This document shows positions 1 to 64,000 of a stretch of 64,000 bases of DNA, piece after piece. The notes under the pieces are model-generated. The model saw nothing but the letters and a program-made list of their open reading frames with translations, did not search any database and was not told the DNA's origin. How positions within the stretch are numbered: position 1 is the first letter of the stretch; the number at the start of each line of letters is the position of its first letter. The position numbers and the translations under genes are program-made. This DNA is from Dehalococcoidia bacterium (GTDB lineage: Bacteria; Chloroflexota; Dehalococcoidia; Plut-88900): the NCBI GenBank assembly GCA_965197675.1, contig OZ240221.1, positions 2,457,637 through 2,521,636 of the forward strand, read 5' to 3'.

Positions 1-53
1 CAAATCCTGACTCAGACGGGCGTGTCACAAGCGCGTCGCGAGAGGGTTGGGCA

Positions 54-536
54 ATGTGGTCTGCGTTCACTATGGAGAAACGACAAGAGTTCCGTAAGCG
101 GTGGGATGAACTTGCTGCCTTGAAATGCGATGCCATGTTGGAGAGGGATCTCATCGCTCGACAGATAAACGATAGCGGAGGTTCTCGAGAGGCGCCAGTC
201 TTTGATCTCGGCGTCAGGCGTGGCGAGCGCCTACGCTTTTCCAATGCAGTACAGCGGCGGCGTCTTGCGGCATACCGGGCGATACGACTATCGGAAGTGA
301 CAGGACTGCGCCCGGCTATCGCCGCTAGTATCCTGAAACTCGCGTCAGCTGAGATAGCGAGCACCAGTCCAGAGCTTGCAGTGCGTCTTGTTCTGACTAC
401 CTGCACCTACGAAAACGACGAGACTATCCAGAACGTCTTGTCACGGACTCGAATTGCCCTCATGTCAGTTGACTTAGTGCAGCAACTGGTGACGGAATGC
501 ACCAATCTTGTCGAGTACGGAGTCCGTCGGGGATGA
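54..536 (+). CDS. Hypothetical protein. The reading frame is open back to position 3, so the gene may start upstream of the window.
   Basis: ORF from ATG at 54. No stop codon in frame between position 3 and 54. No recognisable motifs. Confidence 0.4.
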   Translation: MWSAFTMEKRQEFRKRWDELAALKCDAMLERDLIARQINDSGGSREAPVFDLGVRRGERLRFSNAVQRRRLAAYRAIRLSEVTGLRPAIAASILKLASAEIASTSPELAVRLVLTTCTYENDETIQNVLSRTRIALMSVDLVQQLVTECTNLVEYGVRRG

Positions 537-566
537 GTTGAGCGAATACGAGTCGCCATTGAGGTC

Positions 567-2090
567 TTGTCCAGACTTGTTCTGCGACTTGATCTCGACT
601 CGGTACTGGTCGTTTTCGACAAAGCACTGAAGTATTGCCCCAGCAATCAGGACAAGGCTTTGTCTAATGTCTTGGTTTTCTCTTCCCTGTGGAACCTCTT
701 GAGAAGATCATGGGAGGCATTGCCTCTAGATCGCCGGGCTGAGCGAGTTCTTGACATTCTAAGTGCGCCCATTGTTGGCATCGACGGATTCCAAGCACAA
801 TTCGAAAACCGGCGCCCAGACCCCGGGAACTTGCTGCGCGGAGATTCCGAACCGCTGCTACCGGAACGTGCCAACGGCAACGAGGAACGTTGGCAAGCAG
901 TGGTAAAGCTGCTGATACTTAGCTTAGGCGCAGTGGGTGCTGCGCGTGGGAGGGCGGCTAGGAGACTCCTCCCCGTGACGTCACGAAATCTGTTGACTAA
1001 AGAGGAGTTATCCCAAATCGGCAAGGCTCTCTGGGCAAAGGAGCACACTTCTGACGAGGGCCTACCAGAGAACACTGACCTTTATGACTGGACATTTCTT
1101 GTTTTGCCCGAACCGAAACTTGGTCTGGCAGACAAACGTTTTCGGCTCAAGTGGCTATCTGTAGATCCCGCCAAACTCCAACACAGCGCCTCCAGTGCCG
1201 GGGGAATCACTACAGTGAGTTTTCCGTACGAACCTGCTGATCCGGCCAGACTCGAAGATACGCTCTGCAACGTGGGGAATGCCTTCTCCATTTCAAGGGA
1301 CCGTGGGGGTGCATTCGGACTTAGTAGTCAAGAACGCAAACACATCCTGGATCTTGTTTCCCTTTGGGCCAAGGCCGATGTCCCGTCGTACTCCTTCCAA
1401 CTTATGCAGGGTATGGCACGGAAACCCACATTCCTGGCCCTCGAAGGACTGGTGTTGATCCTGGCTGAGGCAGAGGTTCCTGAATCGGTTGGCGAAGACC
1501 TATTCGGGAAACTCAAGAAACTGACCGAGTCGGGTATTCCAGGTTTTGGACTTATACATGGGTTAGTCAAGACAATCCCAGACCGCTTTGACGAACTCCA
1601 GACTTGGCTGAGGATGGGATTGGTGTCCGATGATGCTGCTCTAGTTGCGAGCGCTATGTCAGGTTTGCGTTCCTGGCTGAAAGCATCGGTTGATACAGGA
1701 GCATCGCTTCGTCGTCCTCCAGATGACTTGCTGCGTGAGATCGGCTTGATGATCAGTTCCCGCAGGAGTGTCGCACTCCCACAAGCACTTCAGCTTGCCA
1801 GGTGGGTGTTCGATGAAGGAACATCAGCGCATCGGGAGAGGATGCTCCCCTTAGTATTGCAGGGCCTAAGCTATCTCGCCGAGGAACTAAAATACGACCG
1901 TGAACGCGATCCGGAGGGAATCGCTGACATGCCATTGCTGCGATGGCTATGTGTTCAACTCGCACAGTCAATGGCGAAAGGTGGTTTCAGAGACGAACCG
2001 GCTGTTGAACTCTGGTTGAACCTCGGCAAGGGAGACCCGCTTCCCGAGATTCGATATGCTGTGCCGCCATCGGCTTTTCCCGAAAAGTAG
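567..2090 (+). CDS. Hypothetical protein, 507 aa, no recognisable domain.
   Basis: Long ORF starting 31 bp after the previous ORF on the same strand, likely co-transcribed. No P-loop or other signature seen. Confidence 0.5.
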   Translation: MSRLVLRLDLDSVLVVFDKALKYCPSNQDKALSNVLVFSSLWNLLRRSWEALPLDRRAERVLDILSAPIVGIDGFQAQFENRRPDPGNLLRGDSEPLLPERANGNEERWQAVVKLLILSLGAVGAARGRAARRLLPVTSRNLLTKEELSQIGKALWAKEHTSDEGLPENTDLYDWTFLVLPEPKLGLADKRFRLKWLSVDPAKLQHSASSAGGITTVSFPYEPADPARLEDTLCNVGNAFSISRDRGGAFGLSSQERKHILDLVSLWAKADVPSYSFQLMQGMARKPTFLALEGLVLILAEAEVPESVGEDLFGKLKKLTESGIPGFGLIHGLVKTIPDRFDELQTWLRMGLVSDDAALVASAMSGLRSWLKASVDTGASLRRPPDDLLREIGLMISSRRSVALPQALQLARWVFDEGTSAHRERMLPLVLQGLSYLAEELKYDRERDPEGIADMPLLRWLCVQLAQSMAKGGFRDEPAVELWLNLGKGDPLPEIRYAVPPSAFPEK

Positions 2091-2360
2091 CCCACCTGCG
2101 TGGAATCGAACCCTGTGCAACTTCTCTGAATACGTTAGTATTACAAGTAGCCATGTGAGGGGCGTTGCCCCAAAGGTTTCACTTAGTCTCTATCTGGTAT
2201 TCCTCTGCCGAAAAATCACAACTTTACAACCAAATCAAAACTTCTGTGTACAGTCTCCTTTGGCCGACCAACATGCACTAGAACCGATCATTTGTGCGGA
2301 TGTGGTGGTAACAAATGTGGGACATTATGGTCATAACCCACTAATTTATAGGGGAGTAAT

Positions 2361-2379
2361 AATCCCACCCTCTCCGCCA
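2361..2379 (+). repeat. 19-bp exact direct copy of the 3' end of tRNA-Ser (AATCCCACCCTCTCCGCCA). Att-site-like remnant.
   Basis: Identical to 8573..8591, the T-arm 3' half plus acceptor 3' strand plus CCA of the tRNA-Ser at 8502..8591. Confidence 0.7.
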
Positions 2380-2564
2380 GCGATGAATTCTTCGTCGTGA
2401 AGAGGCAACGGGGACAAATCGAATTGGATCGCTTATGGAGCACCATTATCGTTTGGAAAAGCGCTGATCCGTTTTGAGGATCGAGAAATCACCCACGCGA
2501 CCCTCGAATCACGGATGGCTTACTCGGCTAATGTGCTGCCATCTGACCTGTATGTAGGTCTTCA

Positions 2565-3452
2565 CTACCCATCTTGGTTTGTCAGAAACTCGTCTCGCCA
2601 CTTTGCGTAAGCGTCTTGGTCGAGAACATCGGCAATCAACTTGGATAGGTCTTCAGTAAAGGCCAACTTCTCCGTATTTTCCCTCTGTCTTTGGCTGTGG
2701 AGGACTTCATAAACTGCCCTAACGGCAGCTCCAAAGGTGGCGTGGCCCTTCTGCTTGATCGCAACACCAAGCGATACTAGATATTCGGTATCTTCAAGCT
2801 CGGGTGAAGCGGTTCCCAAGATTATGGGCAGAGAAGTTGCTGATCGCAGTGCTTCTAACTCTCGTCGAGATTCAACATCCACCAGGAAGATGGCGTCTAC
2901 CCCTGCTGTGGAATAAGCCCTTACTCGCCCTACAGTTGGATCGAGTCCTTCCGCTCCAAGCGCATCTGTCCTTCCGACGATTACCAACGAAGGATCGGTC
3001 CGTGCGCTCACCGCCGCTCTCAGTTTGCCGACCATTTCCGGGATTGAAATGAACTTCTTGACCTGGGGCGCTCCAAAACGTGCTGGGAGATCCGTGTCCT
3101 CTATAGTCAGCGCCGACACACCCGAGGCTTCCAAATCTCTCACAGTGCGCATTACGTTGAGGGCGTTACCATAACCGTGGTCTGCGTCCACCATCAGGCT
3201 TAATCGGCTGACTCGAGTTATTCGCTTTACCAGGTCTGCTAGCTCTGTGATCGTGATCAAGGTGATATCGGGAGCTCCCAAAATCACCGCCGAAGCAATC
3301 GAGCCTCCCAACATTCCAATCTCATAGCCCAGAAGATCGGCAATACGAGATGACGTAGGATCAAAAACCGACGCCGGCTGAATACACTCAGGCTGTGCCA
3401 GGCATTGACGAAACCGTTTTCTTGCATCAGTGGTGGACATCTTTGATGACAT
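2565..3452 (-). CDS. PEP mutase/isocitrate lyase superfamily protein (methylisocitrate lyase / carboxyvinyl-carboxyphosphonate phosphorylmutase-like), divergent.
   Basis: MVDADHGYGNALNV, ALTIEDT and GRTDA motifs are typical of the ICL/PEPM fold. The K-R-C-G-H signature is replaced by ARFGAP. Confidence 0.65.
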   Translation of the reverse strand: MSSKMSTTDARKRFRQCLAQPECIQPASVFDPTSSRIADLLGYEIGMLGGSIASAVILGAPDITLITITELADLVKRITRVSRLSLMVDADHGYGNALNVMRTVRDLEASGVSALTIEDTDLPARFGAPQVKKFISIPEMVGKLRAAVSARTDPSLVIVGRTDALGAEGLDPTVGRVRAYSTAGVDAIFLVDVESRRELEALRSATSLPIILGTASPELEDTEYLVSLGVAIKQKGHATFGAAVRAVYEVLHSQRQRENTEKLAFTEDLSKLIADVLDQDAYAKWRDEFLTNQDG

Positions 3453-3490
3453 TTGCTGGACTACTGTTGTTTCCTGGTGGGTGAGCTCAC

Positions 3491-5200
3491 TTAACGACTG
3501 TCACCGGACGAGAACCGCTCCTTGGGTGTTAGCTGAGTATGGGTAACTGCCTCGGGATGCTCGTAGGGAGTAAAAGCCTGTGTGGTTGAGACGGCGTGAG
3601 GGTCGCTTATCACGTTTATTACCGCCGGCTTACCCGATGCGAAGGCGCGCTCCAGGGCGGGGCGTATCTGGTCCGGCTTGTCTACGTACTCGCCATGGGT
3701 CCCCAGCGCTTCACCCAGCTTGTCGTAGCGCTGCTCCGGCCCTATATATACCCATGGTTTGCGGGGTTGTCCCTTCGGTGTTGCAGCCCATCCTCCATTG
3801 ACGTTGACCACGGTAACCACAGGCAACCCGTGCCTAACCGCAGTGTCCAGGTTGATGGCGTTGATGCCGAAGGATCCATCGCCGTGCAGCACCAGGGTCT
3901 TCTTATTGGGTTTGGCCGCTTGTGCACCTATGCCGAAGGGCAGCCCCACCCCCATACACCCGGACCCACCAGAGTTGAGCCTGTGCCCAGGCTCGTAGGT
4001 GGGTATGGCCTGTCTCCCGAAGTTGAGAGTCTCATGGCCGTCCACAACCAGAATGGCATCTTTGGGCAGGAAGTCCCTCACCTCCTTCATCAGCCTCAGG
4101 GGATGTATGGGCACCTGGTCCGAGTTGAGAAGCGGCTCCGACTTCTCGGCATTGGCAGCATCCTTGGCCGCCAGCTTCTGTATCCAGGGTGAGCCCTTCT
4201 TGTTGGAGAACTTCTGCTCCTTGGCCTCCTGGGTCAGCTGTTGGAGCACCATCTTGGCATCCCCCACTATCCCCACATCCACAGGCCTGTTGTGGCCTAT
4301 CTCCTCCCTATCCGTGTTCACCTGTATGAACTTCATCTCCGGGGAGAAGCGAGGCGCCTGCATGTACTGCCACACCCAGTTGTTGCGGGTCCCTATAGAA
4401 ATAGCTACGTCCGCCTCTCTGAAGGCCAGAGACCGGGCAGCCAGGAAGGAGAGGTCGTGGTCTTCGGGAATGACACCTCTGCTCTGAGGTGTGGTGTAGA
4501 AGGGTATGCCAGTGGTCTCAACAAACTCCCGAAGCTCCTTCCACGCCTTGGACCAGAACACCCCTGTGCCGGTCAGCACCACAGGGCGCTCCGCATTCGC
4601 CAGCATCTCTACAGCCCTCTTCACCAGGTCCGGCTCCCCCATGGGCCTGGCATCGGTGCGGGAGTTGCTGGGGTAGTAGACCTCGTCCTCTTCCACCTCC
4701 TGATACAGGATGTCCCCGGGAAGGTCCAGATATACAGGGCCCGGCCGGTTGCCCCAGCACTTGCGGAAGGCCACGCTAACCAACTCCGCCATCCTCCTCG
4801 CAGAGTTGGCCTGACCCACCCACTTGGTGATGGGCTTCATGAGACCCACCTGGTCAACCTCTTGAAAGTCCTCCCAGTGGGTGAGCTGTGCGTTGCTGGA
4901 GCCTCCCAAGGCTATCACCGGACATGCATCTGTCATCGCTGTGACGATGCCCGTTACCAGGTTAGTGGTGCCCGGGCCTGAGCAGGCAGCGCATACGCCC
5001 GCCTCACCCGTTACCCTGCTCCACCCGTGGGCCATCATGGCCGCACCCTGCTCGTGGCGGGCATCGATTAGCCGCATACCCAGCTGTTGACACTCGTGGT
5101 AGAAGTCCTCCATGGGCCCGCCAGACAGAAAGAACATGGTGGACACACCCTCGTTCTTCAGCGCCTTCGCCAGGACCATATTTCCCGTTACCTTTGCCAT
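3491..5200 (-). CDS. Thiamine-pyrophosphate-dependent enzyme, acetolactate-synthase-large-subunit family.
   Basis: N-terminal TPP-pyrimidine domain (GVSTMFFLSGGP...HEQGAAMMAHGW). C-terminal GDGSFG...N TPP-binding motif. 569 aa. Confidence 0.8.
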   Translation of the reverse strand: MAKVTGNMVLAKALKNEGVSTMFFLSGGPMEDFYHECQQLGMRLIDARHEQGAAMMAHGWSRVTGEAGVCAACSGPGTTNLVTGIVTAMTDACPVIALGGSSNAQLTHWEDFQEVDQVGLMKPITKWVGQANSARRMAELVSVAFRKCWGNRPGPVYLDLPGDILYQEVEEDEVYYPSNSRTDARPMGEPDLVKRAVEMLANAERPVVLTGTGVFWSKAWKELREFVETTGIPFYTTPQSRGVIPEDHDLSFLAARSLAFREADVAISIGTRNNWVWQYMQAPRFSPEMKFIQVNTDREEIGHNRPVDVGIVGDAKMVLQQLTQEAKEQKFSNKKGSPWIQKLAAKDAANAEKSEPLLNSDQVPIHPLRLMKEVRDFLPKDAILVVDGHETLNFGRQAIPTYEPGHRLNSGGSGCMGVGLPFGIGAQAAKPNKKTLVLHGDGSFGINAINLDTAVRHGLPVVTVVNVNGGWAATPKGQPRKPWVYIGPEQRYDKLGEALGTHGEYVDKPDQIRPALERAFASGKPAVINVISDPHAVSTTQAFTPYEHPEAVTHTQLTPKERFSSGDSR

Positions 5201-5252
5201 GTTACCTCCCTATGTTCACACGCCGCTAAAAGTCTGGAAAATGTTTGCTGAT

Positions 5253-6143
5253 CTAGCGCGCACTCCTGGGCGTCCAGCTATCGACTACAAGCCTTTCTGG
5301 AAGAAGTTGCGGGACCGATCCCGTTGTTGCATATTCGTAGAGAGTTGCGACATAGATGCCTCTCAAAGCTGCCGTAATCAAAATGAGTGCTCCCAGAGCA
5401 GTCACCCCCAATGCTACCGCTATCACCACTCCCGCCGGCTGAGGGATGATGACCCCAACTACAACAACCACCACAACTATGGGAATCGCCAGGATAATCA
5501 CCATAATATCGAATCCGAAATTGCTTACAAGCTGCTCTCCCCACGTCTTCCGTAAGAGGGATGCAGACCGCTTGATAGCCTGAATGGGCCCTATTCCCTC
5601 GGCTACCAGAACAGGGATCACCAGATAAGTGATGACAGACCAGGCAACCTGAGCTACCAGGCCCACGATGAGAAGGACAATCATGGCTGCACCTCCGTGC
5701 TGGGAAAGCCCTCTCCTCGCAAATTTATTTATGGCGTAAAAGATCAACGACACTATAGCCGAGATAGCAGCCCAGCCGATGATTCCCATCAGGTTTCGGT
5801 TCGCGACTTGAAATCCGTCCCTCAGGGTTGGGTCTCCACCCTGTAACCGAATACGAGCAGCGCCGATCAAGGCCGCATTGAAGTAGATGATAATGAAATA
5901 GCTTATGAAGTAGCATATCCCCAATATCACGTAATCCGCAGGGATCATTTCGAACCCCTGATCCGCAGAGTCGGCAACCCTATCTACCAGCCCAGTTGCG
6001 AAGATCAGAGTGAAAGTGAAAATCAGGCTGATAGTCGATAGAAGTGGGAAGAGCATTAGCTCTTTGTCATGTTGCAGTATCCTCCAGCAGACTTTGAACA
6101 GTTCCCAGCTTCTTCCGATTGTAGCGAACATTTGACACCTCAC
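5253..6143 (-). CDS. Hypothetical polytopic membrane protein.
   Basis: Multiple hydrophobic helices and a VVVVVVGVII run. No catalytic motif. Confidence 0.45.
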   Translation of the reverse strand: MRCQMFATIGRSWELFKVCWRILQHDKELMLFPLLSTISLIFTFTLIFATGLVDRVADSADQGFEMIPADYVILGICYFISYFIIIYFNAALIGAARIRLQGGDPTLRDGFQVANRNLMGIIGWAAISAIVSLIFYAINKFARRGLSQHGGAAMIVLLIVGLVAQVAWSVITYLVIPVLVAEGIGPIQAIKRSASLLRKTWGEQLVSNFGFDIMVIILAIPIVVVVVVVGVIIPQPAGVVIAVALGVTALGALILITAALRGIYVATLYEYATTGSVPQLLPERLVVDSWTPRSAR

Positions 6144-6842
6144 TAGGGATCTCTCATTCTACAGGATTTCCTCTATTTTATCAGGAGGTAGAAACTGCAC
6201 ACTCAGGCTCCCACTGGTGGATGGGCATTGGCTGTGTCGGATTGTGGGAATTGATCTGACTCAACGCCACCTGCAAACCGGCTATGAAATTATACACGCG
6301 CCTCATCGGGGCCATACCGCCGTGGAATTGTCCGACCAGACAGCACCGAAAACGTGAAGGCTGCTAATAGAGAAGGTTCATACATTCTATAGTAGGTTTT
6401 ATGTTAAGTTATGCATGCCAGTCAAGTTGACAAGCTGTAATGGGAATCTTATGCTTCCCCTGTTCTCATAGGGTTGGTATTATCGAGGTCCACGGAAGGA
6501 GTCAAGGCGGCATGGTGAGCTTTTCGCCGCACATCAGATTCTCTCCATCGTCAACATTTCGTTCATCCTCTTCACGGTGGTTCTCGGTACTAGCGCCCTT
6601 CAGCACCAACCCAGTAGTCCATCGACCTGTGAAGACCAGGGAGTAACCGTATCTGATCATCCAGTGGCGCCCTTCAGTCAAAAATGAGAGGATTCGAAGC
6701 TCAGACCGTCATAAGTGCCGTACAAGTCGTTTTCAGTAAGGCCGAGGCGCTCCTTAAACGGACTATCTAGAGAATCTTCAGATGCATTTCTGACCCCAGG
6801 GATATATAGATTTAGGCAACAGTATCGGTGTACAGCATGTAG

Positions 6843-8081
6843 TTGAAGCATCAACCGATAAGTATTCCACGCCACCGTTGGCTCATAATCGGGTCTCTGA
6901 CCTGGGTGGGAGCAATCCAACTTACGATCTTCCTCTCCATTGGATTGTTGCTCCCCGACATATCCGAAGAGCTAGGCCTATCTCCCTCGGAACAAGGCTG
7001 GTTAGGCGCATCTGTGCTGCTGGCCAATCTGTTTTTGGCCATCCCGCTCGGCACCTTGCTATCTAGATTCCGGCCCTGGCGAATAGTCATGTTAATGGCG
7101 ATAGGGGCTGGTGTGTTCTCCCTAATGCAGGGTTGGTCCCCGACGATAGCCTGGTTGCTCTTGGGACGCATAGGCGCGGGACTCTGCTTCACTGGCACCA
7201 TAGCCCCAAGAGCATTGCTATTTCAGCAGTGGACTCCTCCGCATCGCCTACCCATCACCAATGGAGTCTGGTTCGCCGGGGTAGATTCAGCTTTGGGGGT
7301 CGCCTTCTTCATGACGCCGTTTCTCCTCGACTGGCTGGGTGGATGGCGGGAGGTGTTTTACCTCTGGGGTGGGATTGCATTAGCGGGCGCCGTGATATGG
7401 CTCATATTCGGTAAGGAGCGATCTACTAGAGAATACCAGGAAAGGATACGCTCACAGACCAGGACTCCACTTGTCGCCTTTCTTCGGTACCCAGAGTTCT
7501 GGGTGCTTGGTATTGGCATGGCGGGGTCCCAGATTGGATACTCCGCCATTCACATCTTCTGGCCCACTTTGGCCGAGAAGAACCTTGGCCTTTCCCTTAC
7601 CACTGCAGGGGCAGCTCTGGGTATATCAGCCATGGGCGCAGGCTTTATCGACTTTTTCGTAAATGCAGTGCCGACGCTAGTACGACGCCAGCCCTTGGTG
7701 CTGGCTATTAGCGGGTTGGCTACGGTTGGGGTATACGTTGGACTGCTCTATTCCGAGTCCGAGGCACTAACTATTCTCTTAGGCCTGGCCGAGGGGATTT
7801 CTCGGGCATATTTCCCAGTTTTGTTCGTAATGATATTTCTGATGCCAAACATCAAGCCACGAGAGGTTAGTGTAGGAATAGCCTTTATCGAGACCTCTAT
7901 TTGGGTTGGATCAGCCATCGGCCCCCTGCTTGTTGGATTCATCCACGAGACGACCGGTGATCTGCGGCTCGGACTCCTGATTGCTTCCTTTTCCCCGATT
8001 AGCCTGTTGGTACCTGCGGTGTTTCTCCAGGTTCGCAGGTGGTCTCCAATGGCTCCGACCAGAGGAGACCCCGCCGACTGA
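6843..8081 (+). CDS. MFS-family transporter.
   Basis: About 12 predicted TM segments in two six-helix halves with a central loop (GKERSTREYQER). Confidence 0.7.
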   Translation: MKHQPISIPRHRWLIIGSLTWVGAIQLTIFLSIGLLLPDISEELGLSPSEQGWLGASVLLANLFLAIPLGTLLSRFRPWRIVMLMAIGAGVFSLMQGWSPTIAWLLLGRIGAGLCFTGTIAPRALLFQQWTPPHRLPITNGVWFAGVDSALGVAFFMTPFLLDWLGGWREVFYLWGGIALAGAVIWLIFGKERSTREYQERIRSQTRTPLVAFLRYPEFWVLGIGMAGSQIGYSAIHIFWPTLAEKNLGLSLTTAGAALGISAMGAGFIDFFVNAVPTLVRRQPLVLAISGLATVGVYVGLLYSESEALTILLGLAEGISRAYFPVLFVMIFLMPNIKPREVSVGIAFIETSIWVGSAIGPLLVGFIHETTGDLRLGLLIASFSPISLLVPAVFLQVRRWSPMAPTRGDPAD

Positions 8082-8165
8082 GTCCAGGCCACATCAGAGC
8101 TTGGCAGTTGTTTTTTTCACGTTGACACCACTGCCGAAATCCCCCACCTACAACACTCCTCTCCT

Positions 8166-8193
8166 GGATTCCCGTGTCAAGCACGGGAATGAC
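8166..8193. repeat. Dispersed hairpin repeat, family A (GGATTCCCGTGTCAAGCACGGGAATGAC).
   Basis: Perfect 9-bp stem ATTCCCGTG/CACGGGAAT with a 5-nt loop. Related copies at 63114..63141 and 63534..63561. Variants at 30270..30296 (inverted) and 63876..63903. Confidence 0.6.
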
Positions 8194-8229
8194 GATATGG
8201 GAGGTGAGGGCACCCTTCGACAAGGTCTG

Positions 8230-8400
8230 GGTGAGCGGAGACGCCTCAACCTTCGCTCATGGTGAGCTTAGAGTTTATCCTGATCCCACCGGGGGAACTA
8301 CATGGGCGGGGCTGATACCCAGTCGGCCCCGCTCATACCCTTATCGAGTAGGGGGCAGGCTCTAACCCTCCTCCCAAGGGAAAAGGAGCCGTGGAATCCA
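8230..8400. repeat. Composite MITE-like dispersed repeat (family C core GGTGAGCGGAGACGCCTCA...CTCATGGTGAGCTTAGAGTTTATCCTGA plus downstream modules).
   Basis: Homologous blocks at 47129..47290 in the same orientation, 30060..30234 inverted, and a partial block at 58358..58415 inverted. Confidence 0.6.
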
Positions 8401-8501
8401 GGGCTGATGAACTGTTTGACATCGATGAGTCCAGAAGAGTAATCTACGAGCAAGTGACTCATTTCGTCCGCCAGGACACCGGAGCATAGGCCATTCTTCT
8501 T

Positions 8502-8591
8502 GGAGAGGTGCTGGAGTGGCCGATCAGGCGCGCCTGGAGAGCGCGTAGGGGGGCAACCCTCTCGTGGGTTCGAATCCCACCCTCTCCGCCA
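8502..8591 (+). tRNA. tRNA-Ser, anticodon GGA, type II with long variable arm, CCA encoded.
   Basis: Acceptor stem GGAGAGG/CCTCTCC. D-stem CTGG/TCAG. Anticodon stem CGCGC/GCGCG with loop CTGGAGA. Long variable arm. T-arm GTGGG-TTCGAAT-CCCAC. Discriminator G followed by CCA. Confidence 0.9.
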
Positions 8592-8757
8592 TTATGCAAT
8601 CCTTTTTCATCTCCTAAATCTCTGGTTTCTAACACAGAGGTTATGCATTCTCGCCATACATGGAAATTATATTATTCATAGCCCCCTATCCAGGCTGGCT
8701 GATACTTACTTTCTGAAGCTATGAAAATGGGGTTGCCCATGAAGAAGCCTAGCTTTA

Positions 8758-9096
8758 GTGGGCGTCAACATCGCTATCAAGATCCCCAAAGTTCACTACG
8801 AAAAGACCATAGCCTTCTATAGAGATGTTCTGGGGCTTCCGGTCGTCCAAGAGAAGGGTGGGGGCACAGGCAGGTCATACTCGTGTAAATACGGACCCAA
8901 TAAGCTGTGGTTCGACCTGGTTGAGCACTATAGCCAGACCGACGTTTGGCTGGAGCTGGAGGCCGACGACATAGACTTGGCAGCCAAACACCTCCAAGAT
9001 AGCAACGTACCCCTCAGGGACGAAATGGAGTCACTGGAAGGGCTGAAGGCTCATTGGATCTCTAGCCCAGTGGGAACCGTTCATTTACTGATTTAG
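8758..9096 (+). CDS. VOC/glyoxalase-bleomycin-resistance family small protein.
   Basis: GTG-started 112-aa ORF. YRDVLGLPV motif typical of the VOC fold. Confidence 0.5.
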   Translation: MGVNIAIKIPKVHYEKTIAFYRDVLGLPVVQEKGGGTGRSYSCKYGPNKLWFDLVEHYSQTDVWLELEADDIDLAAKHLQDSNVPLRDEMESLEGLKAHWISSPVGTVHLLI

Positions 9097-9176
9097 AACG
9101 GATAGCTCTCATTCCCGTCAGACCCGTGGCTATTACTCCTGTTCCCTTTTTAATGCCTGTGCTATTATGATTCTAT

Positions 9177-10289
9177 ATGGAAGACCTTAAATATTGGCTT
9201 GCTTTCAACCGCATTAAGGGCATCGGCCGGGCCAGGTTTTCCTCTCTGGAAACCCACTTCGGCTCCCTCCGAGAGGCCTGGAACGGCAGCCTCACAGACC
9301 TCAAGGAAGCCGGCTTAGATCAGCGCTCCATCAACAACATCGTTGCGAATAGACCCCACATAGATCCCGACGATGAGATGGAGAAGCTGGCCGAAAACAA
9401 TATTAGGGCTTTGACCTGGCATGATCCAGAATATCCGCCTCGCCTGAAAGAGGTCCACGATCTGCCCCCTGTACTGTACGTACGAGGCTCTTTGGAGAGT
9501 CAGGACGAATGGTCTATCGCCGTGGTGGGGACACGCCACGCCACGGCCTACGGACGAGAGATGGCAGAAGTGCTGGCGGAAGACCTGGGTTCTAACAGGA
9601 TTACCGTAATTAGTGGACTCGCCCGGGGCATCGATTCTCTGGCTCATAAGGCTGCTCTCAAAGCTGGAGGCAGGACTATAGCAGTCCAGGCGTGCGGATT
9701 GGATATAGTCTATCCTGCTGAGCACCTTAATCTAGCCAGAGAAATCATCGAATCTGGAGCACTGGTCAGCGATTATCCTCCTGGAACTCGACCAAAATCA
9801 GACCACTTCCCCAGACGGAACAGGATAATGAGCGGGATGGCCCTGGGAACATTGGTCATAGAAGCTGGTGAGTCCAGTGGCGCCCTCATCACAGCCGACT
9901 TAGCCTTGGAACAGAATCGAGAGGTCTTCGCCATACCAGGGAGCGTCCTATCAGCCAAGAGCCGTGGCACCAATCGACTGATTAGCGAAGGGGCGAAACT
10001 GGTATCTCGCGTGGAAGACATATTGGAGGAGCTAAACCTCACTATGGTCCCTCAGCAGATGGAGATGAAGGAACTGATACCGGTGACGGACATGGAAACG
10101 TCAATCATCAAGCATCTATCTCGTGAGCCCCTCCACATAGACGAGGTACGGCGCAGGGCCCATCTACCCATAGCCACCATAAGCAGCGCCTTGGCCATGA
10201 TGGAGTTGAAAGGTATGGTAAAACAAGTTGGGGCCATGAACTACGTGTTGACCAGAGAAGTACAAGCCGACTATCAAGTGGCAGTATAG
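9177..10289 (+). CDS. dprA: DNA processing protein DprA/Smf.
   Basis: Rossmann-like DprA core (VVGTRHATAYG...ISGLARGIDSLAHKAAL...IAVQACGLD) plus a C-terminal winged-helix-like tail. Confidence 0.85.
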   Translation: MEDLKYWLAFNRIKGIGRARFSSLETHFGSLREAWNGSLTDLKEAGLDQRSINNIVANRPHIDPDDEMEKLAENNIRALTWHDPEYPPRLKEVHDLPPVLYVRGSLESQDEWSIAVVGTRHATAYGREMAEVLAEDLGSNRITVISGLARGIDSLAHKAALKAGGRTIAVQACGLDIVYPAEHLNLAREIIESGALVSDYPPGTRPKSDHFPRRNRIMSGMALGTLVIEAGESSGALITADLALEQNREVFAIPGSVLSAKSRGTNRLISEGAKLVSRVEDILEELNLTMVPQQMEMKELIPVTDMETSIIKHLSREPLHIDEVRRRAHLPIATISSALAMMELKGMVKQVGAMNYVLTREVQADYQVAV

Positions 10290-10301
10290 AAAGAGATCGA
10301 T

Positions 10302-12563
10302 ATGCCGAAAGAGCTAGTGATCGTAGAGTCTCCGGCCAAAGCTCGCACCCTGGATAAGATTCTGGGCAAGAGATACGAAGTCCTGGCCTCTATGGGACAC
10401 GTCCGAGACTTGCCCCAGTATCGTTTCGGAGTAAACGTAGCCAAAGACTTCACCCCGACGTACGAAGTCCCCAAAGACAAGAAGGCGATAGTGAAACGGA
10501 TGACGGAGGTCGCCAAGAAGGCATCCTCCGTCTACCTTGCCACCGATCCAGATCGGGAAGGGGAGGCCATCTCGTGGCATCTACTCCAAGCCTCCAAGAT
10601 CAAGGACGTGCCCATCAAAAGAGTGGTATTCCACGAGATTACAGACAAGGCCATAAAGGAGGCCTTCAAGCATCCCAGAGACGTCGATTTGGACCTGGTA
10701 AATGCCCAGCAGGCTCGCCGGGTCCTGGATCGAGTGGTGGGTTACCGGCTCAGCCCCCTCCTCTGGAGAAAGATACAGAAGGGGCTATCCGCTGGGAGAG
10801 TCCAGTCCGTGACCCTGCGAATGATAGCTGATAGGGAAGAAGAGATTCAAAGCTTCGTTCCCACGGAGTACTGGACCATCGAGGCCATGCTCAACAAAAG
10901 GGCAAAGGACAACCAAGCCAAGTTCAAAGCGGTGCTGACCGGATACAAGGGAAGCAGGAAAAAGCTTACCATTCCCATTCAGGAAGAATCCGACAAGATC
11001 TTGGCAGACCTGGATGAGGCCAAGTACTCCGTCGAAAAGGTGGAGAAGAAGGACACTCGCCGCCAGCCTGCCCCTCCCTTCACCACCAGCACTTTGCAGC
11101 AGGAGGCATGGCGAAAGCTAAGGTTCTCCTCCAAGCGAACCATGGCTATAGCACAGCAGCTATACGAGGGTCTTTCCATCGGGTCGGAGGGGCAAGTAGG
11201 GCTTATAACCTACATGCGCACCGACTCCACCAACGTATCGATGGACGCCAGGCGCGAGGTTAGAGAGTTCATCGGGCGGAAATATGGGGCCCAGTTCATA
11301 CCTCCATCACCGAGAGCATTCAGCAAGAAATCCAAAGGCGCTCAAGAGGCCCACGAGGCCATTCGGCCAACCCAGGTTACCAGAGAGCCTGCAGTCACGA
11401 AGGGCTACTTGACTCTGGAACAGCAAAGGCTCTACGAGTTGATCTGGAAGCGCATGGTGGCCAGCCAGATGACCAATGCCGTCATAGCTTCCACCGCAGT
11501 ATCCATAGGCGCTGTCAGCGCTGTCTCCAACAACCAGTATATCTTCAAGGCTACTGGGTCGGTGACTACTTTCCTTGGGTTCCTGGTGCTGTACAGCGAG
11601 GATGCGGACGAGAAAGCAGATAAGGATGGTCAGGGCCATCTACCAGATCTGTCAGCAGGAGACGAACTTAACTGCCACAAGTTGGAATCATCCCAGCACT
11701 TCACTCAGCCTCCACCTCGCTATACTGAAGCCTCCCTAATAAAAGCGCTGGAAGAGAACGGCATCGGTCGACCTAGCACCTATGCTCCGATCCTCTCCAC
11801 GATCCAAGACAGGGAATATGTAAAGAGAGAGAAGGGAAGGTTCACTCCCACCGACCTGGGCTCCACGGTAAACTCCCTGCTGAAGGAACACTTCCCTGAC
11901 ATCGTGGATTTGAGATTCACTGCCGGGATGGAAGAAGAGCTGGACGAGGTGGCAAGAGGTGAACGGGGTTGGGTGCCTCTTGTGCGTGACTTCTACGAAC
12001 CCTTCCAGGACATGATACTAAAGGCCAACGAAGCCATCCCCGATGAGGCTGCCGGCATAGTCTGCGATCTGTGTGGACGTCCAATGGTAGTGCGGGCGGG
12101 TCGTAGAGGGCGCTTCATCGCCTGCAGCGGGTACCCGGAGTGTAAGAACACCAAATCCATACCGGGGTCCGAGAAGGAGACTGAGGAGCTGGAAGAGATA
12201 CACGAGACCTGTAACCAATGCGGACGTCCCATGACCCTCAAGATGGGCCGTCTTGGTAAGTTCATCGCTTGTACCGGCTTCCCTGAGTGCAAGAACACCA
12301 AGCCCTACAAGACAGGTGTGCACTGCCCGGACTGTGCCGGAGATCTAGTGGAGAAGATGAGCAAGAAGGGTCGTACGTTTTATGGATGCTCCAACTACCC
12401 TACTTGTAACTTCGCTGTGAACCAGAAGCCTCAATCTCGGCCTTGCCCCAATTGCAGGGGGCTGATGGTAGCTTCAGGCAGCGACAGTGCTCGATGTATC
12501 AAGTGCAAGAGCCGCCACAAGCTGGAGGAGATCAAGGAGGTAGAAGAGGCAGTAGCCGTATAG
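10302..12563 (+). CDS. topA: DNA topoisomerase I.
   Basis: TOPRIM N-terminus (LVIVESPAKARTL). Topoisomerase IA core. Multiple C-terminal C4 zinc ribbons (CDLCGRPM...CSGYPECKN repeated). Confidence 0.9.
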   Translation: MPKELVIVESPAKARTLDKILGKRYEVLASMGHVRDLPQYRFGVNVAKDFTPTYEVPKDKKAIVKRMTEVAKKASSVYLATDPDREGEAISWHLLQASKIKDVPIKRVVFHEITDKAIKEAFKHPRDVDLDLVNAQQARRVLDRVVGYRLSPLLWRKIQKGLSAGRVQSVTLRMIADREEEIQSFVPTEYWTIEAMLNKRAKDNQAKFKAVLTGYKGSRKKLTIPIQEESDKILADLDEAKYSVEKVEKKDTRRQPAPPFTTSTLQQEAWRKLRFSSKRTMAIAQQLYEGLSIGSEGQVGLITYMRTDSTNVSMDARREVREFIGRKYGAQFIPPSPRAFSKKSKGAQEAHEAIRPTQVTREPAVTKGYLTLEQQRLYELIWKRMVASQMTNAVIASTAVSIGAVSAVSNNQYIFKATGSVTTFLGFLVLYSEDADEKADKDGQGHLPDLSAGDELNCHKLESSQHFTQPPPRYTEASLIKALEENGIGRPSTYAPILSTIQDREYVKREKGRFTPTDLGSTVNSLLKEHFPDIVDLRFTAGMEEELDEVARGERGWVPLVRDFYEPFQDMILKANEAIPDEAAGIVCDLCGRPMVVRAGRRGRFIACSGYPECKNTKSIPGSEKETEELEEIHETCNQCGRPMTLKMGRLGKFIACTGFPECKNTKPYKTGVHCPDCAGDLVEKMSKKGRTFYGCSNYPTCNFAVNQKPQSRPCPNCRGLMVASGSDSARCIKCKSRHKLEEIKEVEEAVAV

Positions 12564-12572
12564 CTGGTCTAG

Positions 12573-13384
12573 GGCCTGTTAACACTATTAGTTGAATTAT
12601 GATACAATTCTGGCATGGAAATAACCGAAGTCCAGTTTCAACGTATCGCGCCCCATCTCCCAGTGCAGCGGGGCAATGTCAGCCTTTCGAACCTGCGAGT
12701 GCTCAACGCAATCTTGTACGTCGCCGAGCATGGTTGCAAATGGCGGGGGTTGCCGGCCCGGTTTGGCAACTGGCATACCATCTACACCCGCATGAACCGC
12801 TGGTCCAAGAGCGGCGTACTGGACCGGATATTCGAACACCTCCAGAAGGAACAGATGGTGCGCATCAAGCTGGAGGCGGTTTCGATGGACAGCACTACCG
12901 TCAAGGTGCATCCCGACGGCACGGGTGCGTTAAAAAAAACGGACCCCAGTCCATCGGCAAGTCCCGCGGCGGCTGGACCACCAAGATTCATATGGTTGCC
13001 GCGGATGCTCGAACAGCTATAACCTTTTCCCTCTCTCCAGGACAGGCCCACGACGCGCCGGAAGGGCGCAAGCTGCTGCACCATCTGGGGCCTCAGCATG
13101 GGAACCCGTCTCTGCTGATGGACCGGGCATACGAGGGAAACGAGACCCGCCAGTTGGCGTTAGCGCTGGGGTTCACACCTGTCGTTCCGCCGCTGAAGAG
13201 CCGGATTGACCCTTGGGAATACGACCGGGAGATATACAAGAAGCGCAACGAAATCGAGCGGCTATTCCGTCGGCTGAAGGGATTTCGCCGCATCTTCTCT
13301 CGCTTTGACAAGCTCGACGTACTCTTCCTGGGATTCATCCTATTCGGGTTCATTATCGATGCACTACGTTAGTGTTAACAGGCC
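12573..13384 (+). mobile_element. IS5-family (IS427/IS1031-like) insertion sequence, 812 bp.
   Basis: 15-bp terminal inverted repeats GGCCTGTTAACACTA (12573..12587 and 13370..13384, the right end as reverse complement). Flanking TAG at both ends (12570..12572 and 13386..13388), consistent with a 3-bp target duplication. Two overlapping transposase frames. Confidence 0.8.
12615..13372 (+). CDS. IS5-family DDE transposase, made by a -1 programmed frameshift fusing orfA (12615..) to orfB (..13372).
   Basis: A8 slippery run at 12932..12939. The orfA frame reads ...GTGALKKTDP. The -1 frame continues KKNGPQSIGKSRGGWTTKIHMVAADA...YKKRNEIERLFRRLKGFRRIFSRFDKLD, the conserved IS5 C-terminus. Confidence 0.75.
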
Positions 13385-13404
13385 TTAGCCGGTCCCCTCA
13401 AGCG

Positions 13405-14349
13405 ATGAAACGCCATCTCAAAAACTTCATTCACCACCTCCGATGGGAGCGATACGTCTCTCCCTACACGGCCCGCAACTACGAGACCGATCTGCGCCCC
13501 TTCTTCGAGTATCTTCAGGCTGAAAACGTAGAAGACCTGAAGTCAGTCGATAGAAAACTTCTCCGCGGGTACGTTGCTTGGCTGGCGCAGGATAGAACTA
13601 TCCCCTTGAGCCAGGGGACTGTCAAGCACGGCCACGAAATGGCCAGCGTAGCCCGTAAAATCAGCGTCCTCCGCTCCTTTTATAGATACCTGGAAAAGGA
13701 AAAGGTGGTGGAAAAGAACCCTGTTTCCAGATTGTCTCTTCCCAAGCTTGGGAAGAGAATCCCCTCCTTCCTTTCCCAACAGGAGGCGACTCAGCTAGTA
13801 GAGGCTCCGGAGAAGTCCACACCAATAGAATTGCGAAATAGGGCACTGCTGGAGCTACTTTATGCAGCAGGTCTCAGGGTTAGCGAACTAGTAGGACTTG
13901 ATGTGGTTGACGTAAACCTGAACACCAGAGAGATTCTGGTCTTCGGTAAAGGCTCCAAGGAGCGTCAGGCGCTGATGGGCGAGCCTGCTATAGAAGCTCT
14001 CCGTCACTATCTCAGCCATGGACGAAGGCTGTTACTCGACGGCCAAAGGACTCAAGCCCTGTTCATCAACAGGTATGGAAAAAGGCTATCTGCTCGAAGT
14101 GTGCAGAACATAGTCAGAAGATACGCCCTGAAAAAAGGCGTTGGACAAAGCGTCCACCCTCACACCTTTAGACACAGCTTCGCCACTCACCTTCTGGACG
14201 GCGGCGCCGATCTTAGAGTCGTCCAAGAGCTGCTGGGGCACGAAAGCCTCAGCACTACCCAAATCTACACACACATGACAACGGCCGAAGCAAGAAAAAC
14301 CTACCTGAAAGCCCATCCACGGGCAGGAAAAGTTGAGAGCAAGCGGTGA
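13405..14349 (+). CDS. xerC: Tyrosine recombinase XerC/XerD. The start is placed at ATG 13405 just outside the IS right end; the ORF-track start at 13372 lies inside the IS.
   Basis: N-terminal SAM-like domain. Catalytic R..HTFRHSFATHLL...LLGH...TQIYTH motifs. Confidence 0.85.
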   Translation: MKRHLKNFIHHLRWERYVSPYTARNYETDLRPFFEYLQAENVEDLKSVDRKLLRGYVAWLAQDRTIPLSQGTVKHGHEMASVARKISVLRSFYRYLEKEKVVEKNPVSRLSLPKLGKRIPSFLSQQEATQLVEAPEKSTPIELRNRALLELLYAAGLRVSELVGLDVVDVNLNTREILVFGKGSKERQALMGEPAIEALRHYLSHGRRLLLDGQRTQALFINRYGKRLSARSVQNIVRRYALKKGVGQSVHPHTFRHSFATHLLDGGADLRVVQELLGHESLSTTQIYTHMTTAEARKTYLKAHPRAGKVESKR

Positions 14350-14786
14350 GGATCCTCGTCATCTACGGCCCAAATCTAAATCGCCTTGGCAAGCGGGACA
14401 CTTCTCATTACGGGACGCGTACTATGGAGGACATCGATGCGGCCCTGGCGAAAAGGGCATTGCAGTTGAAAGTCGAGGTGGCGTCCTACCAGTCCAACAG
14501 CGAAGGGGCAATCATCGACTATATTCAGAACGAGTTGGAGAACGCCGACGGCATCATCATTAACCCCGGAGCCCTAACCCATTACGGGTTGTCGCTGCGA
14601 GACGCTCTTCAGGACACGGGTCTCCCTGTAATAGAGGTGCACCTGTCCAATATCCACGCCAGAGAGGAATGGCGCAGCAAGTCGGTCATCTCCCCTATAT
14701 CCAGAGGACAGATAGTAGGACTCGGATGGAGAGGGTTTGTAGCCGCTCTGGAGCTAATGGTCTCCATGGTGTCAGACGAGGAGTAG
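14346..14786 (+). CDS. aroQ: 3-dehydroquinate dehydratase, type II.
   Basis: ILVIYGPNLNRLGKR...IINPGALTHY...HLSNIHAREEWR signature. Confidence 0.85.
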   Translation: MRILVIYGPNLNRLGKRDTSHYGTRTMEDIDAALAKRALQLKVEVASYQSNSEGAIIDYIQNELENADGIIINPGALTHYGLSLRDALQDTGLPVIEVHLSNIHAREEWRSKSVISPISRGQIVGLGWRGFVAALELMVSMVSDEE

Positions 14787-14787
14787 C

Positions 14788-15870
14788 TTGGAACATCGCC
14801 TAGCACGACTGCGGGATAAGCTGCATGAGAGAGGCCTGGATGCCGTGCTCATATCCCAACCTGAAAATTGTCGCTATCTGTCCGGCTTCACCGGCTCTGC
14901 TGGCTATCTAGTCATCTCGGCGGAAGAGGCAATCATAGCCACCGATTTCCGCTATTTCGAGCAGTCGGCGCTCCAATCCCCCAACTTCAAGCTGGTCAAG
15001 GTCCAGGGTGGAGGCATGTCCCAATGGCTCAGCGAAGCCCTTTCCATCGTCAAGGCGAAGCGCTTCGGGTTCGAGGCAGGGCACGTCACTTTCGACTTCT
15101 ACACTCGACTCCGGAAGATGATGGCCGAGTTGAACGCCGCCGAGACACCCAGGTTGATGTCGACGCAGAACCTGGTGGAATCACTGAGAGTAACCAAGGA
15201 TGCGGAAGAGCTTAAGCAGATAGAGTTGGCAGCTCGCATCGCCGACGCCGCTATGGAAGATGTTGTTCCCACTATTAAGCTTGGAATGACCGAAAAACAG
15301 GTGGCGTGGGAGCTAGAAAAGTCGATGAGAGAGCATGGAGCGGATAGTGTAAGCTTTGATACTATTGTGGCATCTGGACCCAACGGAGCTCTCCCCCATC
15401 ACCGTCCCAGAGATCGAGCCATCCAGAAGGGAGACCCTATAGTTATCGATATGGGAGCGAAGGTGAACGGCTACTGTAGCGATATAACTCGTACTGTAAC
15501 GGTGGGCCAACCCGACGATACCCTGACAAAAGTATATGATACAGTGCTGGCCGCCCAACTTACTGCCATCGCAACCGTAGAGTCGGGTATGAATGGTGGT
15601 GAGGCGGACAGCCTCGCCAGAACAGTCATTGAGCAGGCCAACTATGGAGAGAATTTTGGACACTCGCTGGGCCACGGAATAGGCCTCGCCGTCCACGAAA
15701 ACCCCAGGGTAGGCCCCAACTCCAACTCCCAATTGGAGGCCTCAATGGTCTTCACCATAGAGCCGGGCATCTACGTGCCGGGATGGGGTGGAGTAAGGAT
15801 CGAGGACATGGTGGTGCTGGAGAACGGCAACGCTCGAGTGATAACCAAGACACCAAAAATCCTAAGCTGA
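14788..15870 (+). CDS. Xaa-Pro aminopeptidase/dipeptidase, M24 family.
   Basis: Creatinase-like N-terminal domain plus a pita-bread M24 domain (HGLGHGIGLAVHE, FTIEPGIY). Confidence 0.8.
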   Translation: MEHRLARLRDKLHERGLDAVLISQPENCRYLSGFTGSAGYLVISAEEAIIATDFRYFEQSALQSPNFKLVKVQGGGMSQWLSEALSIVKAKRFGFEAGHVTFDFYTRLRKMMAELNAAETPRLMSTQNLVESLRVTKDAEELKQIELAARIADAAMEDVVPTIKLGMTEKQVAWELEKSMREHGADSVSFDTIVASGPNGALPHHRPRDRAIQKGDPIVIDMGAKVNGYCSDITRTVTVGQPDDTLTKVYDTVLAAQLTAIATVESGMNGGEADSLARTVIEQANYGENFGHSLGHGIGLAVHENPRVGPNSNSQLEASMVFTIEPGIYVPGWGGVRIEDMVVLENGNARVITKTPKILS

Positions 15871-15879
15871 GGAATTAGA

Positions 15880-16437
15880 ATGATAGACACCGGCGGCATG
15901 AGGAAAGGCCTCACCATCGAGGTGGATGGACGCCTATACAAAATCCTGGACTTTCAGCACATCAAGATAGGAAGAGGCTCTGCCCAGGTGAGAATGAAGC
16001 TCAGAGACCTGCAGGCGGGACACACCATTGAGCGAACAGTCCAAGCAGGCGAGAAGTTCGCGGTAGCTCGTTTGGAACGCAGAACGGCCCAATATTTGTA
16101 CAGAGATGGTGACTTGCTCTATTTCATGGACTCGGAGACCTTCAATCAGGACCCTCTTTCAGCAGAGCTGTTACAGGACGTCATCAACTACCTTACCGAG
16201 GGTGCCACCTTAGACATAATCGTGCACGGAGACGAACCCATAGACGTAGAGCTGCCAACGACAGTCGAACTGAAAGTCGCTCAGACCGAACCTGGATTCA
16301 GAGGAAACACGGCTCAGGGCGCTACCAAGCCGGCCACTCTGGAGACGGGACTGGCGTTAAACATCCCTCTCTTCGTCAACGAAGGAGATACTATAAAAGT
16401 CGATACCAGGACAGGTGAGTATATGGAGCGGGTGTAA
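15880..16437 (+). CDS. efp: Elongation factor P.
   Basis: KGLTIEVDG..Y.ILDFQHIKIGRGSA at the N-terminus. Three OB-like domains. Conserved aroQ-pepP-efp neighbourhood. Confidence 0.9.
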   Translation: MIDTGGMRKGLTIEVDGRLYKILDFQHIKIGRGSAQVRMKLRDLQAGHTIERTVQAGEKFAVARLERRTAQYLYRDGDLLYFMDSETFNQDPLSAELLQDVINYLTEGATLDIIVHGDEPIDVELPTTVELKVAQTEPGFRGNTAQGATKPATLETGLALNIPLFVNEGDTIKVDTRTGEYMERV

Positions 16438-16447
16438 AGGAGGAGTT

Positions 16448-17098
16448 ATGATCAGGGCAACCATTATCTACTATCGAAAAGGTTCCAGCACTTTCGACTA
16501 CGATTATTACAGGACCCAGCACATGCCCCTTTCTGGAAGGATGCCTCACACGCTGGTCACCGAGATCGATGAAGTCGTAAGCCAAGAAGGTCCTATTCAT
16601 TGCATAGGCTATCATTACTACAACACCCTAGAAGAAGCCAAAAGCTCTTTTCTGGGCCCAGGCAGTGCTCCTCTTGCCGCCGACGTGCCCAACTACTACA
16701 GCGGTGGTGCCCCTACCATAGTTTTCAGCAAAGTAGATGAGCCTCCAAATCAGTCCTCGGATGCCAACAAGGAAAAAGCCGCCATCAGAGAGGCCATAAT
16801 CTACGAAAAGAGGGACTCCAGCACCTTCGACTACCAATACTATAAGAACAGCCACATGGCTAACATAGTCAAGAACCTCAGCCCCGTTCGCGTTGAGATG
16901 GACGAGGTAGTGGGTACCCCAGAAGGCGATTCTGCACCGATACACTGCATAGGGTATCTCTACTACAGCTCCATGGACAATTTGGAAAAGGACTCCCAAA
17001 CTCCCGCCGGTAAGGAAGGTATGGCAGACATCCCCAATTACTACAGCGGCGGAGACCCTGCGGATGTCATCAGCAAACTGGTAAGGGTGGATACTTAA
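16448..17098 (+). CDS. Tandem-duplicated EthD-like (TIGR02118-type) domain protein. Start chosen at the ATG 8 nt after an AAGGAGG Shine-Dalgarno sequence.
   Basis: Two homologous halves of about 100 aa each: ATIIYYRKGSSTFDYDYYRTQHMP...PIHCIGYHYY...VPNYYSGGAP and EAIIYEKRDSSTFDYQYYKNSHMA...PIHCIGYLYY...IPNYYSGGDP. Confidence 0.5.
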   Translation: MIRATIIYYRKGSSTFDYDYYRTQHMPLSGRMPHTLVTEIDEVVSQEGPIHCIGYHYYNTLEEAKSSFLGPGSAPLAADVPNYYSGGAPTIVFSKVDEPPNQSSDANKEKAAIREAIIYEKRDSSTFDYQYYKNSHMANIVKNLSPVRVEMDEVVGTPEGDSAPIHCIGYLYYSSMDNLEKDSQTPAGKEGMADIPNYYSGGDPADVISKLVRVDT

Positions 17099-17133
17099 CG
17101 TCTCTATTTTTGCGGCTGTTACCTCTGTGAGAG

Positions 17134-17910
17134 ATGCTTAAACTGGGGTGGTTTTCCACAGGGCGGGGAGAAGGCTCTCGGAATCTGTTGACCGCCATCT
17201 ACGATGCTATTCAAGGCGGTCAGATAAAGGCTCAGATCGAGTTCGTATTGAGCAACCGGGAACCCGGCGAGGCAGAGGGCAGCGATCGTTTCTTCCAACT
17301 AGTGCGTGACCTGAAGCTGGACCACGTCTACCTCTCGTCCAAAAAGTTCCGGGCGGGTTGGATGGGAACGCCCGATGAATGGCGCCTGAGCTATGATCGA
17401 GAAGTAATGCGACTGCTGGAGCCCTTCCAGCCCGACCTCTGTGTCCTGGCTGGGTATATGCTCATTGTGGGAGAGGAGATGTGCAGCCGCTACACCATGA
17501 TAAACTTGCATCCAGCCACCCCCGACGGCCCCGCCGGCGCCTGGCAAGACGTGATCTGGCACCTCATAGAAAAGAGGGCCGGTCACAGCGGGGTGAAGAT
17601 TCACCTGGTCACCCCAGAGTTGGACCGAGGCTCCACCCTCACCTACTGCTCCTACCTCATTACCGGAGATGAGCTGGATCCCCACTGGGAGTCGATAAAG
17701 GGCAAAGAGGTGGCAGAACTGAAGGCTCAAGAGGGCGATGAGCTGCCCCTGTTCAAGCTGATTCGTCAGCGGGGGATGAGGCGAGAGCTACCCCTGATAG
17801 TAGAGACGTTGAAGGCAATCGCTGAAGGCGGCATAAGCCTGGATAGGAACAAGCCTCTCACGGCTCATGATCTAACTGAGAGGATAGAAGCGGTGATAGC
17901 AACAGACTAA
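17134..17910 (+). CDS. Formyltransferase-family protein (PurN-like fold).
   Basis: DLCVLAGYMLIV...INLHPA...G fold signature. Assignment to purN proper is uncertain. Confidence 0.45.
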   Translation: MLKLGWFSTGRGEGSRNLLTAIYDAIQGGQIKAQIEFVLSNREPGEAEGSDRFFQLVRDLKLDHVYLSSKKFRAGWMGTPDEWRLSYDREVMRLLEPFQPDLCVLAGYMLIVGEEMCSRYTMINLHPATPDGPAGAWQDVIWHLIEKRAGHSGVKIHLVTPELDRGSTLTYCSYLITGDELDPHWESIKGKEVAELKAQEGDELPLFKLIRQRGMRRELPLIVETLKAIAEGGISLDRNKPLTAHDLTERIEAVIATD

Positions 17911-18695
17911 CGCCCCTTGTACCGGGGCGGTCTCTTCTCTACAAAGGCCAACGGGCCTTCCCTGGCGTCCTCCGTCATTTCGATGCGCTGGGCTATCAAG
18001 CTCTCCAATTGCAACCCGTGCTCTAGAGGCATGTCCAAGCCTTTGTATGCAAGCTCTTTGATGGCCCTTACGGTCAGTGGGCCATTGCTGTTAATCTTGT
18101 TAGCCAACGCCTCTGCGGCGTTCATTACCTCGGTGGCTGGGACTATTTTATTCACCAAGCCTAGATCATAGGCCTCCTTTGCCCCTATAAACTCGCCGGT
18201 CAGGAGCATCTCCAGCGCACGGCGGAAGGGAATAGTCCGTGGCAGCCTCTGAGTTCCACCGCCGGAGGGGATTATAGCCCTAGTCACTTCGGCCAACCCA
18301 AATACGGAGTTTTCCGAGGCGATGATGAAATCGCAGCATAGGGCCAACTCCAACCCTCCGGCGAGGCAATATCCGTTCACAGCGACTATGATGGGCTTCC
18401 ATACTTCCTGGGTTCTCCACAGGTCTCCAGTGCGTTGTCTGGATACCTCATGATCATTGCCCATGGCTCCTGCCTGACGTCGCTCGGATATCTCCTTGAG
18501 GTCAGCTCCCGCCGAGAAGGCTTTGTCACCAGCTCCTGTAATTATGGCGCACCAAACATCGGTATCGTCTCGGATCCTCAGCCAGGCGTCATTCAACCCG
18601 CTCCTCACTGCAGCATTCAAGGCGTTCATCTTCTCGGGACGGTTTATAGTTACGTAGGCTATTCGGTCCCTCTTCTGGAGGATGACCTCCGACAT
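17907..18695 (-). CDS. Enoyl-CoA hydratase/isomerase (crotonase) family protein.
   Basis: ITGAGDKAFSAGADLKE and AVNGYCLAGGLELAL motifs. Confidence 0.8.
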   Translation of the reverse strand: MSEVILQKRDRIAYVTINRPEKMNALNAAVRSGLNDAWLRIRDDTDVWCAIITGAGDKAFSAGADLKEISERRQAGAMGNDHEVSRQRTGDLWRTQEVWKPIIVAVNGYCLAGGLELALCCDFIIASENSVFGLAEVTRAIIPSGGGTQRLPRTIPFRRALEMLLTGEFIGAKEAYDLGLVNKIVPATEVMNAAEALANKINSNGPLTVRAIKELAYKGLDMPLEHGLQLESLIAQRIEMTEDAREGPLAFVEKRPPRYKGR

Positions 18696-18718
18696 TTGCT
18701 ACCCTCCCAGACCAGGCA

Positions 18719-19522
18719 TCAGCGGCCCTTGAACTCCGGCTTTCGCTTCTCTGCGAAGGCTCGCGGCCCCTCGATAGCATCACTGCTCAATTCCAAGAGC
18801 TGGCTGTAAGCGGCTTCAAATCGTAGAGCGTGCTTGAGATAGAGGGTAGACCCCCTGTAAACCGATTCCTTTATCGCTCTCACCGCCAAAGGCCCATTTT
18901 CGCAGATCTTTTTAGCTATAGACTCCGCAGTGGCCATGAGATCATCAAAAGGCACTACCCTGTTTAGCAAACCTATACGATAGGCTTCCTGGGCATCTAT
19001 GCGATTCCCAGTCAACAGCATCTCCATGGCGATACATAGGGGCACGGCTCTGGGCAACCTGTCGACGCCACCACCCCCGGGTATGACGCCCCACCTAACT
19101 TCCTGTAAACCGAACTGCGCATAATCGACCGCGACGCGAATGTCGCATGAAAGGGCTATCTCCAGTCCACCAGCCACGCAAAACCCATTGATAGCTGCAA
19201 TAGCAGGCGTACCGGTCTCCAGGTCCCAAATATCAGGTGGAGGAGGCATACTCTCGACCGAAAACTCCCCACCACACCACCCCTCGAAACCCCTAACGCT
19301 AACGTCCTTCAGATCCTGTCCGGTGCAAAAGGCCTTTTCTCCACGGCCGGTGATGATAACCACCCAAACGTCTGGATCCTTGTCCAGAGCAGCCCAAGTC
19401 TCACCCAGATACCTCCAATGCTTGTTGGTGAGGGCATTGAGCACTTCGGGCCGATTGAGGGTTACATAGGCAATCCTGTCTTTTATGTCAACAACAATTT
19501 GAGAACTGATATCCGTGGTCAT
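18719..19522 (-). CDS. Enoyl-CoA hydratase/isomerase (crotonase) family protein, paralogue of the adjacent gene.
   Basis: ITGRGEKAFCTGQDLKD and AINGFCVAGGLEIAL motifs. Confidence 0.8.
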   Translation of the reverse strand: MTTDISSQIVVDIKDRIAYVTLNRPEVLNALTNKHWRYLGETWAALDKDPDVWVVIITGRGEKAFCTGQDLKDVSVRGFEGWCGGEFSVESMPPPPDIWDLETGTPAIAAINGFCVAGGLEIALSCDIRVAVDYAQFGLQEVRWGVIPGGGGVDRLPRAVPLCIAMEMLLTGNRIDAQEAYRIGLLNRVVPFDDLMATAESIAKKICENGPLAVRAIKESVYRGSTLYLKHALRFEAAYSQLLELSSDAIEGPRAFAEKRKPEFKGR

Positions 19523-19623
19523 CTCTCATATCCTTTCGAAGCGCATCATGGAAAACAAGAGGCCCACAGGGGTGCTAGTGTGTCGCGGGATGAGATTGTA
19601 TCACAGAAGCGTGGAGGTGAGAA

Positions 19624-20916
19624 TTAGGCCGTCTTCTTTTCGTTGACGCCTATTTTTATAGGCTGGCCGTCTGATGTTAGCAAGAGAGGGCTTCTCCTCT
19701 TCGCGATAACATCGGCGTCGATAATGCACTTGGCCACACTTTTCATAGAGGGCACATCGTACATGACTTCCAGGAGCGCCTCCTCCACGATGGCTCGAAG
19801 ACCCCTGGCGCCCGTCTTGTGCTTCATGCCCATGTTGGCAACTTCTTCCAGCGCATCCCCTTTGAACACCAGCTCCACATCATCCAACTCGAAGATTCTC
19901 TCATACTGCTTTACGATGGCGTTTTTCGGTTCGGTGAGAATGCGGACGAGGGCTTCCTGGTCTAACGAACCCACGCCAACAACCAACGGCAACCGTCCCA
20001 CAAACTCGGGGATGAGGCCGAAGTGAAGCAGGTCTTCTGGGATCACCTGACTCAACAGCTTCTCCGATTCGACAGGAACCCGCTTCACGCCGAGGTTAGC
20101 CGTAAAGCCCATGTTCTTGGCGTCCTTGTTGACCCGCTGCTCGATGATGTCCTCCAACCCCTCAAAGGCTCCACCACACAGGAACAGTATGTTCGAGGTG
20201 TTAACCTGAATATACTCTTGATGGGGATGCTTTCTACCCCCCTGGGGAGGCACGTTGGCCGTGCACCCTTCCACTACCTTGAGAAGAGCCTGCTGCACCC
20301 CTTCGCCTGATACGTCCCTGGTTATCGAGGGGTTGGGGTTCTTACGAGCTATCTTGTCAATCTCATCGATGTATATGATGCCCCTCTCGGCTCTCGGCAC
20401 GTCGTAGTCGGCGGTCTGAATCAACCTTAGCAGGATGTTCTCTACGTCCTCGCCTACATATCCGGCTTCGGTCAATGTAGTGGCGTCCGCTATAGCAAAA
20501 GGCACGTCAAGTATCTTGGCCAAGGTTTGAGCCAGTAGCGTCTTCCCACATCCCGTCGGACCCACTAAGAGGATGTTGGCCTTTTCCAACTCCACATCCT
20601 GGCCGCTACGGGCTGAGTTGTTTATCCTCTTGTAGTGATTGTAGACTGCGACACTCAGGACCTTCTTTGCTCTGTCCTGACCGATCACGTATTCACTCAG
20701 CCGTTCATACAGCTCTTTAGGGGTAGGTATCCTATCGATAAGCAGCGATTCATCATTGGAGGATTGCTCCTCTTCGATGAGTTGCTGACAAAGCTGAACG
20801 CACGCATCGCAGATGAACGTGCTTCCCTGGCCTGCAATTAGTCTGCTGACCTCGTCCTGGCCCTTAGAGCAAAAAGAGCAAGCATACAGGTCACGCGATT
20901 CTTTATCGTCGGGCAT
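19624..20916 (-). CDS. clpX: ATP-dependent Clp protease ATP-binding subunit ClpX.
   Basis: N-terminal C4 zinc finger (CSFCSK...CDAC). Walker A GPTGCGKT. ClpX signature regions. Confidence 0.9.
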
Positions 20917-20949
20917 CAGAAAGCCTCATCCATACATAGGTCGGTGCGA

Positions 20950-21567
20950 CTAAGCAGATTTACGGACCTCTTCCGCTTTTGCCTCGCCAAGAATCTCATC
21001 GACAAGACCGTACTGTTTGGCTTGCTCAGCGTTTAGATAGAAGTCTCTATCAGTGTCTCTGGCGACTTTTTCGTAGTCCTGACCCGTGTTTTCCGCCAGT
21101 ATCTGGCGAATCGTATCCTGCAAACGAAGTATCTCTTTGGCCGCTATCTCTATATCTGAGGCTTGACCCTGGGCTCCACCCATAGGCTGGTGCATGTGTA
21201 TGGTAGCGTTGGGCAGGGCAAATCTCTTTCCGCTATTGCCGCCACTCAATAGCACGGTGCCCATACTGGCCGTCATTCCAATGCAGATAGTGGAAACGTC
21301 GCACCGGGTCAATTTCATGGTGTCGTAGATGGCGAGACCTGCGCTGATGACTCCACCCGGGCAGTTGATGTACAGGCTGATCTCCTTATCAGGGTCTTCT
21401 CTATCGAGATACAGAAGCTGGGCCACTATAAGGTTGGCTATCTGATCATTGATGGGGGTTCCCAAGAACACAATGCGTTCCTTCAACAGAAGAGAGTAGA
21501 TATCGAAGGCCCTATCTCCTCTAGAACCGCTTTCGATAATCATGGGAATGATGTTACTTGGATTCAT
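20950..21567 (-). CDS. clpP: ATP-dependent Clp protease proteolytic subunit ClpP. The start is likely at internal Met MNPSNIIP; the ORF-track start at 21618 overlaps tig.
   Basis: GLAIYDTMK...GMTASMGT...MHQPMGG serine-protease signature. Confidence 0.9.
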
Positions 21568-22909
21568 CTTCAATCTCACCTTTCTTATCTGAAACCGAGA
21601 TCGGCCCTGATGATACAACAGCAGAAGCAGTCTTTCCAGAAGCGATCTCTTTAAGTACGTTTAATGTCTTTCTCATTAATATGCTCTGCTTCACTGAAGA
21701 CTGTGCGTGTTCTGTCTGAAGCTGTCCTTTGACCTCCTCGGTTTGTCCACCGGAGGACTCTGCAATGGATTCGATCTCCTCGCCAACCTCTTTATTATCT
21801 ACGTTGATCCCCTCAGTTTCGGCCACCTTGTTCAGTAGGAGGGAGGCAATAACCCGTTTGTCGGCTGCATCCTTATAGTCTTCCCGAAGCTGCTCTGCGC
21901 TCTTATCAAGAGCCTTAAGATAATTATCGAACTTTATCCCCTGAGAAGCCAGTCCCCGTGCCTGGTCCATTATCATGTGGTCGATCTCTCGCTCTCTCAG
22001 AATGGGTGGGGCCTCGACCTTCGCCCCCTCCTTTAAGGCCTCGACTATCTTGTCTTCGTACTTCCCTCGTGCCTCCTCCTCGGCGTGGAGGTTCATGTCT
22101 GAGGCAATTTTCTCCCGCAGCATCTTCAGGTCATCGTACTCATCTCCGAGGCTTCGAGCGAAATCATCGTCGAGGAGAGCTGGGTTCTTCTCCCTGATTT
22201 CGTGAACGGTTACGCTGAACTGACTCTCTTTTCCCCCCACGTTCGCTGCTGGGTAGTCCTCTGGAATAGTCAGGGAGAACTGCTTGGTCTCCGACTTCTT
22301 CATCTCCTCCAGCTGTTCAGCGAACCCCGGCACCATATCGGTGGAGCCGGTTTGAGGGATGTAGGACGCTCCCTTTTCATTGATTATCGTCTTGGCCCCG
22401 ACTTTACCTTCCACGTCTATGGTCAGCAGATCGCCAAAAACGACAGGTCGATCCACGGGCTGCCACGGAGCCTGTCGGAAGCGAATGTCCTCCAGAGCGT
22501 TCTCTACTTGCTCTGGGGTTACCTCAACCTTTTCCTGCTCTAATCGGATGGACTTGTAATCTGCCAACTGGACCACTGGCTGGAGTGGAACGGTGGCTTT
22601 CAAGATTAGGGGACTTCGCTCAACAACCTCCACTTCTGGGTTGTCAATGGTGTCCAGTTTCTGCTCTTCTATTGCCTTCTTGACCACCTTTGGGGCGAGT
22701 TCGTCTAGAGCCTCATCCAGCATGGCATCCTTGCCCAGATAGCTCTGGAGTATGGCTCGCGGTGCCTTCCCCGGGCGGAACCCCGGAATCCTAACGCGCT
22801 GAACCAGCTTCTTATAAGTCTGGTTCAGGGAATCCTCCACGTCCGTCCCGTCCACTTCGATATTCAGCACTACTTGTCGATCGGCCAGGGTTTCAGTAGT
22901 TACCTTCAA
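21554..22909 (-). CDS. tig: Trigger factor.
   Basis: N-terminal ribosome-binding domain ([12 protein letters not shown]). Central PPIase. Conserved tig-clpP-clpX order. Confidence 0.85.
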
Positions 22910-22979
22910 GCTGTTACCTCGATTGTCATCCCATCGAATTATATCATAAGGACGCCGGTGTAGAATCGGCCAGTTGTCA

Positions 22980-24773
22980 CTACTCTATCAGCTTCAAATG
23001 CAGCTCTTTCAACTGCTCCTCGACAACAGGTGAAGGGGCGCCTGTCATTACGTCTAGGGCCGCCTGGTTTTTGGGGAAGGCGATGGTCTCTCTTATGCTA
23101 TCTTCGACAGCCAGAATTGCTACCAATCTATCTATGCCAGGGGCTATTCCCCCATGCGGCGGTGCTCCATATTCGAAGGCCTCCAGGAGATGCCCAAACC
23201 TGGACTCCACATCAGCTGAATCGTAACCCAGTAGATTGAACATCTTTTGTTGAAGCTCTCGATCATGAATCCTTATGCTCCCACTGGCCAGCTCCTGGCC
23301 ATTGCACACCAAATCGTAGCAGCGAGCTCGCACCTTGCCAGGATCAGAGGCCAGCAAGGCAACCTCCTCCTCTCTGGGAGAGGTGAATGGGTGGTGGGTG
23401 GGGTCCCACCTCTTCGTCTCTTCGTCCCACTCCACTAGCGGAAAGTCGACGACAAAGAGGAAAGCCAGATAGTCGGGGGCGGCAAGCCCCAATCGATCAC
23501 CCATCTCGTTACGAAGGGCTGCCAAGGCAGTGTTTACCGTTTTCTCAGGCCCTGCGCCGATCAAGATAAGGTCCCCCTTCTGCCCATCCATCCTGGATAT
23601 CAACGTGCTCAACTCACTAGCTGTCAAGTGCCGAGAGGCGACAGACCTGACGTTTTCCGGGGCGAAGACTTCGGAATCATCGCCTGCCGGAGCCTCCAGG
23701 GCCATGGTTAGTAAACCCGCAGCGCCACTGGATTTGGCGATATCTGTCAGGTCCTCCAGCTGTTTTCGAGTATACCCGGCACACCCTGGCGCTCTCAGCC
23801 CCTTGATCACACCTCCCACGTCCGCAGCCGAGCGAAAGACCTTGAACTCCGACTTGCCTACCACGTCGGTCAGGTTCACCAGTTCCAGCCCAAAGCGAAG
23901 GTCAGGCTTATCAGTCCCGTATTTCTCCATGACTTCAGAATACGAGAGACGAGGAAAGGGCTTTACGATGTTCTTTGAGGGCGTAACCGTTTCAACCAAG
24001 GTGGTGAACAACTCCTCGGTCAAGTCAAGGACATCATCCTCATCTACGAAGCTCATCTCCAGGTCCAGCTGGGTAAACTCAGGTTGCCTATCCGCTCGCT
24101 GATCTTCATCCCGGAAGCACTTGGCGATCTGGTAGTATCGCTCGAAGCCAGCCACCATCAGAAGCTGCTTAAGCTGCTGGGGAGACTGCGGAAGGGCATA
24201 GAAGCTTCCCGAATATAGACGACTGGGTACCAAATAGTCGCGAGCTCCCTCCGGAGTGCTCTTTATCAAAACTGGGGTCTCTATCTCCACAAACCCCTTC
24301 CCGTCCAGAAAGTCACGAATGTGTTTGACGACCCGGTGACGCAGGAAGATGTTCTCCTGCATTCGTTGCCGCCTCAGGTCCAGGTAGCGGTACTTAAGAC
24401 GTAGTGATTCCTCTACGTCCTGCTCCTCATTGATATAGAAAGGAGGGGTCTTGGAGGGGTTGAAGACCTGGGTCTCCAGGGCGATGACTTCTATATCGCC
24501 TGTGGGTAGCTGAGGGTTCTCTGTGCCTTTTGGGCGAGGGGCGACCTTCCCCCTTACCTGGACCACCCACTCGTTACGAAAGCTGGACGCGAGTCTATGA
24601 GCATCTGGCGATATCTCGGGATTGAAGACTACCTGGGCTAGGCCGGACCTGTCTCTCAGATCAATGAAGATTAAGCCGCCGTGATCCCGACGACGGTGTA
24701 CCCATCCCGCAAGAGTCACATCACGGTCTGCATCTTCTATCCGGAGGTCTGCGCAGCCGCGAGTCTTCAGCAA
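22980..24773 (-). CDS. aspS: Aspartyl-tRNA synthetase.
   Basis: OB anticodon-binding N-terminus. Class II motifs ([18 protein letters not shown]; [11 protein letters not shown]). Confidence 0.9.
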
Positions 24774-24840
24774 ATCAGTCTATCCTCGTAGCTGATTATA
24801 GGGGATGGATATGGGGTTTTCAATCGGCCGAAGGCGCCTA

Positions 24841-25125
24841 GATTCCCCACCTCCAACCATTTCCCTCAGAGATAGGGTTGGAGTGAGGGTGAAGGCCTCC
24901 GTCCGTCCTTCTCGTGAAAACTGAACCCCATGTGAGGGGCGGGGGAGACATTCACCCTGTGCAACACCCGCCCCAGAAGCCCCCACATACAAAAACCTAT
25001 CGGAGTGGATGGGCCCAAGGCCTTTGCCTTTCTGAGACAGGCTCTCTGACCTTCTCCCGAGGGAAAAGGAGCCGGGGAATTTTGAAGGCGCGGCCGACCA
25101 GGCACAGTGGTCGTATCAATACGGA
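24841..25125. repeat. Intergenic dispersed-repeat cluster (family B core CCCAAGGCCTTTGCCTTTCTGAGACAGGCTC at 25014..25044, plus GGGAAAAGGAGCC module).
   Basis: Family B copies at 26453..26483 and 47251..47281. The CCCCACCTCCAAC module is shared with 47083..47100. Confidence 0.5.
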
Positions 25126-26151
25126 TTAGATGTAGCCTTCCAGCTTCTCTTTGACTGTGGAGTCTCGCAGGCGCTGTAGGGCGCCGTTTTGTATCTGGCG
25201 CACCCTCTCACGGGTGATGCCCAGCATACTGCCCACCTCTTTGAGAGTATACTCTCGGCCATCTCTGAGACCAAACCGAAGCTCGACCACCTCCCGCTCC
25301 CTTGAAGTTAGGGTGTCTAAGACAGACTCCAAGTGGGCCTTAAGCATCTGATGGAATGCTTCATCGCTGGGAGATGAACCCTTTGTATCCTTTATGAACT
25401 CGCCTAGCAACACCCCGTCTTCTCCTCGAGGCTCGTCTAGAGATATGGCATGCTGCCAAGCTCTCATCACCTGCTCCACCTTGTCGGCACGTAGGCCGGT
25501 TACAGTAGAGACCTCTTGGGTCGTAGGCTCCCTGCCCAGCTCTTGCATCAGCGGTTGAGCAGCCTTTTCTACTCTGGTGGCATACTCGCCCAGATGGACA
25601 GGCAGCCTTATCAGGTGACCCTGATCTGTCAGAGCTCTCATGATAGCCTGGCGTATCCACCAGGTGGCGTATGTGCTGAACCTGAATCCCTTCGTATAGT
25701 CGTACTTTTCTACAGCCCGAATAAGGCCTATGTTACCCTCTTGAATCAGGTCAAGAAAAGCCAACCCATTGCCTTGATACTTCTTGGCTATACTTACAAC
25801 CAGCCTCAGGTTGGACTCAATCAAGCGTCGGCGCGCTTCGTCTCCCTTCTCTACAGCCTCTTCAAGGCGCTTCCGCTCCTCATCTGTATGCCCGTCTCGG
25901 GATAGGGTAAGCTGAGCCTTGCTCATCTCCTCCATAGCCTTGGCTATGTCCACCTCCTCCTCGGCGGAAAGAAGGTTTTTACCACCTATTTCCTGGAGGT
26001 AGTCTTTCACAGGTTCATCGGAGAAGGAGTCTGCATCAGACGCCTTGGGTCTACGCTGGATAGCTTTTTCGTCCATCGCTAAAGGATGGTATTCCCTTTG
26101 TAATTCTCTGTTCAGTAGTTTCACGTCGCTAACCATCACGAACTCCCTCAC
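25126..26151 (-). CDS. sigA: RNA polymerase sigma factor, sigma-70 family (primary-like RpoD/SigA).
   Basis: Region 2 [36 protein letters not shown]. Region 4 [20 protein letters not shown]. Confidence 0.85.
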
Positions 26152-26340
26152 CTAAACCCGTATCTCAATTGAGTGTGCATAGTATCATCATTTCGGTATT
26201 TTGTCAATAATTTATATAAAAATAGCTTAAATGCATTCACACCATTAGATGACCAATAGTCAACTAGGATTCAGGCAGGAGTGAAAGGTAGTTTAAGGGG
26301 TTTCTCGATGGCTGAACATCCATCGAAGGTCACGGGCTAT
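26152..26340 (-). promoter_or_regulatory. AT-rich putative promoter region upstream of sigA.
   Basis: Compositionally AT-rich leader (TTGTCAATAATTTATATAAAAATAGC) immediately 5' of sigA on the minus strand. No experimental support. Confidence 0.3.
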
Positions 26341-26355
26341 GAGTCTGTCTCATAA

Positions 26356-26483
26356 ATGCCACACAGAGGGAGTCCAGAGGGATGGATCCCTCTGGCAGGG
26401 GGTTGGGGGATGTGCCTCCAGATAGAAAACCCTATCAGGGCGGGTGGGTGGGACCAAGGCCTTTGCTTTCCTGAGACAGTCTC
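26356..26483. repeat. Dispersed repeat, family B copy.
   Basis: ACCAAGGCCTTTGCTTTCCTGAGACAGTCTC at 26453..26483 with related upstream G-rich module. Confidence 0.5.
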
Positions 26484-26636
26484 GTTATGCACCACCTACG
26501 AAAGGAGCTGCACCCTTTACCTCACTCTTAACCGTGTCCTAGTCCACGGCTCTCCTGTGAGAGCCGCGCCGGAGGTCGACTAGCCAGGGGAGCACACACC
26601 TGGCTAAGAGAACTCATAGTCTCGATGCTATAATGA

Positions 26637-27929
26637 TTGCCATTGTCTCCAGAAGAACCGAGAGTCCCCTTAGTGAACCTCGATCCCCTATCATCGAAAA
26701 GTCCCTTCCACATGTGGGAGCACCTCAACTCCTGGCAGAAGAACTTATTCACTGTCATAGTCATTCAGACTGTTGTAAACGCAGGTTGGAGCTTGATGCA
26801 TCCTCTCTATCCCTTGTTCATACAGCAGGACCTGGGCATTGACAATCCTGAGAAGGCAGCATTCTGGGCAGGTATTACTTCAGGGGTCCTGGCATCCTCG
26901 ATGACGGTCTTCGGACCCATTTGGGGCTATGTTGCCGATAGGTACGGGCGAAGGCTCATGGTGTTGAGAGCATACACAGGCGGCGTCATTGTTCTAACGC
27001 TGGCCGGCCTGGTCACAGACGTCCGACAGCTTATAGGCGTGCGCTTTCTCCACGGGGCCATATCTGGAAGTGTTAGCGCAACCATGGCCATGGCTGCTTC
27101 CTCAGTGCCACGAAGCCGAATACCCCTAGCCGTTGGTCTTCTGCAATTCTCCACCTTCTTCGGGGTAACTGTAGGGCCATTCGCTGGTGGATTATTCGCT
27201 GAGGCGGTCGGATTTCGGTCTACCTACTTCCTATCTGCTGGAATCGTCGGATTCTGTGCCATCCTGACTCTCCTATTTGTTCGAGAGTCTTTTCATCGCT
27301 CAGATGACACCCGAGGCGGGTTTATGTTCTTCAGCGAGATGCGGGAGATAGTCACTACGCGGGGAATCCTGCCGTCTTTAGCCGTCATAATCGTGGTGCA
27401 AGCCAGTCCCGTCATTCTACATCCAGTGGTTCCCGGCTTCATCCAGTCCATAACCAGCGGTGACAACGAGATAATAGGTACAGGTGTGGCTTTCGCCCTA
27501 CTGGGACTCTGCTCGGGAATAAGCGCTATGGCCATCGGCAAATACAACGATAGCCTGAATCTGAGGCTAGTGTTGATCCTATCCTGCTTTGGGGCTTCTA
27601 TGGCTTTTTTCCCATTGCACTTTGTTAATAATTACCAGATCTTTCTCCTACTTATCGGCTTGTTCGGCTTCTTCAGTGGCGGAATGCTGACGTCAATAAA
27701 CTCGTTGGTGGGAATACTGATCCCAAAGCAACACCTTGGAGCGGCCTTTGGAGTGGTGAACTCTGCCAACTCTATAGCCTGGGGAATAGGGCCGCTGTTG
27801 GGGGGTTCTCTGGCTTTCAGCATAGGCTTCCGTCAGGTGTTCTTCGCGTTGGCGGTCGTGTTGGCCTTAACAGGTGCGGTAGTGGCAGGAGTCTTCAAGG
27901 CTATCAAGCAACCTCCACACGAATACTAG
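26637..27929 (+). CDS. MFS-family transporter. True start may be at an internal Met near 26712.
   Basis: About 12 predicted TM helices. The GPIWGYVADRYGRR motif is typical of MFS loop 2-3. Confidence 0.7.
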   Translation: MPLSPEEPRVPLVNLDPLSSKSPFHMWEHLNSWQKNLFTVIVIQTVVNAGWSLMHPLYPLFIQQDLGIDNPEKAAFWAGITSGVLASSMTVFGPIWGYVADRYGRRLMVLRAYTGGVIVLTLAGLVTDVRQLIGVRFLHGAISGSVSATMAMAASSVPRSRIPLAVGLLQFSTFFGVTVGPFAGGLFAEAVGFRSTYFLSAGIVGFCAILTLLFVRESFHRSDDTRGGFMFFSEMREIVTTRGILPSLAVIIVVQASPVILHPVVPGFIQSITSGDNEIIGTGVAFALLGLCSGISAMAIGKYNDSLNLRLVLILSCFGASMAFFPLHFVNNYQIFLLLIGLFGFFSGGMLTSINSLVGILIPKQHLGAAFGVVNSANSIAWGIGPLLGGSLAFSIGFRQVFFALAVVLALTGAVVAGVFKAIKQPPHEY

Positions 27930-27970
27930 TAGAATGACGCTTCTGGATAACCTTCCACAGGGAGGGATGG

Positions 27971-29221
27971 CTAAGCCTTTCCCCTTTTCCGGGTGGAGAT
28001 GAGGGGCACCACCCTATCGAGGATATGGTGGGCTACATCCGATTTCAGAAGCAAGGGAAGCTCTTCCATCTTGCTTCCGTTGTCTAGTATCACCACTTTA
28101 TTGGTATCAGTGCCAAAGCCAGTATCGTCGGCGGAGATATCGTTGGCTACAATCAAGTCCAACCTCTTTTCCCCCAGCTTCTGGCGAGCATTGGCCAATA
28201 GATCCTCACTCTCCGCTGCAAACCCCACCTTGACCAAATTCATGTTCTTCAACTCGTCGAGAATATCAGTCGTGGCTTCCAGGTCAACGCTCAGAGGATC
28301 TGCTCTCTTCTTGATCTTGGTAATCGACGGAGAGGTCGGTCTGTAGTCGGCCACTGCCGCCGCCATGATTAGAGCGTCGGCCGAGTCTGTCGCTTTCACA
28401 ACCGCATCTCTCATCTCCTCTGCCGACTTGACGTTAACTACATCAACCCCGTACGGAGTACGTATAGTGGCGGCAGCCGAGATGAGAGTCGTGTGAGCAC
28501 CTCTGTCTCGAGCCGCCTCAGCGATGGCATATCCCATCTTTCCCGAGGATCGGTTACTAACGTATCTAACCAGATCTATGTCTTCCTGCGTACCACCGGC
28601 CGTGACCAAAACAGCAGACGAAGCCATATCTCCGTCTCTTCCCAAGACCTGTTTAACGGCACCGATGACGTCTTCTAGATCGGCAAATCGCCCCATGCCC
28701 ATCAGCCCAGAGGCCAGGCGGCCCTCAACTGGCCCCACCAGCGCGTACCCTCTGGACTTGAGTTTGGCCACGTTTTCCTGGGTGGCGGGATTGTCGTACA
28801 TGTAGCCGTCCATCGAGGGGGCCAGGACGACGGGAGAGCGGGATGCCAGAACTGTGGAGGTGAGTAGGTCATCGGCCATACCCGTAGCCATCTTCGATAT
28901 TACGTTGGCAGTAGCCGGGGCTATGACTAGGACCTCTGCCTCCTCAGCCAACACAATGTGCTCCAGGCTATGTTCCGATTGAGAATCGAACAGGTCGGTG
29001 AAAACCGGGCGATGAGTCAAACTTCGAAATGTCAATGGAGAAACAAACTCCAGGGCATTCCTCGTCATCACTACATCTACCAGTGCCCCTGACTGAGTTA
29101 GCTTACTGGCCAGGTCGGCGGCCTTATATGCGGCGATGCTCCCAGTAACCCCTAAGAGTACCCGTTTGTCTAGGAGGACTCCTCTTTGCCCGCTAATGTG
29201 GTTTGTCGTAGATTGTCTCAC
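27971..29221 (-). CDS. coaBC: Bifunctional phosphopantothenoylcysteine decarboxylase/phosphopantothenate-cysteine ligase.
   Basis: N-terminal flavoprotein domain (LLGVTGSIAAYKA). C-terminal CoaB domain. About 416 aa. Confidence 0.9.
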   Translation of the reverse strand: MRQSTTNHISGQRGVLLDKRVLLGVTGSIAAYKAADLASKLTQSGALVDVVMTRNALEFVSPLTFRSLTHRPVFTDLFDSQSEHSLEHIVLAEEAEVLVIAPATANVISKMATGMADDLLTSTVLASRSPVVLAPSMDGYMYDNPATQENVAKLKSRGYALVGPVEGRLASGLMGMGRFADLEDVIGAVKQVLGRDGDMASSAVLVTAGGTQEDIDLVRYVSNRSSGKMGYAIAEAARDRGAHTTLISAAATIRTPYGVDVVNVKSAEEMRDAVVKATDSADALIMAAAVADYRPTSPSITKIKKRADPLSVDLEATTDILDELKNMNLVKVGFAAESEDLLANARQKLGEKRLDLIVANDISADDTGFGTDTNKVVILDNGSKMEELPLLLKSDVAHHILDRVVPLISTRKRGKA

Positions 29222-29985
29222 GATCTGTTCATCTCGTGTATGAGCCTGAGGCCTTCCAGAGTCAGGTCCGGGTCGATCTTCTGTATAACTGACGTCTGAT
29301 CGGCCATAAGGCCCGCCAGTCCCCCAGTTGCCACCACTTTCGCCTCATTTCCTAGCTCTTTCTGAAAACGGTACACCAGGCTCTCTATCAGCCCCACGTA
29401 TCCGAAAATGAGACCTGACTGCATGCTGGCCACCGTGTTCTTACCTATGGCCCTGGAAGGAGGAACAAGCTCGATTCTAGGGAGCTTGGACGCCCGTTCA
29501 AAAAGGGCCTCCACGGCCACGTTAACCCCTGGTGCAATGGCCCCTCCCAAGTATACGCCTTCTTCAGATATAGCATCGAAGACCGTGGCCGTACCGAAGT
29601 CCACCACTATAACCGGCCCGCCATATTTGTGAAAAGCTGCAACTGCATCGGCTACCCTATCGGCTCCCACGTCCTTGGGATTGTCATACTCGATGCGAAT
29701 TCCCGTCTTGATACCGGCTCCCACAACCAGGGGCGCGTGGCCTAGGCACTGCCGTACGAACTCCTGAAAGATTGCCGTCAATGGTGGAACTACGCTGCAT
29801 ATTATCGATTCATTGATGCACGATCGCTGAAGATCGTCATTTTGGAGCATGCCGTTCAGTAGCACGGCGTACTCATCAACCTGTTTATGCACGTCGGTGG
29901 AGATGCGCCATCGGGCCTTAAGCTCTTCGTCCTCAAATATGCCTAAGGTGATATTGGTATTCCCTATGTCTACTACAAGCAGCAT
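29218..29985 (-). CDS. coaX: Type III pantothenate kinase.
   Basis: MLLVVDIGNTNITLG N-terminus. ASKHA fold. Overlaps coaBC by 4 bp. Confidence 0.9.
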   Translation of the reverse strand: MLLVVDIGNTNITLGIFEDEELKARWRISTDVHKQVDEYAVLLNGMLQNDDLQRSCINESIICSVVPPLTAIFQEFVRQCLGHAPLVVGAGIKTGIRIEYDNPKDVGADRVADAVAAFHKYGGPVIVVDFGTATVFDAISEEGVYLGGAIAPGVNVAVEALFERASKLPRIELVPPSRAIGKNTVASMQSGLIFGYVGLIESLVYRFQKELGNEAKVVATGGLAGLMADQTSVIQKIDPDLTLEGLRLIHEMNRS

Positions 29986-30059
29986 ATGCCTGAACGGTCA
30001 AATTATATCTTGCGAGTGATTCTGAGAGCAAACAATTGTACTTATCAAAATTAGCTGGC

Positions 30060-30300
30060 TCCTTTCCTCCCGGGGGAAAGTTACACCCTGCCCCCTACTC
30101 GATACGGAGATGAGCAGGGCCGGCTGGGGTATCAGCCCCGCTCATGTGGTTCCCTTCGGCAAACTCAGGATAAACTCTTGGCTCACCATGAGCGAGAGCT
30201 GAGGCGTCTCCGCTCACCCTGAGCTTGTCGAAGGAAATGAGCGGGGACTCCCACTCGGTTCCATCCACCCCCCTCTCCCGTCATTCCCGCCTCCGAGCGG
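30060..30300. repeat. Composite dispersed repeat: inverted-orientation copy of the family C/D modules plus a hairpin family A variant.
   Basis: 30164..30234 is the reverse complement of the 8230..8283 and 47129..47188 element. 30270..30296 is GTCATTCCCGCCTCCGAGCGGGAATCC. Confidence 0.55.
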
Positions 30301-30409
30301 GAATCCATCCCCCACTCCTAGCCTATTGTGCTATTTGACCATATACGAAATAAGAACGTACGTGCGATAATACAAATACACATCTCACTTAGAAGGAGGT
30401 ATCACCCCT

Positions 30410-30727
30410 ATGCCTCACGGAGGCCGTCGCCCAGGAGCAGGCGCTCCCAAGGGTAACCTGAACGGACTCAAGCACGGGCGCAACTCTCGCCGGTTTCAAG
30501 AGCTTGCCAACGCCCTCGCTGAACCTCCCGAGGCCGCGACATTATTCTTGCCTATCACCGCCGCCAGCAACGTAAGGCCCACCGCGCCCGCCGCACCGCT
30601 CGCCTCCTCTTCTCCCAACTCATACCCCAACCTGATGAAAAACTCAATCAAGATTAACGACATCTTCATGCCTGGAAAACCCGCAAAACAAAAGTTTTTT
30701 TATAACTCAATCAAGTTTCAAAGCTAA
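30410..30727 (+). CDS. Small basic protein, hypothetical. The C-terminal third is encoded by the ~132-bp dispersed repeat.
   Basis: Strong SD AAGGAGGT 9 nt before the ATG. N-terminus MPHGGRRPGAGAPKGNLNGLKHGRNSRR is Gly/Arg/Lys-rich. AT-rich upstream region. Confidence 0.45.
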   Translation: MPHGGRRPGAGAPKGNLNGLKHGRNSRRFQELANALAEPPEAATLFLPITAASNVRPTAPAAPLASSSPNSYPNLMKNSIKINDIFMPGKPAKQKFFYNSIKFQS

Positions 30728-30768
30728 ACGGAAAGGACAATCAAGTTCCACGCACAAACCAAGTCGGG
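30637..30768 (-). repeat. Dispersed repeat, ~132 bp, with TTGATTGA iterons. Copy 1, in reverse orientation relative to copy 2 at 63206..63367.
   Basis: Reverse complement aligns at roughly 85-90% identity with 63206..63367. Contains 3 AAYTTGATTG(A/T)G-like motifs and a GGGTTTTCCAGGCAYGAAG core. Confidence 0.7.
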
Positions 30769-30823
30769 CAATAGTGCAGGGCAATCGCATTTAGACCAGA
30801 ACCAAGATGCAAGAACCAGAGAT

Positions 30824-32380
30824 TCATCCTTCGACCAACTCTTTGATAGCTTTGGGGAGGATGGACAAAAGATCGCTGGCCAACATACCGGCGTTGCCCA
30901 TCTGCTCTCTGACTCTCTCGCCGGCCAGACCGTGAAGATATACGCCGCAGCACGCCGCGTACCATGGCTCCAGACCTTGAGCCATCAACCCCGCTATGAC
31001 TCCGGCCAGCACATCTCCAGTGCCCGCCGACGCCAGTCCTGGATTGGCGAAGGGGCTCAACATGGCGCAACCATCGGGTTTTGCTACCACAGTGTAGGCT
31101 CCCTTCAGCAGCACTACTTTTCCCCACCGGTGAGCCGCCTCCCTGGCGATGCCGATCCGGTCCGACTGCACCTCTCTACTGGACACGCCTAAGAGTCGCG
31201 CCATCTCTCCTGGATGAGGGGTTAACACCGAAGCATCGCTGAGTCGTTCCCACCACTTGGGATACTCGGCTAGGGCATTCAGACCGTCGGCATCTACTAG
31301 AAGTGGCACTCGCCTTGTATCGCCCTCGACTAGCAGCTTGTGCACCAGTTTCTTGGTGTTTGGTTCCTGGCCCAACCCACACCCCAGCAGCAAGGCCTGG
31401 ACGTCGAGAAGCTGGGACTGTATAAGAGGAATCGCGTCGCTGCGAGGAACTCCTGGGCTTTCCTCGGGCAGTAGTACGTAAGTTACCTCAGTTAGCTTGG
31501 AGGCTAATATGGGCTGAAGGCTGGTGGTGCACGCCAGAGTAACCAGCCCAGCACCCACCCTTGCTGCCCCTTCACAAGCAAGATACGCCGCGCCTATGTA
31601 GCTGATGGAGCCGGCCACTGCCAGCACCCTGCCGAAAGTACCTTTGTGGGAATCTGGGAGCCTAGTAGGCATCTGATCTCCTATCCAAGATGGAGTCATC
31701 AGCTCCAAGCATATGTTACGCCCTAGATCCTCCGGAATCCCGATGTCCGCTACCACCATCTCACCCACCGAACTAGCCCCGGGAAAGGTGAACAGCCCCA
31801 CTTTGGGATATCCGAGAGTCACGGTTACGTCGGCATCGAGGCAGGCTGAGTCCGCAGCTCCCGAATTAGCATCAAGCCCAGAGGGTAGATCGAGCGCGAT
31901 TATCTTCTTACCGGGAGACTCCTGTATCGACCTCTGAACCGCGGTAAGAATCTCTTTCAGGACACCCTCGATAGACCTAGACCTACCTGTACCCAACACG
32001 GCATCAATCACTATCTCGGCGGTGTCCAGAATCCCATTCAGTCTTTCAAACCCGGAGTCTTGGTAACCATGTACAGGCTGCAGATCTCGGGCAAGTAGAA
32101 GTTCCAGGTTGGAATCAGCCTTAGCTCGGGGGGTGCACAAATAGACGTATACATTCGCGCCCCAGTCATGGAGATACCTGGCAGCTACGAGACCATCCCC
32201 ACCATTGTTACCAGACCCTACCAGCACGGCTATGTGACTTCCCGTCACCCCTCCCATACGCTCGCGCACCTCCTCGGCAAAGGCAAGGCCGGCATTCTCC
32301 ATGAGTTGATGAGTGGAGATGCCTGTCTTAGAAGAGAGCTCTTCCAACTCTCGCATCTCTTCGCTGGTGACAATCTTCAT
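30824..32380 (-). CDS. nnr: Bifunctional NAD(P)H-hydrate repair enzyme (epimerase/ADP-dependent dehydratase).
   Basis: YjeF-N domain (VLVGSGNNGGDG) plus a C-terminal carbohydrate-kinase-like domain (GAGLASAGTGDVLAG). Confidence 0.85.
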   Translation of the reverse strand: MKIVTSEEMRELEELSSKTGISTHQLMENAGLAFAEEVRERMGGVTGSHIAVLVGSGNNGGDGLVAARYLHDWGANVYVYLCTPRAKADSNLELLLARDLQPVHGYQDSGFERLNGILDTAEIVIDAVLGTGRSRSIEGVLKEILTAVQRSIQESPGKKIIALDLPSGLDANSGAADSACLDADVTVTLGYPKVGLFTFPGASSVGEMVVADIGIPEDLGRNICLELMTPSWIGDQMPTRLPDSHKGTFGRVLAVAGSISYIGAAYLACEGAARVGAGLVTLACTTSLQPILASKLTEVTYVLLPEESPGVPRSDAIPLIQSQLLDVQALLLGCGLGQEPNTKKLVHKLLVEGDTRRVPLLVDADGLNALAEYPKWWERLSDASVLTPHPGEMARLLGVSSREVQSDRIGIAREAAHRWGKVVLLKGAYTVVAKPDGCAMLSPFANPGLASAGTGDVLAGVIAGLMAQGLEPWYAACCGVYLHGLAGERVREQMGNAGMLASDLLSILPKAIKELVEG

Positions 32381-32391
32381 GGAGAGTCGAC

Positions 32392-32823
32392 TTATCCAGA
32401 ATAGCCGACCGCAGAAGCAACGGCATACGCATCGGAATGGGACAGGCTAATAGCCACCTCGGTCAGCCCAAGCTCCCTGGCTTTGGCCTTTGCCCTGTTA
32501 TTAAGCTTTACGGTGGGTTTACCCGATCTTAGAGGAACGATCTCTATCTCCCTCCACGCCACTCCACGAGCACCGGTACCTAACACCTTCATCACAGCTT
32601 CTTTTCCGGCAAATCTGACCGCCAACTCGGGTACACGGTTCCTGCAGTACTCTATTTCACTGGGCGTGTACACTCTTTCAAGAAATCTGTCTCCCCAGCG
32701 CTCCATCGAGGCCTTAACACGGGGAATCTCGACTATGTCCACACCTACTGAGAGCAATCCAGCCCCTTGAAAAGTTGTGAGGAAATGAGATGTTAAGTGA
32801 GAGTATAGCACATGAACAGGCAC
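32392..32823 (-). CDS. acpS: Holo-ACP synthase (4'-phosphopantetheinyl transferase). N-terminal extension means the true start may be downstream.
   Basis: VGVDIVEIPRV...FAGKEAVMKVLG...ISLSHSDAYAVASAV signature. Confidence 0.8.
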   Translation of the reverse strand: MPVHVLYSHLTSHFLTTFQGAGLLSVGVDIVEIPRVKASMERWGDRFLERVYTPSEIEYCRNRVPELAVRFAGKEAVMKVLGTGARGVAWREIEIVPLRSGKPTVKLNNRAKAKARELGLTEVAISLSHSDAYAVASAVGYSG

Positions 32824-33213
32824 GATTGACGCCTTGAGATTGTGAAGGTTAGAATTATCGTCTAGGGCATGATGCTCATGGAAGGAAAATGATTACGGCT
32901 GGTAATCGATGATCAAAAACATAGCGGGTAGAGTTAGAGCAACGGCGAATGTAGCCGCCTTGCATGGAGAATCTCTACAGATAGGAAACAAGACCATCAT
33001 TCAAGCAGCCAAAGTCTCCCATGGATTTGGCGCCGAGAGTGGAGAGTGCAAGAGAGCTTCCCCTCGACTGATAGGCTTCATCGTGGAGATGAAGATGATA
33101 CAGAGTTCGTCCACATTCACAAATGGCGAGGCACGGTCATAGCCGGCCGAGTCGGAGCGCTAATAGGCTTGGTGCTGGCCAAGATACTTTCATAAATCCA
33201 GTCGGGAATAATT

Positions 33214-35883
33214 ATGACGACCAGAGCCGAGAAGTTATCCGAGATCCCCAAGGCCTACAACCCAAGAGAGGTCGAAGACCGAATATATAAACGCTGGATG
33301 GACAACGGATACTTTACGCCCACCATCGACCCCGAAAAGAGACCTTTCGTTATCATCATGCCTCCCCCCAACGTGACCGGGCGGCTTCACCTGGGTCACG
33401 CATTGACCGCAACAGTGGAAGATGTCCTTACTAGATGGCATCGCATGATGGGGGAGCCGACCTTGTGGCTTCCAGGCTCCGATCACGCAGGTATCGCAAC
33501 TCAGGTTGTAGTAGAGCAAGACTTGGCTAAAGATGGACTTACTCGCTACGACCTGGGACGGGAAAAGTTCGTAGAGCGGGTCTGGGAGTGGGTGAGAAAG
33601 TACGGCAGCATTATTACTGAACAGCACAAGCGGCTCGGAGCCTCCTGCGACTGGTCTCGAGAGAGATTCACCTTGGACGACGGGCCAAGCAAAGCGGTAA
33701 ATACCACCTTCGTAAACCTCTATCGGAAGGACCTCATCTATAGAGGCTTGCGCATAATCAACTGGTGCACAAGATGCTCAACCGCTCTCTCGGACCTAGA
33801 GGTTGAGCATAAGGACACCCAGGGCAATCTCTACTACATCAAGTATAAGCTGGCCTATGGCGATGGGCACGTAACCGTAGCCACCACCCGCCCAGAGACT
33901 CTCTTGGGTGATACGGCAGTAGCAGTGAACCCCGAGGATGAACGATACAAAGACCTAGTTGGAAAGGATGTGATCTTACCTATCCTGGGCAGGAAGATTC
34001 CCATAGTAAAAGACGAGGCCATCGATCCCTCCTTCGGCACCGGAGCACTAAAGGTCACCCCGTTCCACGATATCACCGACTTCGAGATTGGGGAGCGTCA
34101 TGGACTAGACTCGATAGAGATCATAGACCCTCGAGGCAACATGACCGACGATGCGGGATCCAACTACAAGGGCATGGACCGGTTTGAGTGTCGAAGAATA
34201 ATCAGGAAGGATCTAGAGCAAGAGGGGCTGCTGGAAAAGGTAGAGCCCCATTTCCATTCGGTAGGTCACTGCCAGCGCTGTAATACGGTAGTAGAGCCCG
34301 TTGTCAGCCGGCAGTGGTTCGTGAAGATAGGGCCTCTTGCTGAGAGATCCGCTCAAGCAGTACGGGATGGGCGGATAAAAATCGTGCCCCGGAGATTCGC
34401 CAAGGTCTATCTCAACTGGATGGAAGGTATTAGAGACTGGTGCATAAGTCGTCAGCTATGGTGGGGGCATCGAGTCCCGGTGTGGTACTGCAACGACTGC
34501 GAGCGTATAACCGTATCAGTAACCGAGCCGAAAGTATGCGATGGATGCAATTCCGACAAGCTTACTCAAGATCCCGACGTCCTGGATACATGGTTCAGCT
34601 CTGGCCTGTGGACTCATTCCACTCTCGGCTGGCCCGATGACACCGAGGATCTTGGTTATTTCTATCCCACCTCCGTGATGGAAACGGCCTACGACATACT
34701 GTTTTTCTGGGTGGCCAGGATGATAATGATGGGCATGGAGAACATGGGCGATATACCCTTCCATACCGTTTATCTGCACGGGTTAATTCGAGACGAAGCG
34801 GGCGAAAAGATGAGCAAGGTGAAGGGCAACGTTTTGAATCCGCTGGACGCTATCGAAGAATATGGCGCCGATGCCCTGCGCGTTGCGCTGACTGTTGGCA
34901 CAGCTCCGGGGAACGACAGTCGCCTTAGCTCATCCAAGCTTCAGTCAAGCCGCAATTTCACTAACAAGCTGTGGAATGCCTCCAGGTATGTGTTTTCCAC
35001 CATAGATGACGACTCGGTGATTGGATGGCAGTCGCCTCTAACCAAGGAAAGCCCCATCGAAGACCGATGGATTGTGAGTCGCCTCAACAGGGCTACCACG
35101 AACGTTAAGAAGGCACTGGAAGGTTTCCGACTGGGTGATGCTCAGCAGCAGATTCAAGATTTTGTATGGGACGAGTACTGCGATTGGTACTTGGAGATGG
35201 CCAAGATACGCCTTCAAAAGGCGCCCAGTGCTCCATCTCCGGTCCCCGTATTAGTATACGTGTTGGAGAGCATCCTCAGGTTGCTGCATCCCTTCATGCC
35301 CTTCATTACGGAGGAGACTTGGTGCACCCTCACCCGAGGATTACCAGACCGCAACCATCTGACCCAGTCCATCATGATATCTCCCTATCCCCAGGCGGAT
35401 TCAGAAGCAATCTGCGTAGACGCAGAAGAATGGGCCGACTTAGTAATGGGCCTTATCCGGGGAGTACGGAACGTCAGAGCCGAGAAACAGGTGGCTCCTT
35501 CACGTCGAATAGATGTCCTGCTGTTCAACGGACAGGACATAGGGGAGGGGGGGCGACTTTTCCTGGAGACGTTGGCGCTGTGCTCTGTGACGCCTCAGCC
35601 ACCAGAAACCGCGAGGCCAGATAGCTCCACCATGGTAATGGTCAAGAACACAGAGGTTTTCCTGCCCCTATCGGGCCTTTTCGATGTTGGTGTTGAGCGA
35701 GAGCGTCTCAACAAAGAGCTGAACGGAGTGATGAACAGGGTGGCACAGATCAAGGCCAGGCTGAACAATAAGGAGTTTCTCAGTAAAGCTCCAGCTCACG
35801 TAGTAGAGGCGGAGAGGCAGAAGCTATCTCAGCTGAATGAGCAGGCAGACCGTATCCAGGACAGAATCTCAGAGCTGGTCTAA
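33214..35883 (+). CDS. valS: Valyl-tRNA synthetase.
   Basis: HIGH-type PPNVTGRLHLGH and KMSKS motifs. C-terminal coiled-coil. 889 aa. Confidence 0.9.
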   Translation: MTTRAEKLSEIPKAYNPREVEDRIYKRWMDNGYFTPTIDPEKRPFVIIMPPPNVTGRLHLGHALTATVEDVLTRWHRMMGEPTLWLPGSDHAGIATQVVVEQDLAKDGLTRYDLGREKFVERVWEWVRKYGSIITEQHKRLGASCDWSRERFTLDDGPSKAVNTTFVNLYRKDLIYRGLRIINWCTRCSTALSDLEVEHKDTQGNLYYIKYKLAYGDGHVTVATTRPETLLGDTAVAVNPEDERYKDLVGKDVILPILGRKIPIVKDEAIDPSFGTGALKVTPFHDITDFEIGERHGLDSIEIIDPRGNMTDDAGSNYKGMDRFECRRIIRKDLEQEGLLEKVEPHFHSVGHCQRCNTVVEPVVSRQWFVKIGPLAERSAQAVRDGRIKIVPRRFAKVYLNWMEGIRDWCISRQLWWGHRVPVWYCNDCERITVSVTEPKVCDGCNSDKLTQDPDVLDTWFSSGLWTHSTLGWPDDTEDLGYFYPTSVMETAYDILFFWVARMIMMGMENMGDIPFHTVYLHGLIRDEAGEKMSKVKGNVLNPLDAIEEYGADALRVALTVGTAPGNDSRLSSSKLQSSRNFTNKLWNASRYVFSTIDDDSVIGWQSPLTKESPIEDRWIVSRLNRATTNVKKALEGFRLGDAQQQIQDFVWDEYCDWYLEMAKIRLQKAPSAPSPVPVLVYVLESILRLLHPFMPFITEETWCTLTRGLPDRNHLTQSIMISPYPQADSEAICVDAEEWADLVMGLIRGVRNVRAEKQVAPSRRIDVLLFNGQDIGEGGRLFLETLALCSVTPQPPETARPDSSTMVMVKNTEVFLPLSGLFDVGVERERLNKELNGVMNRVAQIKARLNNKEFLSKAPAHVVEAERQKLSQLNEQADRIQDRISELV

Positions 35884-35892
35884 AGTCTACCG

Positions 35893-36639
35893 CTAGAACT
35901 CACCGACCCTGTTGGGGTCATCGGAGGGAAAAGGGATCGTTACGACGTCTGGCGTCTCGGTGGATTGAATATAGTCGATTCCCCGCCTTGTATCACTAGC
36001 TATCCGCGCCTTATCATGCTTCTCAATCCGGAACTTGAAAAGCCAGTATGTGAACTCTTTAACGTCGCTCTCGGGTAGACCACTTTCCCCGGGATACCCC
36101 TTATCTCTGCGGAATGCCTGAACCAACTCTTCTTTAGAGGCGCCGTATGCCCGCCTATATACCTCATCGCTGACGTCTCGGCGTGTGGTGTACCCTGCCA
36201 CCATCCTCTCCTTATGAATATCCTCCTCTATAGAGCTGACAAATGCTCTCTCAATGTCCACGCCGTACCAATAGTTCAAGAGGGCCTTGTATTTGGTGCT
36301 GCCGGTGAGACGCCGAAACTGAGAAGCGGTCAACTCCAAGGGAGGTTTGGCCTCCCCCAGCAGTTGCTCCCGTTCGATTTGAGGGATAAGCCCACCAACA
36401 CTATCACAGAGGCGGTGCGCCAACAGGAGCCAATCGAAAGCCTCTCCACCGATGATGTACTTGTAATCAGTCCCCTTATACGTCTCCTCTGGGGCTGTCC
36501 AAAGTCCCATGGCCTCCAGTAAAGAAGGATACCAGTGCTTACCCGAGGTTATCGACTCCCGCAGATGGTTGATTGCCTCCTCGGCAGTTGACTTGCCTTT
36601 GGGAGTCATTCCAGCTATGCGGTTTTTTGGCTTGGACAT
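35893..36639 (-). CDS. Hypothetical protein.
   Basis: 248-aa ORF convergent with valS. No recognisable motif. Confidence 0.4.
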   Translation of the reverse strand: MSKPKNRIAGMTPKGKSTAEEAINHLRESITSGKHWYPSLLEAMGLWTAPEETYKGTDYKYIIGGEAFDWLLLAHRLCDSVGGLIPQIEREQLLGEAKPPLELTASQFRRLTGSTKYKALLNYWYGVDIERAFVSSIEEDIHKERMVAGYTTRRDVSDEVYRRAYGASKEELVQAFRRDKGYPGESGLPESDVKEFTYWLFKFRIEKHDKARIASDTRRGIDYIQSTETPDVVTIPFPSDDPNRVGEF

Positions 36640-36645
36640 AATTGA

Positions 36646-38439
36646 TCACTTACGACTCAGTAAGGCCTTAAACTCTTTCAGGGGTTTAGTGTTCAAGATG
36701 TCCTTGGCCTCACACCAGCCTCTCCGAGATATAGCCACACCTAATCTCAGATTATCAAACTGCTCAACAGCATGGGAATCGGAGTCGATCACCAGCCTCA
36801 CACCCATCTCTCTGGCCCTGTATATATGGGAGTCCTTCAGGTCCAATCGGCTGGGCTGAGCATCGATCTCCAGTGCTGTGCCAGTCTCCAGAGCAGTCTT
36901 GAAGATAGGGTCCATGTCCAACTCAACAGGCGCTCTGTCACCAATGAGCCGGCATGAGGGATGACCGATGATATCTAGGTGAGGATTCCGTATGGCCTTT
37001 ATAATGCGAGCCGTCATGACGTCTCTTTCCTGGCCCATGGCCGAATGGACAGAGCCGATGACCACGTCCAGATCTCGGAGCAGCTCATCGGGGTAGTCAA
37101 GGGTACCGTCAGAGCGAATATCCACCTCTGAGCCCGTAAGAATCTCGATGTTATCCATCTTCCCGTTCAGATATCGGATTCGAGCTATCTGTTCGCGCAG
37201 CCTCTCCTCGTTCAGGCCATTGGCTATGCCCCTTCCAACAGAGTGATCTGTGATGACCAGATATTCCAATCCATGAGCCTTCGCCGATTCCACCATATCC
37301 TCCAGTGAGCACCTGCCATCACTCTCGGTTGTGTGAGAGTGGAGGTCGCCCCTGATATCGCTTACTTCGATCAGTTTGGGAATGGTTCCCTCGAAGGCTC
37401 GTTCAATCTCATACTGGCCTTCTCTCAGCTCAGGAGGGATGAACTGAAGCCCCAGCCTTTCGTAGAAGGCCTCTTCGGTGGCGTACTTCTCCACCTTCTG
37501 GGTGTTTAAGTTTGTGATGCCATATTCGTTTAGACTCAGACCTTGCCTGCGGGCCCGCTCACGCAGCAATACGTTGTGCTGCTGGCTTCCAGTGAAATAT
37601 TGGATCAAAGAGCCATAGACATCATCATCCACTATTCGCAGGTCTACTTGAAGCCCTTTGTGCACCAGGACGCTGGCCTTCTTGGGACCGTGGACAAGCA
37701 CCTCCACCACCTGGGGCAGCTTCACAAAAGCGCTGATCACTGCTCCTGGATCCGAGGCAGTCCCCATGATGTCGATGTCCCCAATGGTCTCTCGATATCT
37801 TCGGAGACTGCCGGCAGTCTCCAGCTTGTGCACCTCTGAACAGTTAGCTCGCAGGGCGCCTATGATCTCTTCTGCCGCCGACAATGCCTGACCCAAGGGA
37901 ATGCGCCGGTCCTTGGTTCTCAGGGTCTGTAGGTGTCTGAGCATGTTGGTTGCGGCCTTCTCGCCCAATCCCGGCAGTGCCGCCACCTGGCCTGACTTCA
38001 GGGCCTTTTCCAGGTCATGCAGGTTGGACACACCCAACTCATCGCTGATTTTAAGGGCCGTCTTGGGACCCACCCCCGGCACGTCCATCAGGTTTATGAC
38101 CCCCTCCGGGAAATGGGCTTTGAGCTTCTCAAAATACTGGAGGCTGCCGCTGGTTAGAAGCTCTTCGACCTTCTTGGTTATGGCGGAGCCGACGTTGGGC
38201 ACGTCGTCTAACCCATCCGTTCCGTGCTGAGCGTATAGCTGAGCCAGCTCCTGGGGATAATAATCGATGGAGCGGGCCGCCTTCTGATAGGCCCGCACCT
38301 TGAAGATCATCTCCCCCTTCAGCTCCAACAAGTCCCCAATGTTATTGAGAACCTGCGCAATCTCAGAGTTGGTTATGACTTTCGCTTTTGTGGCTTCAAT
38401 CATTTTGTCTCTTTGATTTATACCTGGCTTTTCTGTCAA
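36646..38439 (-). CDS. polX: DNA polymerase X family protein with C-terminal PHP phosphoesterase domain.
   Basis: Pol-beta-like HhH/palm N-terminal region ([17 protein letters not shown]). PHP domain ([11 protein letters not shown]...ITDHS). Confidence 0.85.
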
Positions 38440-38515
38440 GAAGCCTCTTTTGACCTACGTTCTGCTTGAAGTGTTCCAGAATTCTGGCGCTTCCGCCGCG
38501 TCTCATTTCAACTCT

Positions 38516-41143
38516 TCATGCCCCGTGGCACTTTTTGTACTTTTTACCGCTGCCGCAGGGGCAAGGCTCGTTGCGACCCACCTTACCTACTGCCACAGTA
38601 GATCTTTCACCCCCTTGTCTATTGGGTATTCCCTCAGCAGTAGCAGAAGCCAAGCCGCCCATAGACTTAACCCCCACGGGCTGAAGCTCCTGTCTCTTCT
38701 TTTCGATATCGACGTGGAAGAGAGCTCTGACGATTCCCCCCCTTATTCGAGCCGTCAACTCCTCGAACATCTCGTGGCCCTGGCGCTTGTACGCTACCAA
38801 AGGGTCTCTCTGGCCAAAGGCCTCCAACCCGATACTCTGGCGCATGTTCTCCATGGCGGTCAGATGGTCCACCCAGTGAGTGTCAATGGCACGGAGCATA
38901 ATCAGCCTCTCGACGGCACGCATGCTCCCAGATCCGACTCTCTCTTCTTTCCCCTGGTAAAAGGACTCGGCGAGATCGAGGAGATGCTCCTCGATCTCGC
39001 TGCGATGCATTCTGCTCAGCTTTTCTCCGTCCACGTCCGGTGGCAAAGGAAAAAGGGCTTGCACGTTGGAAACTAGAGCCTCGACGTCCCAGTCATCGCC
39101 ATGCTCGTCCCGGAGGCAAGAGTAGACGATATCGTACAGCTCATCTCGCACCATGTCCTGAACATTGGTCTTGAGATCCGAGCCTTCCAATATCTTTCTG
39201 CGCTGGTCATAGATGATGTCCCGTTGGCGGTTTACCACATCGTCATATTCAACGAGCCGCTTCCTAATATCGAAGTTGAACCCCTCCACTTTGGTCTGAG
39301 AGCTCTCAACGGCCTTGGTTATCCAGGAGTGCTCGATGGGAGCATCGTCGGCGAGCCCTGCCCAGCTCATCACCGACTTGATCCTGTCGCCCCCGAATCT
39401 TCGCATTAAATCGTCTTCTACAGAGACGTAGAATCGAGAACTTCCGGTGTCTCCCTGTCGGCCAGAACGACCCCTCAGCTGGTTGTCTATGCGACGCGAT
39501 TCATGACGTTCCGTGCCGAGTATGTGCAACCCTCCCAGGTTAACTACCTTGTCGTGCTCCTCTTCCCACTCCTCGGAGCCTCTACCATCTGGTGTGCCTC
39601 CCAACACGATGTCCGTACCGCGACCCGCCATGTTGGTGGCAACAGTCACCGCTCCTACCCGACCCGCCTGAGCCACTATGTTCGCTTCCCGTTCATGATG
39701 CTTAGCATTCAGGACCTGGTGGGGAATCCCAGACTTGGTCAGAAGCTGACTTAGACGCTCTGATCTCTCCACCGATACAGTGCCTACGAGTACGGGTTGC
39801 CCCTTGTCATGGAGTTCAGCAATATCCCGAGCCACCGCTTGGAACTTACCTTCCTCGCTCTGGTAAATCTGATCTGGGAAGTCCTCTCGAATCAAGGGCT
39901 TATGGGTAGGAATGACCGCTACGTCAAGACCATAAATCTTGTAGAACTCTTCTGCCTCGGTCGCTGCGGTGCCGGTCATTCCTGCCAGCTTCTCATACAT
40001 GCGGAAGTAGTTTTGAAGGGTTATGGTTCCCAGGGTTACACTCTCTCGCTGAATCTTGAGAGCCTCTTTGGCCTCTATGGCCTGCATCAGGCCGTCGGAG
40101 TACCTGCGTCCAGGCATCAATCGCCCTGTGAACTCGTCGACTATTATCGCCTCGCCATTCTTGACTACGTAGTCCCTGTCTTTCTTGAACATGGCATGGG
40201 CTCTCAGAGCGTTCTCCAGGTAGTGAGTCAAGCCCGAGTACTGGGGGTCGTACATGTTGGAGATCTTGAGTGCCTGTTCCACTCTGCTGATCCCGTCCTG
40301 GGTCAGAGACACGGACTTGGACTTTTCGTCAACTGTGTAGTCTCTGTCCTCAGTCAGACGAGGAACCAGGCGGGCGAAGGTCTGATAAGTCTGAGGGGAT
40401 TTTTCTGCTTGACCGCTAATGATTAGGGGAGTACGAGCCTCGTCTATGAGAATGTTGTCGACTTCGTCGACGATGGCGAAATGCAGTTCTCGTTGGACGG
40501 GCTGAGAAAGATCAGTGACCATGTTATCGCGCAAATAGTCGAAGCCAAACTCGTTGTTGGTGCCATAGGTGATGTCTGCTTCGTAGGCCTGCCTACGAGG
40601 CACCTGTGCCATGTTAGCCAGTCGAGGGTCATCTGTTTGAGATTGAGGATCGAATATATATGCCGTCTCGTGCTGTAGACATCCTAAGCTCAGTCCTAAA
40701 AGGTTGTAGATAGGCCCCATCCACTGGGTATCTCGCCGTGCCAGGTAATCGTTTACCGTGACCAGGTGAGCGCCATCACCGGTGAGGGCATTGAGATAGA
40801 GGGGAAGGGTAGCCACCAGGGTTTTACCTTCTCCTGTCTTCATCTCGGCTATCCTGCCTTGATGAAGGACGACTCCGCCCAACAGCTGCACGTCGAAATG
40901 ACGCTGGTTCAGGGTCCGTTTCGCTGCTTCTCGGACGGTGGTAAAAGCCTCGGGCAGTATGTCATCTAGGGATTCGCCCGACTCCAATCGGCCCTTGAAC
41001 TCGGTGGTCTTTTCTCTGAGCTGCTCGTCGGTTAACGATTCGCACTCAGACTCCAACTCATTGATGATTTCAAGGAGCGGAGTGAGGCGTTGTAGCTCGT
41101 TTTCATTACTATCGCCGGCTAGTTTGGACAACCATCTAAGCAT
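38516..41143 (-). CDS. secA: Preprotein translocase ATPase SecA. Start placed at internal Met [10 protein letters not shown] to avoid the 74-bp overlap with prs.
   Basis: DEAD-like motor motifs ([18 protein letters not shown]). C-terminal zinc-binding [14 protein letters not shown]. Confidence 0.9.
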
Positions 41144-42095
41144 TGTTCGGTCTTTGTTCGAAGAGCTCCCCCACCGACTCTCCACCGTGAATCCTTCGTA
41201 TAGCTTCACCCAGCAAGGGCGCCATAGAGAGCACGGTTACCTTCCCGTTGCCCTTCCAGTCCGGGATGGGAACAGTATCGGTCACTACTATCTCTTTGAC
41301 GGCAGCCTGGGAAAGCTTCTCAACGGCGCGGCCTGAAAAGATGGCGTGAGTGCAACTGGCATACACTTCCCTGGTGCCCCTGTCACGGAGCGCATTCACA
41401 GATGCCACCAAAGACCCGCCTGTGTCTATCTCGTCGTCCAGGGTTATAGCAACCTTTCCCCTAACATCCCCTATGACATTGAGGCTCTGGGCATCCTCGC
41501 TATTTCCCATCCTCCTCTTTTCCACGATGGCCAGAGGCACGTCCATACGCACTGCCATGTCCCTGGCCTTCTTGGCTATTCCCACATCGGTAGCTACCAC
41601 CACCACGTCTTCTAAGCCCTTCTCTTGGAAATAGGTGGTGAGGATGGGGATAGCCGTCAGCTCATCTACAGGGATGCTGAAGAAGCCCTGGATCTGTCCA
41701 GCGTGAAGGTCCGCCGTTAGAAGACGATTGGCCCCTGCCACAGTGATGAGGTCGGCGATTAAGCGAGCCGTTATCGGTACCCGAGGCTGATCCTTCTTAT
41801 CGGTACGGCCGTACCCGTAGTGGGGAACAACGGCCGTTATTCGGCCTGCTGAAGCCCTCTTAGCCGCATCTATCATGATGAGTAGCTCCATAATGCTCTT
41901 ACTAACGGGTGAGCAAAGGGGTTGCACCAAGAACACGTCTCTCTCACGGATGTTCTCCATGATCCTGACGAAGATGTTCTCGTTACTGAACTCAAATACG
42001 TCGGCCTGGCCCAGGGGTGTCTTCAGATACTTACATATGTCGTCCGTCAGCTTTGGATGAGCGTTACCGGTGAACACTTTGAGTTCGTCTCTCAC
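41136..42095 (-). CDS. prs: Ribose-phosphate pyrophosphokinase.
   Basis: PRPP synthetase motifs ([13 protein letters not shown]; [11 protein letters not shown]). About 319 aa. Confidence 0.9.
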
Positions 42096-42268
42096 CGTTT
42101 GACCCCCTTTGCCCTCTGTACCGAGTTGCGGCGCGGACTTTATTTCGCTTCCAGGGAGGCGAACATACTGAACCTATATTCGCTAGGATTATAGCACAGG
42201 CACTATGGCCAGTCCCTCCAAGCATCATCACGTTTTGGGGTTTTATAGTCAAAACCAGTAAGGAAGAG

Positions 42269-44716
42269 CTAGGCCATGGCTTCGGCCTCAACCGCGGCTT
42301 TGTCGAAGAGGAGTTCATCTTCTGCTGCATCCACAACCACGTGATCCCCTTCTGCGAACTCACTGGACAGTATCTTCTTCGCCAACGGAGTCTCCAAGTA
42401 TCTCTGAACCGTCCTTCTCAGGGGTCTAGCACCAAAGGTAGAATCGAAGCCCCTTTCCGCTAACCAGGACTTGGCTTCAGAGCTAAGCTCTACCGTCACG
42501 CTCCTATCCGCCAGACGCGCCTGCACCTCTTTCACCAGCAAGTCGACTATCATCAGGATCTGCTCCTGAGTCAGCGAATGGAAGATGATAATCTCGTCGA
42601 CTCGGTTAAGGAACTCAGGGCGGAAAGTCTGTCTAAGCGACTTCTCCAGAGTAGCTTTCATCCTATCTTGATCAACCCCCGTTGCATCCTCTCTGCGGAA
42701 GCCCATGGTCTCCTGCTGAAACTCGGATGTCCCCAGATTACTGGTCATTATAATGACCGTGTTGGCGAAGTTGACCCTTCTTCCATGCCCATCAGTCAGT
42801 CTGCCGTCTTCCAATATCTGAAGAAGGACGTTGAAGACGTCTGGGTGGGCCTTCTCTATTTCGTCGAAGAGGACGACTCTAAAGGGATGCTGTCTCACGG
42901 CCTCGGTAAGCTGGCCCCCTTCTTCATAGCCTACATAGCCTGGAGGCGATCCAATCAACCGGGACACCGTGTGCTTCTCCATATACTCCGACATGTCGAG
43001 CCTTATCATGTTCTCTTCACTGTCGAAAAGGTACTCGGTAAGCACTCGAGCTAGCTCAGTTTTGCCGACGCCCGTTGGCCCCAGGAATATGAAGCTCCCG
43101 ATAGGACGATTGGGGTCTTTAAGACCAGCTCTCGCTCTCCTTATAGCCTCGGACACGCCAGAGATGGCCTCCTCCTGCCCGATTACTCGCTCTCTCAGCC
43201 TCTCTTCCATGTGGAGGAGTCTCTCTGCTTCTCCCTCCAATACCCGGGTAACAGGGATACCCGTCCATTTGGCCACTATCTCAGCTATGTCTTCAGCATC
43301 CACGACTTCGTCCAGCTTCTCTCTTTGCAGCCACTCGTTTTTGGCCTCATTGCACTCCTTCTCTATTACCATCCTCTCTGACTTGAGCTCCGCCGCTCTT
43401 TGATAGTCTCCCATCTGGCTGGCGCTCTCTTCTTGATTGAACAGGTCTTGAATCTTTCTTTCCAATTCCTTGACGTTGTTGGGCGCTCCTTCGATCTCGA
43501 TCCGCAGCTTGCTGGATGCTTCGTCGATCAGGTCGATGGCCTTATCCGGCAGAAAACGGTCAGAGATGTACCTGCTGCTGAGTTTTGCGGCCGCCTCCAG
43601 ACCGGAGTCATCTATCTTGATCTTGTGATGAGCTTCGTACCGCGGCCTCACACCTTTCAGAATTTCAACCGTGTCTTCGACAGTGGGCTCTTCGATCTGG
43701 ACCATCTGGAACCTACGCTCTAACGCTGAATCTTTTTCCAAGTGCTTACGATACTCACCCAAAGTGGTGGCGCCAACGCATTGAAGCTCACCCCTTGCAA
43801 GGGCAGGTTTCAGCATGGAGCTGGCATCGATCGCTCCCTCGGCGGCGCCTGCGCCCACCACGGTGTGTATTTCGTCAATGAAAAGTACGATTTCCCCCTG
43901 CGCCTGCCGTATCTCGTCCATCACCGCCTTCAATCGCTCCTCGAACTCACCGCGAAACTTGCTTCCGGCGACCAGCGAAGCCATATCCAGAGATATGACC
44001 CTCCGATTCTTCAATGAGTCCGGGACGTCTCCGGTGACGATCCGCTGGGCCAGGCCTTCGGCGATGGCCGTCTTGCCCACTCCCGCCTCACCTATGATGA
44101 CGGGATTGTTCTTGGTGCGTCGAGTAAGAATCTGAATAACCCTGAGAATCTCCTCTTCTCGACCGATGACGGGGTCCAGCTTACCCCGGCGCGCCTGCTC
44201 TGTAAGATCAATGCTGTACTTTTCCAGGGCTTGGTACCTGCTCTCCGCACGAGGATTCGTAACCCTCTGAGCCCCTCGCACCTCTTGCAAGGCCCGGTAG
44301 AGCTTCTCCAGATCCGCACCGGAATCTCGCAATATCCCGGCGCCCTCCCCATCTCTCTCTGCCATTATGGCGATGAGCATGTGCTCGGTACCAATGAAAT
44401 CATCCCTCATGCGTTCAGACTCGGACTGGGCTCGCTCTCCCACCTGGACAACCCTGGGAGTAATATAGATTTGATGAGTTTCATAGGTAACGGCGGGCGT
44501 TTTTTCAAGCGCCTCACGAACCCTGCCCAGTAGTCTTTCGCGATCGATCCCCAACTTGCCCATGATCTCCCAGGTAAGGCCTCCCTCTTGATCAAGCAAA
44601 GCAAGGAGGATGTGTTCCACGTCCCACTCGGTATGTCGAAGCTGACGTACTATGTCTTGAGAAGTCTGTAGAGCTTCCTGAGCCTTTTCTGTGAACCTAT
44701 CGATTTTAGGAAACAT
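42269..44716 (-). CDS. clpC: ClpC-type Clp/Hsp100 AAA+ chaperone.
   Basis: Two AAA+ modules (GEAGVGKT; GPTGVGKT). A short UVR-like middle motif ([18 protein letters not shown]) rather than a long ClpB M-domain. An MGF loop consistent with ClpP docking. 815 aa. Confidence 0.8.
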
Positions 44717-44719
44717 GGT

Positions 44720-45091
44720 TCACCTCTCTTTCTCTTCGCTATATTCATCAACAACGGTTCCCGCGTCTATACCCTGATTATCCTCTCCCTTGAGGTGAGC
44801 AATCTCTCGCCTCATATTCTGCAACTCTTTCTCCATCTTCTCCATGCGATCGGCCATGCGCAAAATCACGTCAACGCCCGCCAGATTGACACCCAGGTCA
44901 TCAATCAGTGACTTTATCCGTACCAAAAGGTTCACGTCCCTGGTTGAATAGATCCGGGTATTACCCCTTGACCGTGAGGGCTCTATAAGTCCAGCCCTTT
45001 CATAGTATCGCAAAGTCTGGACATGCACTCCCACCATTCTTGCGGCTATGCTTATTACGTATCTCGGCTCATCACTATCGTATATGTTCAT
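44720..45091 (-). CDS. hspR: MerR-family heat-shock regulator, HspR-like.
   Basis: YVISIAARMVGVHVQTLRYYERAGLIEP...GINLAGV resembles actinobacterial HspR. Sits between dnaJ-like and clpC. Confidence 0.7.
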   Translation of the reverse strand: MNIYDSDEPRYVISIAARMVGVHVQTLRYYERAGLIEPSRSRGNTRIYSTRDVNLLVRIKSLIDDLGVNLAGVDVILRMADRMEKMEKELQNMRREIAHLKGEDNQGIDAGTVVDEYSEEKER

Positions 45092-46086
45092 TCTGCACCT
45101 CGACTCTCTCGCAGATCTTTAAGCTGCCGGAACATGGCCAACTCATCCTCTCTGAGAGAGGAGGGCAGCGAGGCCCTGACCTTGACGTGCAGGTCGCCCT
45201 TCCTGGAGGCGCCCAACACAGGCATACCCTTGCCTGCCAGCCTAAAAACGCGTCCGTTCTGCGTGTAAGGTGGAATTTTCAGAGCTACTTTGCTCGTGAG
45301 TGTCGACACGTCTACTTCACCACCTAAGACGGCGGTCAATAGAGGCACTGACACCTCCACGCGAAGGTCATCTTCCTTCCTATCGAAGCGAGAATGGGGC
45401 CTGACAGTGACTACCAGATATATGGTCTTAACACCGACTTCAGACACATCCTTTCCTCGACCAGGACTCACGCGGACTCTGGACCCCGTCTTGACACCGG
45501 CGGGAACCTTCACTTCTAGACGACGATTCTTCTGAATGACTCCCGTTCCACTACATCGAGGGCATGAGCCTCCCCTACCGCCACAGGAGAGACACCTCTC
45601 CTGGTCCACGAACTCAATGGTCCTGGTAGTGCCGTGATAGGCCTCCTCAAGAGTCACCTCAATGGGGTGTTCAATCTCAGATGGAGGCCGCATGGTGAAG
45701 CTGTCCTGAAACGGACCTCGCCCTCGACCCCTCATAACGCTGCCAAGAATGTCGTCCAAGGGACTGGAGCCAAACTCCAGATCCAAATCTACGTCTGGCC
45801 CTGAGCCGCTAGTCTCATAGCGCCAGACGAAGGGGTCCCGCTTACCTCCAGACGGCCCGGAAAAACGGAAGCCACGACCATTCTGGTCGTACTCCTCACG
45901 TTGTTCGGGATCGGAGAGAACTTGATAGGCCTCATTGATCTCCTTGAACTTATCCTCTGTTTTCTTGTCGCCCGGATTCACATCAGGGTGATATTTACGG
46001 GCCAAGCGCCTGTAGGCCTGATGGATCTCCTTCTCAGACGAACTCTTGGGTACTCCAAGTATGTTGTAATAGTTCTTGGCGGCCAT
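45088..46086 (-). CDS. DnaJ-family co-chaperone with J domain and a single CxxCxGxG zinc-finger-like segment.
   Basis: J-domain NYYNILGV...YRRLARKYHPDVN with HPD. CLSCGGRGGSCPRCSGTG. Overlaps hspR by 4 bp, consistent with an operon. Confidence 0.8.
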   Translation of the reverse strand: MAAKNYYNILGVPKSSSEKEIHQAYRRLARKYHPDVNPGDKKTEDKFKEINEAYQVLSDPEQREEYDQNGRGFRFSGPSGGKRDPFVWRYETSGSGPDVDLDLEFGSSPLDDILGSVMRGRGRGPFQDSFTMRPPSEIEHPIEVTLEEAYHGTTRTIEFVDQERCLSCGGRGGSCPRCSGTGVIQKNRRLEVKVPAGVKTGSRVRVSPGRGKDVSEVGVKTIYLVVTVRPHSRFDRKEDDLRVEVSVPLLTAVLGGEVDVSTLTSKVALKIPPYTQNGRVFRLAGKGMPVLGASRKGDLHVKVRASLPSSLREDELAMFRQLKDLRESRGAE

Positions 46087-46333
46087 TTTATCTAATGTTC
46101 AAAACCTTAAACATCTTATCTGATGTCAGCCTTCATGTCAATAGGTTTATCAATGTATATGATAGCATATCCATAATATTACTTCATAATATACTTGACA
46201 ATTTCATTATCATATTTTATACTATTTTTGAATAGCAAAGTTGAGGTAACCAGGCATCGAAATGAACTTTATACGGCGAAACAACCCTGTACTGAAAGTG
46301 AAAGGAGGGCAGCATGGCAAGCACAGCTCTATT

Positions 46334-46348
46334 GAGACTCTCATGAGG
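46334..46348. promoter_or_regulatory. Overlapping palindromes (TGAGACTCTCA / CTCATGAG) in the divergent dnaJ-hspR-clpC / hsp20 control region. Candidate operator.
   Basis: Perfect short palindromes within the 414-bp divergent intergenic region. Does not match the canonical HAIR CTTGAGT-N7-ACTCAAG. Confidence 0.25.
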
Positions 46349-46500
46349 ATCTATGGGGATGTTTACAAGTTTGCAGGGACTTCCTTGAGACCCGCATAAG
46401 CCCAGAAAAATTCCGTCGACGTATGCGCAAAAGTCAGGAACGACACGTCAGCAGGTCACAATACAACCCTTAAAGAGAAAAGGGAAGGAGAAAACTGAAA

Positions 46501-46977
46501 ATGAGAGCTTTAGTTAGCTGGGACCCCATCTTCGGAACGCGTGGCATGAGGCGATTAATCGACAGGGTGTTTGACGACACCTTTTTCCGCCCCTATCGAG
46601 TAACCCCTTGGGCGTTCAGAGAGGATTATCTACCCTTGGACGTATATCAGAACGAGGGGGAACTGGTAGTGAAGGCCTCTTTGCCCGGAGTAAAGCCGGA
46701 GGACGTGGAGGTAACCCTGGACCACAGCACCCTCGTCATAAAGGGAGAGATGAAGGACTCCAGGGAAGGCGACCATGAAGGTTACATGCTTAGAGAGCGA
46801 CGTCTAGGAGTCTTCCATCGCAGGATTGCTCTATCCAAAAATCTGAAGACAGACGAGATAGACGCAACCTTTGAGAACGGTATCCTTACCATCTCCATTC
46901 CCAGGGCCAAGGAGGCCAAGCCAAAGGTGATAGAGGTCAAGCCCGCTCATCACATCGAGGATGAAAAGGCAGAGTAA
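46501..46977 (+). CDS. Hsp20/alpha-crystallin family small heat-shock protein.
   Basis: Alpha-crystallin domain (LPLDVYQNEGELVVKASLPGVKPEDVEVTL...GILTISIP). Confidence 0.85.
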   Translation: MRALVSWDPIFGTRGMRRLIDRVFDDTFFRPYRVTPWAFREDYLPLDVYQNEGELVVKASLPGVKPEDVEVTLDHSTLVIKGEMKDSREGDHEGYMLRERRLGVFHRRIALSKNLKTDEIDATFENGILTISIPRAKEAKPKVIEVKPAHHIEDEKAE

Positions 46978-47018
46978 GACGATCGACCCTCATAGGGTAT
47001 TGTTACTGGCATAGAAAA

Positions 47019-47058
47019 GGCGCCGCTGCGACAATGTCGCAGCGGCGCCTTTCTTTTG
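47019..47058 (+). terminator. Rho-independent terminator downstream of hsp20.
   Basis: 14-bp GC-rich perfect stem GGCGCCGCTGCGAC / GTCGCAGCGGCGCC with a 3-nt loop, followed by TTTCTTTTG. Confidence 0.7.
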
Positions 47059-47082
47059 TCCACTCGAGACCTGGATTCCCCA

Positions 47083-47290
47083 CCTCCAACACCCCTCCCC
47101 TTCGACTACACTCAGGGTAAACTTTAAGCTCAGGGTGAGCGGATGTCTCTTTTGACCCGCTCATGGTGAGCCTAGAGTTTATCCTGAGTTCCCCGAAGGG
47201 AACCATTTGAGCGAGCGGGGGTACAACCAACCCCGGAGCGGACGAGTGAGCCCAAGGCCTTTGCCTTTCTGGGACAGGCTCCACGTGGGA
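47083..47290. repeat. Composite dispersed-repeat cluster (family C element 47129..47188, family D module, family B 47251..47281).
   Basis: Blocks homologous to 8230..8335, 30121..30234 (inverted), 25014..25044 and 26453..26483. Confidence 0.55.
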
Positions 47291-47466
47291 GAGGGCGAGA
47301 GTGACGGAGCGAGGGCATTTTGGGAAGCGCAGTTTCTTGACAATAAATAATTCCCTCTGATAGCATCTATCTCTAACTTAACAATGTGTACCTTTTGCCA
47401 CAGGCACACGTTAGCTTCCTGGAGGTCACCCCATAGCCTGGAATCGATGAACGCTCGTCATCGAGA

Positions 47467-48714
47467 ATGGCACGTGAGAGAGCTATGTCCAACGCCACCG
47501 CGTTAAGATGCAAAGAGTGCACCAGGGAATATCCCCTGGATCCCATGAACGTTTGCGAGTTCTGCTTCGGCCCCCTCGAAGTGACCTACGACTACGATGC
47601 CATCGCCCGCGTTGTAAACAGGGAGAGCATCGAGGCGGGACCCCTCAGTATGTGGCGCTACAAAGACCTGCTGCCTGTAAACGGGCAGGTGGTCGACCTT
47701 GGCACCGGCTTCACCCCTCTGCTCAAGGCCAACAACCTAGGCCGGGAGTTGGGACTTAAAAACCTGTACCTCAAGAATGATTGCGCCAATCCATCCCACT
47801 CTTTCAAGGACCGCGTGGTGGGCGTAGCCAGCACCAAGGCCAAAGAGTTCGAGTTTGACACCATCGCCTGCGCCTCCACAGGCAACCTGGCTGGCAGCGT
47901 GGCAGCCCATGCCGCCCGAGCGGGACTGAAAGCCTACGTGTTCATACCTGCAGACCTGGAGCTGGGCAAGGTGGTGTCTGCCGCAATTTACGGCCCTACT
48001 CTGGTCGCAGTAAAGGGCAGCTACGACGAAGTCAATCGCCTTTGCAGCGAGTTGGCGGACAAATATCAATGGGCGTTCGTGAACATTAACGTCAGGCCTT
48101 ACTACGCCGAGGGTAGTAAGACTCTGGGCTACGAGGTCGCCGAGCAGTTGGGCTGGAAAACGCCCGATTGGGCTATCGTCCCAGGAGCGTCCGGCTCCCT
48201 GTACACCAAGATCTGGAAGGGTATGCAGGAGTTGGCCAGCATAGGCGTCATCGATCCTCCCAGGACAAGAATGGCAATAGCCCAGGCAAGAGGTTGTTCG
48301 CCCATCGTCTCGGCCTTCGAAGAGCATCGCATGGAGATCAAGCCTGTGAAGCCAGACACTCTTGTCAAGTCCCTGGCAATAGGCAACCCCGCCGATGGCT
48401 ACTACGCTTTGAAGACTCTTAAAGAGACCAGAGGCCATGCCATGGCCTCAACAGACCCGGATGTAGTGGCGGGCATGGCCCTGCTTGCCAGCACAGAGGG
48501 CATCTTCGGGGAGACGGCAGCAGGAGTGGTGATAGCGGGTCTGAAGAACCTGGTGGAAAAGGGTGTAATCAAAGAGAACGATGTTACTGTAGCCTTCATC
48601 ACCGGCTCAGGTCTCAAGACCCAGGAACCAGTTCAGGAGCTGGTCGACCCGCTGGTCGTGGAGCCCGACCTCGCGTCCTTCGAAGAGGCACTGAGCGCTC
48701 GAAACAGTGGTTGA
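47467..48714 (+). CDS. thrC: Threonine synthase homologue (PLP fold type II) with an N-terminal Cys4 zinc-ribbon-like segment.
   Basis: SFKDR PLP-lysine motif. CKEC...CEFC N-terminus. About 415 aa. Confidence 0.75.
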   Translation: MARERAMSNATALRCKECTREYPLDPMNVCEFCFGPLEVTYDYDAIARVVNRESIEAGPLSMWRYKDLLPVNGQVVDLGTGFTPLLKANNLGRELGLKNLYLKNDCANPSHSFKDRVVGVASTKAKEFEFDTIACASTGNLAGSVAAHAARAGLKAYVFIPADLELGKVVSAAIYGPTLVAVKGSYDEVNRLCSELADKYQWAFVNINVRPYYAEGSKTLGYEVAEQLGWKTPDWAIVPGASGSLYTKIWKGMQELASIGVIDPPRTRMAIAQARGCSPIVSAFEEHRMEIKPVKPDTLVKSLAIGNPADGYYALKTLKETRGHAMASTDPDVVAGMALLASTEGIFGETAAGVVIAGLKNLVEKGVIKENDVTVAFITGSGLKTQEPVQELVDPLVVEPDLASFEEALSARNSG

Positions 48715-48765
48715 CTCCAGTGCCCGAATTCTCCGGTATTCAATAGCAACTGAGCGGAGCGGTAA

Positions 48766-49008
48766 ATGGTTAAAAAGCGATCCAAATTCACTTTCCCACC
48801 TGACCTAGTGACCCAGCCAATCATCTATCACCTGGGCAAGGAGTTCGATGTCGTGACCAATATCCGTAGGGCCGATGTAACCGAGAACCAAGGGTGGGTG
48901 GTCCTGGAGTTGGAGGGTAACGAGGAAGAGATCAATCGAGGGTTGGCCTGGGTCAGCGACCAAGGCGTGCGAGTAGATCCGGTGGTCGGCGATATTGTGG
49001 AGGGGTGA
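48766..49008 (+). CDS. Small NIL-domain protein (MetN C-terminal-like).
   Basis: QPIIYHLGKEFDVVTNIRRADV...GWVVLELEG matches the NIL pattern. 80 aa. Confidence 0.45.
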   Translation: MVKKRSKFTFPPDLVTQPIIYHLGKEFDVVTNIRRADVTENQGWVVLELEGNEEEINRGLAWVSDQGVRVDPVVGDIVEG

Positions 49009-49072
49009 TACCAGTCTTCTCGGACTGTCGTATAATTAGTGAAAAGAGGTTCGTAGTTTTCAGGAGGTTTCG

Positions 49073-49351
49073 TTGATGAGCGCTACTCTTAAGATCCCCA
49101 CCCCACTGCGTAAGGCAACCAACGGCGAAAGTACCGTTTCGGTGGAAGGGAGCGACCTGCTCCAGTGTATTGACTCGTTGGACTCTCAGTACCCTGGGAT
49201 CAAGGAGAGGTTGTGCTCCGACAACGGCGAGCTGCACAGGTTCGTCAATGTCTACATCAATGGCGAGGACGTCCGCTTCCAGAACGGCCTTGGGACCTCC
49301 GTGAAGGACGGCGACGAGATAAGCATAGTCCCCGCCGTCGCCGGCGGCTAA
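49073..49351 (+). CDS. MoaD/ThiS-family sulfur-carrier protein ending in Gly-Gly.
   Basis: 92-aa beta-grasp-like protein with C-terminus ...ISIVPAVAGG. Confidence 0.65.
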   Translation: MMSATLKIPTPLRKATNGESTVSVEGSDLLQCIDSLDSQYPGIKERLCSDNGELHRFVNVYINGEDVRFQNGLGTSVKDGDEISIVPAVAGG

Positions 49352-49397
49352 TAGGCCTCAACATCTCGTGTAACAACAAACGCCAGTTTCTGTTTGG

Positions 49398-50309
49398 CTA
49401 GTGATGATAAGCACTCTCCTTATATAGTGCTGTCATTTCTTCCTTTTGTGGTTTCCTAAACACAAACAAATGCTCATGCATGATTAAGAAAAAGTTCTTC
49501 TCTCTCGACAGCCGAGTCCAAAGATTCTCCGTTTGTGTATGCCACTGATACTTAATCACGTCCTCTTTGAGGATGAATCCCGCTTCTAAGAACACTTCCA
49601 TTACCCTGAATGCCAGTGGCACATAGTGCCTATTTCTCCTGGTGTCACCTACCAGAATAGCGCAATAGTGGTCAGGTTTAAGGACTCGGAAGAACTCATC
49701 GGCGACAAGCCGCATTTGCGAAACGAACTTAGTAACGTCGCCAACCAGGGACAGGTCCTCTTTCAGTTCCGCCTTTGGATCTGAGTAAGAAATGATATTC
49801 GCATACGGAGGGTGAGTAGCGATTAGGTCAATGGTGGCATCTTTGATTAGATTCAGATTCCGCGTATCACCTTTATAGATTTCAACTCTTGACGTAGGTA
49901 ATGGCACCTTTAGGAGACCGAGTGAGAAGTTTAAGCGGTCCATCGTCAGCATCAGAGCATTCATATTGACATCAATACCGATAGCGTTGCGTCCCGTCAG
50001 CTTGCACTCCACTAGAGTGGTGCTACCACCACACATTGAATCGAGTACTAAATCACCTGGAGGGCTATAGCGTAGGATTAGGTTACGTGCTATCTGGGGT
50101 GCCCAGTTGCCTCGGTAACTAGAGCGGTGAGTGGCCCAGCTACCTCGTTGGGGAAATGACCACAGAGTAGTAGTCTCGGTCTTGAAATCTGTCGGTTGCA
50201 GATCCTTGGGACACTGCTGGCCTCGGAGACGGATCTTGGCTTTCCCAACTTCGACGGTTTTTTGTCGGGCCAGAAAACGCTGGTAATCCGCCTGAGACAG
50301 AAGCTGCAT
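49398..50309 (-). CDS. DNA methyltransferase of the N6_N4 (PF01555-like) family, with the usual C-terminal motifs X-I moved to the front and motif IV reading HPPY.
   Basis: WSFPQRG...APQIARNLILRYSPPGDLVLDSMCGGSTT (motifs X-I) precedes IDLIATHPPYANI (IV) and FFRVLKPDHYCAILVGD. Low GC compared with flanking genes. Confidence 0.7.
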   Translation of the reverse strand: MQLLSQADYQRFLARQKTVEVGKAKIRLRGQQCPKDLQPTDFKTETTTLWSFPQRGSWATHRSSYRGNWAPQIARNLILRYSPPGDLVLDSMCGGSTTLVECKLTGRNAIGIDVNMNALMLTMDRLNFSLGLLKVPLPTSRVEIYKGDTRNLNLIKDATIDLIATHPPYANIISYSDPKAELKEDLSLVGDVTKFVSQMRLVADEFFRVLKPDHYCAILVGDTRRNRHYVPLAFRVMEVFLEAGFILKEDVIKYQWHTQTENLWTRLSREKNFFLIMHEHLFVFRKPQKEEMTALYKESAYHH

Positions 50310-50310
50310 A

Positions 50311-50397
50311 GATCAGATCGGGGATCGATCCGATCCTACAGATCATTAGCAAAAGATCAAGATCATTTGGCTCCATTTTTTCTGTATGTAGCTGATC
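50311..50397. promoter_or_regulatory. GATC-dense spacer with 9 GATC sites in 87 bp, including the palindrome GGATCGATCC. Lies between the nuclease and methyltransferase genes, immediately 5' of the methyltransferase ATG.
   Basis: GATC at 50311, 50316, 50323, 50327, 50332, 50341, 50355, 50361 and 50394. About 0.3 would be expected by chance. Confidence 0.55.
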
Positions 50398-50427
50398 TGG
50401 GAAAGGAGACAATTCCTCGAAATTATC

Positions 50428-51354
50428 TCACCTGCCTTGATAGGCTTGCCCCTCATCGCTGAGCCTGTACAGCCCCAACCTCCCAGCTACTCCGCCCTTT
50501 CTAATGAAGAAGTCATCACCATCTTTCCCAACTGTGTGGGCATTTAATCGTCCTCTTATGCTATTGCATAATGTATCCCACTTGTACGGCAGGGCTAGCT
50601 CTTTGGCCCTGGCTTCAACCCAGGTCGAAATGTCTCTCAGGTGCACATATCCCTCGGCATCTCCCGCCAAGTTTTTCATAGCTTGAATTATTAAGCCCCT
50701 TTGAGTCGGGGCCGGACCCTCAAGATAATCTTCTCTTCTTTTGAGTTCCTTGAGTAGCCGCTGAGTTTTCTGGTCTCTTAGCGCTTTTCGCCCTTCATTC
50801 CTCACCCGTTTATAGATTCTTTCATAGTCCTCTAAGTACGCCTCATCCGGTCTGAAAATAGTCTCCTGTTTTCTAAAGCGATCGTAGACCGAAAAGATTT
50901 GCTCTGTCAGCGGATCCAATCTAGAAGCGTGAATGGCCAAATTCAACTCTGCGTTTAGCTCAAAACCACTTTTTGTCAAATTCGATGACCCCACCACAAA
51001 ACAGCACTGATCCTCAGGACGCTCAATAATATAGAGCTTAGGATGGAATAGTGGTACATCATCTTGAGACGGGTCAGAAAAGGCATAAAATTTCAAATTC
51101 GGGTGACCCGTTCTGGCCCGAATGAGCCACTCCATGGCTTTAGGCTCGGATATTCTAAAATCTAACCCAAAAACGATTTCAAAGCTGTCACCAAGCGCAA
51201 GGATATTATTTAATTGGTCCTCGATACTATTGAGACCAGACAACCTGATGAACGCCGTGGCAAAACGAGCAGACGATGCCCCATCAAGTTGCCGCACTAG
51301 GAAGTTAGTGAGCGTTTCCTCATGATTGTCGATGACAGTAATTGATGGCCTCAT
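50428..51354 (-). CDS. PLD-family (single HKD motif) nuclease with a C-terminal winged-helix-like domain. The ORF-track start at 51393 would be GTG; the first ATG is at 51354.
   Basis: HPKLYIIE...VVGSSNLT...NAELNLAI resembles Nuc/BfiI-type PLD nucleases. C-terminus ...FFIRKGGVAGRLGLYRLSDEG resembles Mrr-N/HARE-type winged helix. Confidence 0.6.
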   Translation of the reverse strand: MRPSITVIDNHEETLTNFLVRQLDGASSARFATAFIRLSGLNSIEDQLNNILALGDSFEIVFGLDFRISEPKAMEWLIRARTGHPNLKFYAFSDPSQDDVPLFHPKLYIIERPEDQCCFVVGSSNLTKSGFELNAELNLAIHASRLDPLTEQIFSVYDRFRKQETIFRPDEAYLEDYERIYKRVRNEGRKALRDQKTQRLLKELKRREDYLEGPAPTQRGLIIQAMKNLAGDAEGYVHLRDISTWVEARAKELALPYKWDTLCNSIRGRLNAHTVGKDGDDFFIRKGGVAGRLGLYRLSDEGQAYQGR

Positions 51355-51424
51355 GAAATTTCTAGTGTTCGCAAATAGGGAATAACTAATCACTGTCCAA
51401 TAGCCAGATTTGGACTAGAGTAAG

Positions 51425-53137
51425 CTATCCGTCATCCATCAACTCTTCCAGCACCTCTCGTACGAGCTCTAAGGGAACGTCGTTACGGATGACGGGCTTG
51501 CCGATCTCATCCAGCAGCACCCATCGGATGGTCTTGCCCCTGACCTTCTTGTCCAACTGCATCGCATCGATAAGGGCGTTCACATCTATCTTAGGCGAAG
51601 AAGTAGGCAGCCCGTACCTTTCCAGTAGTGATCTCTGCCTCTCAACCGACCTCTCAGGCAGACCAGCTACCCGATGGCTGATCGACGCGGCTCCCATCAT
51701 CCCCACTGACACGGCTTCGCCATGGAGGAACCGCCCATAGCCGGCAACCGCCTCGATGCTGTGTCCTATGGTGTGTCCGTAGTTCAAAATAGTCCTCAGC
51801 CCAGACTCCTTCTCATCCTGGCTCACCACCTGTCCCTTCAAAGCTGCGCTGCGCCGGACTACCTCGGTGGTGCTCTCAGGTTCCAATGCCATAATCGGCT
51901 CTGAGCCTCCTTCCAGTATATCCAACAACTCAGGGTCCATGATCATACCGTGCTTTATCACCTCGGCCCACCCGGACGTTAGCTCCCGAGGAGGCAGAGT
52001 AGATAAGACTTGCACGTCGGCTATAACCATCCGAGGTTGGTAGAACGCACCGATGAGATTCTTGCCCCTAGCGTGATTTATGGCTACCTTCCCCCCGATG
52101 GACGAATCCATCATCGCTACCAGGCTGGTAGGTATCTGGACTAACGGAAGTCCTCGAAGGTAAGTGGCCGCGGCATATCCGCCCAGGTCTCCCACCACTC
52201 CACCACCCAGAGCAACTACGGGGCTACCCCTCTCCACCCTGTGCTCCACCAGCAAATCGTATATAGCCGAAAGGGCCTCCGGAGACTTGCTTCTCTCTCC
52301 AGCTGGCACTTGCTTTTCCAAAACCTGGAATCCCGCGCTCTTCAACGACTCTGCAGCCCGAAGGCCATAGGCAGAATAGACCACCTCATCAGCTATTATC
52401 ACCGCGGTGCCTGATAAGCCCAAGTTCCTGGTCCGCTGGCCCAACTCGTCTAGCCCTCCCCAACCTACGAACACGGGATATTGGGCTGTGGGAGTAGTCA
52501 CCACGAACGCTGCTCCCATCTCCTGGCAGTAAGGGGCTTCCGACTCTTTTCTTACGAGTCCGGCCGGTGGAAACATATCTCCAGTGTCTTTATCGAGGCG
52601 GCGCCAAGCATACTCCACCCCCCTCACAACCTCCTCCACCACCTCCTCCATCTTTAGGTCATCGGTGTGGACGGTCCAGTCGGCCATAGCATAAAAGGGT
52701 TGGCGATACTCCTTGAGAGACTCGATCCTCTTTAGCGGGTCTGGACCCGCAAGCAGGGGGCGAACGGCTTCAGGGTTAGAGTCATCGAGACGGAGGCGTT
52801 TCAGGACGATGTTGGGTTTGGCCTCCAGGCATATCACCACACCGCTGGACATCATCAGCCTGCGGTTCTCTGGATCCAGTACCATTCCACCCCCCGTCGA
52901 GACCACCACCCCCTGTTGACGGCATGCCTCCACTAATACTTTACGCTCCCGCTCTCGAAAGCCCTCTTCCCTCTCCTGGCTGAATATCTGGGGTATGGTC
53001 ATATTTGCCCGTGCCTGGACTTCTTCGTCTGTATCAACGAACTCGCGATGAAGCCGACGAGCCAGGTTACGTCCAACCTCCGACTTGCCCGTTCCAGAAA
53101 AACCCACCAGGAAGATACTCTCGGACATGTCAATCAC
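51425..53137 (-). CDS. aroKB: Bifunctional shikimate kinase / 3-dehydroquinate synthase fusion.
   Basis: N-terminal P-loop FLVGFSGTGKS (AroK). C-terminal DHQS motifs (GGGVVGDLGGYAAATYLRG; DSSIGGKVAIN). Confidence 0.85.
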   Translation of the reverse strand: MIDMSESIFLVGFSGTGKSEVGRNLARRLHREFVDTDEEVQARANMTIPQIFSQEREEGFRERERKVLVEACRQQGVVVSTGGGMVLDPENRRLMMSSGVVICLEAKPNIVLKRLRLDDSNPEAVRPLLAGPDPLKRIESLKEYRQPFYAMADWTVHTDDLKMEEVVEEVVRGVEYAWRRLDKDTGDMFPPAGLVRKESEAPYCQEMGAAFVVTTPTAQYPVFVGWGGLDELGQRTRNLGLSGTAVIIADEVVYSAYGLRAAESLKSAGFQVLEKQVPAGERSKSPEALSAIYDLLVEHRVERGSPVVALGGGVVGDLGGYAAATYLRGLPLVQIPTSLVAMMDSSIGGKVAINHARGKNLIGAFYQPRMVIADVQVLSTLPPRELTSGWAEVIKHGMIMDPELLDILEGGSEPIMALEPESTTEVVRRSAALKGQVVSQDEKESGLRTILNYGHTIGHSIEAVAGYGRFLHGEAVSVGMMGAASISHRVAGLPERSVERQRSLLERYGLPTSSPKIDVNALIDAMQLDKKVRGKTIRWVLLDEIGKPVIRNDVPLELVREVLEELMDDG

Positions 53138-53167
53138 TGATCTAAGAATCGGTTTGCCTGGCAGAGC

Positions 53168-54337
53168 CTAACAGTTTGCCTTGGTAATTGCTTCGAGGTA
53201 GTCTTCGTAATTGCGCTTGGTCTCCTCGACGTGGTCGCCACCGAACTTCTCGAGAAGGGCATCTGCCAGCACTATAGCCATCATCGCCTCGCCAACTATG
53301 CCCGCCGGCGGCACCTGGCAAACGTCGCTGCGCTCATAATGGGCTTGAATCCTCTCCCCAGTATCCAAGTCCACCGATGGCAGGGGTTTGGCCAATGTCG
53401 ATATGGGCTTGACCGCCACCCGCACTATGATGTCTTCACCGTTACTCATGCCGCCCTCTATCCCGCCGGCCCGGTTGGTGGATCTCTTCCATCTACGATT
53501 CTGAGACGGATCGAAGGGCTCGATCACGTCATGAACTTGGGAGCCTCGAAGGCCGATAGACTCGAAGCCCAGACCGATCTCAACCCCCTTCATGGCATTG
53601 ATGCTGAGCATGGCCTGAGCTATCCGGCCATCCAGCTTTCTGTCCCAGTGGACGTAGCTGCCCAACCCCACTGGAACACCGATGGCTACCACCTCGAAGA
53701 CGCCTCCCACCGTATCTCCCGCCTCTTTAGCCTCATCTATGGCTGCCATCATCAGCTTTTCAGCTTCAGGGTCCGCACACCTAACGGGAGATTCCTCCAC
53801 CAACCCCCAGTCAATGGGACGGCAGAGCTCCGCCGAATGCTCTCCGATGGCGACTGTGCTGCTGTGAATCTCTATGCCGAACTCCTCCAGGAACCTTCGG
53901 CACACGGCGCCCACCCCACTCCGGGCCGCCGTCTCACGAGCGCTTGCCCGCTCCAGAACGTTGCGAACATCTCTATGACCGTACTTCAAGATGCCGGCTA
54001 AATCGGCGTGACCAGGCCGAAGCCTGGTCACCCGTTTAGTATCGCCCTCTATTGGGTCCACGCTCATAGCCTCACGCCAGTTCTCCCAGTCCTTGTTCTC
54101 GATCCACAGGGCGATGGGACTGCCGAGAGTCAGGCCGTGTCGCACCCCTGACTTAATGAGGGCTCTATCTTTCTCTATCTGCATACGGCCGCCTCGGCCG
54201 TGACCCTTTTGACGTCGTGCCAGGTCTTGAACAATATAGTCTTCCGAAATGGATAACCCGGCGGGCATCCCCTCGATGATTACCGACAGTCCCTGCCCAT
54301 GAGACTCTCCTGCTGTGAGAAAACGGATATGTCCCAT
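53168..54337 (-). CDS. aroC: Chorismate synthase.
   Basis: FLTAGESHGQGL N-terminus and conserved RPGHAD motif. Confidence 0.9.
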   Translation of the reverse strand: MGHIRFLTAGESHGQGLSVIIEGMPAGLSISEDYIVQDLARRQKGHGRGGRMQIEKDRALIKSGVRHGLTLGSPIALWIENKDWENWREAMSVDPIEGDTKRVTRLRPGHADLAGILKYGHRDVRNVLERASARETAARSGVGAVCRRFLEEFGIEIHSSTVAIGEHSAELCRPIDWGLVEESPVRCADPEAEKLMMAAIDEAKEAGDTVGGVFEVVAIGVPVGLGSYVHWDRKLDGRIAQAMLSINAMKGVEIGLGFESIGLRGSQVHDVIEPFDPSQNRRWKRSTNRAGGIEGGMSNGEDIIVRVAVKPISTLAKPLPSVDLDTGERIQAHYERSDVCQVPPAGIVGEAMMAIVLADALLEKFGGDHVEETKRNYEDYLEAITKANC

Positions 54338-55173
54338 CAGTTGAGTGCCTCCTTGGCCGACTCGAACATCACGTCTGTGGGGGCTCGCTCACCTGTCCAT
54401 TTCTGGAAAGCTAAGGCCCCTTGGTAAATCAGCATAGGTAGTCCGTCCAGGGCCTTGGCTCCTCGTTTTTTGGCCTCTAGGAGTAGGGGTGTCTCCATTG
54501 GATTATATACCAAGTCACACACCAAGGTTTCAGAGCGAATCACCTCTGCAAGCAGCGGAAGACGGCCCTCCATTGCGCCGTGTCTCATACCTATAGAGGT
54601 ACAGTTGACCAGAAGGTCATATTCCGTTGCTTCATCCAAAGCTGACCTGACCTCGATGCCGACTCCCTCACTACTCCGGATAAGACACGCCGCCAGTGCT
54701 TCAGCCCTCTCGATGGTGCGATTGACAATCACCAGAGATGTTACGCCTGCCTTCACCAGGCCATACGCTACGGCCCTGGCAGCGCCCCCTGCTCCCATCA
54801 TCGCCACCCTTTTGCTGACAGCCTCAAATCCCCCATCCTCTCGAAGTCCCCTCATGAAACCGGGAGCATCAGTGTTATAACCAATGAGCCGTCCCCCCCT
54901 GTTAACGATGGTATTGATACTGCCTACGTCCCTGCCGGTAGTGTCCAAGTCGTCCAACAGGCCCATTACATTCTCCTTGTGAGGAATGGTCACGTTAGCG
55001 CCCAGCACCTCTGAGGATCTGAGATACTCTACCCTCTCCTGCAGCTTTGAAGGCTCCGTCTCCCAGGCGGAGTATCGAACGTCCAGGTGAAGATAATCTA
55101 AGGCTGCCTGCTGAAATATCGGGGATACAGAGTGGGCTAGAGGATAGCCCAGTATACCGACGTGCTTGGTCAC
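54337..55173 (-). CDS. aroE: Shikimate 5-dehydrogenase.
   Basis: GILGYPLAHSVSP, GANVTIPHK and Rossmann MMGAGGAARAV motifs. Confidence 0.85.
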   Translation of the reverse strand: MTKHVGILGYPLAHSVSPIFQQAALDYLHLDVRYSAWETEPSKLQERVEYLRSSEVLGANVTIPHKENVMGLLDDLDTTGRDVGSINTIVNRGGRLIGYNTDAPGFMRGLREDGGFEAVSKRVAMMGAGGAARAVAYGLVKAGVTSLVIVNRTIERAEALAACLIRSSEGVGIEVRSALDEATEYDLLVNCTSIGMRHGAMEGRLPLLAEVIRSETLVCDLVYNPMETPLLLEAKKRGAKALDGLPMLIYQGALAFQKWTGERAPTDVMFESAKEALN

Positions 55174-55175
55174 GA

Positions 55176-55607
55176 CTAGACGCCGTTTATGGACGTTTGC
55201 CTTCGGCCGTCTAGGTAGCTCTGCAAGATAATGGACGCCGCCAGCGAGTCCTTCATCTCCTTCTGTTTCGAAGGACGAGTTCCGGTCTCTCGCATAAACC
55301 TCTCGGCCGACTGGGTGGAGAATCGTTCATCCCAAGTCTCTACGGGGACCCTCAAAATGGAAGAGAGTTGATCGCAGACTTTTTGGACTTTATCAGCCTG
55401 GCGGCCCTTCTGCCCATTCAAGGATATAGGCATCCCGACAACCACTGTTTCCACCTGATGCTCCTCGGCCAATGAGGCGATCTCGGAGATAGCTTGACCT
55501 CGACCTTCTACTCTGATGGCGTTCAACGGAGATGCGATAGTCTCCGTGGGATCGCTAAGGGCTACTCCTATTCTCACATCCCCGATGTCCAAGCCCAGTA
55601 CTCGCAC
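55176..55607 (-). CDS. ruvX: Putative pre-16S rRNA nuclease / Holliday-junction-resolvase-like YqgF.
   Basis: MRVLGLDIGDVRIGVALSD RNase H-like N-terminus. Conserved alaS-ruvX order. Confidence 0.85.
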   Translation of the reverse strand: MRVLGLDIGDVRIGVALSDPTETIASPLNAIRVEGRGQAISEIASLAEEHQVETVVVGMPISLNGQKGRQADKVQKVCDQLSSILRVPVETWDERFSTQSAERFMRETGTRPSKQKEMKDSLAASIILQSYLDGRRQTSINGV

Positions 55608-55609
55608 AG

Positions 55610-58246
55610 CTACGCTCTGACTCCCTTCACGGTGGGAGCAACCGCATCCAGGGCCTTCTGAATCTTGGACTTGTCTTTGCCCCCTGCCTGGGCTATCTCG
55701 GGGCGTCCTCCTCCCCCGCCACCCGCCTCCGCAGCCACTTCCTGGGCTATCTTACCTGCGTGAAAGCCTTTGGCCACCAGGTCAGGAGTGACCATAGCCA
55801 CGAAGAGGGGCCTATCGTTGATCACCGATGCAAGAACTACGATCCCCTCTCCCATCCTGGCTTTCACCAGGTCCCCCATCTCTCGCATAGTCTCAACGTT
55901 AGGAGCTTTCACGCGCGCCGCAAGTACGTTGATCCCATCAACGTGTTGAACTTGCCCCAATAGGCCCGAGGCTTCACCTCTAGCCAACTCACGCTCCAGG
56001 TTAGCGGCCCGTTTGCGCTCAGACTCCAGTTCCGACACCAAGCTTGATACCTTGTCGCCAAGTTCACTGGGTGGCGTTCCCAGGTCCCTCGACAATGAAT
56101 CCACCAATGCCAAACGCTGATCGATGACATGCTCGACAGCCGTCCCGGTCACCGCCTCTATCCTACGCAGGCCTGAGCCGATGCTACCCTCATCCATTAT
56201 CTGGAAGTACCATACGTCTCCGGTACTCCCGACGTGGATACCCCCGCAGACCTCCAAGCTGAACCACTCGCCATCTCCCATTTCCACCACCCGAACCACG
56301 TCCGGGTACTTGTCCCCGAAGAAAGCTAAAGCGCCCTCGGATACAGCCTGGTTGTACGGAAGCTGTCGGCTGCTGATCTGAAGATCATCACGGACCTGCC
56401 GGTTGACCATCTCTCTCACGTCTTTCAGATCGCTGTTGCTGAGGCCAACGGGGTGGGTGAAGTCGAACCGTAGTCGGGCTGGCTCTACGAGCGACCCACT
56501 CTGCCGGACATGACCACCCAACACCTTCCTCAGCGCAGCATGAAGCAAGTGAGTAGCCGTATGATTGCGAGCGGCCTCTCTTCTTTGCAAAGGGTATACT
56601 CGTAGGTTTACAGACTCTCCCGCTGAAATGGTACCTCCCATCACGGTGCCCCGATGGACGATGAATCCCGGCATGGTGATCTGGGTGTCCTCGACCCTGA
56701 ATGTACCGTCGAGTCCTTCAATCTCCCCCCTGTCACCTACCTGACCGCCGCCCTCAGCATAGAATGGAGTCTCCATCACTACTAATTCGGCCCTTTGACC
56801 TTCGGTAACTCTCTGCATAGAAAGGCCCTCGACCAGCAGTCCAACCACCACTGATTCACCCTTCAGGGTCTCATATCCAGTAAATCGGGTTGCCCCTAGC
56901 CCGAGGGATCCATACAGCTCAGACATCTTGTCGGTCTTGAAGACTTGGACTGCACGGCCTCTCTCCCGCTGATGCTCCATCTCCCGATGAAATCCCTCCA
57001 TGTCAACGGTCAAGCCTTTTTCGGCAGCCACTTCCCGGGTGAGCTCGGGAGGGAAGCCATAGGTATCGTAAAGTTTGAAAACGTTGCTGCCAGACAAAGC
57101 CTGCGGTCCGATACCCCTTTCTTGGGATACCATTTGATCCAGCAAGCTCAATCCCGTATCCAAGGTGTCATGAAATCTGGACTCCTCTTGGTCTATCACC
57201 TTCAGAATAAACTCCCTGTTTCTCTCAAGCTCAGGATAGACGTGCCCCATTTTATGGATAACCGTTTTGGCTATCTCCGGCAGGATAACTCTGTCCACGC
57301 CCAGCTTCCGAGCAAAGGTAACGGCGCGCCGCAGAATGCGCCTCAGTACGTATCCTCGTCCCTCGTTGCTGGGCACGACACCATCGGCTATCAGGTAAGT
57401 GACCCCTCGGGAGTGCTCGGCCAGGACGCGCATGGCGGTACTGGTCTCGCTCCCTTTCTCGTACTCCTTACCTGTCAGGCGGGAGACGGCCTCCATTATC
57501 TCAGTGAAGACGTCGGTTTCGTAGATGGTGGTAACTCCCTGAAGAACGGCGGCGGTGCGCTCCAGGCCCATGCCGGTATCAATGTTGGGCTTGGGCAAAA
57601 GGATTCGCTCTCCCTGGAGATCCTGGTAATACTGTGTAAACACCAGGTTCCAGATCTCGGTAAAGCGCCCGCATGAGCAAGCGGGGTTGCGCTCGCAGTC
57701 AGGCTTGTTACAGCCATGCTCGGGGCCAAAGTCGTAGTAGATCTCACTGCATGGCCCGCAAGGGCCCTCGTCTCCCGGGGGGCCCCAGTAGTTATCCTCC
57801 TCGCCGTAGCGTACAATCCTGTGCGCAGGCACACCCACGTCTTGCCATAGGCCAAAGGACTCATCATCGTCCAGGAAAATACTTATCCATAGACGCTCCG
57901 ATGGAAGATTCAGGTCCTTCGTTACGAACTCCCAAGCCCAATCTATGGCCTCTTTCTTGAAGTAGTCTCCTACACTGAAGTTTCCCAGCATCTCGAAAAA
58001 GGTGAGGTGGTCGGCATCGCCGACACTATCGATATCCGTGGTGCGGAAGCACTTCTGAGCCGACACCAAGCGAGGATTTGGAGGAATGGCCTCACCCGTG
58101 AAGAAGGGCTTGATCTGGACAACCCCTGCGCTGGTAAGCAGCAGGGTAGGATCACCTATGGGAATCAGAGATGAACTGGGGAGGATAAGGTGGCCCTTTT
58201 CCTCAAAGAACTTCAGATATTCAGTACGCAGGTCGTCGCTATTCAC
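55610..58246 (-). CDS. alaS: Alanyl-tRNA synthetase.
   Basis: Class II catalytic core. Editing-domain HxxxH/CxxxH motifs (HTATHLLH; CGGIHV). C-terminal DHHA1. 878 aa. Confidence 0.9.
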   Translation of the reverse strand: MNSDDLRTEYLKFFEEKGHLILPSSSLIPIGDPTLLLTSAGVVQIKPFFTGEAIPPNPRLVSAQKCFRTTDIDSVGDADHLTFFEMLGNFSVGDYFKKEAIDWAWEFVTKDLNLPSERLWISIFLDDDESFGLWQDVGVPAHRIVRYGEEDNYWGPPGDEGPCGPCSEIYYDFGPEHGCNKPDCERNPACSCGRFTEIWNLVFTQYYQDLQGERILLPKPNIDTGMGLERTAAVLQGVTTIYETDVFTEIMEAVSRLTGKEYEKGSETSTAMRVLAEHSRGVTYLIADGVVPSNEGRGYVLRRILRRAVTFARKLGVDRVILPEIAKTVIHKMGHVYPELERNREFILKVIDQEESRFHDTLDTGLSLLDQMVSQERGIGPQALSGSNVFKLYDTYGFPPELTREVAAEKGLTVDMEGFHREMEHQRERGRAVQVFKTDKMSELYGSLGLGATRFTGYETLKGESVVVGLLVEGLSMQRVTEGQRAELVVMETPFYAEGGGQVGDRGEIEGLDGTFRVEDTQITMPGFIVHRGTVMGGTISAGESVNLRVYPLQRREAARNHTATHLLHAALRKVLGGHVRQSGSLVEPARLRFDFTHPVGLSNSDLKDVREMVNRQVRDDLQISSRQLPYNQAVSEGALAFFGDKYPDVVRVVEMGDGEWFSLEVCGGIHVGSTGDVWYFQIMDEGSIGSGLRRIEAVTGTAVEHVIDQRLALVDSLSRDLGTPPSELGDKVSSLVSELESERKRAANLERELARGEASGLLGQVQHVDGINVLAARVKAPNVETMREMGDLVKARMGEGIVVLASVINDRPLFVAMVTPDLVAKGFHAGKIAQEVAAEAGGGGGGRPEIAQAGGKDKSKIQKALDAVAPTVKGVRA

Positions 58247-58357
58247 TTTATATTACGTTAAGCAATGCAATTTATGGTTGATCTATGCTCCATCCCTTCA
58301 ATTCGATTGTATGAGAAGGGATTATAGCTGTCAACGCGACTGATTCTCCGAAATTCG

Positions 58358-58415
58358 CCGGCTCCTTTTCCCTCAAGGGTTGAGGTGTCTCCGCTCACCC
58401 TAAGCCTGTCGAAGG
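58358..58415. repeat. Partial inverted copy of dispersed repeat family C (TGAGGTGTCTCCGCTCACCCTAAGC) plus GCTCCTTTTCCCTCAAGGG module.
   Basis: Reverse complement matches the 5' part of the 8230..8283 and 30190..30234 elements. Confidence 0.5.
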
Positions 58416-58667
58416 GTACCCTCACTCCAGTCCTCTCCCCCAGGGAAAGGGTGTTGGGGATGGGGAACCTAGGTATCCGCATTTCGGTTGACACGATTAG
58501 TCAATTTTGATACCCTCGAACTAACGTTGTGGGGGAGTTTCACCGCCTTTAACACCCTCGGTTGTTCACACATCCATCACTCTTTATCTACGCTCTCTTC
58601 GTCCTCACGACCATCCACACCGAGGCGAGAAGAAGCGGTATGCTGGAAATGGAGGGGCTTCTAGCGA

Positions 58668-60191
58668 ATGACAGTATCATACACAAGAGAAGCCGTTGCT
58701 CACGACTCCATTTCCGACCTATCCCGCAAACTGCTCAGCCTGCGAAAGACGATAATCGTCAGCAACCGGGGTCCAGTCGAATACCTCCCCAGTGGAGACG
58801 GGGAATACCACGCCCGTAGGGGCAGCGGCGGTCTGGTTACCGCCCTTAACGTCATCTGTCGCAATGAGGGATTGACCTGGATTTCCAGCGCCATCGGGGA
58901 GGGCGATAGACGCGTAGGAGCCGAGGCGGAATGGGGACACGTCAAGTCGCCTCTTCCTGGACAGAACCTGAATATCCGTTTCGTTAGCTCCTCTCGCAGA
59001 ACCTATCACAAATACTACAACGTAATCTGTAACCCACTCCTCTGGTTCCTCCAGCACTACATGTGGAATACTCCCTACACCCCCAATGTCGACTCTGCAG
59101 TTCAGGACGCATGGAAAAACGGCTACTCTGCGATGAACAAGCTGTTCGCCGATGCCATTATCGACGAGGCCAATGCCGCTGATCACCCTCCAGTAGTGAT
59201 GCTACAGGACTACCATCTTTACCTGGCCCCGAAAATGATTCGCCATGCCATACCCGAAGTCATTTTGCAGCATTTCACCCACATACCGTGGCCTAGCTCC
59301 CATTACTGGCTACTTCTGCCCTCTGACATGAGACGGGAGATATATGAGAGTCTCTGCTCGACAGACATCGTGGGATTGCAGACTCTACGAGATGTACACA
59401 ATTTCTTGGAGGGCTGCGTAACCTTCCTTCCTAACGCCGACGTGGACTACAACGAGCACACTGTGAAATACAACGATCGCACCATCAAGGCCAAGGCCTA
59501 TCCGGCCTCCGTCAGCGTAGAAGGGCTTCGCCACGTGGCCGCCTCAATAAGGGTACAAGACTACGAGCGGAAACTGCTACCCCACTGCGGCCCTAAGACC
59601 ATCGTCCGAGTAGATAGAACGGAGCCCAGCAAGAACATCGTTCGCGGGTTCAGGGCTTACGATCTCTTGCTGGACAGGTATCCCGAGTACAGAGGCCAAG
59701 TAAAATTCCTGGCCTTCTTGGTGCCTTCAAGGACTCATATAAAGCAGTATGAGAGATATACCGAAGAGGTTAACAATATAACAAAGCACATCAACGAGAA
59801 ATACGGAACGGAAGAATGGAAACCAGTTACCGTCTTCCACGAGAACAATTACTCCCAGGCCATAGCCGGCATGCAGCTCTACGATGTACTACTGGTAAAC
59901 TCAGTCATCGACGGCATGAATCTCGTGGCTAAAGAAGGGCCCATAGTCAACAAAAAGAACGGAGTCTTGATCCTATCCGAGGGTGCCGGGGCACACCAAC
60001 AGCTAGCTGAGGGCGCCCTTTCGATAGCGCCCGCTGACTTAGAGGGCACCGCCGAGGCCCTCAACATAGCCTTGTCCATGTCAGAAGAGGAGCGCAAGAG
60101 GAGAATCCATACCCTGGTCTGTTCAGTAGAGATGGAAGACGCTAATCACTGGCTGGAGCAGCAGCTACAAGACGTATACAACCTGGCGTAG
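58668..60191 (+). CDS. GT20-family glycosyltransferase, trehalose-6-phosphate synthase (OtsA)-like.
   Basis: IIVSNRGPVEY...GGLV N-terminus and LQDYHLYL motif typical of OtsA. Confidence 0.7.
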   Translation: MTVSYTREAVAHDSISDLSRKLLSLRKTIIVSNRGPVEYLPSGDGEYHARRGSGGLVTALNVICRNEGLTWISSAIGEGDRRVGAEAEWGHVKSPLPGQNLNIRFVSSSRRTYHKYYNVICNPLLWFLQHYMWNTPYTPNVDSAVQDAWKNGYSAMNKLFADAIIDEANAADHPPVVMLQDYHLYLAPKMIRHAIPEVILQHFTHIPWPSSHYWLLLPSDMRREIYESLCSTDIVGLQTLRDVHNFLEGCVTFLPNADVDYNEHTVKYNDRTIKAKAYPASVSVEGLRHVAASIRVQDYERKLLPHCGPKTIVRVDRTEPSKNIVRGFRAYDLLLDRYPEYRGQVKFLAFLVPSRTHIKQYERYTEEVNNITKHINEKYGTEEWKPVTVFHENNYSQAIAGMQLYDVLLVNSVIDGMNLVAKEGPIVNKKNGVLILSEGAGAHQQLAEGALSIAPADLEGTAEALNIALSMSEEERKRRIHTLVCSVEMEDANHWLEQQLQDVYNLA

Positions 60192-60294
60192 GCACTATCC
60201 CAGTATGGTCGCTCGGTTGTCTGCTACCCATTCTTCCAGGTCCTCCCTAACCCGGGTAGCGTATCTCTCATAAGGGAGTTTCTACGAGATTCCA

Positions 60295-61158
60295 ATGACC
60301 GGTATACGCAAAGTAGTTATTCCTGCCGCAGGCTGGGGTACCCGCTTTCTGCCCACCACCAAGGCCGTCCCCAAAGAGCTGGTGCCCCTCATGGATAAGC
60401 CGATCATTCACTACGGAGTGGAGGAGGCCGTTACCTCCGGAATAGGCCGGGTGATAATAGTGACTTCTCCAGGCAAGAAGGCTATCGAGGACTATTTCAC
60501 CCCGAACCCCGATCTTGAAAGGTTTCTATCGGACAAGAACCGTATCGGGCTGCTGGAAGAGGTCAGAAAAGTTTCTCGAATGGCCGAGATGTCCTACGTG
60601 ACACAAGAGGAACAGCTAGGGTTGGGCCACGCCGTTCTCACGGCAGCCGAGGCAGTAGATCGAGAGCCTTTCGCCGTCCTCCTACCCGATGACGTCATTC
60701 AGTCAAAAAAACCAGCATTGGGCCAGATGATGGATCTGTTCTCTCGATATCATGGGAGCGTTGTTGCCGTGCAAAGAGTGACGAGAGAGCAGATACCGGG
60801 ATACGGCATCATCGACGCTGAAGAGGTGGAGCAAGGGTTCTACAAAGTCCTCGGCCTGGTGGAGAAACCCAACCCAGACGAAGCGCCTTCGGACCTGGGA
60901 ATAGTAGGCAGATATCTGTTGACCGCTTCCATAATCGATGCCCTGAGAGCCACCGAGCCTGGCGCTCTAGGTGAGATCCAACTGACCGATGGCATCTCCA
61001 ATCTGTTGAAATCGGAGCCTGTCTACGCCTATGAGTTCGAGGGCAAACGCCACGATGTGGGGACACCTTTGGGCCTCATCAAGGCCTCAGTAGAGATGGC
61101 CCTATCCAGAGAGGACGTAGGTCAGCAGTTGAAACGTTACTTGGGATCTATCACTTAG
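60295..61158 (+). CDS. galU: UTP--glucose-1-phosphate uridylyltransferase.
   Basis: KVVIPAAGWGTRFLPTTKAVPKE N-terminal signature. Confidence 0.85.
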   Translation: MTGIRKVVIPAAGWGTRFLPTTKAVPKELVPLMDKPIIHYGVEEAVTSGIGRVIIVTSPGKKAIEDYFTPNPDLERFLSDKNRIGLLEEVRKVSRMAEMSYVTQEEQLGLGHAVLTAAEAVDREPFAVLLPDDVIQSKKPALGQMMDLFSRYHGSVVAVQRVTREQIPGYGIIDAEEVEQGFYKVLGLVEKPNPDEAPSDLGIVGRYLLTASIIDALRATEPGALGEIQLTDGISNLLKSEPVYAYEFEGKRHDVGTPLGLIKASVEMALSREDVGQQLKRYLGSIT

Positions 61159-61174
61159 AGAAGAGGCATTTAGC

Positions 61175-63001
61175 CTACTTCCCCACCTTTAATACGGTCA
61201 TGAAGGCCTCTTGGGGAATCTCCACGTTGCCCACCCGCTTCATACGCTTTTTCCCCTCAGACTGCTTCTCTAGCAGCTTGCGCTTCCTGGTCACGTCGCC
61301 CCCATAGCACTTAGCCAGAACGTTCTTGCGCAGCGCCTTAATGGTCTCCCTTGCTATGACCCGGCTTCCGATGGCCGCTTGTATGGGCACGTCGAAGAGC
61401 TGTCGGGGTATGAGGCTCCGCAGCGACTGTACAAGGGCCTTACCTCTATAGTATGCCAGGTCAGAGTGGACCATGAGGGAGAGGGCATCGACGGGCTGTT
61501 CGTTGACCAGTATGTCCAGCTTGACCATTGGCGCCTTCCTGTACTCTGTGAAGGTATAATCCAACGACGCGTACCCCTGAGTACTGGACTTGAGCTGATC
61601 GTAGAAGTCCACGAGCATCTCCGAAAGAGGCATCTCGAACTCCAAGACCACCCTCTGATGGCCGGCGCCGATACCATCATGTTCGCTGCTCAGGTATTCC
61701 ATCTTCGCGTATTTGCCCCGCTTGTCCCTGACCAGCTGCATAACAGTCCCGATATACCTGTCCGGGGTTACTATGCTCATATTCAGCCACGGCTCCTCTA
61801 TGGACTCGATATAGCCGGAGACGGGCAGGTCTGCAGGGCTCTCGATGGTCTTCTGTGCGCCATCGGAGAGATTTACCCTGTAGGCCACGCTCGGAGAGGT
61901 GGTTATGATGTCCAGGTTATACTCCCTCTCCAATCTCTCCTGTACGATCTCCATATGGAGCAAACCGAGGAAGCCGCACCTAAAGCCTGGCCCCAGTGCC
62001 ACGCTCTCCTCCGGCTCGTAGAGGAGAGAGGCATCATTCAATGTCAGCTTTTCAAGGGCATCCCTGAGAAAGGGGTAGTATCTGCCATCAACAGGATATA
62101 AGCCGGCGAACACCATAGGTTTTAACACTCGATATCCAGTCAGCGCCTCGGCTGCTGGTGATGCAACACCGGTCAGGGTATCGCCTACTCGACAGAGGGC
62201 CACGTCTTTCAGGCCGGTGGCTACTCCTCCCACCTCCCCTGCTTCCAAGCTGGACACCGGCTGAGGCCGAGGATTGAATACGGTCACCTCCAGGCTCTCA
62301 AAGGAAGCCCCGTTGGACATCAACCTGAGGGGCTGTCCCTTATTCAAAGAACCCTCGAACACGCGGACATAAGCGATGACACCCTTAAAGGAATCATACT
62401 TGGAATCGAATATCAGAGCCCGTAGACGTCCCGAACCATCACTCTGCGGCGGAGGCACTCTATCAACTATGGCCTCCAGCACCTCTCTTGTCCCGATGCC
62501 CTCCTTGGCCGACGTGAGAACCACCTCGTCCGGTGAGTAGCCCAGAGCGTCTCCTATCTCCGCGACCACTCTCTCTGGATCGGCGCCGGGCAAGTCTATC
62601 TTATTAACCACTGGGATAAGGGTCAGGTCCTGATCCAAGGCGAGGTAAACATTGGCGAGGGTCTGGGCCTGAATCCCCTGGGTGGCATCGATGACTAGCA
62701 AAGCCCCTTCGCAGGCGCTCAAGCTGCGAGATACCTCATAGGTGAAGTCCACGTGGCCCGGCGTATCTATCAGGTTTAGCTCGTACCTATCTCCACCATC
62801 CCTCTGGTAATAGAGCCTGACCGCTTTGGCCTTGATGGTTATACCACGCTCCCGCTCCAGGTCCATATCGTCCAGCAGCTGCTCCCTCATCTCCCGAGAG
62901 GTGATAGTGCCTGTGTACTCCAGGAGGCGGTCGGCCAGAGTGGACTTCCCGTGGTCTATGTGGGCTATTATGCAGAAGTTGCGGATGTGCTCAGAGTCCA
63001 T
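61175..63001 (-). CDS. lepA: Elongation factor 4 (LepA).
   Basis: [20 protein letters not shown] GTPase N-terminus. LepA-specific C-terminal domain. 608 aa. Confidence 0.9.
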
Positions 63002-63070
63002 TTAGATGAATGGTAGCATAGCCCTACCTACCTCTCAAGAAGGCGAGAGGGTGAAGGCTTCCCTCCGCGG

Positions 63071-63198
63071 CTCCCGTGGAAATCGGGAATGCGAATCCAG
63101 AGGATGGGGAGATGGATTCCCGTGTCAAGCACGAGAATGACGGAAAAGAGGATGGCAGGGGAATGACCGAAAGGGGGGCACGGGAATGACGGGTGGGG
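63071..63198. repeat. Cluster of hairpin family A copies and GGGAATGAC half-sites.
   Basis: 63114..63141 is GGATTCCCGTGTCAAGCACGAGAATGAC. Further GGGAATGAC motifs at 63160 and 63183. Confidence 0.55.
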
Positions 63199-63205
63199 TA
63201 AAAGT

Positions 63206-63367
63206 CCCGACTGGGTTTGTGTGTGGAACTTGATTGTGTTTTCTGTTTAGCTTTGAAATTTGATTGAATTTTCTGGTCCACGCTCAAACTTGATTGAGTT
63301 GTAAAAAAAGTTTTATTTTCGGGGTTTTCCAGGCACGAAGATCCAGTTAATTTTGATTGAGCTTTTC
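63206..63367 (+). repeat. Dispersed repeat of about 162 bp with TTGATTGA iterons. Copy 2, carrying a ~30-bp internal duplication relative to copy 1.
   Basis: Aligns with the reverse complement of 30637..30768. Four AAYTTGATTG-type motifs at about 63226, 63256, 63287 and 63349. Confidence 0.7.
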
Positions 63368-63533
63368 TCGGGTTGTAGTTTAACCCACCCGACCGCCCAG
63401 ATATGTAGCTCTTGGGGACACAGCCCCCAAACCCCCAGGCAAAGGGGCGATGCCCCTTTGCAATCCCCACGGACAACAAGGAGTCCTCCACAGAGGAGGC
63501 TGGCATGCTACCTGTCGGCAACAGACAGACCCT

Positions 63534-63589
63534 GGATTCCCGTGTCAAGCACGAGAATGACAGAAAAGAGGAGGCAGGGGAATGACCTG
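63534..63589. repeat. Hairpin family A copy with conserved 3' extension (…GAAAAGAGGAGGCAGGGGAATGACC).
   Basis: Near-identical to 63114..63170. Confidence 0.55.
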
Positions 63590-63875
63590 CCTGCAGCAGG
63601 CGGGAAGGAAGGGGTGTGGGGGCGCCCCAGGGCCGGGTGGGCGGACGCTTTGGATTCTTCGCTTCGCTCAGAATGACGCGCTCTTGAAACTGGGGAGGGT
63701 TGCGGCCATGTTTGAGTCCGTTCAGGGTGTCCTTGGGGGTGGCTGGGGTTGGACGACGACCTCCGTGGGAATTAAGAATGATACCTCCTTGTAGTGAGGT
63801 GTTTACTTATAGTATAGCACGTAGGTTCTCATTCTATATATGGCCTCGTGGCACAACAGGCTAGGTGTGTCTACT

Positions 63876-63903
63876 GGATTGCTGTGTCAGGCACAGGAAT
63901 TAC
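63876..63903. repeat. Degenerate hairpin family A variant (GGATTGCTGTGTCAGGCACAGGAATTAC).
   Basis: Same architecture: stem CTGTG / CACAG around a TCAGG loop. Confidence 0.35.
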
Positions 63904-64000
63904 CTGTGGGGGCAGGGTTCCGTTAAAGCTGGTTTTGACCAGTATTCGGTTGTACAGTATGATGGGTGGACGTCCAGCTATGGTCCGGTGGGAGGCATGG

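What the first reader, a model, noticed from the sequence alone, without database searches (positions are those of the whole stretch)
1..2379. Two hypothetical genes end at an exact 19-bp copy of the tRNA-Ser 3' end: probable right-hand att site of an island extending beyond the window
2361..2379 (AATCCCACCCTCTCCGCCA) is identical to the last 19 nt (8573..8591) of the tRNA-Ser(GGA) at 8502..8591, and in the same orientation. Such partial tRNA 3'-end repeats mark the distal junction of tRNA-integrated elements.

The repeat lies on the 5' side of the intact tRNA in this window. The simplest reading is that the island lies to the left, with cargo being the edge-truncated ORF at 54..536 and the 507-aa orphan ORF at 567..2090. 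That island would be anchored on another tRNA-Ser with the same 3' end, upstream of the window. Both cargo proteins lack recognisable domains, and the first ORF is open to the window edge.
Basis: partly seen in the sequence, partly recalled or inferred. Interest (0 to 1): 0.55.

Follow-up and report, generated by a model that had tools for sequence, protein, structure and literature searches.

The report
Right end of a tRNA-Ser genomic island
The 19-base tRNA fragment is the right-hand junction of a mobile genomic island inserted into a tRNA-Ser(CGA) gene just left of the window, and its last cargo gene is a broken copy of a DSR2-type anti-phage gene; this is an ordinary, well-understood kind of element.

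Summary

- **The repeat.** The 19-mer at 2361-2379 exactly copies the 3' end of a tRNA-Ser. Only two copies occur in 64 kb.
- **Empty sites.** Two ~99%-identical relatives (L006, L009) carry an intact tRNA-Ser(CGA) at exactly this position. Their homology to the window begins at the first base of the 19-mer.
- **Occupied site.** A third relative (L005/L007) has the same fragment plus the same 270-nt arm (window 2091-2360). 84.5 kb away it has an intact tRNA-Ser(CGA) followed 159 nt later by a P4-type integrase and an AlpA gene.
- **Integrase in the source.** The source contig encodes an integrase 97% identical to that one. Relatives of this integrase sit 130-167 nt downstream of a tRNA in 44 of 67 metagenome loci, and 41 of those tRNAs are tRNA-Ser.
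- **The cargo.** The 'two hypothetical genes' are one DSR2-like defence gene (SIR2 domain plus HEAT-like solenoid, about 1208 aa). It is split by a TGG-to-TGA change at 534-536, at a tryptophan invariant in 15 of 15 homologs.
- **Not seen.** The island's left end in the source genome could not be read.

This is a new member of a known kind, of low interest.

The parts
1..536 (+). Middle part of a DSR2-like defence gene. It is open at the window edge; the gene starts about 1.5 kb left of the window. It ends at a premature TGA at 534-536.
   Evidence: Window 3-533 is 100% identical to the C-terminal 177 aa of P0075 (690 aa, PF13289 SIR2_2), which lies on the 2,882,203-bp source contig. PADLOC Dsr2 matches P0075 at E 4.9e-127.
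534..536 (+). In-frame TGA nonsense codon that splits the DSR2-like gene.
   Evidence: Both ORFs are in one frame with a single stop between them. The stop aligns with a Trp that is invariant in 15 of 15 homologs, so TGG became TGA. TGA is an ordinary stop in this genome, as in the MFS and XerC-like genes.
537..2090 (+). C-terminal HEAT-like alpha-solenoid part of the DSR2-like gene. The source annotation calls it as a 476-aa ORF from the TTG at 660.
2091..2360 (+). Non-coding right arm of the island (P arm of attR).
   Evidence: It is 95.9% identical to the arm next to the 19-mer in L005, where the neighbouring cargo differs. It has no similarity to the empty-site genomes (20-24% positional identity, i.e. 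random).
2305..2322 (+). Candidate arm-type integrase binding site, GTGGTAACAAATGTGGGA.
   Evidence: The motif GTGGTAACANNNGTGGGA occurs once in the 64-kb window. It also occurs once in the L005 right arm and once in the L007 left arm (27 nt before the integrase start), all in the same orientation, and nowhere else in the 9 loci then held. The motif was derived post hoc, so its function is inferred.
2361..2379 (+). attR core: the displaced 3' end of tRNA-Ser(CGA). It covers the last 3 nt of the T-loop, the 3' strands of the T-stem and acceptor stem, the discriminator base and CCA.
   Evidence: Exact 19-mer. Homology to L006 and L009 starts at base 2361, where those genomes have the 3' end of an intact tRNA-Ser(CGA).
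2380..2564 (+). Chromosomal flank (B') between attR and the first core gene.
   Evidence: It is 96-97% identical to the sequence directly after tRNA-Ser(CGA) in L006 and after the fragment in L005. L009 has the identical first bases GCGATGAATTC after its intact tRNA.
2565..3452 (-). First core gene to the right of the island: a PEP mutase / isocitrate lyase family protein.
   Evidence: Pfam PF13714 at E 5e-36. It is syntenic at about 99% in L005, L006 and L009, and at 81.5% in L004.
8502..8591 (+). tRNA-Ser(GGA). It is not part of the island; it is a paralogous tRNA that shares its last 29 nt with tRNA-Ser(CGA).
   Evidence: ARAGORN. Alignment with the L004 tRNA-Ser(CGA). It is present at the same place in both the empty-site and occupied relatives, and core genes (glyoxalase, dprA, topA) follow it.

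Best explanation
Window 1-2379 is the right-hand end of an integrative genomic island. A P4-type tyrosine integrase inserted it into the 3' end of a tRNA-Ser(CGA) gene that lies left of the window.

**How it works.** Recombination between the island's attP and the tRNA's last 19 nt rebuilt the tRNA at the far (left) junction. It left the original 19-nt tRNA 3' end stranded at 2361-2379 as attR. Sequence from 2380 rightward is ordinary chromosome. The 270 nt to the left of attR (2091-2360) are the island's conserved right arm and contain one candidate arm-type integrase site.

**The cargo.** The last cargo gene is a roughly 1208-aa DSR2-like anti-phage sirtuin, with an N-terminal SIR2 NADase domain and a HEAT-like sensor solenoid. 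In this genome it is broken by a TGG-to-TGA nonsense mutation, so it is most likely inactive.

**Shown versus inferred.** Shown: the 19-mer, the exact breakpoint against two empty-site genomes, the shared arm, the attL/integrase structure in a 98.8%-identical relative, the presence of a 97%-identical integrase on the source contig, and the nonsense codon. Inferred: that the source's own left junction still has the tRNA and integrase, the island's size there, the function of the arm site, and loss of DSR2 function.
For: - **Repeat.** The 19-mer is exact and occurs only twice in the window. Across the 6 loci then held it occurs only at tRNA-Ser genes and at the homologous attR.
- **Empty site L006.** Its reverse complement aligns with window 2361-13281 at 99.06%. 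An intact tRNA-Ser(CGA) ends where the 19-mer lies.
- **Empty site L009.** Its tRNA-Ser(CGA) is followed directly by GCGATGAATTC, the same bases as window 2380 onward. Window 2361-2828 aligns at 98.5%.
- **Occupied site, right end.** L005 aligns with window 2090-12572 at 98.8%. It has the same fragment and arm but different cargo.
- **Occupied site, left end.** L007 is from the same contig as L005. It shows core genes, then tRNA-Ser(CGA), 159 nt, an integrase (Arm-DNA-bind_3 / Phage_int_M / Phage_integrase) and AlpA. The two repeats lie 84.5 kb apart by record coordinates.
- **Source genome.** Integrase P0274, 97% identical to the L007 integrase, lies on the 2,882,203-bp contig that also holds P0001 and P0075. 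The left-flank core genes P0249, P0238, P0243 and P0239 are also listed on a contig of that length.
- **Integrase family.** In 67 metagenome loci with integrase relatives, 44 have a same-strand tRNA 130-167 nt upstream, and 41 of those are tRNA-Ser.
- **DSR2.** PADLOC Dsr2 matches at E 4.9e-127 and 1e-10, and at 1.3e-152 over the full length of homolog P0003. The stop aligns with an invariant Trp, and the SIR2 motifs TTNWD and KLHGS are kept.
Against: - **Left end unseen.** The source genome's left flank could not be retrieved. Look-ups of its proteins return nothing, and it is absent from the genome collection. The tRNA-Ser(CGA) and integrase at its own left junction, and the island length, are therefore unseen.
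- **No compositional signal.** GC is 0.53-0.55 in 1-2000, like the rest of the window.
- **DSR2 context.** The closest DSR2 homologs in other genomes are not next to a tRNA or this arm, so DSR2 is cargo rather than a signature of this island family.
- **DSR2 similarity.** Similarity to the experimentally studied B. subtilis DSR2 is limited to the SIR2 domain.
Confidence: 0.9

Rival explanations
1. Relic junction. The 19-mer is a true attR, but the island in the source genome is decayed or rearranged. Its left end (tRNA-Ser(CGA) plus integrase) would no longer be contiguous, and the 97%-identical integrase would belong to another island copy elsewhere on the contig.
For: - The left flank is unseen.
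- The cargo gene is already a pseudogene.
- Some genomes hold more than one integrase of this family; for example P0295 and P0299 are both listed with a 3,334,279-bp contig.
- The more distant relative L004 shows a degraded arrangement at this tRNA: 5.4 kb of unrelated genes, an ADH fragment and no detectable attR.
Against: - Only one integrase from the source contig appears among the top 120 hits, and it is the closest of all at 97%.
- The right arm and core are intact and 96% identical to those of a relative whose island has both ends.
Confidence: 0.08
2. The island is the segment between the two 19-mers (2380-8572), delivered together with the tRNA-Ser(GGA).
For: Two direct copies of the 19-mer flank a 6.2-kb segment.
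Against: - The geometry is wrong: islands lie 3' of the intact tRNA.
- The segment holds no integrase, only PEP mutase, a ThDP enzyme, DUF6159 and an MFS transporter.
- The whole segment is present at about 99% identity in the empty-site genome L006 and in the occupied L005; L009 confirms its first 449 nt before that contig ends.
- Most of it is present at 81.5% in L004.
Confidence: 0.01
3. The 19-mer is a chance match, part of a dispersed repeat, or a decayed tRNA pseudogene unrelated to any mobile element.
For: None beyond the short length of the match.
Against: - Chance expectation is 0.05 even with 3 mismatches allowed.
- There are no further copies in the window, and in the loci checked it occurs only at tRNA-Ser 3' ends and at the homologous attR.
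- The breakpoint with empty-site genomes falls exactly at the first base of the 19-mer.
Confidence: 0.01

Closest known systems
tRNA-targeting genomic islands and integrative elements with P4-type tyrosine integrases (the class surveyed by Williams 2002, Nucleic Acids Res; cited from my own knowledge)
   Same: - It integrates into the 3' end of a tRNA gene and regenerates the tRNA.
- A direct repeat of the tRNA 3' end marks the distal junction.
- In the relative, the integrase (Arm-DNA-bind_3, Phage_int_M and catalytic domain) lies directly downstream of the tRNA with an AlpA-type regulator beside it.
- Cargo is variable.
- The crossover block starts in the T-loop and runs to CCA.
   Different: - The host appears to be an uncultured Dehalococcoidia-like lineage.
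- The target is tRNA-Ser(CGA).
- The island in the relative is large (84.5 kb) and only 20 kb of it was seen, so whether it is conjugative, a prophage or non-autonomous is unknown.
DSR2, defence-associated sirtuin 2 of Bacillus subtilis (bioRxiv 10.1101/2021.12.14.472415; PMC10981675; PMC11850899)
   Same: - It is a single large protein with an N-terminal SIR2 domain that keeps the Asn and His motifs, followed by a long alpha-helical HEAT-like region.
- It matches PADLOC's Dsr2 profile over the full length.
   Different: - It is about 1208 aa rather than 1005 aa.
- Outside the SIR2 domain there is no detectable sequence similarity or specific fold similarity to the solved B. subtilis protein.
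- The gene is interrupted by a nonsense codon here.
Defence-gene hotspots inside integrative elements, such as P4-like satellites and defence islands of E. coli (Rousset et al. 2022; Hochhauser et al. 2023; cited from my own knowledge)
   Same: Near-identical strains carry different defence cargo at the same position next to a conserved element end. The window has DSR2-like; L005 has YopA_M, a CoiA-like protein, a PrlF/PIN pair, an Eco57I-like methylase and a ZacA-like protein.
   Different: Only two occupied variants were seen. Neither the exchange mechanism nor the defence function was tested.

Membership tests
tRNA-integrated genomic island | Direct repeat of the tRNA 3' end at the distal junction | tested here: met
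   The exact 19-mer lies at 2361-2379. It equals the 3' end of tRNA-Ser(CGA) in L004, L006, L007 and L009.
tRNA-integrated genomic island | Related genomes with an unoccupied site, in which the intact tRNA abuts the same flank | tested here: met
   L006 (99.06% over window 2361-13281) and L009 (98.5%) have tRNA-Ser(CGA) directly followed by the window's flank from 2380 onward.
tRNA-integrated genomic island | Intact tRNA at the proximal junction of this genome's island | not testable with these tools
   The left flank of the source contig was not retrievable. The feature is met in relative L007.
tRNA-integrated genomic island | Site-specific integrase encoded next to the tRNA | tested here: inconclusive
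   Met in relative L007, where the integrase starts 159 nt after the tRNA. The source contig encodes a 97%-identical integrase, P0274, but its position is unknown.
tRNA-integrated genomic island | Atypical base composition (supportive, not defining) | tested here: not met
   GC is 0.55 and 0.53 in the first two 1-kb windows (1-2000), against about 0.54 for the window as a whole.
P4-type (Arm-DNA-bind_3) tyrosine integrase clade that targets tRNA-Ser | Three-domain architecture and a tRNA immediately upstream | tested here: met
   P0274 matches PF13356, PF22022 and PF00589. In 44 of 67 relatives a same-strand tRNA lies 130-167 nt upstream, and 41 of those are tRNA-Ser.
DSR2 (defence-associated sirtuin 2) | N-terminal SIR2 domain with catalytic Asn and His | tested here: met
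   P0075 carries PF13289. The motifs TTNWD (residue 83) and KLHGS (residue 121) are conserved with homologs. The SIR2 region matches PDB DSR2 8k98 at E 9e-6. This part of the protein lies outside the window.
DSR2 (defence-associated sirtuin 2) | Full-length match to a DSR2 family profile | tested here: met
   PADLOC PDLC02184 Dsr2 matches P0075 at E 4.9e-127 (model 74-717), P0001 at 1e-10 (model 845-1186) and homolog P0003 at 1.3e-152 (model 76-1189).
DSR2 (defence-associated sirtuin 2) | C-terminal alpha-solenoid (HEAT-like) sensor domain | tested here: met
DSR2 (defence-associated sirtuin 2) | Specific similarity of the MID/CTD region to the characterised B. subtilis DSR2 | tested here: not met
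DSR2 (defence-associated sirtuin 2) | Single uninterrupted ORF | tested here: not met
   A TGA at 534-536 replaces an invariant Trp.
DSR2 (defence-associated sirtuin 2) | NAD+ depletion triggered by a phage tail tube protein | not testable with these tools
   This needs an experiment.

The most novel reading that the evidence does not exclude
The conserved 270-nt right arm may mark a cargo-exchange hotspot of a very abundant family of tRNA-Ser islands in this Dehalococcoidia-like lineage. Near-identical strains carry either nothing, a DSR2-like gene, or a different defence set at the attR-proximal position. The split DSR2 might still act as a two-polypeptide system, with a SIR2-MID piece and a separate HEAT sensor piece. 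This would resemble the many natural homologs of about 930 aa that lack the SIR2 domain.
Probability: 0.12. Interest if true: 0.4.

Novelty: new member of a known kind. Interest (0 to 1): 0.2.

Why it matters
- **Annotation.** It fixes the annotation of this region. One island boundary is mapped to the base, one tRNA-Ser(CGA) integration site is defined, and one DSR2-like pseudogene replaces two 'hypothetical proteins'.
- **A natural trio.** It provides empty, occupied and differently loaded states of the same site in about 99%-identical uncultured genomes. This is useful for studying defence-gene turnover in a lineage that cannot be cultured.
- **No new mechanism.** It does not reveal a new mechanism.

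Tried and rejected
- **Reading the source contig to the left.** The look-up of encoding contigs returned nothing for six source proteins: the PEP mutase ORF, the ThDP enzyme, P0075, P0001, P0109 and P0249. The genome collection held only 59-64% DSR2 relatives. The left junction of the source therefore stays unseen.
- **DSR2 relatives as guides to the island.** L001-L003 and L008 have no tRNA, no 19-mer and no shared arm. DSR2 is movable cargo, not a marker of this island.
- **Extending L005 with a locus-derived protein.** It was solved instead through cluster members of the left-flank core gene.
- **Composition.** GC and skew show no island signal.
- **Rfam.** The gathering scan of 1-14000 found nothing.
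- **Viral contigs.** Only 44-46% integrase relatives were found, so there is no evidence that the element is a prophage.
- **L004 integrase fragment.** The 119-aa fragment 5' of its tRNA-Ser(CGA) is unrelated to P0274.
Full report
**Observation**

The 19-mer AATCCCACCCTCTCCGCCA is present exactly at 2361-2379 and at 8573-8591, both on the + strand. Allowing up to 3 mismatches gives no further copy in the 64-kb window; shuffles give a mean of 0.05 matches, and none of 100 reached two. ARAGORN finds a single tRNA in the window, tRNA-Ser(GGA) at 8502-8591. The ORFs at 54-536 and 567-2090 are as described, and the first is open to the window edge.

**What the two 'hypothetical genes' are**

Both ORFs lie in the same frame and are separated by one TGA at 534-536. 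A search of the protein database with the joined reading frame returned single proteins of 900-1210 aa that span the stop. It also returned two 100%-identical entries from one 2,882,203-bp contig, which is the source genome:
- P0075, 690 aa, with a SIR2_2 domain (PF13289). Its last 177 residues are window 3-533.
- P0001, 476 aa, corresponding to window 660-2090.

PADLOC's Dsr2 profile (1222 positions) matches P0075 at E 4.9e-127 (positions 74-717) and P0001 at 1e-10 (positions 845-1186). It matches the uninterrupted homolog P0003 at 1.3e-152 over positions 76-1189.

In an alignment with 15 homologs, the stop codon sits at a tryptophan that all 15 keep, so TGG became TGA. The SIR2 motifs TTNWD and KLHGS are intact. 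TGA is a normal stop in this genome.

Sequence similarity to the solved B. subtilis DSR2 is confined to the SIR2 domain (E 9e-6). A profile of the family finds no PDB entry. I therefore call the gene 'DSR2-like (PADLOC Dsr2 family)', about 1208 aa, inactivated or at least split by a nonsense mutation.

**What the 19-mer is**

The source genome itself could not be read beyond the window. The 90%-identity cluster of the neighbouring PEP mutase gene, however, contained proteins from other assemblies, and their contigs could be fetched. All comparisons below are in window orientation.

*Empty site L006* (ENA ERZ25072670). It aligns with window 2361-13281 at 99.06%. Homology starts at the first base of the 19-mer, and in L006 those 19 nt are the 3' end of an intact tRNA-Ser(CGA).

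*Empty site L009* (ERZ25067264). Its tRNA-Ser(CGA) is followed directly by GCGATGAATTC, the same bases as window 2380 onward. Window 2361-2828 aligns at 98.5%.

*Occupied site, right end: L005* (ERZ25072076, contig ctg245688). It aligns with window 2090-12572 at 98.8%. It has the 19-mer without a tRNA body and the same 270-nt stretch to its left (95.9% identical to window 2091-2360). Beyond that stretch it has different genes: YopA_M, a CoiA-like protein, a PrlF/PIN toxin-antitoxin pair, a 971-aa Eco57I-like methylase and a ZacA-like DUF6361 protein.

*Occupied site, left end: L007.* The gene that lies just 5' of the tRNA in L006 has a copy on the same contig as L005, and this gave L007. L007 reads: core genes, tRNA-Ser(CGA) at 11036-11126, 159 nt, a 382-aa integrase (Arm-DNA-bind_3, Phage_int_M, Phage_integrase), AlpA, IS110, a methyltransferase and a group II intron reverse transcriptase. 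From the record coordinates, the two 19-mers in that contig are 84.5 kb apart.

The four junctions form a textbook set:
- attB (L006, L009): tRNA - core - flank.
- attL (L007): tRNA - core - CTACACATTCC...
- attR (window, L005): ...GGGGAGTAAT - core - flank.

**Why the fragment matches the tRNA inside the window**

tRNA-Ser(GGA) and tRNA-Ser(CGA) share their last 29 nt. The tRNA-Ser(GGA) at 8502-8591 is a bystander:
- It is present in both empty and occupied relatives.
- It is followed by core genes (glyoxalase, dprA, topA).
- The 6.2 kb between the two 19-mers has no integrase and is conserved in L005 and L006, and as far as the L009 contig reaches.

**Evidence that bears on the source genome's own left end**

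The best database match to the L007 integrase is P0274. It is 97% identical and lies on a 2,882,203-bp contig, the same length as the contig that holds P0001 and P0075. The left-flank core genes of L006 also have cluster members on a contig of that length (P0249, P0238, P0243, P0239).

The integrase family is very common. The top 120 database hits are all at least 82% identical.

More distant relatives (34-64% identity) in JGI metagenomes show the same layout. Of 67 loci that include the integrase start, 44 have a same-strand tRNA 130-167 nt upstream (median 147). Of those 44, 41 are tRNA-Ser (GGA 21, GCT 14, TGA 4, CGA 2), 2 are tRNA-Ala and 1 is tRNA-Leu.

A motif, GTGGTAACANNNGTGGGA, occurs once in the window (2305-2322, 38 nt left of the core). 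It also occurs once in the L005 arm and once in the L007 left arm (27 nt before the integrase start), all in the same orientation, and nowhere else in the 9 loci then held. I propose it as an arm-type binding site for the Arm-DNA-bind_3 domain. This is an inference from a motif found post hoc.

**Mechanism**

*Shown.* An element is inserted at the 3' end of tRNA-Ser(CGA). The junction is precise to the base. A 19-bp identity block runs from the last three T-loop bases to CCA. Relatives show both the empty state and a complete occupied state with an integrase.

*Inferred.* The P4-type integrase catalysed attP x attB recombination within the 19 bp. This rebuilt the tRNA at attL and left the displaced 3' end at attR. 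The island carries defence cargo that differs between strains. The DSR2-like gene, if intact, would sense a phage protein through its HEAT-like domain and deplete NAD+ through SIR2, as described for DSR2 (bioRxiv 10.1101/2021.12.14.472415; PMC10981675). Here it is probably dead.

**Rivals**

- A relic junction whose left end has been lost or moved cannot be excluded without the source contig. I give it about 0.08.
- An island lying between the two 19-mers is excluded by the comparisons above.
- A chance or dispersed repeat is excluded by the same comparisons.

**Novelty**

This is a new member of a known kind. tRNA-targeting islands with P4-type integrases and defence cargo are well known, and DSR2-family genes are catalogued. 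Two features add mild interest: the natural series of empty, occupied and differently loaded sites in about 99%-identical uncultured genomes, and the abundance of this tRNA-Ser integrase clade. The lineage is probably Dehalococcoidia, judged from the record titles of the loci holding DSR2 relatives; this is an inference. Interest 0.2.

Noticed in passing
window 12573-13385: An insertion of about 813 bp relative to L005 carries ORF 12599-13372, a DDE_Tnp_1 transposase (IS5-like). It lies between topA and a XerC/D-like recombinase gene (13372-14349). It is present in L006 and absent in L005.
   Followed up: partly
window 6198-6814: A 618-nt stretch between the DUF6159 and MFS genes has no ORF of 100 aa or more and lies in a low-GC part of the window (GC 0.48 for 6001-7000). 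In the more distant relative L004 the same position holds a 6.5-kb block with two TelA genes, PspA and a two-component system. This could be a deletion scar or an insertion point.
   Followed up: no
proteins P0005, P0016, P0019, P0022 and others: Many DSR2-like homologs of about 910-1020 aa (most 925-937 aa) carry no SIR2 domain. PADLOC's Dsr2 model matches P0016 only from position 308 onward. These are SIR2-less relatives whose effector, if any, is unknown.
   Followed up: no
window 8502-8591: The Rfam gathering scan of window 1-14000 returned no match at all, not even for the tRNA-Ser that ARAGORN calls and that is conserved in L005 and L006.
   Followed up: no
L004 10865-16900: In an 84%-identical (PEP mutase) relative, tRNA-Ser(CGA) lies 5.4 kb from the PEP mutase gene. 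Between them are an amidohydrolase, an MFS transporter, a luciferase-like gene, a small HTH-like ORF and an ADH fragment, with no detectable attR. A 119-aa tyrosine-recombinase fragment unrelated to P0274 sits just 5' of the tRNA.
   Followed up: partly
L005 11636-20717 and L007 11286-20498: The 84.5-kb island of contig ctg245688 carries defence-like and mobile cargo at both visible ends. The L005 end has a ZacA-like DUF6361 protein (PADLOC E 1.6e-44), an Eco57I-like methylase, a PrlF/PIN pair and a CoiA-like protein. The L007 end has IS110, a mad2-like methyltransferase and a group II intron reverse transcriptase. The middle 64 kb was not seen.
   Followed up: partly
window 2380-2382 vs L006: The three bases after the core are GCG in the window, L005 and L009, but CCA in L006. 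This is a polymorphism of the attB flank and not a consequence of integration, since the empty site L009 also has GCG.
   Followed up: yes
window 2056-2400: A 114-aa ORF runs across the island arm and the att core. It has no Pfam hit, and the part of it left of the core is absent from the empty-site genomes, so it is almost certainly not a gene.
   Followed up: yes

What the first reader, a model, noticed from the sequence alone, without database searches (positions are those of the whole stretch)
30637..30768. Dispersed element carrying TTGATTGA iterons (~132 bp here, ~162 bp with an internal duplication), present as two inverted copies 32.5 kb apart
The reverse complement of 30637..30768 aligns at roughly 85-90% identity with 63206..63367. 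Both copies contain 3-4 repeats of AAYTTGATTG(A/T)G spaced about 30 bp apart, a poly-A/T palindrome (GTAAAAAAAGTTTTATTTT) and a conserved GGGTTTTCCAGGCAYGAAG core. Copy 2 carries a ~30-bp internal tandem duplication, giving an extra iteron.

The iteron-like periodicity suggests repeated binding sites for a DNA-binding protein, or a structured small RNA or MITE. The inverted arrangement could support recombinational inversion of the intervening 32.5-kb housekeeping segment.
Basis: seen in the sequence. Interest (0 to 1): 0.55.

Follow-up and report, generated by a model that had tools for sequence, protein, structure and literature searches.

The report
Decayed small-gene cassette with heptamer array
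The two inverted repeats are the tail ends of worn-out copies of a small phage-type (terminase-like) gene cassette. Its hallmark is a row of CAATCAA heptamers that sits beside this gene in dozens of Chloroflexota genomes and is probably the protein's docking site on DNA.

Summary
30637-30768(+) matches 63367-63206(-) at 116/132 positions (88%), with one 30-nt indel. It is only the 3' third of a larger repeated unit, 30318-30768 and 63870-63206. The unit holds a promoter-like region with a palindromic box, an RBS, a small gene (MPHGGRRPGAGAPKGNLNGLKHG...) and then the "iterons".

Both window copies of the gene are broken. Copy 1 has a 1-nt frameshift. Copy 2 has no ATG, and its mid-gene is replaced by REP-like DNA. 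At least two more copies lie elsewhere in the same 2.88-Mb genome.

The gene belongs to an unannotated family with 941 cluster representatives, mostly Chloroflexota/Dehalococcoidia among the loci retrieved. Its invariant N-terminal motif is shared with phage small terminases.

Across 66 loci the heptamer CAATCAA occurs 112 times on the coding strand 200-500 nt after the gene start and almost nowhere else. It appears in all three reading frames, inside and outside ORFs, and its spacings favour 10-11, 21 and 30-31 nt. It is therefore a nucleotide-level cis element.

Best reading: a phased DNA-binding array for the adjacent terminase-like protein, surviving here as relics that still look constrained. 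No Rfam family or stable RNA fold was found, no replication origin, and inversion is unlikely.

The parts
30318..30768 (+). Copy 1 (W1), the whole repeated unit: promoter-like region, small gene and heptamer array.
   Evidence: Aligned with copy 2 and with L160. The unit ends are shared: 5' CCTRTTGTGC, 3' CCARGTCG.
30353..30366 (+). Palindromic box AGAACGTACGTGCG, immediately before a -10-like GATAAT (30366-30371).
   Evidence: One of only two matches to AGAACNNNNGTKCK in the window; the other is in copy 2. Similar boxes lie upstream of the small gene in L015, L021, L036, L039 and L048. The box is not family-wide.
30410..30727 (+). Small ORF as it stands (105 aa, identical to database protein P0002). 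RBS AAGGAGG lies at 30393-30399. Relative to homologues there is a 1-nt deletion near 30533-30536. In the homologous frame the gene would end at TAA 30655-30657.
   Evidence: The frame-corrected protein is 70% identical over 99% of its length to P0001. DNA comparison with L001.
30637..30768 (+). Heptamer array of copy 1 (the finding), with CAATCAA at 30645-30651, 30708-30714 and 30738-30744.
63206..63870 (-). Copy 2 (W2), the whole unit in decayed form.
63816..63829 (-). Palindromic box AGAACCTACGTGCT, followed by TATACT.
63680..63793 (-). Remnant of the RBS and the 5' part of the small gene. ATG has become AAT and the GAGAP codons are altered.
   Evidence: Inverted pair I2, 77%; sequence; alignment.
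63400..63679 (-). REP-like insertions that replace about 130 nt of the middle of the gene. They begin with GTCATTCTGAGCGAAGCGAAGAATCC.
   Evidence: The same insertion is found at the same point in the related contig L160.
63206..63367 (-). Heptamer array of copy 2, with CAATCAA at 63353-63359, 63290-63296, 63260-63266 and 63230-63236 (read on the - strand).

Best explanation
The element is the cis-acting tail of a phage-derived cassette: promoter, then a small terminase-motif protein, then an array of CAATCAA heptamers.

**Proposed mechanism (inferred, not shown).**
1. The protein has a disordered basic N-terminal arm (GGRRPGAGAPKGN) followed by a long helical hairpin. It oligomerises and docks on the phased heptamers of double-stranded DNA next to its own gene. 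This is how a small terminase recognises a pac/cos site, or a centromere-binding protein its iterons.
2. In intact relatives this would mark the locus for DNA packaging or control the adjacent phage structural operon.

**In this genome.** The cassette has become a dispersed, mostly gene-dead repeat with at least 4 copies. The heptamers are still better conserved than the rest of the unit. They may therefore still be bound in trans, by a protein from an intact copy or from a phage.

**Shown:**
- the repeat itself and the larger unit;
- the gene family;
- the gene-heptamer linkage;
- frame-independence of the heptamer;
- the preferred spacings;
- the motif shared with small terminases.

**Inferred:**
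- that the protein binds the heptamers;
- that the target is DNA rather than RNA;
- what follows from binding.
For: **Gene-heptamer linkage**
- CAATCAA occurs 112 times on the coding strand between +200 and +500 of the gene start across 66 loci. Other 100-nt bins hold 0-2, and the opposite strand has almost none.
- 52 of 61 loci have at least one heptamer and 32 have at least two.

**Nucleotide-level element, not coding**
- Heptamers lie in all three frames; 62 are inside ORFs and 51 outside.
- Differences between copies show no codon periodicity. None of the 46 differences falls in a heptamer, where about 7 would be expected from the heptamers' share of positions.

**DNA-like phasing**
- After dereplication to 39 clusters, 21 of 41 spacings up to 70 nt fall within 1 nt of a multiple of 10.5. 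The expectation is 24% (p = 1.3e-4).
- L045 and L046 carry about 9 tandem units of about 10.5 nt.
- L063 has two reverse-oriented copies 31 nt apart upstream of the gene.

**The protein**
- The N-terminal motif is invariant.
- The AlphaFold model (pLDDT 80) shows a disordered arm followed by a helical hairpin.
- The motif matches small-terminase models: PHROG 9231/1889/509 and NCBIfam NF040601.
- It also aligns with proteins that sit directly before TerL and portal in viral contigs. hhalign gives 96.8% and 95.9% probability. A phage homologue is annotated as a terminase small subunit.

**Phage context of some cassettes**
- A major capsid gene follows immediately in L004, L027 and L039. An SU10-type adaptor lies further on in L039.
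- Capsid-gene stubs follow in L015, L021 and L052.
- A TerL-like fragment lies upstream in the L022 group.

**Self-contained cassette**
- The downstream neighbour is co-oriented in 35 loci and convergent in 24.

**Constraint in this lineage**
- The array is 88-92% identical among W1, W2 and L160, against 76-82% for the 5' part.
Against: - No binding data exist.
- Similarity to terminases is confined to a 17-35-residue motif and lies far below the family cut-offs: 16 bits against 120.
- BLAST found no intact TerL or portal within about 4 kb of any Chloroflexota locus; only the fragment upstream of L022 matched.
- Five of the 41 spacings are 8 nt, which is out of helical phase.
- In the capsid-linked subfamily a heptamer fills the Shine-Dalgarno-to-ATG spacer of the capsid gene. 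That fits RNA-level translational control at least as well.
- The strand bias is uninformative, because all the cassettes are homologous.
- Both window genes are broken, and no intact copy is known in this genome. The arrays here may simply be young relics.
- The structure search found no informative fold match.
Confidence: 0.45

Rival explanations
1. RNA-level element. The CAAUCAA motifs act in the transcript, either in the 3' part of the small gene's mRNA or in the leader of the next gene. They would form an unstructured A/C-rich platform bound by the small basic protein or another factor, controlling translation of the downstream gene (originally the capsid gene) or mRNA fate.
For: - In the capsid-linked subfamily the layout is [T/C]AATCAA - N8-11 - AGGAG - ga - CAATCAA - ATG(capsid). 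One heptamer therefore fills the SD-ATG spacer (L039, L021, L052; near-variants in L004, L015, L027).
- The last two heptamers of W1 and L002 also flank an AGGA(G).
- The motif is almost always on the sense strand.
- The sense strand is C>G and A>T skewed. It folds no better than shuffled sequence, so it would be accessible.
Against: - Spacings cluster at 10-11, 21 and 30-31 nt, and the 9-unit arrays have a 10.5-nt period. RNA binding has no reason to follow the DNA helical repeat.
- Reverse-oriented copies exist (L063 and others).
- About 40% of cassettes face a convergent gene, so there is no downstream gene to control.
- The SD-spacer arrangement comes from one related subfamily and so counts as a single evolutionary instance.
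- The C>G skew covers the whole cassette, not only the array.
Confidence: 0.25
2. Operator / upstream-activating sites of a transcription regulator. The small protein would be a late-operon regulator in the manner of RinA-type phage activators or omega/ParR-type repressors, not a packaging protein. The heptamers would position it next to the promoter of the following genes.
For: - In L008, L018, L022 and L025 the two heptamers, 30 nt apart, lie just upstream of a conserved TTGCCC-N17-GATAAT promoter-like site and a co-oriented gene.
- In L014 and L044-L046 the arrays precede another promoter-like site.
- In L004 and L039 the cassette heads a capsid-adaptor operon.
- From my own knowledge, the omega repressor binds arrays of the similar heptad WATCACW.
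Against: - There is no similarity to ribbon-helix-helix, HTH or known late-activator families at Pfam E <= 1.
- The only homology signal points to terminase small subunits.
- 24 of 59 loci have a convergent downstream gene.
- In many members the arrays lie inside the gene's own 3' coding end.
Confidence: 0.15
3. Non-autonomous mobile element (MITE-like) or plain neutral relic. On this view the unit spreads or persists as junk, and the heptamers are only leftovers of a repeated peptide-coding segment (LNQ).
For: - There are at least 4 copies in one genome, and a W2-type gene-dead copy sits in a different gene context in a related contig, with shared unit ends.
- The copies are embedded in REP-rich intergenic DNA.
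- In P0001 the heptamers are read as LNQ / SNQ / TNQ within a predicted helix.
Against: - No convincing terminal inverted repeats or target duplications are visible at the ends (sequences; alignment). This was judged by eye only.
- The heptamer is translated in all three frames or lies outside ORFs across the family.
- The heptamers are free of substitutions while the spacers vary.
- The array is more conserved than the dead gene.
- The gene-heptamer linkage spans 39 sequence clusters whose proteins are only about 40-60% identical to the window's protein.
Confidence: 0.1
4. Replication-origin-type iterons with an A/T-rich unwinding tract.
For: Direct repeats flank an A/T tract.
Against: - No Rep or DnaA gene is adjacent.
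- Cumulative GC skew runs on without an inflection at either site.
- There are several copies per chromosome.
- The A/T tract is absent from related loci L001-L003.
- There was no plasmid match.
Confidence: 0.02

Closest known systems
Phage small terminase (TerS) with its pac/cos recognition site (for example P1 pac with phased hexamer repeats, SPP1 pacL/pacR, lambda Nu1-cosB; recalled from my own knowledge)
   Same: - The N-terminal motif GG(R/K)RPGAGAPKGNxN is shared with proteins that sit directly before TerL and portal and with TerS profile models.
- It is a small, helical protein likely to oligomerise.
- The recognition repeats lie in or beside the gene, phased at about one helical turn.
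- Some cassettes adjoin capsid, adaptor or TerL remnants.
   Different: - Scores are far below the family thresholds, and similarity is limited to the motif.
- There is no HTH domain.
- BLAST found no intact TerL or portal within about 4 kb in the Chloroflexota loci.
- The cassettes are solitary, with 1-4 per chromosome, and often lie among housekeeping genes.
- The two window copies examined are gene-dead.
HTH-less small terminase of gene transfer agents (RcGTA gp1) and the packaging-redirecting TerS of phage satellites (SaPI/PICI); from my own knowledge
   Same: A short terminase-small-subunit-like protein encoded in the chromosome, away from a complete phage. It could mark host DNA for packaging.
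   Different: - No GTA or satellite gene set was identified here (no integrase, primase or TerL).
- RcGTA packaging is not sequence-specific, whereas this family carries a very specific heptamer.
Centromere-binding or repressor proteins with iteron arrays (omega of pSM19035 with WATCACW heptads; ParR/parC 10-11-bp repeats; sopB-sopC); from my own knowledge
   Same: - A small protein with an adjacent array of short direct repeats.
- A heptamer, AATCAA(A/G), one base away from the omega heptad.
- 10-11-bp periodic arrays.
   Different: - No ribbon-helix-helix or ParB signature was found.
- There is no partner ATPase.
- The family was not found on plasmids.
- The arrays lie downstream of the gene and are usually spaced rather than contiguous.
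MITE / REP-type dispersed intergenic repeats
   Same: Multiple intergenic copies, most without a working gene, in different contexts and mixed with REP hairpins.
   Different: - The unit derives from a recognisable promoter-gene-array cassette.
- No clear terminal inverted repeats or target duplications were seen.
- The internal heptamers appear to be under selection.

Membership tests
Terminase small subunit (NCBIfam NF040601; PHROG 9231/1889/509) | Whole-protein score at or above the family's curated cut-off | tested here: not met
   NF040601 scores about 16 bits against a cut-off of 120. Only profile positions 81-107, the motif, are matched. PHROG E-values run from 2.5e-4 to 0.03, again for the motif only.
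Terminase small subunit | Gene located immediately upstream of the large terminase and portal genes | tested here: not met
   - Met for distant viral relatives L072, L078 and L079, and loosely for L071.
- Not met for the window or for the 68 Chloroflexota loci: tblastn with four TerL and three portal proteins found only a TerL-like fragment upstream of L022.
- BLAST could miss very divergent TerL.
Terminase small subunit | Ring oligomer that binds a pac/cos site and recruits TerL | not testable with these tools
   The monomer model shows an arm followed by a long helical hairpin. No multimer or DNA-complex prediction or experiment was available.
MITE (non-autonomous transposon) | Terminal inverted repeats and target-site duplications | tested here: not met
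   The ends compared in W1, W2 and L160 give only a weak CTG...TTGTG resemblance and no shared flanking duplication (sequences; alignment). This was judged by eye, and no statistical test was run.
MITE (non-autonomous transposon) | Many dispersed non-coding copies in different contexts | tested here: inconclusive
   At least 4 copies were inferred in the source genome from predicted proteins P0002, P0188 and P0195 plus W2. One more lies in a related contig with different neighbours. The complete genome could not be scanned.
Iteron-type replication origin | Adjacent initiator (Rep/DnaA) gene and a strand-composition switch | tested here: not met
   The neighbours are coaBC, coaX, an NAD(P)HX epimerase/dehydratase, acpS, valS and lepA, named from their translations. 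There is no GC-skew inflection.
Known structured RNA families (Rfam 15) | Covariance-model match | tested here: not met
   There were no matches at gathering score for the whole window and none at E <= 1 for 30250-30850. The folds are not more stable than shuffles.
Ribbon-helix-helix / ParB-type centromere-binding proteins | Pfam domain match | tested here: not met
   There were no Pfam families at E <= 1 for the window protein in either frame version. The PDB profile search gave nothing relevant.
SOS (LexA)-regulated genes, GAAC-N4-GTTC box | Box enriched upstream of family members | tested here: not met
   A GAAC-N4-GT(G/T)C palindrome lies before the -10 in W1, W2, L015, L021, L036, L039 and L048. 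There is no family-wide enrichment over background.

The most novel reading that the evidence does not exclude
Chloroflexota chromosomes carry a previously undescribed module: an HTH-less, terminase-derived mini-protein plus a helically phased CAATCAA array. The module would act as dispersed, sequence-specific packaging-initiation or centromere-like sites on the host chromosome. For example, it could mark loci for transfer by helper phage or GTA-like particles. Selection would keep the arrays even where the local gene has died.
Probability: 0.15. Interest if true: 0.75.

Novelty: new variant of a known kind. Interest (0 to 1): 0.5.

Why it matters
**What was found**
- The family has 941 cluster representatives at 50% identity.
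- It has no Pfam, Rfam or literature record that I could find.
- It offers an unusually clean, predicted protein-site pair: an invariant 20-residue arm and an invariant heptamer that travel together.

**If the protein binds the array**
- It would give a simple, directly testable model for how an HTH-less terminase-type protein reads DNA.
- It would show how phage packaging modules are domesticated or decay in Dehalococcoidia, which from my own knowledge has few described phages or genetic tools.

**For this window taken alone**
- The practical message is modest. The "iterons" are remnants of that cassette.
- They are not an origin, not a riboswitch-like RNA, and not a likely inversion switch.

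Tried and rejected
- **Known RNA families.** Rfam at gathering score on the whole window, and at E <= 1 on copy 1, gave nothing.
- **RNA folding.** Folding both strands of both copies gave no stability beyond shuffled sequence. I did not build a covariance model because there was no structure to model.
- **Protein fold and solved structures.** Foldseek of the AlphaFold model against the PDB gave only generic helical hits with E > 2. The PDB sequence-profile search gave nothing relevant.
- **Phage and plasmid collections.** DNA and protein searches of the phage collection with the window unit and with P0001, and a protein search of the plasmid collection, found no match.
- **Metagenome scans.** Two exact-pattern scans, for the core 21-mer and for an iteron pair, found no match.
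- **Contig look-ups.** The look-up of encoding contigs for P0002 and P0188 found nothing on record. The source genome could not be retrieved, so the full copy census and the inversion test were impossible.
- **LexA-box idea.** The box occurs only in a subset and is not enriched family-wide.
- **"Heptamer belongs to the capsid gene's leader" idea.** Rejected. 80 viral contigs carry the same capsid family but have neither the small gene nor the heptamer upstream.
- **IHF site (WATCAANNNNTTR).** Considered and rejected, because the flanking positions show no TTR.
- **16S rRNA complementarity.** Considered by eye only, and the geometry is implausible.
- **Literature.** Searches for the motif and for Dehalococcoidia prophage packaging found nothing pertinent.
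Full report
**1.

The + strand of 30637-30768 aligns with the - strand of 63367-63206 at 116 of 132 aligned positions (87.9%), with a single 30-nt indel. The longest uninterrupted identity is 15 nt. The core CTTCRTGCCTGGAAAACCC is found only at these two places, even with three mismatches allowed; 0.04 are expected by chance.

The short repeat is best described as the heptamer CAATCAA on the sense strand.
- Copy 1 has three, at 30645, 30708 and 30738.
- Copy 2 has four, read on the - strand from 63359, 63296, 63266 and 63236.
- The spacings are 63 and 30 nt in copy 1, and 63, 30 and 30 nt in copy 2.
- Together these are 7 of the 13 heptamers in the 64-kb window.

**2. The described element is only the tail of a larger unit**

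A second inverted pair, 30390-30503 / 63680-63793, is 77% complementary. Reading the flanks shows that homology runs from about 30318 to 30768 in copy 1 and from about 63870 to 63206 in copy 2.

The unit contains, in order:
- A promoter-like stretch with a palindromic box: AGAACGTACGTGCG at 30353-30366 and AGAACCTACGTGCT at 63829-63816. These are the only two matches to that pattern in the window.
- A strong RBS.
- A small ORF that starts MPHGGRRPGAGAPKGNLNGLKHGRNSRRFQE (30410-30727).
- The heptamer region.

Both window genes are damaged.
- Compared with its closest intact relative (P0001, locus L001), copy 1 lacks one base near 30533-30536. With that base restored, the protein is 70% identical to P0001 over 99% of its length and ends at TAA 30655-30657, just after the first heptamer.
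- Copy 2 has AAT in place of ATG. About 130 nt of its mid-gene are replaced by about 280 nt of REP-like hairpin repeats.

**3. There are more copies**

The database protein identical to the copy-1 ORF (P0002) comes from a 2,882,203-bp contig.
- The same contig encodes P0188, a third copy. It has the same frameshifted reading frame and the extra 30-nt unit.
- The same contig also encodes P0195, a fourth copy with REP-like sequence followed by the array only.
- A 22.6-kb metagenome contig (L160) carries a copy built like copy 2. It has lost its start codon and has the same GTCATTCTGAGCGAAGCGAAGAATC insertion at the same point, but it lies between different genes (PspC-domain and luciferase-like).

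The three DNA copies share the same unit ends. I saw no convincing terminal inverted repeats or target duplications. In this lineage, then, a gene-dead version of the cassette has been propagated as a dispersed repeat.

**4. The array looks constrained even in dead copies**
- Among W1, W2 and L160 the array is 88-92% identical, while the promoter/5'-gene part is 76-82% identical.
- The 46 pairwise differences in the array spread evenly over the three codon positions, so the region is not evolving as coding sequence.
- None of the 46 falls inside a heptamer. From the heptamers' share of positions (about 15%) I estimate about 7 would be expected.

**5. The gene defines a large unannotated family**
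- A word-indexed search returned 48 relatives of roughly 75-150 aa.
- A profile search of 1.84 billion representatives found 941 at E <= 1e-3 and 541 at E <= 1e-10.
- No Pfam family matches at E <= 1.
- A scan of species-representative genomes returned 68 loci. Nearly all are from Chloroflexota/Dehalococcoidia MAGs, with 1-3 loci per genome.
- The N-terminal motif is invariant (G4 G5 R7 G9 A10 G11 A12 P13 G15 N16 N18 S26), while the rest diverges.
- The AlphaFold model of P0001 (mean pLDDT 80) shows a disordered arm (residues 1-20), a short helix and a long helical hairpin (40-73, 81-112). Foldseek found nothing specific.

**6. The heptamer is a family-wide cis element tied to the gene**
- With 66 loci aligned on the gene start, CAATCAA occurs 33, 51 and 28 times in the +200, +300 and +400 bins of the coding strand. 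Elsewhere there are 0-2 per bin, and the opposite strand has almost none. It is the most enriched 7-mer, at 97-fold.
- 52 of 61 loci have at least one heptamer and 32 have at least two.
- It is read in all three frames (as NQ, IK or QS). 62 heptamers lie inside called ORFs and 51 outside. Protein coding therefore cannot explain its conservation.
- The flanks are only weakly specified: TT before, A/G then C after.
- The heptamer stays the same across subfamilies whose proteins differ widely after the invariant arm.
- In the syntenic group L008/L018/L022/L025/L026 and their paralogue L012, the block heptamer-23 nt-heptamer is conserved while the flanks differ.

**7. DNA or RNA?**

Evidence for DNA:
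- After dereplication to 39 sequence clusters, spacings fall in classes of 8, 10-11, 21, 30-31, 54 and 63-66 nt.
- 21 of the 41 spacings up to 70 nt lie within 1 nt of a multiple of 10.5, against 24% expected (binomial p = 1.3e-4).
- L045 and L046 carry tandem arrays of about nine units with a period of about 10.5 nt.
- A few loci have reverse-oriented copies, for example two sites 31 nt apart upstream of the gene in L063.

Evidence for RNA:
- In the capsid-linked subfamily the layout is [T/C]AATCAA-N8-11-AGGAG-ga-CAATCAA-ATG, so a heptamer fills the SD-ATG spacer of the next gene.
- The last two heptamers of W1 and L002 also flank an AGGA(G).
- The sense strand is C- and A-rich and is not stably folded.

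I weigh the phasing more heavily. The SD arrangement comes from a single related subfamily. In addition, 24 of 59 cassettes face a convergent gene and so have nothing downstream to regulate. The question remains open.

**8. The link to phage packaging**
- The motif gives weak hits to terminase-small-subunit models, confined to the motif. These are PHROG 9231, 1889 and 509 and NCBIfam NF040601; the last scores 16 bits against a 120-bit cut-off.
- In viral contigs, proteins with the same motif occupy the TerS position:
  - L072, 305 aa, overlapping the start of a 597-aa TerL-position ORF (not run against any family library) that is followed by a portal-sized ORF. hhalign gives 96.8% probability over 35 columns. 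A Vibrio phage homologue is annotated as a terminase small subunit.
  - L079, 117 aa, directly before Terminase_3, a P22-type portal and a P22 coat protein. hhalign gives 95.9% over 17 columns.
  - L078 is similar.
  - L071 carries the motif protein about 1.2 kb before TerL and portal. It has two CAATCAA in its 65%-GC gene.
- Some Chloroflexota cassettes touch phage genes:
  - In L004, L027 and L039 the small gene is followed within about 25-100 nt by an HK97-type major capsid gene (phrog_212, E = 6e-71). An SU10-type adaptor lies further on in L039.
  - L015, L021 and L052 keep only 5' stubs of that capsid gene.
  - The L022 group and paralogue L012 share about 600 nt upstream. In L022 this region resembles the nuclease half of the L071 TerL (28% over 165 aa, E = 1.6e-8).
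- The capsid family on its own, in 80 viral contigs, lacks both the small gene and the heptamer. The heptamer therefore belongs with the small gene.
- DNA methyltransferase genes adjoin the cassette in about nine loci.

**9. Interpretation**

The best-supported account is a phage-derived cassette in which a terminase-motif mini-protein recognises a phased heptamer array beside its own gene. The window holds two decayed copies of this cassette.
- Shown: the linkage, the frame-independence of the heptamer, the preferred spacings and the motif homology.
- Inferred: binding itself, its target (DNA rather than RNA) and its consequence (packaging initiation rather than operon control).
- Membership in the TerS family is not established, because the cut-offs and the TerL adjacency were tested and not met.
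- The resemblance is strongest to TerS/pac systems. It is weaker to omega/ParR-type iteron binders.

**10.
- Structured RNA: no Rfam match and no stable fold.
- Replication origin: no initiator gene and no skew inflection.
- Inversion: 88% identity with at most 15 identical bases in a row makes homologous exchange unlikely. This could not be checked in other assemblies.

**11. Limits**
- The source genome could not be retrieved.
- The metagenome DNA scans found nothing.
- Neighbour-gene orientation rests on crude ORF calls in GC-rich DNA.
- Spacings within a single locus are not independent.
- All functional statements are inferences from sequence.

Noticed in passing
window 8165-8204, 30279-30308, 63113-63152, 63533-63572, 63875-63914; variant about 63655-63680: A family of REP-like hairpin repeats (GTCATTCC(C/T)GTG...CACGGGAATCCA). 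Copies lie just upstream of both cassette copies and inside the broken gene of copy 2. The same insertion is found in the related contig L160.
   Followed up: partly
window 8204-8397, 24856-25087, 30063-30234, 47158-47281, 58346-58462: Composite dispersed intergenic repeats, 80-93% identical in both orientations, with a CTGAGCYTGTCGAAGG core. The same core appears in unrelated Chloroflexota loci (L002, L021, L050, L052).
   Followed up: no
L045 4403-4498; L046 4404-4497: The largest arrays in the family: about nine tandem units of TTCAATCAAG with a period of about 10.5 nt (TRF periods of 10, 11, 21 and 42). They lie about 100 nt after the small gene's stop codon and are followed by a conserved promoter-like site.
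   Followed up: partly
L001 4863-5003: A 47-aa zinc-ribbon-like ORF (CPxxxC...CxxC) lies directly upstream of the small gene and overlaps its start (ATGA). A type IIG/ISP restriction-modification gene lies further upstream on the opposite strand.
   Followed up: no
L006, L011, L037, L050, L067; L016, L019, L031; L001: DNA methyltransferase or restriction-modification genes lie next to the cassette in about nine of the loci.
   Followed up: no
L022 3258-3920 and the equivalent regions of L008, L012, L018, L025, L026: About 600 nt upstream of the small gene is shared within this subfamily, paralogue L012 included. In L022 it resembles the nuclease half of a viral large terminase (28% over 165 aa).
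   Followed up: partly
upstream (-220 to -10) of the small gene in about 28 of 62 loci; window 30325-30340 and 63848-63863: TGCCAC/TGCCAT followed by a C-rich tract and a TTG... -35-like hexamer recurs upstream of the gene, at about 5-fold enrichment. This suggests a shared promoter architecture.
   Followed up: partly
L080-L159 (IMG/VR contigs): The HK97-type capsid gene that follows the cassette in L004, L027 and L039 has 62-75%-identical relatives on many viral contigs, most of them 4-13 kb. In the roughly 30 inspected, most follow a gene ending in ...LSPREKIQYAIGG.
   Followed up: no
L059 3575-3932 (- strand); also L061, L062: Very short, divergent family members (51-57 aa, no heptamers). 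In L059 the member lies head-on to a bacterial RNase P RNA gene (Rfam RF00010, 300 bits). L061 and L062 carry near-identical downstream sequence that was not scanned.
   Followed up: no

What the first reader, a model, noticed from the sequence alone, without database searches (positions are those of the whole stretch)
47467..49351. ThrC homologue + NIL-domain protein + Gly-Gly-ended MoaD/ThiS sulfur carrier: candidate sulfur-carrier-dependent homocysteine/methionine route
A threonine-synthase-type PLP enzyme has an SFKDR lysine motif and an N-terminal Cys4 ribbon. It is followed by an 80-aa NIL-domain protein, a domain otherwise seen on MetN methionine importers and on NIL-ferredoxin proteins of anaerobic homocysteine synthesis. 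Next comes a 92-aa beta-grasp protein ending in ...AVAGG, the hallmark of thiocarboxylate-forming sulfur carriers.

ThrC homologues act on O-phosphohomoserine, and a thiocarboxylated carrier is a plausible sulfur donor. I recall published MetM/MetO-like systems (a ThrC homologue paired with a sulfur-carrier protein) from the literature, but I cannot cite them precisely. The ThrC gene may therefore not be a plain threonine synthase.
Basis: partly seen in the sequence, partly recalled or inferred. Interest (0 to 1): 0.5.

Follow-up and report, generated by a model that had tools for sequence, protein, structure and literature searches.

The report
MetM/MetO-type homocysteine operon with NIL partner
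A gene annotated everywhere as "threonine synthase" in this Chloroflexota genome is most likely the enzyme of a recently discovered methionine pathway that takes sulfur from a small carrier protein, and here it has a conserved third partner, probably methionine-sensing, that I did not find described.

Summary
Three co-oriented genes encode a ThrC-fold PLP enzyme with an invariant N-terminal Cys4 ribbon, an 80-aa NIL protein, and a 91-aa ThiS/MoaD carrier ending …AVAGG.

- **Carrier linkage:** the ribbon-ThrC and carrier are adjacent in 68 of 80 named genomes from at least six phyla.
- **Activation genes:** ThiF-type E1 and JAMM genes join the cluster in several phyla.
- **Methionine regulation:** SAM-I riboswitches sit directly upstream in 8 Chloroflexota loci, four with the full NIL trio, and in Micromonosporaceae.
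- **Separate threonine synthase:** three genomes carry a canonical thrC beside it, twice within ask/hom/thrB or HomK operons. That places it at the O-phosphohomoserine branch point.
- **Remodelled active site:** the aligned threonine-synthase phosphate-site residues differ (T88L, S155N, R160Y).

This matches the MetM/MetO pathway published for Streptomyces in 2024, so the core is a new member of a known kind.

What I did not find described is the NIL gene. It occurs in 24 of 35 Chloroflexota loci and four other lineages, is often translationally coupled, and is once fused to the carrier. It keeps the methionine-contacting Asn of the MetN C2 domain, so a methionine-sensing subunit is the best guess.

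The window holds no riboswitch, E1 or canonical thrC.

The parts
47337..47366 (+). Promoter-like site (TTGACA, 18 nt, TG-TAGCAT) for the three-gene operon.
   Evidence: It matches 10 of 12 consensus positions. On its own this is not above chance (1 found, 1.3 expected). However, both hexamers and their spacing are conserved in the 79%-identical relatives L001 and L008, while the surrounding sequence is not.
47367..47484 (+). 5' leader of about 110 nt with no recognisable riboswitch.
   Evidence: There is no Rfam match at gathering score or at E<=5. There is no hit with my SAM-I model R1. Folding is no better than shuffles, z = -0.49.
47485..48714 (+). MetM-like ribbon-ThrC: a PLP fold-type II enzyme and candidate O-phosphohomoserine-dependent homocysteine synthase. 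The ORF is open from 47467.
   Evidence: Family and closest relatives:
- Pfam PALP 3e-65. NCBIfam NF006050 scores 304 bits against a cut-off of 303, and TIGR00260 scores 266 bits.
- It is 51% identical over its full length to SAM-riboswitch-controlled Micromonosporaceae homologues.
- It is 59-66% identical to SAM-controlled Chloroflexota homologues and 34-38% identical to canonical TS.

Clade placement comes, and start-codon conservation.
47509..47565 (+). Cys4 zinc-ribbon motif (CxxC...CxxC; C15, C18, C30, C33 in ORF numbering).
   Evidence: The four cysteines are invariant in alignment A1. There is a Pfam zinc-ribbon-type hit at residues 14-38. All solved canonical TS structures lack this segment, and their alignments start at query residue 62 or later.
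47800..47814 (+). SFKDR motif containing the PLP-binding lysine (K114).
   Evidence: K114 aligns to K61 of T. thermophilus TS 1UIM. The motif is conserved in both the ribbon and canonical clades. The two residues that follow differ between clades: VV in the ribbon clade, GM in canonical TS.
48082..48105 (+). Remodelled leaving-group (phosphate) site, N206-Y213 (VNINVRPYY in place of canonical VNSxNPxR). L141 at 47887-47889 belongs with it.
   Evidence: Clade-discriminating columns are at least 90% conserved and different in each clade. They map onto 1UIM as T88 to L141, S155 to N208, N157 to R210 and R160 to Y213. That T88, N154, S155 and R160 bind the substrate phosphate in TS is my own recollection of Omi 2003 and Murakawa 2011, which I could not verify here.
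48766..49008 (+). Stand-alone NIL-domain protein (80 aa, no cysteine): a conserved third component and candidate methionine-sensing partner.
   Evidence: - Pfam NIL 1.3e-15. A GGAG lies 8 nt upstream of the start.
- Orthologues sit immediately after the ribbon-ThrC in 24 of 35 Chloroflexota loci. In four other lineages they sit after, or are fused to, the carrier.
- The ThrC-to-NIL junction overlaps or is at most 21 nt in 14 of 24 loci.
- A profile of the family hits only MetN C2 domains in the PDB (3dhx, 3.7e-7).
48859..48873 (+). NIL motif N32-I-R-R-A36, aligned with MetN N295-A299.
   Evidence: N32 is at least 90% conserved and A36 is invariant in 22 orthologues. The alignment to E. coli MetN comes. 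In MetN, the N295A mutation abolishes L-Met binding, and A299 lies on the pairing strand of the C2 dimer (PMC6233128).
49076..49351 (+). MetO-like ThiS/MoaD-family sulfur carrier (91 aa) ending ...PAVAGG. The GG codons are at 49343-49348.
   Evidence: - Pfam ThiS 1.6e-17. NCBIfam SAMP1 scores 65.7 against a cut-off of 60, and moaD_arch scores 52.
- A GGAGG ribosome-binding site precedes the start.
- It is 51% identical without gaps to the Microcystis carrier. The M. aeruginosa counterpart of that carrier is reported to be 47% identical to S. albulus MetO (PMC12172450).
- The carrier is adjacent to the ribbon-ThrC in 68 of 80 loci.

Best explanation
The three genes form one operon for sulfur-carrier-dependent homocysteine synthesis of the MetM/MetO type.

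Proposed mechanism (all steps inferred):
1. The 91-aa carrier already ends in Gly-Gly, so it needs no trimming. A ThiF/MoeZ-type E1 encoded elsewhere in the genome adenylates its C-terminus and converts it to a thiocarboxylate.
2. The ribbon-ThrC enzyme binds O-phospho-L-homoserine on PLP and eliminates phosphate, as threonine synthase does.
3. It does not add water at C-beta. It lets the carrier thiocarboxylate attack C-gamma, which gives homocysteine directly or after hydrolysis of an acyl intermediate. Homocysteine is then methylated to methionine.

The remodelled phosphate pocket (T88L, S155N, R160Y in T. thermophilus TS numbering) would suppress the phosphate-assisted water addition that defines threonine synthase. 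The invariant Cys4 ribbon is a plausible docking surface for the carrier.

The NIL protein is a stoichiometric partner of the enzyme. It most likely senses methionine and imposes feedback control, by analogy with the MetN C2 domain and the NIL domain of L-aspartate-semialdehyde sulfurtransferase.

Shown here: gene content, conservation of the cluster, SAM-riboswitch control of orthologues, coexistence with canonical thrC, and clade-specific residues. Inferred: substrate, product, sulfur donor and the NIL function.
For: - **Published precedent.** MetM is a ThrC homologue, 'often misannotated' as threonine synthase. It uses MetO-thiocarboxylate and O-phosphohomoserine, and S. albulus metM has a SAM riboswitch.
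- **Conserved linkage.** A ThiS-like carrier lies directly downstream in 26 of 35 Chloroflexota loci, 35 of 37 cyanobacterial loci and 7 of 8 loci from other phyla. The unit keeps together in unrelated neighbourhoods.
- **Sulfur-activation genes in the same cluster elsewhere:**
  - ThiF follows the carrier in three Nitrospinota loci.
  - Nitrospirales has ThiF-ThrC-ThiS-NIL-ThiF-JAMM.
  - Syntrophaceae has ThrC-(ThiS~NIL)-rhodanese-ThiF-JAMM.
  - The close relative L013 has ThiS-ThiF-ThiS-PALP-JAMM within 5 kb.
- **Methionine regulation.** Rfam SAM-I (RF00162, 69-91 bits against a gathering score of 44) lies immediately upstream of the ribbon-ThrC in L015, L020, L023 and L039 (all full NIL trios). 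It also lies upstream in L035, L036, L044 and L054, and in Micromonosporaceae L005-L007.
- **Not the housekeeping TS.** Canonical thrC (TIGR00260, 306-333 bits) coexists with it in the same loci:
  - L029: ask-hom-thrC-thrB-ribbonThrC-ThiS.
  - L049: ribbonThrC-ThiS-NIL-thrC-HomK (TIGR02535, 578 bits)-ask.
  - L075.
  - PMC12172450 also reports two ThrC copies in cyanobacteria.
- **Phylogeny.** The ribbon clade separates from canonical TS in 100 of 100 bootstraps. The window protein nests among NIL+ThiS Chloroflexota, interleaved with SAM-controlled members.
- **Active-site divergence.** It has the clade residue at 33 of 34 discriminating positions.
- **NIL.** Supported by conservation, tight coupling, one in-frame ThiS-NIL fusion, retention of the N295/A299 equivalents, and literature support for methionine binding by NIL domains.
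Against: - No enzymology was possible, and I made no direct comparison with S. albulus MetM/MetO.
- The window operon itself has no SAM riboswitch.
- The 64-kb window holds no E1, JAMM, thrB/homK, hom or canonical thrC. For this genome, the pathway context and the existence of a separate TS are therefore unverified.
- The protein passes NCBI's curated 'threonine synthase' cut-offs.
- The 57%-identical Microcystis orthologue was reported to show weak threonine synthase and threonine deaminase activity in vitro, and no methionine increase in vivo (PMC12172450).
- The clade that includes the actinobacterial SAM-controlled proteins has only 70% NJ bootstrap support.
- For NIL there is no binding data. 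It is absent from cyanobacteria, Nitrospinota and Micromonosporaceae, so it is not essential to the chemistry.
Confidence: 0.75

Rival explanations
1. The first gene is an ordinary threonine synthase, as annotated. The NIL and ThiS/MoaD genes are unrelated neighbours, with the carrier serving molybdopterin or thiamine synthesis or ubiquitin-like protein modification.
For: - It passes the NCBIfam threonine synthase equivalog cut-offs (NF006050, 304 against 303; TIGR00260, 266 against 167).
- The carrier passes the SAMP1 and MoaD models.
- The closest solved structures are all threonine synthases.
- No other TS is present in the window.
Against: - Adjacency of carrier and ribbon-ThrC is conserved across at least six phyla, in 68 of 80 loci.
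- SAM riboswitches, not threonine-related control, sit upstream in 11 loci.
- A canonical thrC sits in the same operon or locus in three genomes.
- The TS phosphate-site residues are replaced.
- I saw no MoaE, MoaA or ThiG/ThiH genes next to the carrier in the window or in the annotated loci.
- SAM-controlled members score the same on NF006050 (284-299 bits), so that model evidently describes this clade rather than proven threonine synthases.
Confidence: 0.06
2. The enzyme is a moonlighting threonine synthase/threonine deaminase, as proposed for its Microcystis orthologue. Its main role would be threonine or 2-ketobutyrate metabolism rather than sulfur transfer.
For: PMC12172450 reports in-vitro TS and deaminase activity, threonine-induced expression, and no rise in methionine for the M. 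aeruginosa protein. The window protein is 57% identical to the Microcystis novacekii orthologue L082.
Against: - Those assays used Na2S, not a thiocarboxylated carrier.
- The same paper notes an adjacent, co-induced MetO-like gene.
- This reading does not explain the conserved carrier, E1 and JAMM linkage or the SAM riboswitches.
- Side activities of this kind are also reported for canonical TS.
Confidence: 0.1
3. The enzyme uses a different substrate or makes a different sulfur compound with the carrier. One possibility is cysteine from O-phosphoserine, as in CysM/CysO. Another is a cysteate-synthase-like reaction.
For: - ThrC homologues have evolved O-phosphoserine chemistry before (cysteate synthase, cited).
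- CysK-like genes lie directly upstream in L051 and L084, and CysO/CysM-like blocks lie next to the trio in L013.
Against: - SAM riboswitches point to methionine, not cysteine.
- Operon partners in L029 and L049 are hom, thrB/HomK and ask, which are the O-phosphohomoserine supply.
- The cysteate synthase model scores only 67 bits against a cut-off of 325.
- Separate CysK/M enzymes in those clusters already cover the cysteine step.
Confidence: 0.05
4. The core MetM/MetO reading is right, but NIL is not a methionine sensor. It would instead be a structural adaptor or chaperone that presents the carrier, or protects its thiocarboxylate, at the enzyme active site.
For: - An in-frame ThiS-NIL fusion occurs in Syntrophaceae.
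- NIL follows the carrier rather than the enzyme in Nitrospirota, Thermodesulfovibrio and Methylomirabilota.
- NIL coexists with SAM riboswitches in four loci, so a second layer of methionine sensing is not obviously needed.
Against: - NIL has no cysteine.
- It retains the Asn and Ala that make the methionine site and dimer strand in MetN.
- NIL in L-ASST is described as methionine-binding.
- Many lineages run the enzyme-carrier pair without NIL.
Confidence: 0.25

Closest known systems
MetM/MetO thiocarboxylate pathway of Streptomyces albulus (Hasebe et al. 2024, AEM 90:e01247-24; summarised in bioRxiv 10.1101/2024.10.14.618325 and PMC12172450).
   Same: It pairs a ThrC-homologous PLP enzyme with a small Gly-Gly sulfur carrier. 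Orthologues of the window enzyme are under SAM riboswitches, as metM is. The context points to O-phosphohomoserine as substrate. The enzyme is routinely annotated as threonine synthase.
   Different: - A conserved NIL-domain gene sits between enzyme and carrier.
- This operon has no riboswitch.
- The carrier ends exactly at GG, so no Mec-type maturation is needed.
- E1 and protease genes are not nearby.
- The host is Chloroflexota (Dehalococcoidia-like), not Actinobacteria.
- Direct sequence identity to S. albulus MetM/MetO could not be measured.
CysM/CysO/MoeZ/Mec cysteine pathway (Mycobacterium tuberculosis type; own knowledge).
   Same: A thiocarboxylated ThiS-like carrier donates sulfur to a fold-type II PLP enzyme that acts on an O-phospho-amino acid. 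It uses a ThiF/MoeZ E1 and a JAMM protease. Such blocks lie right beside the trio in L013 and L051.
   Different: The enzyme there belongs to the CysK/M family, not the ThrC family. The window protein scores only 28 bits on the cysM/cysKM models. The product is cysteine, not homocysteine, and there is no NIL component.
HcyS/HcyF/HcyD/MetY protein-thiocarboxylate homocysteine pathway of Wolinella succinogenes (cited in PMC8191291 and PMC5764234).
   Same: Homocysteine sulfur comes from a carrier-protein thiocarboxylate.
   Different: The enzyme is a fold-type I O-acetylhomoserine sulfhydrylase and the substrate is O-acetylhomoserine. It has no ThrC homologue and no NIL.
Canonical threonine synthase (TIGR00260; PDB 1UIM, 2ZSJ, 6CGQ, 2D1F).
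   Same: It shares the fold, the PLP-lysine motif SFKDR, the ASTGN loop and probably the substrate O-phosphohomoserine. Identity is 34-38%.
   Different: The window protein has an extra 60-aa Cys4 ribbon. It has 34 clade-specific substitutions, including T88L, S155N, N157R, R160Y and GNAGN to xASGx. It is linked to a sulfur carrier and to SAM riboswitches.
NIL (C2) domain of the methionine importer ATPase MetN, and the NIL-ferredoxin subunit of L-aspartate-semialdehyde sulfurtransferase (MA1822/DUF39 system).
   Same: The domain family is the same (PF09383), and a profile of the NIL family hits only MetN C2 domains in the PDB. Equivalents of N295 and A299 are conserved. Both known contexts concern methionine or homocysteine homeostasis, and the domain is described as methionine-binding.
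   Different: Here it is a free-standing 80-aa protein. It is not fused to an ABC ATPase or a ferredoxin, and it partners a ThrC-type enzyme and a ThiS-type carrier.
'Moonlighting ThrC' of Microcystis aeruginosa (PMC12172450).
   Same: It belongs to the same ribbon-ThrC clade: the window protein is 57% identical to the Microcystis novacekii orthologue L082. It has the same adjacent MetO-like carrier, which is 51% identical.
   Different: It is interpreted there as a threonine synthase/deaminase. Cyanobacterial loci lack NIL (0 of 37).

Membership tests
MetM (MetO-thiocarboxylate-dependent homocysteine synthase) | ThrC-fold PLP enzyme with the catalytic lysine motif. | tested here: met
   PALP 3e-65. 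SFKDR lies at residues 112-116 and aligns with K61 of 1UIM.
MetM (MetO-thiocarboxylate-dependent homocysteine synthase) | Sequence orthology to the characterised S. albulus MetM. | tested here: inconclusive
   The reference sequence was not obtainable, so only proxies are available:
- 51% full-length identity to SAM-riboswitch-controlled Micromonosporaceae proteins.
- 57% identity to the Microcystis novacekii orthologue L082. The M. aeruginosa orthologue is reported as 51.6% identical to MetM.
- 70% bootstrap support for the joint clade.
MetM (MetO-thiocarboxylate-dependent homocysteine synthase) | Genetic linkage to a MetO-type Gly-Gly carrier. | tested here: met
   The carrier lies 362 nt downstream in the same operon. 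The linkage is conserved in 68 of 80 genomes.
MetM (MetO-thiocarboxylate-dependent homocysteine synthase) | Methionine/SAM-responsive regulation (SAM riboswitch upstream). | tested here: not met
   There is none in the window. It is met in orthologues: 8 Chloroflexota loci and 3 Micromonosporaceae loci.
MetM (MetO-thiocarboxylate-dependent homocysteine synthase) | A distinct canonical threonine synthase coexists in the genome. | not testable with these tools
   Only 64 kb of this genome is available and it holds none. The feature is met in L029, L049 and L075. The contig-fingerprint attempt on close relatives was uninformative.
MetM (MetO-thiocarboxylate-dependent homocysteine synthase) | Converts O-phosphohomoserine plus MetO-COSH to homocysteine. 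| not testable with these tools
   This requires enzymology. The only support is indirect, from operons with thrB/HomK, hom and ask.
MetO / ThiS-MoaD sulfur-carrier proteins | Beta-grasp ThiS-family domain with a C-terminal Gly-Gly. | tested here: met
   PF02597 1.6e-17. The protein ends ...AVAGG-stop.
MetO / ThiS-MoaD sulfur-carrier proteins | Cognate ThiF/MoeZ-type E1, and a JAMM protease where the carrier has a C-terminal extension. | tested here: not met
   Neither is in the window. Both are present in-cluster in L013, L042, L051, L078, L084 and L086. No protease is needed here because the carrier ends at GG.
Canonical threonine synthase (TIGR00260 / NF006050) | Scores above the curated HMM cut-offs. 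| tested here: met
   TIGR00260 scores 265.7 against 167.1, and NF006050 scores 304.3 against 303. SAM-controlled relatives score 284-299 on NF006050, so that model tracks the ribbon clade rather than proven function.
Canonical threonine synthase (TIGR00260 / NF006050) | Conserved phosphate-binding residues (1UIM T88, S155, R160) and the GNAGN loop. | tested here: not met
   The window has L141, N208 and Y213, and ASG at 241-243. All of these are clade-wide substitutions. The residue roles come from my own knowledge.
NIL domain (PF09383; MetN C2 type) | Domain match with the ligand-contact Asn and interface Ala retained. | tested here: met
   PF09383 1.3e-15. N32 and A36 align to MetN N295 and A299.
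NIL domain (PF09383; MetN C2 type) | Binds L-methionine and regulates the partner. | not testable with these tools
   This is analogy only. The single-sequence AF2 model has low confidence (pLDDT 64).
Cysteate synthase (TIGR03844) | Scores above the family cut-off. | tested here: not met
   66.8 bits against a cut-off of 324.9.
DUF39 / NIL-ferredoxin L-ASST homocysteine pathway | NIL fused to ferredoxin, and a DUF39 (COG1900) subunit nearby. | tested here: not met
   NIL is stand-alone. No such domains occur among the annotated window ORFs.

The most novel reading that the evidence does not exclude
The free-standing NIL protein is a dedicated methionine-sensing subunit. As a dimer it would clamp the dimeric MetM-like enzyme, or gate access of the carrier, and switch off homocysteine synthesis when methionine is plentiful.

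This would be a third, independent recruitment of the NIL module to methionine homeostasis, after the MetN importer and L-aspartate-semialdehyde sulfurtransferase. It would also be the first allosteric regulator known for a protein-thiocarboxylate pathway.

The ThiS-NIL fusion would then be a pro-protein that a JAMM protease splits into carrier and regulator.
Probability: 0.35. Interest if true: 0.65.

Novelty: new variant of a known kind. Interest (0 to 1): 0.5.

Why it matters
- **Annotation.** Hundreds of Chloroflexota, cyanobacterial, Nitrospirota and Nitrospinota genes labelled "threonine synthase" appear to be homocysteine synthases. NCBI's curated model NF006050 captures this clade. That matters for metabolic reconstructions and auxotrophy predictions for abundant uncultured groups such as Dehalococcoidia and SAR202.
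- **Physiology.** The route draws methionine sulfur from a protein thiocarboxylate and branches at O-phosphohomoserine. Threonine and methionine synthesis would therefore compete for one intermediate, as in plants.
- **Mechanism.** The conserved NIL partner gives a concrete, testable handle on how a carrier-dependent pathway is regulated, and on what NIL domains do outside transporters. The paired paralogues in single operons (L029, L049), together with the short list of discriminating residues, form a natural experiment on how a PLP enzyme switches from beta-hydroxylation to gamma-thiolation.

Tried and rejected
1. **NIL as a substitute for the SAM riboswitch (mutually exclusive).** Rejected, because four loci (L015, L020, L023, L039) have both.
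2. **Rosetta-stone fusions among long ribbon-ThrC representatives.** These turned out to be PadR and LeuA-allosteric fusions in distant relatives (36-40% identity), not NIL or ThiS. The one apparent ThrC-NIL fusion (P0164) has an Arg/Gly-rich junction typical of a frameshift, so I discounted it.
3. **Reaching Streptomyces MetM through a homology search seeded with the actinobacterial representative P0126.** The top 120 hits were all Micromonosporaceae. They still proved useful because of their riboswitches.
4. **Finding a canonical thrC in close relatives by matching contig lengths.** I searched with the L029 canonical TS and found no matches. This was a low-power test and the null is uninformative.
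5. **A novel riboswitch in the window leader.** There are no Rfam hits and folding is not unusual. The best weak Rfam hit (mir-6536, 47113-47186) is a dispersed hairpin repeat.
6. **NIL as a persulfide relay.** Rejected, because the protein has no cysteine.
7. **Structure prediction of NIL from a single sequence.** It gave pLDDT 64, too weak for a fold search, so I did not pursue it.
8. **The primary papers** (Hasebe 2024 PMC11497804; Murakawa 2011 PMC3024773) are not held.

Full report
**What is in the window**

Three co-oriented ORFs occupy 47467-49351.
- The first (415 aa as listed) is a fold-type II PLP enzyme (Pfam PALP, 3e-65). Its extra N-terminal segment gives a zinc-ribbon-type Pfam hit.
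- The second (80 aa) is a stand-alone NIL domain (1.3e-15).
- The third is a ThiS/MoaD-family beta-grasp protein that ends ...PAVAGG.

The four ribbon cysteines (C15, C18, C30, C33) are invariant across homologues down to 40% identity.

Comparison with two 79%-identical relatives shows that the conserved start of the enzyme is the second ATG at 47485. It also shows that a TTGACA/TAGCAT promoter-like pair at 47337-47366 is conserved while its surroundings are not. The carrier gene most likely starts at 49076, behind a GGAGG.

Upstream lie hsp20 and its strong terminator. Downstream, on the opposite strand, lie a DNA methylase and a PLD-family gene.

**Organism and annotation status**

The closest homologues (66-95% identity) come from Dehalococcoidia and other Chloroflexota metagenome bins. 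Wherever they carry a name, it is "threonine synthase".

NCBIfam would give the same name. The protein just clears the equivalog NF006050 (304.3 bits against a cut-off of 303) and clears TIGR00260. All near matches in the PDB are canonical threonine synthases of about 350 aa without the ribbon.

**The published precedent**

Hasebe et al. 2024 described MetM in Streptomyces albulus. MetM is a ThrC homologue that makes homocysteine from O-phosphohomoserine using the thiocarboxylate of the carrier MetO, with MoeZ and Mec as helpers.
- GapMind 2026 notes that MetM is often misannotated as threonine synthase.
- PMC12172450 adds that S. albulus metM has an upstream SAM riboswitch.

The primary paper is not in the held library. 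I therefore tested the hallmarks rather than direct identity.

**Conservation of the gene cluster**

The trio recurs intact in a syntenic relative and also in an entirely different neighbourhood, so it travels as a unit.

A scan of one genome per species returned 80 named loci. I searched their ORFs with profiles built from the window proteins.

| Group | Loci | Carrier directly downstream | NIL present |
|---|---|---|---|
| Chloroflexota | 35 | 26 | 24 |
| Cyanobacteria | 37 | 35 | 0 |
| Other phyla | 8 | 7 | 4 |

- In Chloroflexota the gene order is enzyme-NIL-carrier.
- NIL is also present in Nitrospirales, Thermodesulfovibrio and Methylomirabilota (order enzyme-carrier-NIL) and in a Syntrophaceae bin.
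- In the Syntrophaceae bin, carrier and NIL are one in-frame ORF (...IPAIAGG-SFLKRRVMLTFPP...).
- NIL is absent from the three Nitrospinota loci and from Micromonosporaceae.

**Sulfur-activation partners**

The window contains no E1 or JAMM gene. Elsewhere they sit inside the cluster:
- ThiF directly follows the carrier in three Nitrospinota genomes.
- Nitrospirales has ThiF-enzyme-carrier-NIL-ThiF-JAMM.
- Syntrophaceae has enzyme-(carrier~NIL)-rhodanese-ThiF-JAMM.
- L013 is the nearest tree neighbour of the window's clade. It has enzyme-NIL-carrier, followed by Rrf2, a CysK/M-like enzyme, ThiS, ThiF, ThiS, a second CysK/M-like enzyme and JAMM.

Many carriers carry one to three residues after GG, or a fused domain, and would need trimming. 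The window's carrier does not.

**Regulation points to methionine**

Rfam finds a SAM-I riboswitch (69-73 bits, gathering score 44) ending 10 nt before the start codon of the Micromonosporaceae homologues. These are 51% identical to the window protein over their full length, including the ribbon.

The same riboswitch precedes the ribbon-ThrC in eight Chloroflexota loci. Four of these have the complete enzyme-NIL-carrier trio and are 59-66% identical to the window enzyme.

The window itself and its closest relatives have no riboswitch, and the leader is not unusually structured.

**It is not the housekeeping threonine synthase**

Three loci carry a second, canonical thrC of about 365 aa with no ribbon, scoring 306-333 bits on TIGR00260:
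- A Chloroflexi bin has aspartate kinase, homoserine dehydrogenase, thrC, thrB, ribbon-ThrC and carrier in a row.
- A Thermodesulfovibrio bin has ribbon-ThrC, carrier, NIL, thrC, a TIGR02535 homoserine phosphotransferase (HomK type, 578 bits) and aspartate kinase.
- A Nostoc genome carries the third example.

These operons put both paralogues at the O-phosphohomoserine node. PMC12172450 independently reports two ThrC types in cyanobacteria.

An attempt to show the same for the window's closest relatives, by matching contig lengths, gave no information.

**Phylogeny and active site**

In a neighbour-joining tree the ribbon proteins separate from canonical TS in 100 of 100 bootstraps. The window protein nests among Chloroflexota members that have NIL and carrier neighbours, interleaved with riboswitch-controlled ones. 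The clade that also includes the actinobacterial proteins has 70% support.

Thirty-four alignment columns are at least 90% conserved but different in the two clades, and the window protein has the ribbon-clade residue at 33 of them.

Mapping onto T. thermophilus TS (numbering verified) gives:

| 1UIM residue or motif | Window residue or motif |
|---|---|
| T88 | L141 |
| S155 | N208 |
| N157 | R210 |
| R160 | Y213 |
| GNAGN | xASGx |
| SFKDRGM | SFKDRVV |

From my own knowledge of the TS literature, which I could not verify here, T88, N154, S155 and R160 hold the substrate phosphate. The retained phosphate then directs water addition. Their replacement fits an enzyme that releases phosphate and accepts a different nucleophile at C-gamma.

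**The NIL protein**

- It has no cysteine, so it is not a persulfide relay.
- In Chloroflexota its start overlaps, or lies within 21 nt of, the enzyme's stop in 14 of 24 cases. That suggests translational coupling and a stoichiometric partnership.
- A profile of 22 orthologues matches only the C2 regulatory domain of MetN among solved structures.
- The family's near-invariant Asn (N32) and invariant Ala (A36) align with MetN N295 and A299. N295A abolishes methionine binding, and A299 lies on the strand that re-registers on binding (PMC6233128).
- The NIL domain of the homocysteine-forming L-ASST is likewise described as methionine-binding and regulatory (PMC12068725).

I therefore favour a methionine-sensing subunit. 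A carrier-presenting adaptor remains possible because of the fusion and the alternative gene order. My idea that NIL replaces the riboswitch was refuted by the four loci that have both.

**Verdict**

The core of the finding is a new member of the MetM/MetO system, in a phylum where it is annotated as threonine synthase. I put confidence in that reading at about 0.75. It rests on five independent kinds of comparative evidence and has no biochemical support.

The conserved NIL gene makes it a variant of the known kind. I found no paper in the searchable library that links NIL to this pathway, but I could not read the primary MetM paper.

The main caveats:
- This operon has no riboswitch.
- Partner genes are absent from the window.
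- In-vitro TS and deaminase activity has been reported for the Microcystis orthologue.

Noticed in passing
window 49398-51393 (- strand): An N6/N4 DNA methylase (PF01555) and a PLD-family nuclease-like gene lie directly after the operon. The syntenic relative L001 has luciferase-like and gamma-glutamyltranspeptidase genes at that position. This looks like a small inserted restriction-modification or defence islet.
   Followed up: partly
window 47113-47186; also 30207-30223 (-) and 58388-58404 (-): This is a dispersed intergenic hairpin repeat with core CTCAGGGTGAGCGG. It has three copies in the window, and 0 of 100 shuffles reach three. The copy upstream of the operon lies in a ~200-nt insertion absent from relatives L001 and L008, and it produced a spurious Rfam mir-6536 match.
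   Followed up: partly
L042 9288-9803, 9834-10784, 11353-11754: A Syntrophaceae bin has an in-frame ThiS-NIL fusion (GG followed directly by the NIL domain). A rhodanese-ThiF E1 and a Prok-JAB protease follow it. The carrier would have to be cut out of the fusion, much as ubiquitin is cut from its fusion proteins.
   Followed up: partly
L013 3601-10300: A Dehalococcoidia bin has a sulfur-amino-acid supercluster. It reads ribbon-ThrC, NIL, ThiS, Rrf2 regulator, CysK/M-like PALP, ThiS, ThiF, ThiS, second PALP, JAMM. This places a CysO/CysM-like cysteine module next to the MetM/MetO-like module.
   Followed up: partly
L026 75-2738; L020 9388-10350: There are further carrier fusions. One is an 887-aa protein with ThiS and ThiF domains after a ~520-aa unassigned N-terminal region. 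The other is a ThiS domain fused to a carboxymuconolactone-decarboxylase (CMD/AhpD-like) domain.
   Followed up: no
proteins P0178, P0193, P0226, P0192 (PadR); P0202, P0242, P0263 (LeuA_dimer): More distant ribbon-ThrC relatives (36-40% identity) carry C-terminal PadR-like winged-helix domains or LeuA-type allosteric domains. This suggests other regulated or specialised branches of this enzyme family.
   Followed up: no
L029 7116-7542: A T-box leader (104 bits) lies just downstream of the carrier gene. It precedes a 149-aa ORF of unknown family and a family-5 solute-binding protein. I did not read the specifier codon.
   Followed up: no
L051 6198-7127; L084 7043-7987: A cysK-type cysteine synthase gene lies immediately upstream of the ribbon-ThrC in Nitrospirales and Nitrospina. 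In L051 it scores 447 bits on TIGR01139.
   Followed up: partly
L010, L014, L016, L018, L019, L024, L025, L027, L031 (about 2-4 kb downstream of the cluster): A TauE/SafE-family anion permease (annotated as sulfite exporter) recurs near the cluster in nine Dehalococcoidia loci, in mixed orientation. It could be plain synteny or a sulfur-related link.
   Followed up: no
window 12599-13372: A DDE transposase ORF is inserted between topA and xerC.
   Followed up: no
window 51425-53137 (- strand): A single 570-aa ORF appears to fuse shikimate kinase to 3-dehydroquinate synthase (AroK-AroB). It lies in an aroKB-aroC-aroE-ruvX-alaS block, and the fusion is also seen in relative L001.
   Followed up: no
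L046 148-1377 (Aquificaceae bin): A ribbon-ThrC 57% identical to the window protein occurs in Aquificaceae. PMC5764234 lists Aquifex as lacking every homocysteine pathway known at the time. No carrier gene was found in the 8 kb available downstream.
   Followed up: no
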